A stretch of DNA of 64,000 nucleotides from Curvularia clavata (GCA_023920165.1 CP089277.1:3472001-3536000); one strand, 5' to 3'; shown: positions 1-64,000, counted from the stretch's first letter. Notes: generated by a model from the letters alone, not told the origin. Made by a program: numbers and translations.

Positions 1-13586: not shown

Positions 13587-15760
13587 CTAAACATAATTAC
13601 CCTCTTCACTCCCAGGCCCAAGCAACACCACAAATGTCGCCTTCTCCTGTGTCGCACCCTGTGCACCCTTCTTAACATGCCCTAAATATGCACCCAACTC
13701 CTCGTCGTCTGTAATCTCAATGACAGCCTCCCTTCCCTCTTGATCTCCCTTGTACGATATCAGACCCTCTATCTTATGCACCATCGTGCCTGGATGTTCG
13801 CGCATTGCCATGCTCTGTAGTTCAGCTACAGATGGTGTTTGGAGAATGGAGAGCCAGACGGACTTCGAAGGCACAGGTGTTGAAGAGTGTGAGTGGAGCC
13901 GGAAATAGATTGGCAGAGGCATGGAGATGCTGGAGGCCGAGTAGTACTGTTGCTGGTACTGGTCAAGTGAGCGATGGGTTGGCTGTTGGGACGCGGGTTG
14001 ATATTGGCTGGATTGGTAGTGTTGTGGGGGTTGATACTCTGAGATGGGTAGAATGGCAGCGTCACTCGCGGCTAGTAGGAGAGAGGGATCAATCTGCAGA
14101 TCTGAAGCAGCGGACAGCGAAGATGCAGCTGCATAAGTTGTTGGTGCGGCCTCTTCATGGCTGACACTTTCTTGTGCTCTACCCTTCTTACTTTGTATTG
14201 CCGAATGCGGCGCAATAACAGGTGGTGCAGGTCCCGGCCCTGGCCCTTGATGTGTCTGTTTCTTCTTGTTGGGATCTTTAGCCGCATTCTCCTGCTGTTG
14301 CCTCTTTGTCACGTCTCGAGCCAGGACTTCGAGAGCTCTCAGTTTCCGCGCATAATCTGGGTCGTTTTCGCCTTGTGCAAGTACTCTCACTAACAGCTCC
14401 GAACCATTGGCCCAGGCCTGCTTCAGTTCTGTCCACTGTGCTTCACCCGCTTCGAGTTTGTTCGTAAAATGCGCTCCTTTCAGCTTCTCGGCGAAGGCGC
14501 TTCGTACGCGTCTAGTTTGTTCGGGATTGAGACCAAGGACATTCTTGGCATCGGCGAGGCTCATGCGTGTATTCAAGGTTCGTAGCCGCTTCGTGACGTC
14601 CATACAAATCACATCTAGCGACAAGGCCCGTTGACCTTTTGGCCGAAACAAGGCATCGTTGCTCTGCAACGCTTCAGGTTCCTGCTGAAAGACTTGAGTC
14701 AAGTGCGCATTTTCCTTGATGAGCTGCTGCACAATCTGTGCCCACTTCTCAGGCCCTGCGATCGTCTTCTTGATCACATCTTCGGCCCTGCAAATCTCAA
14801 TGAACCGCTCTCGTAATTCGCGATACATGTCGTTATCCAGACAAAGGTACGCTTTCGCCTCATCAATAGTCGTTTCGGATGGAAACCGAGGAGGCTCGCC
14901 AGGTGCATCTGCTGGCAGCCCTGCCCAGCCGCGAGTTCGCCGTCGTCGTTTTCGTGTGCGCCATTTCTCGTCGCTCTCTGCTTGGAGTTGTTGTTGGCGC
15001 AATTGTTTCCGAAGCACCTCCTCAGCGCTCAAGCCTGTCGTATCAGGTTCAGGGATTATAGGTCGCGCTTCTTCTGACTGCTCTGCTGACTGGTCATCAG
15101 CTCCAGGCTCTTCCTCGCTCTCGCCCTCACTTGAAGACTCTTCTGCCAGTATCGCATTCCCCAGCTGATTTATAAGGCCTTTTCCAGCTATAATTTTGGC
15201 TCCCTTCTTCTTTGCCTTCTTTTGTATCCGCCCGTCGGCCGTGGGCCCCTTCTTTGGATTCGAGGCACGTTCTCTGAGTAAGAGTTTGAGTCTGAGCCGT
15301 AGACGGAGCAGTTCCCGGTCGCTGATCTCGAAACCCTCAGCGTGCAGAGAATCCATCATCTCCTTCTGAGTACAGTTCTGTTCCCATAGTTGCTGGAGAC
15401 GTGCGACGAGGGCGGGGTTCTTGTGCGCGGGGTTTTGCTTGCTTGGGAAGTCCCATCGCTGGTGATATGTCAATCATGAGAAAAAGAGGGCGGTAACGAG
15501 CAACGCACCTTGAACTGCGTCTGGAATGCGCGCTTACTAGAGAAATATAGTAAGTATTGTAACATACAAAGAAAGCCAAGACAACCGCAGGGTGCCTGCA
15601 AAGTATACGGCGACCTGTAGATGCAATAGTGCAACAATCCCACATACCTTGGAGTAAAGCCCCGGGTCTCCCAGTATGCTATAACTTCTTCCAAGCTCTT
15701 GCGCTCCTCGACATAGAGCCGATAGCACACGGCCTCTTTGTCGTCCCAGGAGTAAACCAT
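13587..15760 (-). CDS. Clr5-domain protein with two internal helical repeats; exons 15760-15648, 15536-15509, 15458-13587
   Basis: Spliced N-terminus MVYSWDDKEAVCYRLYVEERKSLEEVIAYWETRGFTPSKRAFQTQFKRWDF matches the Clr5 pattern (W..K..c..LY..e.ksLeev......gF.ps...f..qf..W); introns GTATGT..TAG and GTGCGT..CAG. Confidence 0.82.
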
Positions 15761-16137
15761 CCGTGCAGATCACGACGCGGTTGGTTGACTATGACGGCAA
15801 ACTATGGAAGGCCCTTCGCGTCGGTTGCGCAGTTTGCCAAGACCACCTCGGCATATGAATGTACCGACGGCCCAAACTTCACCTCCTCGGACTTATCGTG
15901 GCCCTTTTGCGCATAGCGGCATGTACATACCTCGTGGCCTCTTGACGCGCCAGTATGATCTTAATTTCTCTTCCCACCTGCGACATAGAAACCGCAGTCC
16001 GAGCACTTTTTGCAGGTATACCTGACACTTGAACATCATTCCGCACTATCCATCCATTACCCCACACCCCACAGTTATATACCTTAGCCATGTCGCACGC
16101 ACGCAAGAACAGTCTATGGACGAAGCCAGTGGCAGAG

Positions 16138-17012
16138 ATGCCAAAGCTGCTGATCGGGAAATCCATGATGATCACCGGCGGCGTAACAGGGATTGGCCGT
16201 GCCATTGTGCTCGGATACCTTCAACATGGCGCAAACGTCGCAGTGAACCACTTGGGTGACGACAAGTCTTCCTCGCAGTACCGCACACTGGTCGAAGAAG
16301 CAGCAAGCAACCTAGACGTGAGCAAAGAAGATATAGAAAAGAGGCTCGTAGAAGTGCCTGGAGATGTTGGGAACCCGGAGACTGGCAAGAAAATGGTAGC
16401 CGCTGTAGTGGACCGATGGGGACGTCTGGACGTCGTGATAAGCAATGCAGGCATCTGTGAATTCAAGGAGTTTCTAGAGTACGCATTCAAGCTTTCTCTT
16501 GCACACTTTATAAAGCATTGGAGAAGAAGACTAACACATCCATTCTCAGTATCTCGGAAGACCTCTGGACCTCCACCCTAACCACCAACCTCACCGGTGC
16601 CTTCCACACCATTCAAGCCGGCGCAAAGCAACTCTCTACACAATCGCCTCCTGGAGGCTCCATAATCGGCATCTCGTCCATTAGCGCGCTCGTTGGCGGC
16701 GCATACCAGGGCCACTACACGCCGACCAAAGCTGGTGTCCTTTCGCTCATCCAGTCTTCGGCGTGTGCGCTGGGAAAACACAACATTCGGTGCAACGCAC
16801 TGCTGCCCGGCACAATCAAGACACAGCTCAACGAGAAGGACCTGGAGAATGAGGAGAAGAGAAAGTACATGGAAAGTAGGATACCGTTGGGTCGTACAGG
16901 CGTCCCAAGTGATCTTGCAGGTCCAGCCGTCTTCTTGGGCAGTGACTTGAGTTCCTATGTCAATGGGGCCCAGCTGTTGGTTGATGGAGGATTGTTTGTC
17001 AATCTGCAATAG
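16138..17012 (+). CDS. Short-chain dehydrogenase, probable L-rhamnose-1-dehydrogenase (LRA1/LraA type); exons 16138-16478, 16550-17012; alternative in-frame ATG at 16090
   Basis: ITGGVTGIGRAI (TGxxxGIG), VNHLG, SNAGIC, SSISALVGG, YTPTK (YxxxK), LLPGTI, LLVDGGLFVNLQ; intron GTACGC..CTAAC..CAG. Confidence 0.85.
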
Positions 17013-17471
17013 ACGTAGAATGTTATCCAAGACGATCAATGAATCAGTTGTTCCAATATGTGTTGTCGTCGGGCTGAAGAAGATAGTGAGCATACCACAT
17101 TCATGAGTCTCGCTCTCTACCACCGTCTCTTGTGCGGGATATTGAGCACGTTTGATGGTGATTACTGCAACGCATCGAGGAAAAGGCTATATGGGAGAAA
17201 ACACATGTTTGACTTGACCCTATGACAGTCGAGGCAGCCCATTATGAGCTGAAATACATTGATATGAACAACACAAGTGTCATACGTAAGTCCCAAAACG
17301 AGACGAACATCCCCATAACGCAGCGAAGCCCCATCTTCCTAACGGGTATAGTGCAAACTCCATCGCTATGATATCCATGTAACGCCACTAGTACCAGCCA
17401 TGGGAGGGCCAGATTGAGCCGCAAAGTCGTAACGCTGCATCGCTTTTAGAACGCCCAAGTTGACTCCTACT

Positions 17472-20400
17472 TTAAGTGACCTGCCGTTATGTTAGTATAT
17501 GTCTGGTATATTTCAAACACAAAGTCGGGCTTGCTGTGTACAAGTATCCAAAAAGAAATTGGAAACTTACCTCAGCAATATTCTGACGCTCGATGACACT
17601 TTCTTGATTCACGTCTCTTCCCACACGCCAATAGACATCCGTGTATTCAGCGCAATTCATCTCACGCAAGAACTGTTCGTCGTGCGTGATGACTAGCAAC
17701 TGGAAATTGGCTTGCTTTCGACGACTCTGGATGATCTGAGACAAAGACTCTGCGAGTCCCTTGATGTTCTGCTGATCAAGGTTCGTGGTGGGCTCATCGA
17801 GCGCAATGAGGCCGCAGTTGGTACCAAAACATTCAGCCAGTGCAAGACGAATGACAATGGAAGCGAGGACCTTTTGCCCGGCAGAACAACGACCCCGCAT
17901 GTCCATCTCCGTGTCTTGCTTGACCATCACAACACGGTAGTTGTATGTCCGGTTGCCTTTACCATCGCCGTCAGAGGCGATGCGGATCGTGTCTACGTCA
18001 GAACCCTGGTATGCATTCCGCCAAAGCTCAGCAAGGATACGGTTGATTTCCTCCATCTTGAGCGTGTGGTACTTCATGATGGCTTTGTCTAAAGCGCCGG
18101 CGTAACGGCCCAAGTCTTCGATGGCGGCCTTGGTCGTTTCAACTTTGATGTGTGCCTCGCGATACTGCTGAGCGGAATCCTTGTAGAGCTGTCTGTACTC
18201 CTCGATAAGTTCTGCCAACTGGTCGTCTTTGTTCTTCATGTCACGTTCAAGGCCCGTCTTTTTGATATTCAATTCGCGAAATTGTAGATCCCAGTGCTCA
18301 GCTTCACGTTCGTAGTGCTCTTTATCGCGCTCAGCACCCTGCTCCTCGAGCTTTCGAATTTCGACTTCTAAGCCTTGGAGAGAGCGCTTCGCTTTTCGGT
18401 AGCGTAGATTGTCGCTGATGGAACGTTTGCTTGTCTCGGTATCGCGCACCGTGTCTTCAATCTTTTTGATCTTTCGAGTTGTATCGGTCATGCTGGCCTC
18501 TATGTCAACGATCTCACCTTGGAGATTCTCAATGTCTCGGTGAGTTTGAGCAAGTTGTTGCGGGCCGCCACGTTCAATGTAGGCGGCAATCGCCTCATTC
18601 GTCTGGTTGAGCTGCCGAACACTGTCTGATAATTTAGAAGCTTCATCATGGGCCCTTGACACACGCTCGTTGCCACGATTGTTGATATCGTCGTACTTGC
18701 ATTGCGCTTGCTCGATTTCAGGGTCGATGTTTTCAATCTCCTGATCAAAGCTACGCATGGCCTCTCTTTGCTTGTTGTTCTCCTTCTTCAACTCGTCGAC
18801 GCGGTCGGCAAGAGCCAGCTTCTCTTTCAGCTTGGACTGTGCACTGCTCAACTCGGCGCCAATGTCACGTACACTCAATTCAAGTGTGTTGATATTGCTG
18901 CGTGACTTTTCTCTAGCAGCAGTGAGCTGCTCGAGTGTATTTCGGACATCACGGGCATCATTAGAAACGTGCTGCAGATCGGTCTGGATAGCATCAATCC
19001 CGCGCGACAGTCCGGCAGACTTTTGCTTTTGTGCCAGCTCCTTGATCTCGCTCTCGAGTTCCTGTGCCCTGGTGTAGTACCCAACAATGGTCTGGACTTC
19101 CTTTTTCAGGGATTCGACCTCTCGCTTTCCGGCCTCCAGCTCATAGACGACAGAATCTTGATCTTCGAGTTGCTTGTTGAGAGTGTCACGCTCAGACGTT
19201 AGCTTGCTGAGATTTGCTTGCATAGCTGGAAGTTCAATGTCACGAAGCCTGCTTGCCAATTCGTAGCTAGGCTTAGCACCGCGTGCCGCCTCCAGTTCGG
19301 CAAAGACCTCCTCGGCATTGTCAGCTTCCATGTTCTTTTTCGCTTTTGCGATGATGTCTCTTAGCCCTTGTATGAACCCAGCTGTTGTGAAATCTTCCTC
19401 ATCGTCGTCATGAAGAGTCCTCTTACAAAGCCGGCAGATGTTGTGCTTCTCGGCGTACTCTAAGCATTTGCCCATGTAATCAATCTGTGCGTCAAACTTG
19501 GCCTTGTCTGAGGAGAGCGCTTCATATTCCTCTTCGAGCTGTTGCAGAGTCTCATCGAAATCGGAGATGTCGTCCTTCTGTATGGATTCCTTGACCATGG
19601 CCTCATACTTTTGGAGATCTGTCCGCTTCTGTTTCAGCTGCGACTCCAGACTGGACAATTGGAACGTGGTTTGATTCAACTTGGTCTGCGCAATGTCACG
19701 GCGGGACGCAGCCTCCTTCACTTCCTCTGCCTTTTCGGAAAGCACCTGCTGAAAGGTCGATTCTAGGGTAGCTGGATCCCAATCCGGATCGACGAGCTGG
19801 GAAATGCGTTTGTTGTGGACATTTTTCATAGTTTCCAGGCTATGTTGCTGGTTCTTCAATTCTTCTTGTTTAACATCGATAGAGGCAGACTCCCGGGCCT
19901 GTTTTGATGCGTCGCCAAACTCAGCTGTCAAACGCTCTTTGCGGTCCTCCAACGTTCGTAGATTGCTCGAGATATCTGATATGCGTTCGTTGTATTGCTC
20001 CGAAGTAGCTGCAGCCGTTGCGTCCTGCAACTGCTTCTCAACGTCTCGTTTCTTGGCTTGGAGAATGGCCTCACTCCCTTCGTCCGCATTGATCTGATTC
20101 ATAGCCTTTTGAAGCTCTGAAATGCGCTTATCGTTGTTCGTAATCTGATTGCGTGCGGACTCCTTGCTCTGATTAAGTCCTGATTTCCGTGTGTTCAGCT
20201 GATTGAGGGTATCCTGAGCCTCGCGTAGATCGCGCTGAGTCTCCTCTCGTGCTCGGTCTAGAGCCCTGTTCTGATCGCGGGAGAGCTTGCTCAATATTTG
20301 TAGAAAATCCCCCACTTGCTTCTCTGTGATGTCGTAATCGAAACCTCTGATAGAGTGTCTCTTTGCGGCTTCTTTTATTGCGTTCTCCCGGCGTTGGATA

Positions 20401-21482
20401 TTCTGCTCGTGATGCTCCTTCTGTGCTTCGTACTTTCCAATCTCGCTCTGTTTTGCTCCCAAGGCTTCGCGCTTTTCTTCGAGTTCGTTCTTGAGTTCAA
20501 GATACTGCTCCTTGAACTCCGTGACCTGCGTGGAGTATGTAGCCACTCGCTCCTCGTATTGGTCGAGCATGTCCTGGAGCTCCTCGTCCGATTCGGCCAG
20601 CTCCTTCAAGTTGTCTTGGAGCTCTGCAATATTCTGCTGGTTGATGTTGAGAGTCATACGCTTGGCCTGCAGTTGAGCAACAATTTTTTCGAAACGAGTT
20701 GAATGGGTGTAAGCGTCGCTCGCCTTCTGCTGGGCCTCCATGCACTGCTCATCGACTTGAGTGTATGTGTTGCGTAGCTGCTCTAATTCATCATACAGCC
20801 TGGCCTGCCTTTCCTCGCTCTTCTGCGCTCGCGTCTTGTCTTCTTTGGCGTTGACTTCGATGATTTTGAGTTGACCCAACTCAATGTTCCGGTCCTTGCG
20901 TATCATTTTGATGTTGTCGATGGCCTTTGTGTACTTCATGGCCTCGAAGATCTCGTCAAACTTCTTCTTGAGCGTTGTAGGGTCCGCCAGGGGCCACAGG
21001 CTGTCTTCTTGGTGGCAGAAAATGACGTTTTCGAGGATGGCTTTGGACACGCCGAGAAACTGTGGGATCATTTGGTCGAGCTCGGCGACACGGGTCGAGA
21101 CGGAGTGCTTTTCGCCATCTTTGATCATGAGCAGGGAGCCTTCGAGCGTCTTCTGGCTCCGTGCATTCTTCTTGACGGTGACCTGGAGATTGCGGGTCGC
21201 GACCATGCGCACGCCTGAGGTGGAGCGGAAGGACAGCTTGACCTGGGCGAGCAGCTCCTTCTCATTGCGCAGCTTGGGGTCGTGGATAAAGGCACCGCCA
21301 GTCTTGCTGTTGGACGGCAGGTCTCCGGTCGTTGCGTATTTGAGGGATTCGATGATGGTTGTCTTGCCCGAGCCGTTCCAGCCGACAATGAGGGTCAGCG
21401 GTGCGGTGAAGACGATGGTCTCTCCTTTTTCGGGGCCGAAGGAGCGAATGCCCTGGATCATCATGCGGTCGATCTTGGACAT
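17472..21482 (-). CDS. RAD50: DNA repair protein Rad50; exons 21482-17571, 17480-17472
   Basis: MSKIDRMMIQGIRSF start, Walker A GWNGSGKTT, Q-loop IFCHQED, long coiled coil with CRLC zinc hook, signature CSAGQK, Walker B ALDEPTTNLD, ITHD; terminal intron GTAAGT..CTAAC..CAG. Confidence 0.97.
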
Positions 21483-21897
21483 GGCGGCGGCGGGGGCGAG
21501 GGCAGCGAGCGCACACGGTGTGCACTGCGCTCTCTCGTGTGCGTGTGGTTGGGTGGTTGCAGTGGTGGAGGAGGGGCAGCGCGTCGCGTCGGGAGACAAG
21601 GGAACCCGCAGGGGCGTGACGGCAGCCTGGGCAGGCGACGCGGTGTCACGTGAATGGTGACGTAGTGATCATGCAGGCGGAGCAGGCATGGATGGGGGCT
21701 GGAGGCGTCGGTGATTGCTTCCCCAAGCGCAGCCTTGCCGGTGAGAAGAGGCGGCGTAATGAAAACAGGCGCCGCAAGCTCGCAAACTTCATCCACTCTC
21801 TCCCGGGCACGCGCAGACGCCCCGTAACCTTTGTTCCACCGCTTCCTTGTACCACGTCGCATGCCGAGTTGGGCTGCGCTGCTGCTGCTGCGACGCC

Positions 21898-23438
21898 ATG
21901 GCGCAATACTCCAACGGTGGTGCTGAGGTACGAGCCAACCCCACTCTTGCTGACTAGCACGGGTAATTCTGAGAGATCGTGTTCTTGCAGATGGGCCTCA
22001 ACTCCATGACCGGGATCCCGATGCACCCCCACCGTCCACAGCTCGGCGCCCTGCCAATGGACGATGCTATGCAACACATCGACCTCGACATGTCCTCGCT
22101 TGATGGGGCCGAGGGCCAAAACGGCGCCTTCTCCTTCGGCGACCCACAGATGCACCCGTCGACCGTACCACAAAACAACACCATGAGCAACGACATGCAA
22201 ATGACAGGCGCAGGCGCAGGCCCGCTGCCTACGGGCTTCGGCGCTCCCAACATGAACCCCTCTGGCAGCACCCTCACCGAGTTCACCAAGCGCAGGAACT
22301 GGTCGCAGCGCGTCCTCGAGGAGCTGCGCGACCTGCTGCACATCCTCACTCCCGACGGCAGGATTCTCTACGTCTCTGCCTCGTGCAAGGCGCTGACCGG
22401 ATGGGAGCCCTCGCACATCGCAGGCCACTTCATTAACGAGTTTATCCACCCCGACGACATTGGCATCTTCGTCAAGGAGTTCAACGAATCCATCGCGTCC
22501 GGCAACCCATTGCGCTTCTTCTACCGCTTCCGCAAGACGGATGACTCGTGGATCATCTTCGAGTCCCATGGCCATCCCCACCTCAGCAGCGATACAAACT
22601 CGTTTGCGCCCCCAAACTCCATCAACTGCCGCGGCTTTTTCATGATGGCCCGTCCCTACCCGACCAAGAACGCCGCCCTCCTCGACTCCTTCCTCGAACA
22701 CAAGATTGAAAATGAGCGTCTCATGAAGCGCATAGCCGAGCTCAAGCGCGAGGAGCAGGATGAGCAGGACGACTGGGCCAGAAAGGCCACGGGCGCCGCA
22801 AGCTCCATGACGGCTTCTGAGTCACATGCCACCCAGAACATGAGCCAGGCCGATGCTGCATCGTACGCCCAAATGCCTCCGCCAGCCAAGCCAGTCGTAT
22901 CAAACACCGCCCTTACACGACAAAACCTCGACGAAGCCCTCGCTGCAAGTAAACCCGACAGTATCAACGACAAGATGGCGCGGTATGAGGGCGCGAATCA
23001 CCTCGAGACCATCGAGATGCTAACCGGCCTCCGCTACAGAGACGGTGAGCGCTCACAGGGTATCAGTACAGGCGACGCTAGTCCCAATCTCATCCGTGGT
23101 GATGCTGGCATACAAATATCTCTCGATCGCGATGGCAGAAACTCGTCAGACAAGAAGAAGAAACTAAAGATCGCCGATGAGTATGTGTGTACCGACTGCG
23201 GAACGCTAGACTCACCGGAATGGCGGAAAGGTCCAAATGGACCCAAGACACTTTGCAATGCTTGCGGATGTGAGTACACCTCGTCTACTAAATAAAAATG
23301 ACGTGCTAATCAATTGCAGTGCGCTGGGCGAAAAAGGAAAAGAAGAGGCAGCAAGGTCCTAATGCTAGCATGCAAAGTGGTAGTGGCGTGATGCACACAC
23401 CAGCAATGCCTATGCACAGTAGCACGGGCAGCAGTTGA
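21898..23438 (+). CDS. wc-2: White collar-2 / LreB: PAS + GATA zinc-finger blue-light transcription factor; exons 21898-21927, 21991-23269, 23320-23438
   Basis: [23 protein letters not shown] domain (IHPDD), [28 protein letters not shown] finger [32 protein letters not shown] completed by splicing. Confidence 0.95.
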
Positions 23439-25546
23439 GACTATTTTGCAAGTTTTTGTGTTCAGCAGACACCGCTTGTTTTTTTTTCCTGTCTTTCAGT
23501 TCAGCTTCAAATCAGCGATTTCATGAGAAGTTAACGCGGCGTTTTGGGCAATAGGCTTTCCTTTTTTTTCGTTATTCTTATCGGGCTACATGGGGGAACT
23601 GGCATATCCAACGGCGTTGAGTCTGTACTCTTTATCATATACTCGGCTTTGTTGCTTCATTGCTGATTGTCAGATAATTTCCAAGAGCTGGGGTAGACTC
23701 GGGCCGGGCACGTGATACCAAACTACTTTTTTGTTGATTACAGATAGCAACTGCTTAGAAATCGTATCTGTCTTTCTCATCGTGTCTTTACCTTGTAATG
23801 ATTGATCGATAGACTGTAGTGTAATGAATGGACGGATTCTGACTATTATTTGTGTGTGAATCGAAAGGCTTGGCTTGAGTTTACCGACGTCCTTTGCATG
23901 CAGCATTACTTCTCTATTTATGCTCTACAGCCGCCCAACTAAGTCTACAGTGCCACGAAGAGTAGTTTTTCGCGTACATAGTCTTCGTTCATTCGTTCAC
24001 TCTTTTTCTCTTGCTACAATACCACCCTGTTTTCATCTACAAACCGCCGCTGACAGCACGACGAATAGCTAGCGAAGGTTTGTCTCAACATTTGGGCGAA
24101 AGATATCGAGAGAAAAGGAAAATTTGAGCGCGTTTTTCCTTCTTCGTGTATGGTGCGGAAGCACCTGACTTGTGTTACTACTCGGCCCCAGCTCGATGGG
24201 TGGTGCAATGGCGCTAGGAAACCGTATCGCGTGGAAAACGCTTGTTTGTGTAAGTTTGATGGATTTTATTTTGGTCGATAGTTTGTGTACGGGATGGAGT
24301 GTGCTGCTGTTCAGTACTACGAATGCTGTAGATGATATACTTTTTGCAGCCCAAAATGGCAACGGTCATGGTCAGCGGTCTGGAATTGTAGTGCATTCTT
24401 CTTTTCGGTTTCGACGGAACAATTGAAGGGTAGTTTCATAATTGAGAGATGGTCATTTGGAAAGAACGTGTCTCGGAAAATGCCGCTGTGAGAACGTCGT
24501 TATTCATGGTTGTGTCATACGACATCTGCATGTAGCTGAGGCCCCCAAACGCCTATCTGGGCACTGAGATACCAGAATATTGAAAACAAATCTCGTGCAA
24601 ATTTCTTTAGTTTATGTGTGGTGCTGTTGAAGATTAAATACCCTTGTATGAAGCAGTTGTGGACGTCTGAACGTGAACGTGATTTGTTCACTCCTGCTAA
24701 AATGTTTCTCGCAGTATACGTCCACTATGGTCTGCAACCGTCTGCAATTTACTTCTTGTTCAAGACAATAGTATGGCTGGTTTACGAACCTCAAGTTTAC
24801 CCGCAAATGGCACGCTGTAAAAGAGTGCGTCCATTAAGCAGAAAAATTCACATACGAAAGCCAAGCTCACAACGCATAGTTTGTCTGTTCTCTTGACGTA
24901 TATGCCTTCTAATTGAGTACAATCCCATTTTGGAAGACCCAAAATACTTGGAATTTAATTCGCTCGTATAGGATGATTGCTACAAGTCGGAGTGAGAATA
25001 TACGAGTGAACCAATCACAATCGAGCTCCGATCACCACTCCGAGAAGGCAGACTGATGATTACACAGCCACTTGTGCAGCCACATCTAGGGCCAATATCT
25101 TAATCACGAAGTTTCTCCTTTCTCAGAGCTACAATATGAACAAACGTATTATAAAAAACGTACCGTGATGAGGAGTCAGTAATCTGGTGAAAAGCCAGGC
25201 CTCCTCCCATAGGGATGCCCGAGATGCGGTGATCGAACGACAGGATGGTAACCTCTTAATCAAGGCCCCCAACAAGGTCTAAAAGCATATAAACAGAATG
25301 TAAATAGCGTTGGTGGCGAAGGCACCGTGCAGATCTTTAACATAGGCGAAGTCAGTTCAGAGCAATAGGACATGAGGAATACCTCCTTAAGGCAGCCATC
25401 GAATCGCTCAGCCCCCATATCAATTGAGATGAACAGTATAAGATTCGACCCATATCCTCCCTCCCACATGCCTTTTGCAAGCTACATAGTTTCTTGATTC
25501 TCAGCTCATTGCTTGAACATCCCCTATCTCAAGAGCTCAACGCAAT

Positions 25547-27232
25547 ATGCGGTCTCATATTGCTATTACCATTCCATTACTCATCGCGCCAATTATCGCC
25601 ATATGCCCACCCCTAGGTCCCGTCCTTCCACCCCCGTCACTGGCTCCCAATGCCTCAGAGTTTAGCATCCCGGATGCTATATTTCAAAACTTCACGTTCC
25701 TGAAGAACACGTCGTTTGCAGTACAAGTATCTATTGGCGATACCATTATTTTCCAACATGAGCACTCGGCACCTGGGCGACAAGTGAACCAGTCCTTATT
25801 TGATACCCAATTCCGTATCGCGAGCGCCACTAAGTGGATTACTGCTCTTGCGTTAGAGCTCAGTAAAGATGCTATCGACCTCGAAGATCCTATCACCAAA
25901 TTTGTTCCTGGGCTGAAAGAGGAGTTTTATGGAGATGTTACAATAAAGTCCTTGACAGACCATACCTCTGGCCTGGGTCGCTTCGTACGTTGTACTCAAC
26001 ATGACTTTTGTTATATAGCACTCTACTAACTGTCTTCGCAGGGCTATGTAGGCGACTTAGCCTACGGGCGAGACGCTGCTCTCTTAGGCCTCCCTAACAT
26101 CACAAACACCCTTCCAGGCTGCGACCCCATCCCCGGCGGCCGTGTCTGCACGAATCAAGAAGTCCTCGACATGTTCAACAACCCCGCATACGTACCTCAC
26201 TCGCCCAATTCCCGCGCCATGTACAGTAACATCGGGTACATGCTCCTTGGCAAAGCGCTCGAAACAGCACACAACATGAGCTACGAGGCCGTCATACAAA
26301 AGCTGATTCTCGACCCTGTCGGAATGCCCAAGTCGACATTCGCCGTGCCAAAGGACGACGGTGCGGCTATATTGCCTCGCCGCCCCGAAGATGCGACATG
26401 GTTCGTTGCCGACTTTGCGAATCTGAATCCGACAGGTGGACTATGGTCGACGCCAAACGAAATGCTCAAGCTGCTTCACGCGCTTCAAAAGAATGTTTTA
26501 CTGAGTAAAAGTGAACTTCGCGCTTGGATGCAACCGACGACATTCCTGCGCTCGATGCAGCAATATGTTGGTGTGGCGTGGGAGATATTCCGCATTGATG
26601 ATCTGCCACTGGAATTTCCTCGCGCAATTGATGTGTATACGAAAGCAGGTGGTGTCCCAGGGTATGGCTCGTACGTGGTGTTGATCCCAGAGTACGACAT
26701 TGCCATCACAGTGAACGCCGCTGGGGGTGAGACGTCGTATACGTCGATAGACCTGCTCGGTACCCTGGTGACAGCTGCTGTACCCTATGCGGATAAGCTA
26801 GCACGCTCGCAAGCCGCGAAAAAATACGCTGGTATCTATGAGTTGTCTTCCTCTACGTCTAACGACACTCTGGTCTTGTCTTCTACTTCTGGTCCAGGGC
26901 TTTCCATCGACGCCTTGACGATCAACAATGTCCTTGTCCTTCAGGCACTTGCTGCGAGCCAGAAGATTCCATTCAGAAACTTCAGCCCAAGACTGTATCC
27001 TACTGATCCTGACTCTCTGGGCTCAGGGACTGAGAATTGGAGGATGTTGCTGGATCAGAAGACCCCAGCAAAGAAGCTGTGGGGCGGGCTGGAGTGTATG
27101 AGTTGGAACTTGGGAGACCCTGCAAGGTATGTCAGGGAGCCGCTGGACACCTTTGCGTTTCATATGGAGGGCGATAAGGTTATGAGCGTAGAATTGCTTG
27201 GTTGGAGGGTGACGCTGGATAAGGTGAAATAA
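25547..27232 (+). CDS. Secreted serine hydrolase of the beta-lactamase/alkaline D-peptidase family; exons 25547-25984, 26042-27232
   Basis: Signal peptide then CPPLGPVLP; FRIASATK (SxxK), LTDHTSGL, YSN, GGLWST, TKAGG; intron GTACGT..CTAAC..CAG. Confidence 0.88.
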
Positions 27233-27272
27233 GCTCGTATTGTGTAGATGGTACTAGAAGCATAGGCGTTGC

Positions 27273-28955
27273 TCAGTAGTCTGGAAACTCGTTCTCCACG
27301 TCGTTTCTCCATGCTTTTAAGCCTCCTTTGATGTCGCCAATATACCGCTTTCCTCCCAGATCGAGACCGAGCTCTTTCATCTTTTTGACAGTGACTTGGG
27401 AGTCATTGCCTAATCTGCATATCACAAAGATTGGTCTCTCAGACTGCTTCAGCTGTGTGACCCAATCATTTTCTTGGTGTTCTCCCCCGTTGTTGGCACC
27501 CAGACCTCGCGTTGCCGACACGGTCGAAAACGGCACGTTCAAACTGCCATCAAGGTGACACAAGTCGAACTGCACCTTCTCTCGTACGTCTACGAGAATG
27601 TGGCTATCTCTGTTTGACACTGTGCCTGTATGGGGATTGACTCCAGATCGTAGTCTGGCATAGTTTTGGGCGGATACGCGCTCTTCTGGTGAAAGTGGAT
27701 TCGTGTTTGGAAGCACACTTCCACAAAACTGGACATAATCTAAACTTCCTGATTCTATCGACTGTTTCGTGACAGTCGCATTTGCTGAGCAGGAAGCGCA
27801 CTTTGCCTTCCGGCTCCTGAGGCGGATCAAGCGAAACATGGGATTTGAGTAAGCGGAAAAGATGAGTAGGCTAGGTGGGTCTGCCGGCGCCCCAGCAGGC
27901 GTCTTCTGAGTCAGAACCTTGATGGCTTCCAAGGCTTGCAAGACGCCCATGACACCTACAACTGGTCCTAGGATACCACCGTCACCGCAGGATACCACGG
28001 ATTCAGGAGGTGGAGGCTTTGGAAATACGCAGCGGTAGCAGGGTCCTCCGTTTGGATCGCCTGGTGGCAGTGGTGGATTGTTGAGAACCATCATTTGGCC
28101 GTCAATGCGAAGCGCTGATGCTGAGACGAGCGGCTTCCCTAAGACGACGCAAGTATCAGATATTAGATAGCGCGATGCTGGAGTGTCGGTGCAATCCAGC
28201 ACCAAATCATAGTCGCTGAACGTTGATATAGCAGACTCTGGAGTTAAACGAGAGATATGCGGAACCAGTTTGACGTTGGGGTTGAGCCTAGAGAATGTCA
28301 GTTGTGCCCTGTAAATCATACAAATGCGTTTATATTTGTGGTAGACGCACGATTTTAACGTGACCATTGCGCTCTCAACCTTGGTCATACCAACTCTTGC
28401 GGTGGAGTGTAGGATCTGGCGGTGCAAGTTTGATTCCTCAACCACATCCCCGTCGACCAAACCCACAGTGCCAACGCCAGCCCCTACCAAGTACGCAGCA
28501 GCGGGACATCCAAGACCACCCACTCCTACAATAAGTACACGGGCGTTTTTTAGACGCAGTTGGCCTGAGACATGTAAGCTTTTGTACGCCATTCATTTGG
28601 ATTCACACATACCCTGGAGTCCAATCTCTGGCATAATCAGTTGTCTTCCATATCTCTTGTATTCGTCCTTCTCTAGTGGCCATCTTCGGGTTTCGTCTGG
28701 CTCGTTTTGCTTCAACTTCTTTCCACCTTGATCCAGAATAGCGAACACTTCAGAGCGGAAATCATCGGGCACGCCAAAGTTCATGTCATGATCCAAAGGG
28801 TCTGTAGGGTCGGTGGCTGACGGTCTCTTTTGGGGAACAAGCTTGGGTGGCTGATTTTGGTTCTGCTCGGCTTCCGCCAGCTGTTGACGCAGGTCCTGCA
28901 ATGTGACTTCGCATGCCGCGATTTGCTTGCGCAGGGAGCTAATAACCGATGCCAT
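27273..28955 (-). CDS. UBA4: Adenylyltransferase/sulfurtransferase Uba4/CnxF (MoeB-ThiF + rhodanese); exons 28955-28613, 28564-28351, 28287-27273
   Basis: RYGRQLIMPEIG, GVGGLG, SNLHRQILH, DCTD, PCYRC, CASC, rhodanese VDVRE and ICRLGNDSQ, C-terminal FPDY. Confidence 0.95.
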
Positions 28956-30624
28956 GTTGGCGTGATCGAGAGATATGCCAACGCCGTGCTTTTGGGACGC
29001 GTGCAGCAGCGGTCTGGTGTGGGGTTAGGACGGCGCTAAACTGGATCTGATACTAAACACGTGCACGAGACCTGTCCAAGACGGGCAGATATGGGATGGA
29101 ACCACCACTAATAGTGATACTTGCATGATCAAGCCACCAGGAATAGGTTAGCTCAGTCAGCTGTGGCGAAGATCTAACACCCTCTAGATATTCAAGCTGG
29201 GCTGATCTGCCACTTTGTTTCTGCCTTGGATGAGGCTGAGCGCGCAGCCTTTACCTACGAGACTACCAGCTTCTGTATCGAACTACCAAGTCAAACAGAT
29301 ATGATGGACCGTTTTGACTGAGTTTCTGAGATGTGAAAGCAACCAAAACTCCACAACTGAGGTTGCAGCGCAGAAGCTGCTTATAGCACCCCAGAGTTAT
29401 CTTTTTATTTGCATTGGGACGTCATCCGCAGGGCATGAGAGCCCAACCGCCCCTGTTACATCTGCGAAAGCCATTCGATGGAACACTTAACCAGAACAAT
29501 GGACAGAAGCGGGAACTTGCATTGTCTTTTCGAATCCGCTACCCAACGTAAGCGCCACACCTCCCTCTTGCAATATTTGTAGGCTTGTAGAGCCGGTTCA
29601 GATTATCTAAGCCAATCTAGGTGTCTGACAGGCTGATAGCGGACCAATACGAGCCTCAAGACATGGCAATATGACCGAATCTGGCTCAGTTACCTTGCTG
29701 CATGTAAGATATGCTGTGCAGGCGCTTGGATGCCTTATGGGGTCGATGAATTAAAAACTAGGCACGGTTATCAAGATGGTCACGACCACACATCGCGGGT
29801 ACGTGTGAGCAAGTTGAATACGCTCATATGTGGATCGTAACTTGACTTGTTGCTGACCCTCGAATCGCTTCGGTAGTAAGTTCTGATGGCTGACAATAGA
29901 ATGGGCCAGAGCACTAAGCCAGCTGATAAAGTGCCGAGTGTCATAGAGGAAAGAACGCGGTGACGTGTAAAGCCAGCAGCTTGGGAATGAAGACATTGGG
30001 CAGACCAATGAGCGAGATGCAGCATGTGGAGAGGTGATCTAGAAGTTCAGACACGGCAATAGTATTTAAAAGAAGGAGCCTGCCAAGTCTGTAGGCGGGT
30101 CATTACAATATGATCCTAACAAGATCTGGTAACGCGTTCTCCTCAGCTCGCGTTGGCTCGATCGACGCCAGGGTAGATCCTTTTTAAGGCCCCCTGTTGC
30201 AACTTCAGAGTCCAAGCAGGGGGCTGTTTATGTTCCCGAAAGCGTGTGTCTGTACAAAAGGTAATCGCAAGCCCGATATTCGAAGAATACTTGGGTGGCG
30301 CTTCAGCTGCTCAGGCTTGCATAAAGGGCTGGCTTTCAGTCGTGGGTCGTCAAATTACACGGCAGAGAGATGAGCATGGCAACAATAGCGGCAGCAAGCA
30401 GACCTTTTTAGCGAAGCTGCTAGTGAAGTTCGATAAAAGGACGCTCAGCTGGCGCATGGTAGTGCTACCTGGTACAGATCCGCTGCAGTTACAGAATCCC
30501 TACCGTTCCTACGTACGGCTACTAGTCTTGCCGCTGGCCCTGCCCCGCGGGACGACTGCCCCTCTCTGGCGACCCACGCAACTCTCGTAATCTCGACCAT
30601 CTACTCTTCTCCATCAACGCCACC

Positions 30625-32910
30625 ATGGTATCTGTTTGCGCGACATGCAAAGGACTGCAGAACCACTTCCACGGGCTTCACGGCGCCCAGGATGGCAGCA
30701 CGGGAACCTTGACCTGGGTCAACACCAGCTTGTCGACGCTGAGATCAAGTTCAAATGCCTGTCACGCATGCGCACTTCTCCTAAATGGCATTTTGCTGCA
30801 TAGCGACCGGTTCGCCGGTGTGAATGACGACAAAATACGGGTGATGGCTGAATCCTTCAGTGCCAAACCGGAGAGGAACCTCCAGGGCCATCTCTCGGTC
30901 GAGCTTCGATGGAAGGACAACGAAGACCACGATGAATGCCAAAACGGGAACCATGAGCATGCCGCCGGCCCTGCAGATCTTAAACTGGAGTTTTTCACAG
31001 ATGAAGGTATCTACTACTTGTCCTCCCACAGCGCTGGTCCATCTCGCATAATTATTGATGCTGATGTCAATACAGAAGGGCAGTCTCCTTTCTCAGCCAT
31101 CGGAAGAGGCCGGCATCTGGCAGAAACTCCACTGCAGAACATTGGCTTGATGACAGCACGAAGTATGATCAAGAACTGCCTAGACAATCACGGCACATGC
31201 AGCCGCAGAAGTCGGCTATCTACGTTGCCGAAGCGCATTCTAGACTTGTCTACTGGCGAAGATGCTAAGTCTCTACGATTACACGAAAGTGAGTATATTC
31301 AAGACGAAAGAAGATATGAATACGGTGAATATGTGGCCTTGAGTCATATCTGGGGAACCGCTGAGAACATACCTAAAACGACTCTGCAGACAATAGAGTC
31401 TCACAAGAAGGCCATTCCGTGGTCAACATTACCAAGGGTGTACCAAGAAGCCATATTCCTCACCCGGGCGCTCGGGTTCCGATGGTTGTTCGTCGACAGC
31501 CTTTGCCTGATACAAGATGACGTCCAGGAGAAGCTCGAGGATTCACTTGGAATGGATGAAGTCTTTGGAAACGCTTTCTTGACCATCGCGGCAACATCCG
31601 CATCTGACAGCAGTGTCCAGCCGCTATTCCCTGCTAAGACACAACTGTATAAGGTACAGGCAACCGATGTCAAGGGCTCGCTGTGTGACATCAATGTGAG
31701 AGAACAGTCAAGTCACTACGGCTTCAAAGCTCCTTTCAATGGCAATTCACATATGAACGAATGGGAACTGCCCTTCAATATGACTGAGGAAGCGAATTTG
31801 GACACTCCTCTCCTAGTCCGCGCGTGGCCTTATACCGAACGCCTGCTTTCTACGCGTGTGCTACATTTCACAAAGAGCGAGATGATACTCGAATGCCGCG
31901 AAGGCTACCAGTGCGAATGCGGGCGTATAGAGGACAGCGCATTTGACTCGCGGCCTACTGACAAGCTCAAACATGAGCTGGGCAAGGTCATCGCAGAAAC
32001 ACTCAACCGACCACAGCAGACCAACGGCAATGGTAACCTGAACCCTAACCGGATGGATAGTGTAACCACACAACTAGCGTCTACCAACCTCACAAATGGC
32101 GCGCACCAAGAGCTGTTACGGAAACGCGAGGAAACGCTACAGCTCTGGTCTTACATCATAACAGAATACACGGCAAGACATCTCACTTACGATAGCGACC
32201 GGCTCATCGCGGTGGCTAGCATCGCAAAAGCGCTCTCGCCTGCATTGCAATCCGGCTACATTGCCGGCCAGTGGACCTTCAGCACGCTAGGGCTTCTCTG
32301 GTATCCGAACGACAGCTCACGGTGCCGGCGCCCAAAGCTAGGACAAGGGCAGAACGTCCCAAGCTGGTCTTGGGCATCGGTTGAAGGTGCCCCCATCTTC
32401 TTCGACAATACAAGCGCCATGGATCTCGCATGCAGGGCCTCGTTCGGACCAAAGGGCAAACGTGCAAGTGCATGGTCACCGATTATGGGTGAGCCCCTCG
32501 AGCTATCAGGCGCCATGGCAACGGAAGTGGTGTTTCATACGGTTTCGAAGCCATCTTCACTGCAACAGCATTCGTACAGGCTAGCCAGAAACAGCATGAC
32601 TGTCGAATTCACACCAGACGTTGTACCGCCCTGTGACGAAGACGCACTAGTGGACGGCGAAACACTTGTGTGCATTCTCGTGAGTATGACGTTCCGGTCG
32701 TCGATTGTGGGTATTGTGCTCAAGCCCGCGGCCTCGGGTAACAATACGTATCGGCGTGTGGGCCGTTTCGAATGCTATGAATGTAAGCCTGAAGGCATAG
32801 ATGAGGAGATGAGCGAGGACGCTGAGGCGCTGTTTGAGCATTGGTTCCCTGAGATTCAGGACATGACGCAGTTGGACAACTATCCACAGCGGACCTTTAC
32901 CGTTGTGTGA
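30625..32910 (+). CDS. HET-domain (heterokaryon incompatibility, PF06985-type) protein; probable in-frame 69-nt intron 31007-31075
   Basis: N-terminal CxxC...CxxC, LPKRILD, YVALSHIWG, WLFVDSLCLIQDD, NAFLTIAA, RAWPYTERLLS, YT.R.LT..SDRL, PSWSWAS, YRRVG. Confidence 0.9.
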   Translation: MVSVCATCKGLQNHFHGLHGAQDGSTGTLTWVNTSLSTLRSSSNACHACALLLNGILLHSDRFAGVNDDKIRVMAESFSAKPERNLQGHLSVELRWKDNEDHDECQNGNHEHAAGPADLKLEFFTDEGIYYLSSHSAGPSRIIIDADVNTEGQSPFSAIGRGRHLAETPLQNIGLMTARSMIKNCLDNHGTCSRRSRLSTLPKRILDLSTGEDAKSLRLHESEYIQDERRYEYGEYVALSHIWGTAENIPKTTLQTIESHKKAIPWSTLPRVYQEAIFLTRALGFRWLFVDSLCLIQDDVQEKLEDSLGMDEVFGNAFLTIAATSASDSSVQPLFPAKTQLYKVQATDVKGSLCDINVREQSSHYGFKAPFNGNSHMNEWELPFNMTEEANLDTPLLVRAWPYTERLLSTRVLHFTKSEMILECREGYQCECGRIEDSAFDSRPTDKLKHELGKVIAETLNRPQQTNGNGNLNPNRMDSVTTQLASTNLTNGAHQELLRKREETLQLWSYIITEYTARHLTYDSDRLIAVASIAKALSPALQSGYIAGQWTFSTLGLLWYPNDSSRCRRPKLGQGQNVPSWSWASVEGAPIFFDNTSAMDLACRASFGPKGKRASAWSPIMGEPLELSGAMATEVVFHTVSKPSSLQQHSYRLARNSMTVEFTPDVVPPCDEDALVDGETLVCILVSMTFRSSIVGIVLKPAASGNNTYRRVGRFECYECKPEGIDEEMSEDAEALFEHWFPEIQDMTQLDNYPQRTFTVV

Positions 32911-33696
32911 GTCTGTCTCTGTTGGCTGCGGTTGAGGTGTTTTTGGAGGAGAAAAGGCTTTATGATATGATCTAACTGTATATCTGGTTATTTTCTTTTA
33001 TGTGAAGGGAGTTTGGGAGTGACACTGGAAACGTGTTCCCTATTCACTGTTGTATGTGTTTCGATACCCACCCCCTTCTCTTCTGGTTGCTCTAAGGCTC
33101 TCTATGTGTAGGATATTCTCTCACTTTGGAGGACTTTTTTTCTTTTCTTGTTGGTCTTTTGGGATTCAAGGAAAGATAGGATTGCGAACTAGATTTAGGA
33201 TTGAACGTGTATCTGGTATATCGCCTCTCAAACTTGAACAATTACCCTGTTCTTCCAGATTGCAATAGAATTATCACAAAATGAAGACTAGATATTCTGA
33301 TGAAAGGAGGAGACGCTAAATCGTAGTAAAATATCAAGGTTGAACGTCTTAGGCATCTTGATCGCATGGCTATGTATGAGACTTTGTTAATGATAACTGT
33401 CGGGTATGGGTAAGTAGCCATACTGCAATTGGAACTTTTTCCGCCACAGTTGTTGTGTGATTTTGTCCCTACTGGCATAGTCCGCAAGATCGGTTCCAGA
33501 CTTGTGGCTGGGAATTCGTGTCGTATGTGTGAAGCCGGCGGTGCAGCGTTGTTGGTAGAGAAGCTACAGAAGATAGCGATGGGATTACTGTCAACGTACG
33601 CAAGGAGCGCTCGCAAATGACCAATCGCCGTTGAAACCACTGCTGTAGAGGCATGCACATGCATGTGGAAAGGTAATCGTCTCAGACTGACTGGCT

Positions 33697-34270
33697 TCAT
33701 TGCTGCGCAAACTCAGGCCTGACCTCCATGTTGGTCTGGACATGGCTTTTCAGCGCCGCCCATCGATCTTTGACAGCATCAGCGCCCTGTGTACCGCTTG
33801 TGCTTGCCGTCAGCTGAGCCAAGTTTGCGTTGAAGCGTGCCTTTTCCAGCTTCTCGAGCTTTTCCTTTCTCTTCTTGGCGCCCTTTGTCCTTTTCATACT
33901 CTCCATCTTTTGCTTGGGCTGGACGATGCGTGCCTGGCCTAGATCAATGTCGCCATCCGTATCGGCACCGGGAAGCGCATCTGCAAGGGACTCGAGGTTG
34001 GCAATGAGCTTGTTGTTAGGCCGCCTTCGCTTTTGAGTCTTGGCTGAGGACTTCTCAATCTTAGACACGAATGACGAATGTTTGATTCTTTGCTTGTCGC
34101 GCTTCGTCGAGGGAAAAGATGTCATGTCGTCAGGCTTGGGCAGGACGGCTGTCGCTGGGCGGGCAGCGCGAGCCGACTTTGCGCGCGCCGTTGTACGCTT
34201 CTTAATGGGCGCCTGGAGCGCATGATGAGCAGGATGTATCGTACATCGGAAGCTACAAGAGACATACCAT
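33697..34270 (-). CDS. SLX9: Ribosome biogenesis protein Slx9; exons 34270-34268 (ATG only), 34212-33697
   Basis: Spliced MAPIKKRTTARAK...TKRDKQRIKHSSFVSKI...KRRRPNNKL..L..L.DALP...EKARF..NL...RWAALKSH; 55-nt intron GTATGT..CAG. Confidence 0.82.
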
Positions 34271-35561
34271 GGTTGTGCTGTGCTGCGCTATGCGGTGCTG
34301 TGCAGTGTTTGGCAGAGCTGAAGGTACGCAGTCGGAGCCAAAAAATCCTTGTCGATAAGGACAAAGGATTCCATGTTCGGAAGCGACCCGCCAGACGATC
34401 TGCGACGGCCGCGCGCCTCTCGTTTGGGACGAGATGTCACCCACTCCTTGCCCTACTTCACACCAGTGCAAACACTCCACGCCAGGCGTCGACTAAAGCT
34501 ACGACCATCCCTTTGCCTTGTGTCAATGCGAGCCCCAGCCCGAGTTGAGGCTGACTTCCCTGTCGCGGAACGTGGTGATACTCTTCCGCTGATCCCCTTG
34601 CTCATGGATAATCGATGAACCGTCCCTGCAAATCATGGACTCGTCTGGATGCCTGGTCGTCCTCACTCCTATCAGATGATTCCTTTGTGGCTGGCAGAGG
34701 ATGGTCTGAAGTCCGGAAAAGGCGCCGTGAAGCAAAGCAGAAGCGAGCAACGAAAAGTCCGTGTGGCCTGACGAGGCTGGCATCTCCCTTCATCTCCTCT
34801 TTCTAAACTCCATATTCACGCAGTGTGCCTGTTAGATTTCTTAGCCAAGCCAACTCCACTTCACCCACCGGACTTCGCAACCCCCAGCCTTGATCGGGTG
34901 TAGCCTTATTCTGACCACCATGTTGTTGGGCTGGACGAACGATGAACGTGGACAATCTATCGTCGCCGTTGTGTTGTGTGATAGTAGTCTACGATTAGCC
35001 GTTCTGTTCTGGGCTAAGCAACACATGGATCCCTTCTATTTTCTTCTGCCTCCGCTGTGTCAGTGTTTGGGGCGATAATTTCTTCTCCAAACCTGAAACC
35101 AAGTCGCTCGCACTGGCCAGAATACCCTGGTGTAAGCTGGATGTTAGCGACACGACATCTACATCATCCCTGTACCACCGTGGCGCTATCTGAGATACCA
35201 GTACTACGGAATCTCAGTTCAGCTCCACGCCAATCTCCTACTCTGCTGCCCCTTGTTGCCTCTCATTCGTTCGTTTCTGCCGCAACTTGCCTTGCCGCAC
35301 CTATTTCCGGCCCACTTGGCAAAGCCATACGGACCGCAGGCCCTTGCTGTTGTGACAAAAAGGCAATCATTCGCACATATGGCGAGGACGCGTGGTCCCT
35401 GGTATTTCGGACTCTACAAGAGTATTACAAAGTCTACAGCCCATTGTCCGAAAAGCGGGCACACCGGAACTTCTCTATCCCGCATCACCACTGATATGTT
35501 ACTTTTCATAAGCATCAACAAAGCTCATTTTGATGCAATCTCCGGACGCCCATAATTCACA

Positions 35562-36870
35562 ATGTGCGACGACTCAACAAAGCAAGACAATTCCCTCATT
35601 TCTGCTCAGAATCATGGAACCATTCTGCTGATGGTAGTCTGGTCTCTTGCTTGCCTGCTGGTAGGAACTTTTCCACTAGGCTCCTATATAGGCTCACATA
35701 TCAACGCAGATCATCGCTGCCGTCGCAAGAATAATCGTCCGATATAGATCAAAGCGTTTCCGCCGTCTACCATGGACCAACGACATCGTCATCTTTGCTA
35801 CAACCTTACTTGCTCTGGGCAGCATCGTAGTCATCACCGCAGCTGTTGCCTCAGGTCTAGGCAAGGTGGCATGCCTTTTGAATGACGGCGATTTGGAGCA
35901 AATACAGCTCAAGCTGTTTGTTACCACAATACTGTTCATCTTGGTCGCTAGCATATCCAAGGGCTCGGTACTGCTATATCTCCATCACCTAGCCGAGACT
36001 GCCCTACAGAGGATCAGTATCATAGCAATCAGCACACTCATCGTGCTATGGACCATTGTTGTTTTGGCCGGCATGGCGTTTCAGTGCGAGTCGCCGGCGC
36101 CCTGGAGAATCTGGACTGGCAAATGCATACCACTAGTAGGTTGAAGTATTGTGCAGGCAAGAGGGAGATACCTAACCGCTGAATAGATACCGTTCTGGAT
36201 GACTATGAATATTGCTGATGTTGTCCTGGAGGCAGCTGTCGTTGTCCTCTCTGTATATAGCATATGGAGACTGCGCGAGTCTTATCGTCAGAAGACCCTT
36301 GCAACATTGCTTCTTTCACTGAGGCTGACGTAAGTAGCCCTCATATGTATGAATTGCATTTTCTGCAGATCTAACGGTTTAAAAAGCTTAATCGGAGCAT
36401 CTGTCGTTCGTCTCATCTACCTCATACCAGCATACGACCGTAATGCAGAACCAACTTTCGGGTCCATACCATATATAATTGCCACCCAGGGCCAAGTCGC
36501 ATTTGCTGCTCTCATAGTCTGTAGTCTCTGCCTGGAGCCCTACTCCCGCCTTCGAGTATTGCTCTCGCACGCTTTAGAAAACAGGTCAAGGCACTGGTCC
36601 GATACCACTGTCGGCGGCGCTCCTTACGAATCCTATGATTCATTTGCAGGAAACTTGCCTATTATTCAGGAACCTCTTCCATGCATACAGGCTAGCATGT
36701 CAACACCTAAAATACCCTCCGAGCCAATAACTTCGCCGAAGACTGATATTCTTTTGCCTGACAAGCCTTCGCCGAGACGACCCCACAAACCACCGCCTAG
36801 GCCTCCGCCACCGAGGGATTCACAGCGCCCGGATATGAGCCTATTCATTAGGAAGACTATAGACCGATAG
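35562..36870 (+). CDS. PTH11-like (fungal rhodopsin-domain) multi-pass membrane protein without CFEM; exons 35562-35660, 35710-36135, 36187-36329, 36387-36870
   Basis: Spliced helices with family motifs ..ND....., GLGK, SKGSVLL, FQC..P.PW.....C, D.......IW.L, RL....VVRL; Pro-rich cytosolic tail; three GT..AG introns keep frame. Confidence 0.8.
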
Positions 36871-37996
36871 GGTGAGAGGAGAAATCAGTGTCCTGATGGC
36901 ACGAAACCCAATATTTAATTGAAGTATGTACATAGATGGCACAAATGAAGTAATGACTAGCGAGTTTTTTTTAAGGGCTGGTGGGCTGGTCTTAGTTTAT
37001 CGTACAATCAATAGGAGCATGTGCTCTAACAGATTATGTAGTAGGAACTCGTTCCAAGAGGATCAGTATGAGCAAACACGCAGTGTGCAATGATTTAGTA
37101 GAAGACCAGGTAATGTTAGCACTCCACAGTCTCAACAGAACGACAAACCAAGTTCGATAGCCCACGAGTCACTCCTCGGCACTCCGAAACTCAGCAGTTC
37201 GGTAGTTTGACGCCGCTCAACAGTCCTGACAGCCCCGACAGATCGGCGATCGAAACTCTATGGAGGATTGACAGCTTAACATTAGTCATTCGACAAAATC
37301 ACTTCCAACACTTGGTATCATTACGGCTGAATCCTCGTAATGTAGTCGAATTTCCATCATCGCCCAATGGACCTATTACTGTTAGTACTGATGTCATTGT
37401 TATTATGAAATCCAAAATGGTACCAGGGTTCATCTAGATACATACCACGTTTCTTGATGCGACACGTGGAGCTCGAAGCTCTGAAGCATAAGGCTCTACA
37501 TTCGAATGGCTACATTGATTGCAAAGTCATTTTCTTCGGTCTTTGGTTTGGTAAGGTCTAATGGGCAATCTGCTCCTTTTTGAGACGAGATTGGAGAGCT
37601 GAACACGACACGCGACTCGGGAATAGAAAGCAGAACGAAACACATTTAGTAGCTAATAATTACTTCCAACACTCGGCGAAGTCATGCGTCACACCCGGTG
37701 ATACCATACGCAACACTCAACAAACAACGCCTTACACATGATAGTGTTGCGGTGAAGAACAATTAGTACCTGTATGTCTTTAGCTCATGCACACGCCCAC
37801 TCTGCTACTTCTATATTAGGCACTCGCGTCCAGCACGGTACTTGGTAAGTGAACGTAAACGTAAAGCGCTGCCGTTCGCCATCTTTCTGTACGACTTACT
37901 CAAATGTCAGAAACTCCATTTTGGGTACACAAGGTCGCACGCTCTTTGCGCTGGCCACCATCGCCTCCCCAGCTTCAATCCGTGCTCAACACCAAC

Positions 37997-39124
37997 ATGG
38001 CTTTGACCACTCCCTTTGACCCAACCCACGTCGATCTCACGACCGCAGACCCAGCAGATATAATCTGCTACTTCTATCTCGGCAAAAATGAATACAACGG
38101 CCTCCTCGGTGCCCGTATTTCTTCGATATTTGTCATCGGCTTTGTTTGCACACTCGCAACCTACTTCCCTGTGATGGCACGCCGAAATCCTAGATGCAAG
38201 ATTCCCAAGGGCGGATACACCTTTGCGCGCTTCTTTGGCTCCGGAGTCATCGTCGCAACAGCCTTTATCCACTTGCTCGACCCAGCGTACGAAGCCATTG
38301 GTCCCGATAGCTGCATTGCCGCCAGTGGTGTTTGGGCCAAGTTTCCGTGGTGTGCAGGCATCGTCCTCGTGTCCATCATTGCTGTTTTTAGCGTCGACCT
38401 CGCTGCTGAAGTATATGTCGAGCGGCGCTTTGGCGTTGCACTGCATCAGGGTGATGACGAGGAATCAGACACCTTTGTATGCCTGGCTCAGCACGATACT
38501 ACTACTACCGTTGCGGTAAGGAGTCCCGAGCTAGCTGAGCCGAGTAATATAGATGACAGTGCGGTGAGAGGAAAAGATACACTCGCCGTTTCCTCATGTG
38601 GTAGCCTTCTTGCCGCGCATGCCCGCGTCGCGTTCGCCCAGCAAATCAGCGCGTTTCTCGTCTTAGAATTTGGGATCATTTTTCATTCCGTCATCATAGG
38701 GCTGAACCTAGGGGTTGTGGCTTCTTCCTCTTTCACCACACTGTATCCTGTCCTTGTTTTCCATCAGTCCTTTGAAGGCCTCGGAATCGGCGCCCGCTTA
38801 TCGAGTATCTCGTTTCCGCGTAACAAGGCCTGGATGCCTTGGGCACTGTGTGCACTCTATGGGCTTACAACACCGATGGCTATCGCGGTTGGACTAGGCG
38901 TCCGGACAACATACGTGCCTGAGAGCAGGACGAGTCTGATCGTACAGGGCGTGCTTAATGCGGTGAGCGCAGGTATTCTCATCTACAGCGGCTTGGTGGA
39001 GTTACTCGCTAAGGATTTCCTGTTCGAAAAAGAAAGGACAAAGAACCTGGGAAGCTTAGGCTTAAGTTTGACATACGTGTTGATTGGTGCGGCTAGCATG
39101 GCAGTGCTTGGGTATTGGGCATAG
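37997..39124 (+). CDS. ZIP-family zinc transporter, Zrt1/ZrfB type; intronless; alternative in-frame ATG at 37904
   Basis: FDPTHVDL...ICY...NEYNG.LGARISSIF, FGSGVIVATAFIHLL, LEFGIIFHSVIIGL, FHQSFEGLGIG, MAVLGYWA. Confidence 0.93.
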   Translation: MALTTPFDPTHVDLTTADPADIICYFYLGKNEYNGLLGARISSIFVIGFVCTLATYFPVMARRNPRCKIPKGGYTFARFFGSGVIVATAFIHLLDPAYEAIGPDSCIAASGVWAKFPWCAGIVLVSIIAVFSVDLAAEVYVERRFGVALHQGDDEESDTFVCLAQHDTTTTVAVRSPELAEPSNIDDSAVRGKDTLAVSSCGSLLAAHARVAFAQQISAFLVLEFGIIFHSVIIGLNLGVVASSSFTTLYPVLVFHQSFEGLGIGARLSSISFPRNKAWMPWALCALYGLTTPMAIAVGLGVRTTYVPESRTSLIVQGVLNAVSAGILIYSGLVELLAKDFLFEKERTKNLGSLGLSLTYVLIGAASMAVLGYWA

Positions 39125-39531
39125 AGGAAGAAAAGATGGGTGGTCTGCGCGTAAATCTGGCCGTGATTGGAGCTGTAAACTATCATTGACTTTGGCTCAT
39201 ATTGACAAAGAATGCATTTCAATAGTAGGAAGATATGTTCCACTGTCATTCGAGCAAATCAAAAGTTGTTGTTTTAAGTCCCGTAGCAATCAAGAAGATG
39301 TGTCTTTGACTATTTAATTCTTCACACACTACTCAAGTATTATCTTAGAAGTTCCTATTCTTCTGATATCCGCATACAAATATTTTAAAGAGAGAGAAAC
39401 ATTACACGGAAATAAGAAACCCACAAATAGACGTTCGCGCTACACCATCCACCACCTCCTAGTTGGCCCCACTTCGGCAAAAAAAAAGTCCAGGCACAAC
39501 AGACCCACCACAGCTGAAATACAACTCAGCG

Positions 39532-39542
39532 AAAAAAAAAAA
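39532..39542 (-). terminator. Pol III oligo-T terminator of tRNA-Tyr
   Basis: A-run on + strand (T-run on minus) about 12 nt downstream of the tRNA 3' end. Confidence 0.8.
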
Positions 39543-39553
39543 GAAGAGGCTGT

Positions 39554-39639
39554 TCTCCGCTCCCAGAATCGAACTAGGGACCTTTCGATTACAATTGCTA
39601 TTACAGTCGAACGTGATAAACCAACTACACCAAGCGGAG
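39554..39639 (-). tRNA. tRNA-Tyr (GUA) with 11-nt intron after position 37
   Basis: Minus strand CTCCGCT TG GTGTAGTTGGTTTATCAC G TTCGA CTGTAA [TAGCAATTGTA] A TCGAA AGGTC CCTAG TTCGATT CTGGG AGCGGAG A: acceptor, anticodon and T stems pair; A and B boxes present. Confidence 0.95.
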
Positions 39640-42600
39640 TGATCTGTTCAGTGTTGAACAGGCTTGTGTTGATTGATGAGTAAGCGTCAAATTGTTAAAC
39701 TTATGTACTGAGCGATTTCTTACGCGAGGGCTGTTTTGTTTCTTGACTGATAGCGTTAATCAACAATTTTTATAGTGGGGCAGTCATAGGAAGATTTTCC
39801 ATAAGCGAGGCCTTTCTGGAAAGGCTTTAGAAAGGTTTCCTCATATAGCATAGGGAGAATATCAATCCTTGGCCACATCGCTCTTCATAAGTTCTTAGTC
39901 GCGAGATGTATAGAATCTGAGTATTCTAGTCATAGCTTGCAGGAGAGAAGTTAGGAATTGGGCCTACCTACTCTACAGAAGGCGAGTCGGGCGTCATAGC
40001 TGGAAAAGTTGTGAGGCAAGCGAAGATATGAAATGATACAGTTAGGTCTTACTAAGAAATCCGATAGATTTTTTCTCTGCATCCCATATTGACATACCGA
40101 AATTTAATGGTTTATTGCATATTGGTTTCTGGTCGTGATAGGTATTGCGTGCAATCAGCTAACTGCGTCTCGTATGGAGCTTGGTAGCAGTTTGTAAAGT
40201 ACCCTCTCACTAGACCATTTCAGTAAATATTGTTACGCGCAAGACTCTGTTTATTAGCTCTGCTGTCCGATGTGTAAATAATGCAGAGGTCCGCGTCATA
40301 CCGGTACCTACATGCAACCAACACGCTGTTCCTCTCGAACTCTCAAACAGTGAGTGTGTTAGCTGCACTGATCATGCTCATATCCTAACCTCACACTCCG
40401 GTGTAGAATGCGCAGTGAAAAATCGGGGCAGCTTTGCATCACGTCAGCCCGCTAAATTTTAGGCAAACTTAAGTTGTAGGAATTTCCAGTTGACACTGCC
40501 CAGGATAGTCATCCTCCAAAGCTTACGGGGTGGTGGAGCTGAGATGCAGGAGTACCTAGAGCTGTAGTTTCTCTGATAAAGTTTTACGAGTGCTTACTAA
40601 ATCAGAGAAAATTTGCGCACAAACTACTATCTGATTTCAATCTTACGCAGCAGCATGTATCACAGTTTCACTTCAAACATAATGGGACAGCTATAAGAAA
40701 GATACTAATGCAAGCTTACTCGCTACTCGCGTATAGCTGAAGTTTCAGCAGTAGGTTTGCCGATGGTGTTGGACCTAGCTAAATTTGAATGTGTCCCATA
40801 AAAGCCTATTTGCTACCGATGCCCAAGAGCGGCCTTTACCGAACAGGATTTTTGATATGGCAACGACCTTACAAGATGTTGATCCCCTCACTAGTTATAC
40901 TCCGACATAATCACAGGCCGATGCGCTGCCAAGTCTTAATTTCGAACCACCAAACCGAGTCACTTCACTTGTATATAGCTGAGTAAATATACCATTAAGA
41001 TAAAACATCGAGTATCAGCCTATACCTCCCTCTATACTGCTTTCTCTAATCTACTCGGATCCACAAACTATGAATCTCTACGACTTACACAAACAAGGCT
41101 ACCCTTCGTACTAGACCGAATTTGAACTTCAGAAATACCCATACGCCTAGTCCATCTTACCAGCAGTCCTTCTCGCAGTAGTAACCTACACCCGATGTAC
41201 TTATATCGCCAAAGGACGCCAGTCATCTCTGTACAACTCGTATACACCCCGAGGCCCGTTCATTGAATGTATTAAAAAGGAGCATAGTCCTATTTTCTTG
41301 CGCCCCAGGAAATCTGATGTTGCTGTCATGCTGCAATGTACCCAATCATCAGACGAGCAAGTAACGAATTTGTTGAGGAAGAGAGTAAGGAACCGGTACA
41401 TCAAAAGAAAGTCTCATCGACTGGTCTTTCTGTCAATGATACCTTTCACCATTCATGCACTTCTCATCCACACAGATTCCATCTCGCACCTCCCTCTCCC
41501 TTAAACCCCTCAAACCCGCTCCCCTCTTCCCCAATCAAATTCTCCACAACCTTACCTTCCGTGCCATAAAGCCTAGAAACCCCCTTTGTGTACGGAATAC
41601 ATAATACCGCAAAGCCAAAACAACGCGATTCGATTCCCCTAACACCATCCAGGGCATTCTGACTTTCACATGCACTGCGGCCCAGGCCGCACTACCCCTG
41701 TGATTTACGAAGAAAAGACCACAGTATGTATGTACAAAACGAACAGGAAAAGAGAACGAACAGGCCCCATTCTTTTATTTATCCGCGCCGTATTCATAAC
41801 AATCACAATCATACGAGGCAGCAGAACGACAAACAAAACATACAACATGTGAAAATTGAAAATGCGGCGATACAGGATATGTTAAACATCTCGGTGTATC
41901 TCCACCCGAGTCTCGTACATAGCACAAGCATCTCCACAAAAACGGAGCAAAAGGCCCATGACGTTGGAGGCTTGGTCTTGGCATCTCCTCTTTGTTTTCC
42001 CTGGACATGATGTGTTTGAAATATTACAGGGGTAGCTCTTTAGAGGCCCGTATGTATATAGAGAAAAATAGCAGGGGTCAGATAAACGAACGATACCGCT
42101 ATCATGCTTATCGGACCCTTGTTTAATTTGCAATTCGTGTGTGTTTGATTGCTTTTTACTTTCTATCTGCCTCTCACGATTTCATGGCTGCGGGTAATGA
42201 GGCTTATGAAAGGGGAGGGGAAAAGGAGAGTCGGGATAATTTCACTGGATAGAGACGGCAGAAGCTTTGTAGGGGATTCCCTTCTTTTGTTCTAGGGTCC
42301 AAGAGTGTGGCTATTGGCGGGTGGCTTGATGCGGGACTTTTTTCCTCCTACGTAAAAATAAGACCACAGTATGTACCTACATCCAGACGCATTACTCGCC
42401 GGCTTGCTGCCACGAAAAACCCGACTCGAGCCGTGGGTTGGATCGGGCCGCTGCGGTAGCAGAAAAACAAGCATGAGGTAGGTAGTGGCCCAAAATAAAC
42501 CGGCCCCTTAGATTCTATATAGTGGGCTGTTTCTGAGAACGTTGATACAACGACAGAGCCGCCGCAATCTGATCAGCTCGAGTCAAGGCCAATTAAACCA

Positions 42601-43978
42601 AGTCCAAGTCGGATGTACTCGCAGCACGTCAGCATTCGCCGATCCATGCAACGACGCCGCAGACATGCAGCCCATCCTTCGTAAGCAAAAGGCAAACAGA
42701 TGCATGATCGCCACAAGGCAAAAAGCGTCCAGGTGCGCCGATTGACCATGCACGACATCGAACGCTGCGCAAGGTGGTGACCGGTCCAGAACTGGTACTA
42801 TACCCCCTAGCCATCTATACGTGGCAATAACCATAGTAGTACGAGCGATATTGCCTGACACTGTTGAGCCAAGGGTGACATCCAAGGTCCCTGAAAACCC
42901 TATTTTGAGTTCATTCAGGGATATAAAGCAATATGTGTTGAGGATACAAGAGAGTATTCCTGAGAAGTTTGCCATCATGTTGATGAAAATGTGTGATTCA
43001 TCCAAAGGCAGCTAATGGCGCAATCATGCAGAATATCGCTGGCACAACCTGATTGGCCATTTGGGGCACCCTAGCCTTGTGCAGACTACTGTATGTCGAG
43101 AGATGAATCATGGAATAGATTTACTCAGATGTGATGGGCCGTGTACCAGCATCGTGAAAAAGACGCCAGCAGCCAAGACTTGGTCATCGGTGAGCGGTCT
43201 CGGATCGTGTAGTCCACTGTGATCGTGTCGAATGAATCCCTAGACTTCAGCATGATTGCGATCATCCAGCGATAGAGAGGGTGTGGCGGGGGGGACAACG
43301 GGCGGTCACAGGCAAGGTGAGAAATCGACGATTAACAGAGCACATGACAAGGAAGGTTGAGCGGTGTTGTGTGCGCTAGCTGATACGGAGCTGTCTCGCC
43401 TGTCTTTTTGGGCCTTGTGCCGAGACGGGTACTTGGTTTTGACAGGTATGTAGCACGCACACCAAGTGACGCAAAAGAGCATCAGATTTGTCCACAGACA
43501 TTTTCCCTGGTATGACCAAGATGGCCTGACACTGTCACTCCCGCTGTCAGTAACGTAGCTGTCAAAATGCTGTCCCTCGTCGCTTCTGCAAACACCCTTC
43601 GATAGACACGGCGCTGATCCATGTTGTCGGAATGCCCTCCTGCATAAAAATTTCTTGATTGAGGCAAAGAAGAGCTCGGAGCAAAGGTACCTTCCTGCTG
43701 TGACATACCGGCCCCGCACAGTGCTCGTCACTTGAAATGGGGATGGGCGCGCTGTGTAACATTTGTAACTCGTGTTTGCAAGCTGGCGACTGTATGGTAA
43801 ACTGAGCAGGGCAAGAGTGATACCTGTCGTGCTCGAGTGATTCTTTGTGCGCTCTGGGAGACGTATACGCCGTCTCAAATTGTCGACATACTGCGCGATG
43901 ATGGGTGTGATTTGCACACATTTTGCACGGTAGCAGAAGCAGACGCATCTGCTTTTGTCCAGAAATCTTCCGGTAAGC

Positions 43979-45316
43979 CTAAATAAGAAAAGTCCAGAAG
44001 CTAGGATAGACAAACTCATCCTCGAATATGCGCCTGACTTGCTCCAAGACGAATGATTCTACTTTGCCCACGTTCTTGAGGACTTGTTTACCACTGCCCT
44101 GGCCACCAATCTCGCTCTCGACCTTGATGTTTTCCAGTAGCCCTCCAATCTTAGGGCGCTGCACGGGGCGTGGATTCTGGCCTTGCGCGTCTGTCTGGAG
44201 ACCGTTGAAGCCAGTGTCGCTGCCGACTAAGGCGTCTGCATCCTCAGGCGATAGGAAGCAGAAATGGGCCCGCTTTTTTATGTAGGCAAGGATAGCGACA
44301 CCATCAAAGGTGAGGCCAGTAATGTTGAGTTTGAGAGGGATGCCGACGAAGCTGGGCATGGGATAGTCAAGGAGAATTTCTGCAGTCAGGGACATTTTGA
44401 TATCTCCAGAATATTGCACATGTGTCACAACCTGAATGTCGTCGGGGCTTTTTTCATGTATGCGGTTTGGGGACACAGATGGGGTTCGGGCATAGCTCTG
44501 CTGAGAAGCACCATCATCCGATCCCGCAAAAGAGTGCCGCTTGCTCTCATCTTGCTGATGTCGAGAAGAGGGCCGTGAACTAGGGTCTGGATGAGATTGT
44601 GGCGTGAGTGTTAGCGAGTTGACGGATGCAGCGTGGCGAAGACGCATATTGGTCGGGGTTGTTGGCCGGCCATGAGGGTTGTCAAGCCAGGTGTGTAACT
44701 GTGCGCCAGCTACTGCGGCGAGAGGCGTTGCAGCACCAGACAGACCCGCACTCAACGGGAGATGAAAGTAATTCATGTTGGAAGTGCCACCGGGAATTCC
44801 TGGTGTTAGTGAGCCGGGAAAGAAGGGGCTGCCTATTTCATTGGGAGCCAGCGAATTACGTTTGGTTGACGGCCTGGTACGAGGTTGAGAGGGCCGTACT
44901 CGGGCGTGGTCGGGGTGGAGTTCTTGCAGATTTGCAGTCTCACGACTGCCTCTTTCTTTCCAATGGCTGTCCCTTGGTGGGCGGGTGGATGAGCCGCTCG
45001 ACTCGCGTAGCTTGTTGTCGGTTTCTAAAACTTCCTCCTCGTGTTCGGGCTCGGGCTCAGGCTCAGGCTCGCCGCCTTCCTCGTCCGGATAATCTTCGTC
45101 ATCCTCGTAGAAGTCAGGCAGCGGATCGCATATGTCTTTGATTTCAATTTCTGGAGCCACGCTACCAAAGTCGAATGAGTGCACGTGAACGGAGCGGATG
45201 AAGCGCGGAAGCGTCACCTGCTGGAACCGGTCGTGGATAAAGGCGCGTATCTTCTCTGCACGTGCGGAGCCCTCTGCGCCGCCCGTGATGGTGCCCCAGT
45301 TGATGTCAATCGACAT
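43979..45316 (-). CDS. MDM12: Mitochondrial distribution and morphology protein 12 (ERMES SMP-domain subunit); intronless
   Basis: MSIDINW...IRAFIHDRFQQVTLPRFIRSVHVHSFDFG..APEIEIKDICDPLPDFYE; LDYPMPSFVGIPLKL; VLKNVGKVESFVLEQVRRIFEDEFVYPSFWTFLI. Confidence 0.96.
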   Translation of the reverse strand: MSIDINWGTITGGAEGSARAEKIRAFIHDRFQQVTLPRFIRSVHVHSFDFGSVAPEIEIKDICDPLPDFYEDDEDYPDEEGGEPEPEPEPEHEEEVLETDNKLRESSGSSTRPPRDSHWKERGSRETANLQELHPDHARVRPSQPRTRPSTKRNSLAPNEIGSPFFPGSLTPGIPGGTSNMNYFHLPLSAGLSGAATPLAAVAGAQLHTWLDNPHGRPTTPTNMRLRHAASVNSLTLTPQSHPDPSSRPSSRHQQDESKRHSFAGSDDGASQQSYARTPSVSPNRIHEKSPDDIQVVTHVQYSGDIKMSLTAEILLDYPMPSFVGIPLKLNITGLTFDGVAILAYIKKRAHFCFLSPEDADALVGSDTGFNGLQTDAQGQNPRPVQRPKIGGLLENIKVESEIGGQGSGKQVLKNVGKVESFVLEQVRRIFEDEFVYPSFWTFLI

Positions 45317-47476
45317 AGCTGGAGATTGGATGTTTGGGTTGGGTTGATGTGATGGAGGGGACGCGGCTCCAGCTGCCGAATAAGGAAGAAGCCCAGCCGG
45401 GCCGGGCGCACAAAATAACGAAGCCGAGCTACGGACCACTCAGTAAGCTGCCACACTAGAGCCGTCGCTTGCGCACTTCATCTCTTCACGAAACCCTCGG
45501 ATGTGATGAGGCCGTTACGACTGCAGCAACACCCTGTCCTTCCGTACCGCTCAGTGCCCCGCTTCAGGCTTATTCCTCGGCAGTGAATCCTGCATGTGCT
45601 CATCTCTTTACCAGGATCTGGCAAAAGTGGCATAAACGCGAACTCGACGAACCGCAAGATGCGGAATAATGAACCAGAAACAGGCGCCCTTTGCGTTCTC
45701 GCATGTGCCGGCTACGGACCCGCCATTAAGTGCAGATGGTCCATGTGATGCTGCCAAAGAATTAGGAGGGTAACAGATGAAGCAATGGAACAGGCCAGCA
45801 TGGTCGAGAACAGGATTAAGGTTGAGCCATCTGCCACAGGACACTTAATTAAGAATGACGACGCGAACCAAGCCACCAAGCAAGCTATCAAGCCACCAAG
45901 CAAGCAAGCACGCAATCTTGTCAAGCGCCTTCAGGATGCGTCACAAATCATGCCCTCGATGCGTGTGATGGGCAAGGCTTGCCGGTACTCTTGTGGCTCG
46001 GGATTTTGGACGAACCACAGTGGCAGAAGTCAGCCTGAACGGCTTCTAGAAAAAAACCGTTACCCGGTCGGCCGCAGATAAGCCAAGCGCCGCATTGGCT
46101 TATATCAAGTGCACATATACCCGTTGTACTCGGCTATTTGATCATCGGGGACGCACATACAGTGTGGTGTGGCATACGTCGCCGCAGCTTTGCAGTTTCA
46201 TCACACAAAACGGGTGTGGCACTAGAACAGTCTTAGTAGTTCGGCGCTGGTTCTTGCTGCATCATGCCATGGCGCACGGCGTGGACAAGAGTACCTGAGC
46301 TGACAGCAGTGGTGGACATGCCGCGGCCCGTCCCTTAGCAAGACATGACTACTGTTTCTCCAGCATCATGCTATATTACTTTCATCTCCAAGTCGGGTGT
46401 TACGCCCGGTGCTAGGTGCCTAGCATGGGCGGCATGACAAAAAAACCTGTGCTTGATTTATCGTATCCTATCACAACCCAAGAATAGACTGTGCCTTGGC
46501 CACATAGGCTCGCCTAGCAGGGTGCTAGCGCAGGGCAGTTTGACAAGGTGCTGAAAACCAATATATGTGCTGAGCCTGGGTGGTGATTGACTTGACTCGT
46601 GGTAGCAGGCTCGAGGCCGGTGGATGGTGCTTCGGACAGTCGCCAGAGGATTGCAGACTAGCAGATTGGCGAAAAACGGCAGTGCATGTGGCTGCTTGAG
46701 CGTGATACTGTGCTGTAGATCAGTGTGGATTCATTGGTCGTTGATATGGTCTTGGGATGCGCGCCTGGCGCGCAATGCTAGCAGAGCTCAACAGGTGAAT
46801 TATGGCTACCCAACTCGAAAAGTGGGGGAGGAGACCTCTCTATTCCCGGAGCCTATGATGTTGATTGACTTGCTCGTATACTGGATTTCCTTCTCTCATG
46901 TGAACGCTGTGGAGCACCAGAGGCCGCGGACAGCAATGCCGCGATAGTAATGACAAGATGGTAGGAAAAAAAGCTGCATGGCTCAGAGTCGGCGCATGGC
47001 ACGACCATATTAGAAGAGAGAGAAAATAAGCGTGGTATCCATGAAGCGAAGAAAGAAAAAAAAAAGACCGAGGAAATAGTACGAGTAAGAAAGTGTTTCG
47101 CAACACCAGCCTGTATCCCAAACGCCCGACTTGGTAGGTCCAAAGTCCAAGTAAGTCTCAATGCCCCTTGAAACGCCAAAACTTTTTTTTCGATTCCGTG
47201 ACGCCGTAAAGTGCAGTCGTTGTAGGGGGAAAGAAGGCGGTCAAGCCTCCTGGCAGAAGCAGGCCGTGCGTCGAGTCGTGGAAGATGGACAGCAACGTGC
47301 CTTTGAGCAAAGATGGTGCGGCAAGGACGAAGGCCCGCAGCATGCCACTGGCATGGCATGAGAGGTGGGGTATGGTGGGAATCATTATAGGGCAGGTAGC
47401 ACACTAGATACAGGCTTTGTTAGAAAAGGTATGCGAGGGGCACGGGGTGGAGAGAAGGAGAAGGCGTCGGTACCGA

Positions 47477-47623
47477 TCAATGGTCACATCTATCACACTT
47501 CTCGTCGTGCTTTACCGTCTTGGTGTTGCAGACGCCGCAGGGCGATGTCCTCGAAGTTGCGCAAGGGGCTTTTTCCGCAATTTCGTGGCCACAGCCGTAC
47601 TTGTGTACAACTTTGGTGCACAT
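47477..47623 (-). CDS. Putative 48-aa Cys/His-rich microprotein MCTKVVHKYGCGHEIAEKAPCATSRTSPCGVCNTKTVKHDEKCDRCDH
   Basis: GCTACC-ATG context; first ATG downstream of TATAAA at 48217-48212; 7 Cys + 4 His in an MC-x8-CGH-x7-C-x7-CxxC-x10-CxxC pattern. Confidence 0.72.
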   Translation of the reverse strand: MCTKVVHKYGCGHEIAEKAPCATSRTSPCGVCNTKTVKHDEKCDRCDH

Positions 47624-48065
47624 GGTAGCGGGCGTGTATATGGGAGCGGGGAAGGCGCGGACGCGGGCGCACGGCGGGGGGAAAGCGCCTTCTGCAACGG
47701 CGCCGACGAGGAAGGCGAGACTGCCGGCGACAGCAGCAGCAGCAGCAGTAGTAGGAAGGTGGGGTGGGTGCTGAGCGGCGCTGATTGGCGGACTCGGCGG
47801 CGAGCTCGTGGAAGGTGCAAACGGCGGTTGTGGCAGCTTGAGACGGAGACAGTAATGCGGAGCGCAGCTCAACGGAGAGGGATGCTTCTCGCGGCTAGGC
47901 TAGGAAGCAGCAGGAAACGAAAAAGAGGGAGCAGCGCGGGTGCGAAGCTCAGAATGGAGGTTGTGGACGCTGAGAAAGAGAGGTAGACGAGCCGCCAGAC
48001 ACGTGGGTGGATGGTGGTGGGTTGGCGGTAGACGGAGGGCGATTGGCAGAGAGACGGGAGGAATG

Positions 48066-48120
48066 GTAGCAGTAGCAGTAGTAGTAGCAGTAGCAGTAGC
48101 AGCAGTAGTAGCAGCAGCAG
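48066..48120. repeat. Mixed (TAG/CAG)n microsatellite in the predicted leader of the microprotein gene
   Basis: gtagcagtagcagtagtagtagcagtagcagtagcagcagtagtagcagcagcag. Confidence 0.9.
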
Positions 48121-48211
48121 TGACAACGGTAGCAAAAGTAGTGACAAGTAGTGGATGCAAGAGGAGTTGGTCGGGGCGTCCAGAGGGGAGGCTTGGGGCA
48201 GGGCCGCGAGG

Positions 48212-48217
48212 TTTATA
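48212..48217 (-). promoter_or_regulatory. Candidate TATA box of the microprotein gene
   Basis: TATAAA on minus strand in a GC-rich context, followed by pyrimidine-rich tracts. Confidence 0.55.
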
Positions 48218-48768
48218 AGAGCAGCATTGCGGCGAGCCAGCGTGACGGTAACGCTCGAGAGATTGTTAGATTGCTCTCGCTCCCGTTTGCAACGAGGCGC
48301 GACAGTCTTGTACAGCCGTTGGCTCCGTGCGGAAAGGCCAGGACAATACATAGGCGGAGCTGCTAGCCTTGACGCCTTGACGCCTAGCTGCAGCCAGCAA
48401 AGCCCAGCAGCGCATCAGCCAGGGTGATCCCGCCTCCTGCCCAGCATAGCGTGCCCAATCATACGCGCCTGCACCCCCGACGCACGGCTGCGGCGTGAAC
48501 ATCCAATCACGCCCCACATGCTTTCTCCTCACCCAACCCACCACATCCTCAGCATCCGCCCCGCCATCACGCCGTCCGTCCGCTCTCCAAGCCCACGCCC
48601 ACGCCCACGCCTACGCCTACATACGCCTCTGCCCTTGTTCACGCCCGGCCAGGGTCTCCGCACCAGCCCGCCCTCCAAGCCCCCAGCGCTGTCACGCACC
48701 ATTGTTGCGTGACAGGCCTCAGGGCTGGCCATGTACTGTATCCATCCAACACGTACCGTGCCCTACTT

Positions 48769-48798
48769 TACTCTACTCTACTCTACTCTACTCTACTC
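48769..48798. repeat. (TACTC)6 pentanucleotide microsatellite
   Basis: tactc repeated six times. Confidence 0.9.
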
Positions 48799-51700
48799 GA
48801 CTGTGAGCCCTCTGCAACACCATGCCAGCCGGACGCCTGCAGTCTTCCCACTAAATGTTTGCTCGCCTGACTCAAGCCTCGACTCAAGCAGCCCTGTAGC
48901 TTCATCACCACCTGCGCCTTGGCCATACTCCTGAGCAATCAACGTCACCCTGGTCCGAGTCGCGGATGCAGTCCATTGGCACATGGCACCCTTGTCACGC
49001 TCAGAGACTCCTGATCGGCATTGCGTTGCGAACAAGCAGAACAACATCTCACTTTCTCTCTCGCTCTCACACTCTGAGCCCACAGTAGTCGTATGCATAG
49101 TTTGTTTCCACAATGGCGGGCGGACACGGGTGCTACATTGAAACCACAATCATTAGCAAAACCCCTTGCATACTATGCTGCCCACTTCGGGGCCCAGCAA
49201 CGCTGTCCTGTCCTGTCCGGCCCGGCCTGTGAGGTCAAGGTCAAGTGGAAAGGTCGCAGCGACGTTGTTTGGGAACTGGCAGGCTCTGGTTTGAAAACCA
49301 CAATTGTTAGCGCACCCTCGGCCTCGCATGAGTCGCCATGGCACGCAACCACTTCATGCTGCTGGCTTCCGTCGATATCCATAGTTTACAGGTAAATGAA
49401 GCCGCGCAATTTGCAGACAATTGGCATTGGCAAGCGATCCACTCTGCCCTTCGTCGCCCCACGAAGTCACCATGAGAAGGTCAGCAACATTTGAAACACT
49501 CAAAGCAAAGGGGTTGAATAGGCCGGTTTTCTCATCAGATGTGATTGTCGCATTGCACGCCTCCACATCACAACGGCAAGCAACAAACCAGCCGTGACCT
49601 GCGAGTAACCATATGCGCTGCTCCGAGATTGAGTGCCGTGCGCATCAGGATCGAGATACGAGCGCTTCGTCGGCGAATGCTGTGTAGCCTGTCAGTTTTT
49701 CTTTGTCCCATGTCTCTTCAACGGCCGCAGGGGTCGCAGCAGGGACACGTTGCCCAAAGCGCTCTAGCCTTTCGGCCCGCTCTTACCTGATCGACCTGTG
49801 CAACCACAAACTCCACACCGCAGACGCGCCATCGCCCTCATCCAACCGCAATGCACCCTGGCCCGGTTTGTTTTGCGACACGCAGGATCCGTGCCGAGCT
49901 ACTTGGGCCACTGCAGCTCCGGCTGCACGCAAGAAAAGAAAAGCAAAAAAGAGCAATGCGTCTCGCCCACATGCTCGCTACAGTCCTGCCATGGTCGCCT
50001 CCAGCCAGGCCGGCCCCGTTGCGAGCCATCCATCCCTCGGTACTGCATGTGGCTTGCGCATCACAGCAGCCTCATCTGACCAACGACGTGGTCCGGCGTT
50101 TTTTCGGCAATCTGACATTGCTCGCCATCCATACATGGTACATTTAGCATGTACTGTACATATGTACAAGGGCAGATCGCTGCAATGTGGGGTGCTAAAA
50201 GGGCCACAGAGTCGTCGACCTTTGCGCCCTCCACCTTCGACATACTTTTTGCGCAATGGCCAGACTAGAGGCCTTGTGCATTGAGAACTGCACAGCTAGG
50301 CCTGGTGACGATCTCCAGGATGCTATGTCTCGGCTGCGCTTACCACACGCGGTGCGCTACACCACACTGCGCTACACGCACACGCTATACCACGGCAGTG
50401 CGCTTGTGACAGCGGTTCATCCCCTTCAGCTTTCCTCTCCCCGCTATTTACAGTACCTCCAGCACCTAACACAACCCTGACGTGGAAGCTATGTAATCGC
50501 CTCCCAGCCATAGCAGGCATACTGTGCATGTTGTTGAGTATTGTTTCTGGCCCGTTTACTGCAAGAGGATCTGCGTCCGACATGCGTGGTGCTAGCCGGG
50601 CCAGGCGCGTCTACACAGTACATACGCTGGCACATGAACAGGCATGGCCTGAGTGTGGTGCTGTACATACATACAGTACAATTACGGGTGCGACTAGCAC
50701 TCATACATACTACTTCGCCAGCTGCCATGGCGGTACTTGCCGCACGCTGCCCATCCCCGCCCAAAAAAGGCCCGCGGGCTTTCCAGCCCTCACCCGTCCG
50801 AGTACTATGAGCTCGCCGCGCATGCCATGGGCATATAAAAGGAAACCCACGGGACTTCAAACCGCACACGGCTCGTGGCTGCCGGCCGTCATCTGTGCAA
50901 GACTAAAAGCCGAGCCAAGCGTTCCGATACATATACTTTATCAACAGCCGACAATCCCGACGCCAACCAGCCTATGTACCTACGACAATCAACACCGACC
51001 GGCCTTTTTGCATCAAATTCTAATTCGGGGTGGCTCGCGCCATGGGCAATACGGAGTGAGGCATGACGGCCCAACCCGAGTTGCAGCGCCTCGCCTGTGG
51101 GGATAACAATACCCTTTTACCCTCGCTTGTCACGCACGTCTTTCTAACAGCACCCTCCCTCTTTCGGAACATGCGGAGGTTTGAGATAGAAATGCAAGGT
51201 ACACAGTCCACGTACCACACCGGTCGATCCATCATCTGTGCATGATTGGGCATTGATGCGGTATATGTAAGATCTGCAGTAGCTCCGCTATTGGTGGCAG
51301 ATTAGCCGTATGCCCGCGGCTTTCGAACTGTTGCAGGGTGCGCTGATACCATCTGTTATTGCAGATCCTGGTGTACCGGCAGATGCTCCAGTCTACTTTC
51401 TGTAAAGCTCTCACTACTTCGCAACACCCTGGCCACATTCGCATTTCAAAGCCGACCACGAAGATTTCGGAAACCGTTTGGTCTAATGAAAAAAGGATCA
51501 AGTCTGTGCGTTAGCTTGCCAATCGCACAAAAACTTTCCTGCCGAGGCTTTACCAAGTGGAGCCACCTCCGGAGTAACTAGGTGGCTTCCGCGATGCCAC
51601 ACGCTACAGCTCTTGCGGCTTGTTTAGTCCCGTCAAGGCAGGCATTTTGATCCGCTTGGCGTTCTTCTGGCACGTAACAAGCAAAACGGTTATCGTGGCA

Positions 51701-51977
51701 TTGGATGTCTGTGTTGCTCCTTTCGTTGAAGCTCGCCAGCTGCCCTCCAAAGTGAACGTGGCAGGGTCTTATGTTCCGGTCGAGCCGGAGCCATTCACAC
51801 AGCATTTATAATACATTGACTTTCTTTCATCACGCTTACCACATGAGCACATTCTCATGAGACAAATGGCATGTAATCCCTCTCCATATTTTTTTTTCTC
51901 TGCTTGGTCCATCGCCCGTCACTGTCACAGAGTCTGGTGCGGGGCGCACGCACGTGAAATCCTTTGATATCGTCATT

Positions 51978-51985
51978 TGACGTCA
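51978..51985. promoter_or_regulatory. CRE/ATF palindrome TGACGTCA upstream of catalase (distal)
   Basis: Perfect 8-bp palindrome about 510 nt upstream of the catalase ATG. Confidence 0.6.
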
Positions 51986-52363
51986 CAGCAAACCAGCTTT
52001 GAGCTACGTTCCTCCGATTGTTGACGTGCAAATCTGTCTGCTCTGCAACGACTGTAACAGGACAAAGGGCCGATAGGCGTCAGAGATTGTCGATTCCTCA
52101 GCATGCGAATCTGGAATTGACCACAATTGCGCTCAGGCGCGGGGCATATGGCAAAGTTGAGACTCGCGTGGCACATCGGTGTTGTTCGGCAGTCGATGGA
52201 ATCGGGCAAATCGAGATGATCGAACATCATCTATCCTGCCATTGGCTAGATACATCCACTCCACTTCCCAGCGCGTCGTCAAAGTGTAGTCAATGACCTG
52301 TCGAGGTGCGTGGCAGAGGCTTTAGGCAACGGACAGCCGGACGGTATCGCATCCACGTCGCCA

Positions 52364-52371
52364 TGACGTCA
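52364..52371. promoter_or_regulatory. CRE/ATF palindrome TGACGTCA upstream of catalase (proximal)
   Basis: Perfect 8-bp palindrome about 125 nt upstream of the catalase ATG. Confidence 0.65.
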
Positions 52372-52496
52372 AGATGTAAACACGTAGCTACGACGCGACG
52401 CCGCCGTACAAAAGGAAACGCATGCCACGGGGCTCTGGGATCGTAGTTTCGACGATTAACATTGCCAGTTGACTCAATTTTGGCAAATCGAAAAAA

Positions 52497-54773
52497 ATGG
52501 CGTCTGAAATACTTGGTCAAGCTACGGAGAAGGTCAAGGGCCTCACTGGCGAGAAGACAGGCAAGGTGGCTCAGCTTGCTGCAGTCACCAAGGACGTCCA
52601 TGACGACAAGTGGAGAATAACCAGCGACTATGGAGCGAAGCAGAGCAACACCGACGACTGGCTGACCGTCGGCAATGATGACCAAACCGGTCCCTTGCTG
52701 CTCGAGGACCACTTTGCTCGTGAGAAGGTATGCTTGACCGCATATAAGCTGCCACATTAGCCATATAACTAACAGCAATAGATTCATCGCTTTGACCACG
52801 AGAGAATTCCCGAGCGTGTCGTTCACGCGCGTGGGTCCGGCGCCTTTGGAAAATTCACCCTCTTCGAGTCGGCCTCTGATGTCACGTCAGCCGGAGTTCT
52901 TACTGACACTTCGCGCGAGACTCCAGTCTTTCTACGATTTTCCACTGTGCTTGGTAGCCGGGGCTCCGCAGACACGGTCCGTGATGTGCGTGGCTTTGCC
53001 GTCAAGTTCTACACCGAAGAAGGCAACTGGGACATTGTCGGCAACAACATCCCAGTATTCTTTATCCAGGACTCGATGAAGTTTCCCGATGTGATTCACG
53101 CTGGCAAACCAGAGCCAGACTGCGAAGTACCACAGGCCCAATCTGCCCACAACAACTTCTGGGACTTCCAATACATGCACCCTGAAGCTACACACATGTT
53201 CATGTGGGCCATGTCAGACCGCACGATTCCTCGCTCGTACCGAATGATGCAAGGTTTTGGTGTCAACACATACACCTTGATCAACGCCAAGGGCGAGAGG
53301 CATTTCGTCAAGTTCCACTTCACACCTGAGCTCGGTGTCCACAGCTTCGTCTGGGACGAGGCCCTGAAGATTGCTGGCCAAGACCCAGACTTCCACCGCA
53401 AGGACTTGTGGATGGCGATTGACAGCGGCGCGTACCCCAAGTGGAAGTTTGGTATTCAGGTTATTCCCGAAGCCAAGGAACACGACTTTGAGTTTGACAT
53501 TCTCGATGCTACCAAAGTATGGCCTGAGGAGCTCGTTCCCGTTCGGTACATTGGTCAACTCGAGCTCAACAGGAACCCTGACGAATTCTTCACCCAGACT
53601 GAGCAAGTCGCATTCTGCACAAGCCATATCGTGCCTGGTATTGGCTTCAGCAATGACCCTCTGCTTCAGGGCCGCAACTTCTCTTACCAAGACACTCAGC
53701 TCTCTCGCCTCGGTATCAACTGGGAAGAGCTACCCATCAACAAGCCTGTCTGCCCTGTCATGAACTTCAACCGTGACGGTGCCATGCGACATACCATTAC
53801 AAAAGGCAAGGTCAACTACTGGCCTAACCGCTTCCATGCTGTGCCACCTGCGAGCGAGAAGGAAGGCGGATACATGGACTACCCTGAGAAGACTGCTGGT
53901 ATCAAGGCCCGCATGAAGAGCAAGAAGTTCCGGGAGCACAAGAACCAGGCTGAACTTTTCTACAACTCCATGTCGGAGAACGAGAAAATGCACATGAGGG
54001 ACGCTTTCGCTTTTGAGCTCGACCACTGCGACGACCCTGTTGTTTATGAGCGCCTCTGTGAGCGTCTGTGCGAGATCGATCTTGGACTGGCTCAGAGCGT
54101 TGCCGAAATGGTTGGTGGCGAGCAGCCAACCAAGCAGACTCGTCCCAAGCACAACAAGACGGCCAAGGGTCTTTCCCAGATGGACTTTATGCCCGAGAAG
54201 CCTACCATTGCGACGCGCATGGTAGCTATTCTCATTGCTGATGGCTACGACAAGATTGCCTACAACGGCATCAAGGCTGCCCTGACTGCTGCTGGTGCTC
54301 TTCCCTTCACCATCTCGCCAAGGAGAAACAAGATCTTCGCCGACGGAGAGGACAGGAGCGGCTCTGGTGTTGTTGCCGATCACCATCTCGAGGGCCAGCG
54401 GTCCACCATGTACGACAGTGTCTTCGTTCCTGGTGGCGCCAAGTCGATTGAAACGCTCAGCAAGAACGGTCGTGCCGTCCACTGGGTGCGTGAGGCATTT
54501 GGCCATCTCAAGGCCATTGGTGGTACCGGTGAGGCAGTTTCGTTCATCAAGCAGGCTGTCGACCTACCTGGTATGGCATTCTCAACCTCTGGTGACGTTG
54601 TCAACAGCTATGGCGTTGTTACTGCCACGGCAGTGCAGCCGGAGAGCTTCAAGGACGCTGTCAACATGGCGAAGGAGGCCAAGGACTTTGTCAGCGCGTA
54701 CCTGTACGCAATTTCGCAGCACAAGAACTTTGAGCGTGAGAGCGCGGGACTGAACCAGATGGTTGCATACTAA
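52497..54773 (+). CDS. catA: Large-subunit monofunctional catalase without signal peptide (CatA/Cat-1 spore type); exons 52497-52727, 52782-54773
   Basis: GPLLLED..AREK|IHRFDHERIPERVVHARG (distal His), RFSTV.GSRGSADT.RD.RGF, RNFSYQDTQ (proximal Tyr), C-terminal DJ-1-like domain; intron GTATGC..CTAAC..TAG. Confidence 0.95.
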
Positions 54774-55772
54774 AGCGTGGGATCGGACATGAGCAGAAAC
54801 GACACGGAAATGACTTGAAGCAGGCTGCTGAAAGGGTTTTAGCTGATTAAACGTAATAATGATACCACTTGCCACATTGACAGTTGTGCTTCTGTATAGT
54901 TGTTGCTCGTAATCCCACACAGCAATGTTTCTGAATAGGGCCTTTTTTTTTTATATCTGGGCAGTTGTCTCGCCTTGAAACAGGACATGCTACCAAGAGC
55001 ACACTAGCGATACGAGAGCAAAAGGTGCCTGGACCCGATACACACTATTGTGCCATACCCATGTCGCACGCATACGAATCAAACAAGGTGAGCGCGGGGT
55101 AAACGCACGCTGAACTCATACTCGCCAGTTCCATCAGGTGGTGGAGGCAGAGTTGGTCTGCTCAGCCACATGCCCCACGGACGATTGGCTGCACTGACGA
55201 CGCTAGCCTCTTTGGGGGCCGCTGCGCCCTTATGATGGGCGAAGGGCGGTACAGCCATTTAGTGCTGACTCTGTCCCGTATGTTTCTTTTCATCCACCGT
55301 AGAATGCCAGCCCAAATCCATTGCGCAGTCCAGTGCGCAGAAATGTAGTCGCCTACGGGGACGCGCGAGAATCGCCTCTGTCAGCAAGCTCGCTTGTGCC
55401 GGCGATTGCGCCCCAGCAAAACGCGCTATTGCGTTCCAAACGACGCTCTTGGCAAAGTCGTAACTTACAAGCCATCGGCGGCAATTCCCCGCTATTGCTC
55501 TCACCGGTGGCCTGAACCTCGGACGCTTGATCAACGCTCAGCCCTTCAGCGCCGGGAAGGGCTGCATGAATGACTCCGACCGCGAAACCAAAGTCCCTGT
55601 AGGCGCAGCGCCCTTTGATCTGAAATACCAAACACCACGCCTCAGGCTGCTGAACCCTAACTTCCCCGTCATTCTTGCTCATACCCTTGGAGGTCGACCA
55701 CGACGGAACAAGGCGCCTTTTCACCGACGACGCCCTCTTACAAATCCCATCCCAGGAAGTAGTATCAACGTT

Positions 55773-58700
55773 ATGGATCATCAGGGCGCAGGCTTCGCCT
55801 TTGACTCCAACATGGATTTCACAAACATGTTCGCGGCCACGTCCGCAACCTTGTTCAAGCCAGCGGATAACACTTCTGGCTTCTTCCTTGCCGACGAGGG
55901 CATCGATACAACGACTTCGTCCTTTATCGATCCCACCACATTAGGCACGCCCCAGCAGGGCGCATACGACATGAACATCCAACCCGCCGCAGATTACTTT
56001 CCAACAACTCCAGCAACGCAGTTCCTCGATGCTATGCCCACGCAGTACAACAATGCTTACGGCAAGCGTCCACTGCAGCTCGAGACTGACGACTTTCCCC
56101 AGTCGAAGCGTCAAGCAACTTATGACTTTCCTCTGTTTCCTACACCACCCACAACAACAACCTCTAGCTGGGCCCTGGAGCCAACCCCCTCTACTACCAC
56201 AGTCGAAGGTCTGTCGGATGAGGCGGCTGATGTATGTGCGACGTGGTTCACCAAATACAATGTGCTCCCTGGGTACGTCAACTCCCACTGACTTCTAATC
56301 ATTACATCCTGGTCGGCTAACAGCCCCAAAGTGACAGGCATATCGATTCATTAAGCCAGCTCACTGGTGAATCGGCCGACGCAATCCGCAGCTGGTTCGG
56401 CCAGCTTTTGAAGCAAGGCATGGGCAAGGGAGGACCAAGTGACTCTGCTTACAAATCTCAAACCGCACACATCCAGCAGCAAAGCTCGTTCTGGGATGAC
56501 CACACTTACCAGACAGACCTCCTGCAGGCCTCACCACATCAGCCACTACAGATTCTGGCCGAAGACACGACCCCAGAAGTGTCATTCAACCAGGACAACA
56601 CCGTCTCTGCTACCGTTCAGCCAGTAGCCCCCATCAGAAGCTGCAAGAAGCGCTGCACGCCTACCGATGACTTGGAGTTGCTTACTAGAGACCCCCGAAA
56701 GATTTACCAGTGCACTAGGAAATGCGGCAAGCGCTATGGGCGCAAGAACGACTGGAAGAGGAAAGAAGAGGAAGGCTATCCATGCAAGTCATGGGTATGC
56801 AGCCTGTGCATCAGTGAGGGCGTGGAGAACGTCAAGCCCTGCTACAGGAAGTACCATTTCGTACAGCATTTTCGAAATATCCACGCCGATGTAGACCCCG
56901 AGGACCATGAGGAATCGAGCATTGTTTACTCGGAGACAGAATTTCCACGAAAGTGTGGCTTCTGTCGCCACCGATTCGCATCTCGACAGGAACGTATTGA
57001 TCATATCGCCGATCACTTCAAGCAAGGCAAGTGCATGCTGGACTGGCGCGATGATGATGAGAACGACGTAGACGACTCCACGGATGACGACAACGATGAC
57101 CGTCCAGGTGGAGATGGCTTTGACGGTAGCCCTTCCTCTCAACCACCACCTTTCCATCCACGTGACGGTAGCGACTCGAACTCTTTCGGCGGCCAAGGCA
57201 GCAGCGGTGATCCTACAGGACAACCTCCACAGGGTGGATTCTTCCACTTCCAGCTCTCACAGCTTGGTGAGAGCCAGCGGTATTGTGCGGTCCCACCTAC
57301 CAAACCCACTACACTTTCGCCGAACATCTCTCAGTCATCAATCTCACCTGATTGCGGAGGCACGTTCCCAGCAGATGAGTTTTCTAAGCAACAATGTCAA
57401 CTCAACGGACACAACTCGGCAACGGGAGACTACGAAAATGCTCTGGCCGGAGATGCTTTCGCCCAGTCCGTAACGACGGACAATGAAGGATCGATGGAAG
57501 AGCTACTAGATGCTCGTGGTTTGGAACACACGTGTGGAACCAATGCTGCAGTCAGCTTCGAGACCGGAGTACTGCGTTCGACTCCCACACCATCTCTGAG
57601 CCAGCCAGAGGCAATGCTGGATGAATCGATAACGGGTGAACAAGACATTGGGACCCCAGGACTGTTGCCCGACATGACAATCTCAACGCACTCTCAACGC
57701 AACAACGCGAAAGACCAGACATCAAGTCCATTGTCTCTGCCGCTCATTCCACTTTCACGCGCCTTCCAAAGCATCAAGCTCCTCGGTGCCGGCGGCTTTA
57801 GTACAGTCGATGAAGTCAGGCATCAGCAAACGGGACTGCGTATTGTGAGAAAGACACTCAAGAATCGTAACCAGACGGCACTCGACGAGCTGAAGAAGGA
57901 AGTCAATGTACTTCAGAAGCTCCGTCACCCACACATAATTCGCTACCTTGGAGCCTACTCGAAGGGCGACAAGATGTCGATCCTACTTTCGCCCATTGCA
58001 GAGACAACACTCGCAGTTTGGCTCGATAGGTCAGCGGCGCAACAGCCTGCGAACTTGTTTGAGATTATTGTCAAGATGTTTGGTTGTCTCGCCTCGTCTG
58101 TCAGATATCTCCACGAACAACGGCCTGTTGTCAAGCATATGGACATCAAGCCCCAGAACATCCTGGTTGTCGAAGGTGATCGTGAATTCCCGCACGTCAT
58201 ACTTTGCGACTTTGGTGTCAGCTCTGCAGAAGACAAGTCTGACGACCAGTCACGACCCTGGACACGCCAATACATCGCACCCGAGGTGTTCGAAGGCTTC
58301 ACTCGTAAACAAGCTGCTGACATCTGGAGTTTGGGATGTGTCTTTGCAGAAATGGCATCCATTCCGCTAAGCCAAGACAATGCGGAATGGTTGGATTTTG
58401 GTAAGGCATTCAGCGGAAGATCAGGCACGTATTACTGGCAAGATGTACCAGGCGTACAGAAGAAGCTCTCTGCCCTCGCTGAGGCAGCAAAGAGACCGGC
58501 TGAACAATCAGTCGTTCGCATGATCCAATCTATGCTCAGCGCCCAACCCGAAGAGCGGCCGGATGCGTCATCCCTCACCATGGTCTTCACTCCTGCACCA
58601 TGCTGTCTCAACTGGCCGAACGACAAGATGATTTTCCCTGGTCCGCATGAGGAGTTCCACGAGGTTGAGAAATTTGGCAAACAACACGGCATCGACCTGC

Positions 58701-60130
58701 ATGACCAGAATGCAATCGACCGTGCTGCCAGTGCTGAAATTGCAAAGACATGGCTCGACGATTGTTTGTGTACTCACAGTGGTTGTCGCCACTCCTCGAC
58801 GGATTACTCCAGTAGTCTCCCTAGACGTCTGATTGACACACTACCCGAGGGCCAGCCCGGAAGATATGTCCAAATTGTCGAGAGTATTGAGCTTTGGAAA
58901 CCGGACATACAATATGTTGCACTCAGCCATGTCTGGAGCCACGCAGAGCCTATTCTTTCGAGCAATTCACAATCGAGGATGCAAACTGAACTTGGCCTGG
59001 AAGAACTACCTGTCGCCGTAAGGAATGCGATTTTGCAAGTCCAGCAACTCGGCTTCCGGTACTGTTGGCTCGACTCACTCTGCGTTCTCCAAGACTCGGA
59101 ACAAGAAAAGGAACAGGAGTGCACTAGCATGTCTTCAACCTTCCGTAATGCGGTGCTCACGGTCGTCCTTGACCAACTGACAAGTGCCAAAACGAGCATG
59201 TCCCCCGTACCTGTACTTGAACAGTCGAATACGGCGGGCAACCCGTCGCCCAGTTCACCGTTTACACCCATGGTAGACATCGATCCGATTGCGACCCCAC
59301 TACCAGCGTCCGCTCTGCTACCAGCGGACGTTCTCGCTGCACCCAACCTAGGCTGGGATACAAGGGCATGGGCTCTCCAAGATCGTCTACTCAGTCGCCG
59401 CTTCCTCCACTTGGGAGAACAGGCATACTGGGAGTGTAACACACTCAAGGCATCCGAGACCTTCCCTCAAGGCTTACCTGCCCTCCTCTGGGAAAAGACA
59501 CATACTCAATGCAACAAAGACGAACTGCGTGCGCAGAGCCCTGCCCTGGATCCTTCCAGTCATGATCGTTCCCAGTTTTCCAAAATTCGTAAACATGCCC
59601 AGACCTCTAGGCAAAGCAAGACCATCACCCTCGGCAGGACATGTCCTACAGTTTTCCCTGTCATTCCTTGGACAGAATCGACGCTGGCGTGCCCACCCAA
59701 TGCTACCTCGGAGCCGCACCCGCCCCTCCCGTCCGCCAGCCGCCTGCGCAACTGCCAGTGGATCAAGAAACAAGGCGACGACGCGGGCCAAGGCACCGAA
59801 GCCGTCCAAGCTACCCTCAACATCCATGACCGGATTGACTGTTTGGCTCATTCCGATCACAGTCACAGTACGTGTTGTAGTTGTAGCGACAACAGTAGTA
59901 GGCAGGACAATATCCGCATGCCCGACATATGTGGGAATGCGAATGCGAATGGGAATAGGAATGGGAATAGAAGGAGTGCAGATGTGAATGCGAATGCGAA
60001 TGGAAATGGGAGTACTGCAATTGCGAATGGGAGAGTGGCTGCTAGGTTCACGGCTGTAGAGGGAGTTGCCGACTTGGGTTACAAGGGTGAGGATGATTCT
60101 GCTGCCAACATCGCCAATGCACTTGTGTAG
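55773..60130 (+). CDS. Multidomain protein: degenerate homeodomain + C2H2-like fingers + Ser/Thr protein kinase + HET domain; exons 55773-56272, 56332-60130; alternative in-frame ATG at 55566
   Basis: Intron GTACGT..CTAAC..AAG joins WFTKYNVLPG-DRHIDSLSQLTGESADAIRSWFGQ (homeodomain-like); CSLC..HFRNIH and CGFC..HIADHF fingers; kinase GAGGFSTV, HMDIKPQN, DFG, YIAPE, DIWSLG; HET LPRRLID, YVALSHVW, YCWLDSLCVLQD, RAWALQDRLLS. Confidence 0.85.
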
Positions 60131-60519
60131 TGGCTTGGTAGTAGGGCGCACCGCTTCACGTCAGTGAGTGGCAGGTCGCGTCAGTGGGGAAGCGCCATTG
60201 TGCTTTCTTACACTTTTTTTACCTTTTGTTTGTGGTACGAACGTTTTCTCATGTCTTCATTTGGAGTAGTTACGACATATAGTTACGATATACTTTTAAG
60301 TTTTTCAATTCACAATGTTGTTTCGATGATTCTGCTGCCTCTTTAGTGTGTCAAGGTGAGGTGATTGAGGGAGAAGAAACGTCTTCTTGTCATTTTGTCG
60401 CGTAGTGATGAAGGACATGTACGCGATACACTGGTGTAACTTTTCGCCAACCGGCTCCAGATAGCTTCTATTCGTATCCTCGCTCATCAAATCAAAACAT
60501 CAAAACCTCCCTTTTGCAC

Positions 60520-61627
60520 TCACGCCTCCGGCCTCACTTTACCCCTCCTCTCCCTCATCTCACCCACCCTCCTCCTATCCTCTTCAAACTTCCTCTTCAG
60601 CTCGCCCTCGGCCTTCTTCCTACGCTCCCTATTCTGGAACCGATAAAAGTCATCCGTCGCCCTGTGATTCCTCTTTCTTTCATCCAACTCCGCCTTCTTC
60701 TTCTCTGCCTCTTCTAGCCTAGCAGGCCCGGCTCTGCCGCCTCGTACAACAGCCACGAAGCCGTCTTCGTCGGGGACGGAGCGCGCTGTTTTGCGCAGGC
60801 GGTTGCGCATGGTTTCTAGGGCGTTAAATTGGGAGAGGTAGGCGTTGAGGGAGGCTTGGAGGAGGGAGGGGGAGGGGTACAGGAGGGATGTGTGAGATTT
60901 GTAGCCTTTTGTGTGTGTATGTTAGCATTTGTCCTTTTAGTAATTTGTCCAAGAACAAGAGCAGGTAGAGGGACGTAGAAAGGAAGGAAAATAACATACG
61001 CTCAACACCCATATTCTCTCCGCCTCTCCACACAATCTCCTGTCCTTCCTTGACAGCTTTCTGAACCGCCTTCATTGCGCCCCTCGCACTCTTCTTGTCT
61101 ACAAATACAACGACAGCAGCGCTACCGCTTCGTCTCAACTCGCTGCTCCATAGCTTGGGCAGCGCACTTTCTGCATCTTCGACTACGCCTTCGGCCACCA
61201 TGGCGGGATCATCAGGTGTCCTCTTTCTCTTCTTGCCCCTCGCGGCATTGTCTCCAGACACAGCGTCCTCTTTACCCACCGCACGCGGCGTATCGCTCTT
61301 CCACCGCTTATGCAGCGGCTGCGCAGGCACAGAACTATCGAATTCGACGCGTTCGACCATGGAGCCGCCCAGTTGCTCGACGAACAGCGCGCGTACGTTG
61401 GCTTCTGAGGCGTCCATTGGTACGTTTACAATGAAGAGGCTGCGCTCGTCCGACTCGCTGGGTATGCTGGGCGCATGTGGTTTTACGTAAATGTAGTGTT
61501 TGGCATTGTTGCACTGGTCTGGCAGGCCGGGCAGCGCGGGCAGTGTGAGGGGGAGAATTGTAAATTCGGCAACGGTTTTTGGGATAGATTTAGCCTTCTT
61601 AGCCGTTTGCGGCGCGGTGGGCGCCAT
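60520..61627 (-). CDS. RRP7: Ribosomal RNA-processing protein 7; exons 61627-61000, 60905-60520
   Basis: HYIYVKPH, RSLFIVNVP.D, AVVVFVD, spliced GVERYKSH..LYPS...LQ, VPDEDGFVAV.R, DFYRFQ.RE, FEEDRRR; intron GTATGT..CTAAC..AAG. Confidence 0.92.
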
Positions 61628-62341
61628 TGTGAGTGGTGGTGCGGTTTGCGCGGGCGACGAGAGATGGGTGCTGTCTGGTGGTGTTTCGGCGATGGGCTTC
61701 GAGTTCAGAACAACTTGACTGGCGTAGCTCAAGCGCAGTACGTTCTAGGCAAGCGCTGCGTCGGCTGTAGAGAGGAAAGAGCGGGTACGTCGTGGGCGTC
61801 TTCAGATGTATGCGCAAGTACAGGTCGTGGTGGTGGGTATTCGGCGCTCACGAAATTTTGGCAGGGTTGGCACGGCCTTCTAGCTGGAACGCCGATCCCT
61901 GGCTTCGTGGCCGCATGCTTTGGCGTGAACATTATAGCCATCAGATCACCGCGCATACACTTATTCTGAAAAGATGAACGATGATAAATTCAACAATCTC
62001 TTCGCTTAACTAAAAGTTACAGATTTTATGCCGAAGCAGGTTTTGTGGCAAAGCGCCATGTAGAGAAACGTAAACAAGAATATGGATATCAATGCGTTCG
62101 TAAATCGTAACGACAGTGAGTAATGATTCTCTCAGCACAGAGAGTAAATAGAAATTATATAATGATACCGTGATTCTACTCTACCTGCAAAAACAAGCAG
62201 TAGCAGGCACTTTCGGATCAAGCTTTTACAGTAAAGTGATTTGGGTATTGAAATACGGCCGTGTCATGGACGAGACAAAAGAATCGAAGATGGGTACGCA
62301 ACATCATGACCAAGCCTCAAAGCCACACAAATGTAGGCGCT

Positions 62342-64000
62342 TTAGTTGAAACCGCCTGGGATGCTCTTGATGGGGGAGTCTGGAGGCGAATGGAAAGCCT
62401 CGTCTTTCTTTTCGTTTTCTGGCGATGGCTCATGCGAGTACTTTGGCTTGAGTCTGTTGCCAATCTGTTCGAGCCTGCTGTCTTCTACCGAAGACAGGGA
62501 CGAAGTTGAATCCCCACGCATGAGCGAAGGGGTCGAGTCTGGGCTATGCTTCGGGACAGTCGGAGAGGGCACAGCTGATGTGTCTTGAGTTGTGCTTAGC
62601 GATGCATCCGAGTTGATAGAGATCCTGTTGCGGAATGGGTTCCTGGCAGGAAGGGCTGGCGCAACGGGCTTAGCCACCTGAACGACGCGTGCGCGAATTG
62701 CCTGCGGGGCTGCAGCCTGGTGAATCTCGTGAACAATCGGCTCCTCTTCCTCGTCATCCTCGTCGTCCTCTTCCTCATCGTCGTCCTCATTGTCGTCATC
62801 GTCCTTGTGATGGTCAAGGCCCTCTTGCTTACGTGGTGCCGCGTTCCGGGGCGAGCCGCTCGATTTGTCATCCATAGCTACGTCAGATTTCACTTCAGTG
62901 GCTGTAGGAGTAGCCTCATCGGTCTGCTTTTCAGGGCTCTTTGATGATGGTGGGGTGGCGTGCTCGACTTTTGTCTCAGGTATCTCTGTCATGGGAGGAG
63001 TAGGCGCCCGTGCAACGCTTGTTCTTGGTGGAAGCGCCGGGGCTGGCTTCTTGACCGTCGGAGGAGGTGGAGGCAGATCATCTGTCTGCGTGCTCATATC
63101 AGCAGTTGGTGCTCGGGACTCAAACACGCTGCTTATAGTGCTCATTCGCCAGCTTGACCGCCGGCTTCCAGCAAAACTCGATCGATCTGTGCTCTTGCGA
63201 TATGTAGAGTTTCTGAAGGTGTTGTAAATGGGGCTCGTTGGGCTGGGCCTGAATTCAAACTGTTCGCTGGATGGTCGGCTATTTGTCCCTGCCTCCCTGA
63301 TTTCCAGACCGGCCTCTTGCAATGCAAGTACACCAAATGGATCGGGGTCAACAGCATCTGGGATACCAAAGGTTTTGTCCTCAGGGGCGGTAACCTCAAA
63401 GTCACCAGGCGGGGCTTCGTCTGGGATCAGGGACTCGTCTACATCCGTATCACCTTGGGCGGCTTTGAGTGTTTCCATGAGTCTACGTGTCTCGTAGGGT
63501 GGGTGCCGCACTTTTCCAGCCAATATGTCCTTGACCCCTATGCGTTCGCCGTAAAAGCGCTCGTTCTCGTCTGTGCGTTCGATAATGATAGTTCCGTCTA
63601 GTTGAAGGCCAGCGTAGAAGCCTCGTGACTTGATGTAGGTAAACAGAGGCGCCTGGCGCTTGTGGATCTCCGTGTCCAGCATGCCTCCAACGCCAGCTGG
63701 ACCAGCTACTGCGCTAATTTCTCCACCTAGGGTGCACCTAATTGACTGGAAAGCCTCGAGTGCCTTTTCCGAATTGATGACAATAACACAATCGTAGATG
63801 TCCACGCCAACCAGGAAACCTACACCGACTGTGTGCATCATGATGCCAGAGGGCGGTGACCATGTGCCGTCCTCTTTGCGTGCGACTAGTATACCGGCGC
63901 CGCCGGACCCGGAGACCCAAAGGCCTGTCCGCATGGTTGTGAATATGCAAAGGCCCTTTGCATTTTGTATGACTTTGGAGGGTATCTTCTTGAGCACCTT
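62342..64000 (-). CDS. SYLF/YAB (Ysc84/Lsb3-like) domain protein with Pro-rich acidic tail and no SH3; 5' end lies outside the window
   Basis: IP..VI..AKGL.IFT..R.G..SGSGG.G.LVAR..DG.WSPPS, LGGEISAVAGP, YIKSRGFYAG..LDG.II.ER.DENERFYG; tail has PALPPR/PALPAR and NPF motifs. Confidence 0.88.
   Translation of the reverse strand, partial: KVLKKIPSKVIQNAKGLCIFTTMRTGLWVSGSGGAGILVARKEDGTWSPPSGIMMHTVGVGFLVGVDIYDCVIVINSEKALEAFQSIRCTLGGEISAVAGPAGVGGMLDTEIHKRQAPLFTYIKSRGFYAGLQLDGTIIIERTDENERFYGERIGVKDILAGKVRHPPYETRRLMETLKAAQGDTDVDESLIPDEAPPGDFEVTAPEDKTFGIPDAVDPDPFGVLALQEAGLEIREAGTNSRPSSEQFEFRPSPTSPIYNTFRNSTYRKSTDRSSFAGSRRSSWRMSTISSVFESRAPTADMSTQTDDLPPPPPTVKKPAPALPPRTSVARAPTPPMTEIPETKVEHATPPSSKSPEKQTDEATPTATEVKSDVAMDDKSSGSPRNAAPRKQEGLDHHKDDDDNEDDDEEEDDEDDEEEEPIVHEIHQAAAPQAIRARVVQVAKPVAPALPARNPFRNRISINSDASLSTTQDTSAVPSPTVPKHSPDSTPSLMRGDSTSSLSSVEDSRLEQIGNRLKPKYSHEPSPENEKKDEAFHSPPDSPIKSIPGGFN

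Follow-up and report, generated by a model that had tools for sequence, protein, structure and literature searches.

An atypical transcription factor-like module, a kinase and a HET domain in one protein chain of Curvularia clavata

Gene structure and domain order

The gene described here lies at positions 55773-60130, on the plus strand, of a 64,000-nucleotide stretch of Curvularia clavata DNA (hereafter the window), next to genes for a catalase and Rrp7. It has two exons and a product of 1432 aa; all features given below are on the same strand. Exon 1 (55773..56272) opens with the ATG at 55773 (MDHQG...) and carries acidic/aromatic N-terminal motifs, a KR-(12 aa)-KR motif and the first helix of a homeodomain-like fold. 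It is followed by an intron of 59 nt (56273..56331) with a GTACGT donor, a CTAAC branch site and an AG acceptor. Exon 2 (56332..60130) includes the stop codon at 60128-60130. An initial reading of the locus, made from its sequence only, had reported no stop from 56332 to the end of the gene, and the frame does stay open until 60128. This single frame of 1269 codons crosses the putative boundary between the transcription factor (TF) part and the kinase-HET part, and the intron lies elsewhere, inside the homeodomain-like segment, where it separates helix 1 from helix 2. The spliced translation equals, letter for letter, residues 70-1501 of the deposited C. clavata protein P0001, whose numbering we follow for residues (e.g. 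C363, H411, K743). The Met at position 70 of P0001 is nearly invariant and is the start in nearly all of 43 aligned orthologs; the 69-aa upstream extension annotated by NCBI is missing from them.

Contigs from four sequencing runs, labelled RNA by guess only, bear on the splicing of the locus. One contig of run X1 and one of run X5, which come from two studies, skip exactly 59 bases (joint 56271>56331, GT..AG), and both contigs extend from about 55320 to past the stop, covering the TF-like, kinase and HET parts. In X9 the same junction is seen as loose ends matching the opposite exon, and one contig of X10 has a 159-base skip inside the C-terminal tail. These contigs leave transcript ends undefined and an internal promoter possible. 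Given the guessed RNA labels, the locus is one real, expressed gene, and a split into separate TF and kinase-HET transcripts, which would have spoken against the sequence-only reading, is contradicted by the intron-less X1 and X5 contigs that span the whole coding region.

Along the chain, a homeodomain-like fold is followed by three C2H2-type fingers, an acidic linker, a non-RD Ser/Thr kinase and a HET domain. Upstream of the fold, the KR-12-KR motif (56064..56111; K167, R168 ... K181, R182, each at least 90% conserved in the 43 orthologs) resembles the consensus of a bipartite nuclear localisation signal and may act as one. The homeodomain-like three-helix segment covers 56208..56422, intron included (P0001 residues about 215-266), and the three-finger module 56636..57052 (residues 338-476). 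The acidic low-complexity linker (57053..57760) consists of an Asp-rich run, a short conserved aromatic/Gln motif and then poorly conserved sequence; among orthologs it has 26% mean identity and zero invariant columns, with pLDDT <50 where modelled. The kinase domain occupies 57767..58576 (Pfam Pkinase, E 5e-41) and is followed by a post-kinase motif (58586..58606) that ends in an invariant Cys-Cys pair, C993 and C994. The HET domain (58745..59509) begins with a W-x3-C-x3-H-x2-C lead-in and contains a variable insert, the Pfam HET match itself running from 58913 to 59380. The C-terminal tail (59510..60127) is of low complexity, with Asn/Ala/Gly repeats, 18% mean identity and alignment in 35% of pairs. 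No NACHT or NB-ARC match was found by Pfam in the window protein, which places it outside the fungal NLRs. Thus, an atypical TF-like module, a kinase and a HET domain share one chain, and the four-part architecture first read from the DNA is borne out by the domains, by the open frame and by the X1 and X5 contigs, with their guessed labels. A literature search found no paper on such an architecture.

The kinase motifs had been described as intact, and G721, G723, G724, K743, E759, H838, D840, K842, N845, D862-G864 and A885-E887, and with them the H, D, K and N of HxDxKxxN, are all invariant in the 43 orthologs. The motif set expected of an active kinase is complete (Gly-loop, beta-3 Lys, alpha-C Glu, HxD, Asn, DFG and APE), suggesting a functional enzyme. 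HMD replaces HRD in the window, and orthologs have HMD, HLD, HGD or HTD, which assigns the domain to the non-RD class. Among the 20 module-fused kinases examined (P0001 and 19 relatives), 16 are non-RD and 4 HRD, and the '..CC' post-kinase motif occurs in 14 (13 of 19 without P0001). The closest solved kinases (CDPK, MEK1/2, CTR1 and DAPK) match at E of about 1e-20 to 1e-17; since the best reaches only 2e-20, the kinase appears to belong to no close known subfamily.

The HET motifs are intact as well. It matches Pfam HET (PF06985) with E 1.4e-18 and 68.1 bits against a cut-off of 22.5, and its conserved blocks, including W1148, D1150, L1152, C1153, T1246, R1247 and W1249, are invariant in the 43 orthologs. 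The HET domain is viewed as a TIR-like, immune-type cell-death module in the accessible text of reviews (PMC12881547, PMC10197012, PMC4986451).

The homeodomain-like segment and the fingers

The sequence-only reading had called the DNA-binding parts decayed. Their conservation tells otherwise: mean pairwise identity across the 43 orthologs is 0.75 in the homeodomain-like segment and 0.77 in the fingers, compared with 0.64 in the kinase, 0.50 in HET and 0.18-0.26 in the linkers, and invariant columns number 17/68, 52/139, 71/278 and 34/255 in the four domains, in the same order. No other part of the protein is as well conserved as the first two of these.

Canonical homeodomains have an invariant Asn51 in helix 3, Arg53, a basic tail and a basic N-terminal arm. 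In the window, W48 and F49 are kept, but position 51 is Gln and position 53 Leu, the basic tail is missing, and the residues before helix 1, where the basic arm (Arg5) would be, are acidic or neutral both here and in the ortholog consensus. The absence of the WFxN Asn, already noticed in the DNA, holds in all but one of 104 orthologs; 97 of them have Q or R at position 51, and one has N. Lacking Asn51, Arg53 and the basic arm, the segment is a doubtful candidate for classical DNA binding. A helix without Asn51 is also common to most kinase-less relatives, and it should therefore be regarded as a family trait and not as decay after fusion.

Despite these residues, the fold itself is predicted with confidence. 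An AF2 model of the whole N-terminus of the ortholog P0121 (88% identical) has three helices here at pLDDT 93-97. With Foldseek, the 40 listed top rows all belong to homeodomains, the target TM reaching 0.86 at an rmsd of 1.3-1.8 Å and a probability of 0.93-1.0, with E only 0.09-0.3; with VIA-align homeodomains account for 37 of the best 50 rows at Z 8.3-5.7, values that the tool calls common. Taken absolutely, the statistics of both fold searches are weak. A three-helix homeodomain fold is thus predicted. Structures of the homeodomain-only protein HOP and the ceramide synthase homeodomain are among the VIA-align rows (1uhs, Z 6.7; 8qz6, Z 5.9; 1x2m, Z 5.7). These homeodomains are not known to bind DNA and offer precedents for other uses of the fold, although they show no specific sequence relationship to the window protein and lack fingers, kinase and HET.

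The three fingers differ in how closely they follow the classical pattern, C-X2-4-C-X12-H-X3-5-H. Finger 3 (56948..57022) fits it, with C444-X2-C447-X12-H460-X3-H464 followed by the conserved C-terminal motif of the family, and its ligands are invariant in 68 sequences, distant relatives included. Finger 2 (56792..56884) has a longer spacer, C392-X2-C395-X15-H411-X3-H415, plus H420, all its ligands being invariant in the 43 orthologs. Finger 1 (56705..56785) reads C363, C367 ... K380 ... C387, with Asn at residue 375 in the window, and lacks both canonical His. That the first finger had no His ligand was seen early on, and none of 111 orthologs has one: His at 380 occurs in 0/111 orthologs and in 97/97 distant relatives. 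Conversely, Cys at 375 and/or 387 is found in 111/111 orthologs and in only 2/97 distant relatives, and C344 is present in 111/111 orthologs. This ligand swap amounts to about one evolutionary event in one clade, so the 111 orthologs are not 111 independent observations. Most likely, judging from this covariation, finger 1 swapped its His zinc ligand for Cys rather than losing zinc.

Structure prediction is consistent with folded fingers. The AF2 model of the window's own finger segment has a mean pLDDT of 89.6 and a pTM of 0.74; in it, finger 1 forms a beta-beta-alpha unit (strands 24-25 and 33-34, helix 37-47) at pLDDT about 95, and fingers 2 and 3 contribute helices 72-82 and 117-129, so that the finger units are predicted to adopt the expected fold. 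An earlier AF2 run, on the whole N-terminus of P0121, gave the finger-1 region a pLDDT of only 41-55. Foldseek placed only tandem C2H2 arrays (WT1, Zif268, KLF4, PRDM9, CTCF) in the top rows, and these are weak matches (E 0.05-0.7, target TM <=0.49); the module profile found nothing meaningful among the sequences of solved structures. Because finger 1 appears compensated and position 51 is shared with kinase-less relatives, the unusual residues are not evidence of lost function, and the description of the module as damaged does not hold.

Distribution, ancestry and variation

How widespread the architecture is could not be told from the DNA alone. A search with the N-terminal part found 135 relatives at E<=1e-3, and among the best 120 listed, Pkinase is present in all 120 and HET in 119. 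The named orthologs are Pleosporales and Mytilinidiales, where the four-part architecture is, as far as these matches tell, order-wide. The fusion of module and kinase extends further, into Lecanoromycetes, Eurotiomycetes and Geoglossomycetes, and so to at least four classes of Pezizomycotina, in taxa such as Pyrenula, Icmadophila, Bacidia, Xylographa, Glutinoglossum, Coniosporium and Eremomyces. Pkinase occurs in 19 of 54 non-orthologous profile matches; three of these 19 also have HET and one has ankyrin repeats. The kinases of the 19 fused relatives match that of the window at E 1e-10 to 1e-52, 17 of them at 1e-31 or better, whereas the best solved kinase reaches 2e-20. In the clade around P0277, the kinase is found in 10/10 members and HET in 1/10. 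These patterns suggest that module and kinase are an old unit in several classes of Pezizomycotina, and that HET is a variable C-terminal add-on, the alternatives being ankyrin repeats or nothing. The kinase is scattered unevenly over the module tree, with 11 changes of which at least 5 are forced by well-supported branches; a single ancient fusion is thus not demonstrated. Some rows that appear kinase-less may be truncated gene models. The Eremomyces genome has both a fused form and a kinase-less homeobox-C2H2 relative (P0204, P0232), which are sisters on the module tree.

The suggestion that the N-terminus derives from a homeodomain and C2H2 fingers gained nothing from Pfam, which returned zero homeodomain or zf-C2H2 matches in 7 orthologs even at E<=10; its support comes from profile links, one pairwise match and the predicted folds. 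The module profile links to proteins with Pfam homeobox and zf-C2H2 domains, at E down to 1e-30 and better. The finger region matches P0194, a protein with Pfam homeobox domains (PF00046, PF05920) and the same domain order, at a pairwise E of 2e-14, and the homologous segments of the distant relatives P0206 and P0207 pass Homeobox_KN with 26.1 and 25.0 bits (cut-off 24). On this evidence the module does descend from the homeobox and C2H2 TF family. C2H2-homeobox TFs of filamentous ascomycetes include VdChtf1-7 of Verticillium dahliae, in a paper whose accessible text mentions kinases 0 times (PMC11423567). P0194 and the window protein share the order of homeodomain, finger-1 motif, further fingers, conserved last-finger motif and acidic stretch. 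In contrast to these TFs, the window protein lacks Asn51, Arg53, the basic arm and the finger-1 His, has one finger fewer, and adds about 950 residues with the kinase and HET.

Across the 4 runs compared, the locus differs within 4.3 kb from that of organism A, another strain or species, at 8 coding positions (4 synonymous, 4 not), none of them in the homeodomain-like, finger or kinase parts. Het loci are marked by highly diverged alleles, balancing selection and a patchy distribution; the order-wide orthologs and the few differences in this 4-run sample point away from one. Given also the housekeeping neighbourhood, the gene is better understood as a conserved signalling component than as an allorecognition locus. 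With the HET proteins of heterokaryon incompatibility (HET-E/D/R, TOL, PIN-C, HET-6) it shares the PF06985 blocks and the W-x3-C-x3-H-x2-C lead-in, but its HET domain is C-terminal, behind a kinase, with no NACHT/WD or other repeat sensor, and the gene is an order-wide ortholog of low between-strain diversity and not polymorphic or lineage-specific. The majority of HET genes do not act as het loci and have no known role, according to the accessible text of reviews (among PMC12881547, PMC10197012, PMC4986451).

Possible roles of the protein

We consider it probable that a single expressed gene here carries a conserved, non-decaying, TF-derived module in permanent fusion with a non-RD kinase that looks active and with a HET domain, forming a conserved signalling component and not a het locus. 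The module would be the input or targeting part, probably in the nucleus. It may bind a specific partner, either a nucleic acid via fingers 2-3 or a protein via the homeodomain-like fold, and this binding would position or control the kinase, with the HET domain as the downstream output.

One could argue that the architecture is an annotation artefact, an adjacent small TF gene and a kinase-HET gene merged by a chance open frame, as split database models do exist, such as P0121 of Exserohilum turcica (459 aa, module only), along with many short fragments. These split models, however, finish in non-homologous tails or sit on short contigs, the 1269 codons run across the supposed boundary, 119 of the best 120 listed N-terminal relatives have kinase and HET in the same protein, and single contigs from two studies extend over that boundary too; this view is largely refuted and, in our opinion, extremely improbable. 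It is also conceivable that the protein is a working TF, acting via fingers 2-3, acidic activation-like segments and a nuclear signal, in which the kinase would phosphorylate chromatin or transcription proteins at target genes and HET would serve regulation or oligomerisation instead of death. The homeodomain-like fold, fingers, Asp-rich stretch, acidic/aromatic N-terminal motifs and KR-12-KR layout are all retained, but Asn51, Arg53 and the basic arm are missing from the fold; fingers 2 and 3 have full C2H2 ligand sets, but the finger module is predicted to be compact (pTM 0.74), and its superposition on finger arrays wrapped around DNA is poor (rmsd about 15 Å). A specific binding function would agree with the strong purifying selection, and C2H2-homeobox factors act in development and stress in Verticillium, according to the accessible text of PMC11423567. 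The HET blocks are nevertheless invariant, and in other proteins HET alone suffices for cell death, as stated in the accessible part of a review. We regard a role as a working TF as unlikely.

The sequence-only reading had proposed an integrated decoy or sensor wired to kinase-HET signalling with no NLR involved. Spelled out, a module mimicking homeobox-C2H2 TFs would trap a molecule with which a pathogen or competitor attacks those factors, and would thereby activate the kinase and the death domain, HET. The WRKY domain in RRS1 is an integrated decoy of a plant NLR, and the window protein likewise has a TF-derived domain with altered DNA-contact residues beside an immune-type signalling domain. 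This is an analogy only, as the NLR core is absent, conservation of the module exceeds that of the signalling domains and no effector is known. Plant integrated decoys are typically polymorphic, whereas here no other part of the protein is as well conserved as the module; rapid turnover is not seen (order-wide orthologs, low between-strain diversity, housekeeping neighbourhood), and the odd residues are compensated in finger 1 or, at position 51, common to kinase-less relatives. A decoy would nonetheless account for a module without canonical DNA-contact residues, and kinase-less homeobox-C2H2 relatives exist as possible guarded targets, including the Eremomyces pair P0204/P0232. Moreover, kinases of the non-RD class are linked to innate immune receptors in both plants and animals. 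The immune-type, TIR-like view of the HET domain given above would agree with it as well. Weighing these points, we find a decoy distinctly unlikely. The slow evolution of the module and its low diversity are unlike polymorphic plant decoys and het loci; a sensor role may still be compatible with them.

Among single-chain sensor kinases, PKR combines nucleic-acid-binding domains with a kinase, and death-domain kinases also exist. Like them, the window protein places a kinase after a binding module, and it adds a death-type output domain, although no sequence relationship to them was found and the best solved kinase matches are generic. It is tempting to speculate, in what we hold to be a highly doubtful proposal, that the protein works as an innate sensor in a single chain and needs no NLR. 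In the nucleus, its module of rewired finger and homeodomain-like fold would recognise a ligand that is foreign or aberrant, for instance nucleic acid that is damaged or of viral origin, or an effector directed against homeobox-C2H2 factors, and would signal through the non-RD kinase to a TIR-like HET domain that executes cell death. If this were true, Pleosporales would have conserved throughout the order a fungal equivalent of sensor kinases of the PKR or RIPK type.

A single chain across module, kinase and HET domain

The gene at 55773-60130 had been read from sequence as one chain in which a single intron links a transcription-factor-like part to a kinase and a HET domain, and contigs from sequencing runs X1 and X5 now run across it. 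Frame analysis gives an open frame of 1269 codons (56321-60130) and an upstream frame that stops shortly past GTACGT at 56273. Exon 1 (55773-56272, + strand) joins exon 2 (56332-60130, +) in frame, and the 59-nt intron between them (56273-56331, +) opens with a GTACGT donor, contains a CTAAC branch site and closes with the acceptor AG at 56330-56331. Translated by script, the spliced coordinates give 1432 aa identical to residues 70-1501 of P0001, a deposited 1501-aa C. clavata 'hypothetical protein' to which the long frame is 100% identical over its N-terminal part. A single X1 contig covers 55328-56271 and then directly 56331-60273, and a single contig of X5, another study of the same coded organism, covers 55311-56271 and continues directly from 56331 past the gene's stop; both skip 59 bases with GT..AG ends. 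Similarly, loose ends of run X9 at 56272 and 56331 carry the letters of the opposite exon. None of the runs is recorded as RNA; that they are RNA is indicated by the missing intron and by the unequal depth of neighbouring contigs (60 vs 238 in X1).

Since contigs skip the intron, it is real, and the transcription-factor-like and kinase-HET parts are unseparated in these assemblies. Thus, one expressed chain spans the module, the kinase and the HET domain. The idea that an annotation had merged two genes was rejected, and fusion as an artefact can be all but dismissed. The contigs do not reveal transcript ends, and an additional internal promoter may exist.

The NCBI model starts 207 nt farther upstream, with an ATG at 55566 that adds 69 aa (55566-55772). 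Residue M70 of P0001 is nearly invariant, and nearly all of the 43 aligned orthologs start there, without the extension. Moreover, a 16-nt insertion behind 55692, found in the X1 and X5 contigs and in an X9 loose end, would throw the upstream ATG out of frame, and we therefore take 55773 as the start. The extension is probably untranslated, or else 16 nt of the 5' leader have been deleted from the window assembly. At the other end of the gene, one contig of X10, from another coded organism, skips 159 bases (59826-59986) with TG..GT ends that are not intron-like; this skip falls in the Asn/Ala/Gly-rich C-terminal tail and is probably a length polymorphism of a low-complexity repeat.

Origin and constraint of the N-terminal module

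The C-terminal half holds two Pfam matches, one to a protein kinase at E 5e-41 and one to HET at E 1.4e-18 (68 bits vs a cut-off of 22.5). The kinase motifs had been read as intact, and indeed all catalytic signatures are present and invariant across 43 orthologs. It is a kinase of the non-RD type (HMD), and its nearest solved relatives are generic (E 2e-20 for CDPK, MEK1/2, CTR1 and DAPK). The HET domain keeps the usual Cys/His lead-in and the conserved blocks.

The sequence-only reading had traced the N-terminus to homeobox and C2H2 factors. Pfam does not return that ancestry: no match falls before residue ~640 of the 1432 aa (~710 of P0001), and no homeodomain or zinc-finger family matched at E<=10 in the seven orthologs scanned. 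Under the refutation criterion set with the sequence-only reading, this result speaks against it. Among solved-structure sequences, the module profile matched only low-complexity Asp-rich stretches (E>4). Four deeper lines do recover it. In a search for shorter relatives, P0194 (555 aa), which has Pfam Homeodomain and Homeobox_KN matches, aligned through its finger region with the window protein (pairwise E 2e-14) and has the same order of parts. A 7-sequence module profile retrieved 934 proteins at E<=1e-3, of which 254 reached E<=1e-10; of the 54 non-orthologous matches scanned, three had homeobox matches and 15 had sub-threshold zf-C2H2 matches. In the relatives P0206 and P0207 the homeobox match is above the Pfam cut-off and sits on the segment homologous to the window's. 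The two remaining lines are predicted folds. The homeodomain-like segment (56208-56422), modelled with AlphaFold2 in an 88%-identical Exserohilum ortholog from a 60-sequence alignment, forms three helices with pLDDT 93-97; homeodomains make up all 40 listed top Foldseek rows (E 0.09-0.3) and 37 of the 50 top rows of a VIA search, which is independent of Foldseek (Z at most 8.3). The window's own finger segment (56636-57064, 68 sequences) is predicted as three beta-beta-alpha-type units (pLDDT 89.6, pTM 0.74), and its Foldseek rows are, weakly, all tandem C2H2 arrays. These statistics are modest in themselves, and with neither model did Foldseek give a row at E<=0.001; what is used as evidence is that the top rows are uniformly of one kind, rather than their scores. 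Taken together, the P0194 alignment, the profile matches and the two sets of predicted folds support an N-terminus derived from a transcription factor.

The residue-level observations that had suggested decay of this module are correct: position 51 of the homeodomain carries Gln, both the basic tail and the basic arm are absent, and finger 1 (56705-56785) lacks its His. Decay itself does not hold. Averaged over pairs of the 43 orthologs, which span Pleosporales and Mytilinidiales, identity reaches 0.75 in the homeodomain-like segment and 0.77 in the finger module, 0.64 in the kinase, 0.50 in HET and 0.18-0.26 in the linkers and tail, and the finger module has the highest share of invariant columns (52/139). 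The helix without Asn51 also occurs in the kinase-less relatives P0206, P0207, P0212 and P0222, and of the 39 distant relatives that can be aligned here just 5 carry Asn at this position; a helix without Asn51 is a trait of the family. In P0206 and P0207 this segment is present in two tandem copies ahead of the fingers.

Finger 1 follows a complementary pattern. His at 380 (P0001 numbering) is found in none of 111 orthologs and in 97/97 distant relatives, while Cys at 375 and/or 387 is found in all 111 orthologs and Cys at either position in only two of the 97, in a swap that is phylogenetically close to a single event. Among the orthologs, Cys 375 is present in 89, Cys 387 in 73 and C344 in all 111; 375 only, 387 only and both are each seen, and neither never. 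We infer that His has been replaced by Cys as a zinc ligand. The second canonical His is present in only 15 of the 97 distant relatives, so the zinc site of the family had probably departed from the classical form already. Finger 1 was poorly modelled (pLDDT 41-55) in a first, longer AlphaFold2 run. With the strongest conservation in the protein and the complementary Cys, recent pseudogene-like decay of the module is rejected.

Distribution and age of the architecture

Proteins of similar length that match the N-terminal 470 residues number 135, and among the 120 matches listed, Pkinase is found in all 120 and HET in 119, the exception being marked partial. Their named sources are about 45 Pleosporales genera plus Mytilinidion and Lophium. 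Outside this ortholog clade, the module is followed by a kinase in 19 of the 54 profile matches scanned, three of which also have HET and one ankyrin repeats. These 19 kinases match the window's at E 1e-10 to 1e-52 (17 at 1e-31 or better), 15 are non-RD, and 13 proteins carry a '..CC' motif past the kinase; both traits are shared with P0001. Named examples are Pyrenula (Eurotiomycetes); Icmadophila, Bacidia and Xylographa (Lecanoromycetes); Glutinoglossum (Geoglossomycetes); and Coniosporium and Eremomyces (Dothideomycetes). The Coniosporium apollinis protein P0320 (1750 aa) has module, kinase and HET signature, and in the clade around P0277 a kinase is present in 10/10 members and HET in one. 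Thus, what stays constant is the pairing of module with kinase, and HET, added at the C-terminus, varies.

In a maximum-likelihood tree of the module (69 rows, quick search, fragment P0211 left out), the 15 rows of Pleosporales and Mytilinidiales group together (SH-aLRT 81), adjoined by a pair from Eremomyces (97), one with and one without a kinase. Kinase presence is scattered on this tree, with 11 changes of which at least 5 are forced, and truncated gene models probably contribute to the scatter. The module-kinase association is old, but from this tree we do not claim a single fusion event.

Several gene models deserve mention. Many short ortholog models (P0126-P0148) end alike just past the conserved His-Phe-x-Gln of finger 2 and continue with unrelated residues, suggesting an intron there in other Pleosporales that is absent from Curvularia, which would explain many 'finger-only' fragments. 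P0121 (Exserohilum turcica, 459 aa), annotated separately as a 'C2H2-type domain-containing protein', consists of the ortholog's N-terminal module plus a non-homologous tail and is probably a split gene model rather than a free-standing transcription factor. In addition, PF24883 occurs in P0024 (with HET) and P0332 (without HET), and ankyrin repeats lie past the kinase in P0087 (Lentithecium, with HET) and P0293 (Glutinoglossum, without HET), so the C-terminal output is modular.

Possible mode of action and meaning

We lean, with some reservation, towards a general picture in which the module would be the input, the kinase would transduce and HET would be the output. The module would give specificity. 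A nearly invariant KR-12-KR motif resembles a bipartite nuclear signal, and two short motifs are conserved across orthologs within otherwise disordered regions, one Phe-rich with Asp/Glu near the N-terminus (~55830-55900) and one aromatic/Gln past the Asp-rich run (~57190-57225); these could be activation or docking motifs. Together with two classical fingers, these features make a nuclear site of action likely. An alternative, that the protein still functions as a transcription factor and its kinase is directed at chromatin, we consider unlikely. The homeodomain-like fold lacks the DNA-contact residues and may bind other proteins, a use known for some homeodomain folds. That the module-kinase-HET protein works as a decoy, as the sequence-only reading proposed for a degenerate module, seems to us quite improbable, the module being the best-conserved part of the chain. 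In the input-to-output picture that we favour, the kinase, as the constant partner, presumably transduces what the module binds, and HET would be the output in this lineage. Reviews regard HET as distantly related to TIR and, in other proteins, as enough by itself to cause cell death (PMC12881547, PMC10197012, PMC4986451).

Allorecognition has also to be considered for a HET gene. Immediately upstream of the kinase-HET gene lies a large-subunit catalase gene (52782-54773, +; Pfam Catalase E 1e-167, Catalase-rel and a C-terminal DJ-1/PfpI-like domain), and convergent with it an Rrp7 rRNA-processing gene (60520-61744, -; RRM_Rrp7 and RRP7 C-terminal domains), into which the X5 contig continues. 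The Rrp7 domains lie in two frames, so that gene is probably split by an intron. These neighbours are a housekeeping setting. Compared with contigs of the coded organism A, the gene has 8 coding differences over 4.3 kb; half of them (4) are synonymous, and the homeodomain-like, finger and kinase segments are free of any. Whereas het loci show deep allelic divergence, the kinase-HET gene, over four runs only, does not. This low between-strain variation, the order-wide conservation and the housekeeping neighbours point away from a het allorecognition locus, a reading that we set aside.

Our literature search, which included the locus tags of five orthologs, found no account of the architecture or of an ortholog, though large knockout screens of kinases or transcription factors in Pleosporales could list one. 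A Verticillium paper on C2H2-homeobox proteins (PMC11423567) does not mention kinases, and database names for the family are 'hypothetical' and 'protein kinase domain-containing', along with the misleading 'MAP kinase kinase'. HET-domain proteins and the C2H2-homeobox family are both known, and this conserved protein links a module of the one with the domain of the other through a kinase. The gene also shows that a kinase family has long used a homeobox-C2H2 transcription-factor module as its front part, and finger 1 provides a neat natural example of what looks like the exchange of one zinc ligand for another, one easily mistaken for degeneration.

Few domains of fungal genomes are as abundant as HET and as little understood; according to reviews, allorecognition involves only a small fraction of them, and what the others do is unknown (among PMC12881547, PMC10197012 and PMC4986451). 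The gene is unusual among HET genes in being order-wide, in varying little between strains and in coupling HET, within one chain, to a kinase that looks active and to a recognition module under strong constraint. As one gene with clear point mutants, in an order with several transformable species, it is a tractable handle on the function and control of HET outside allorecognition.
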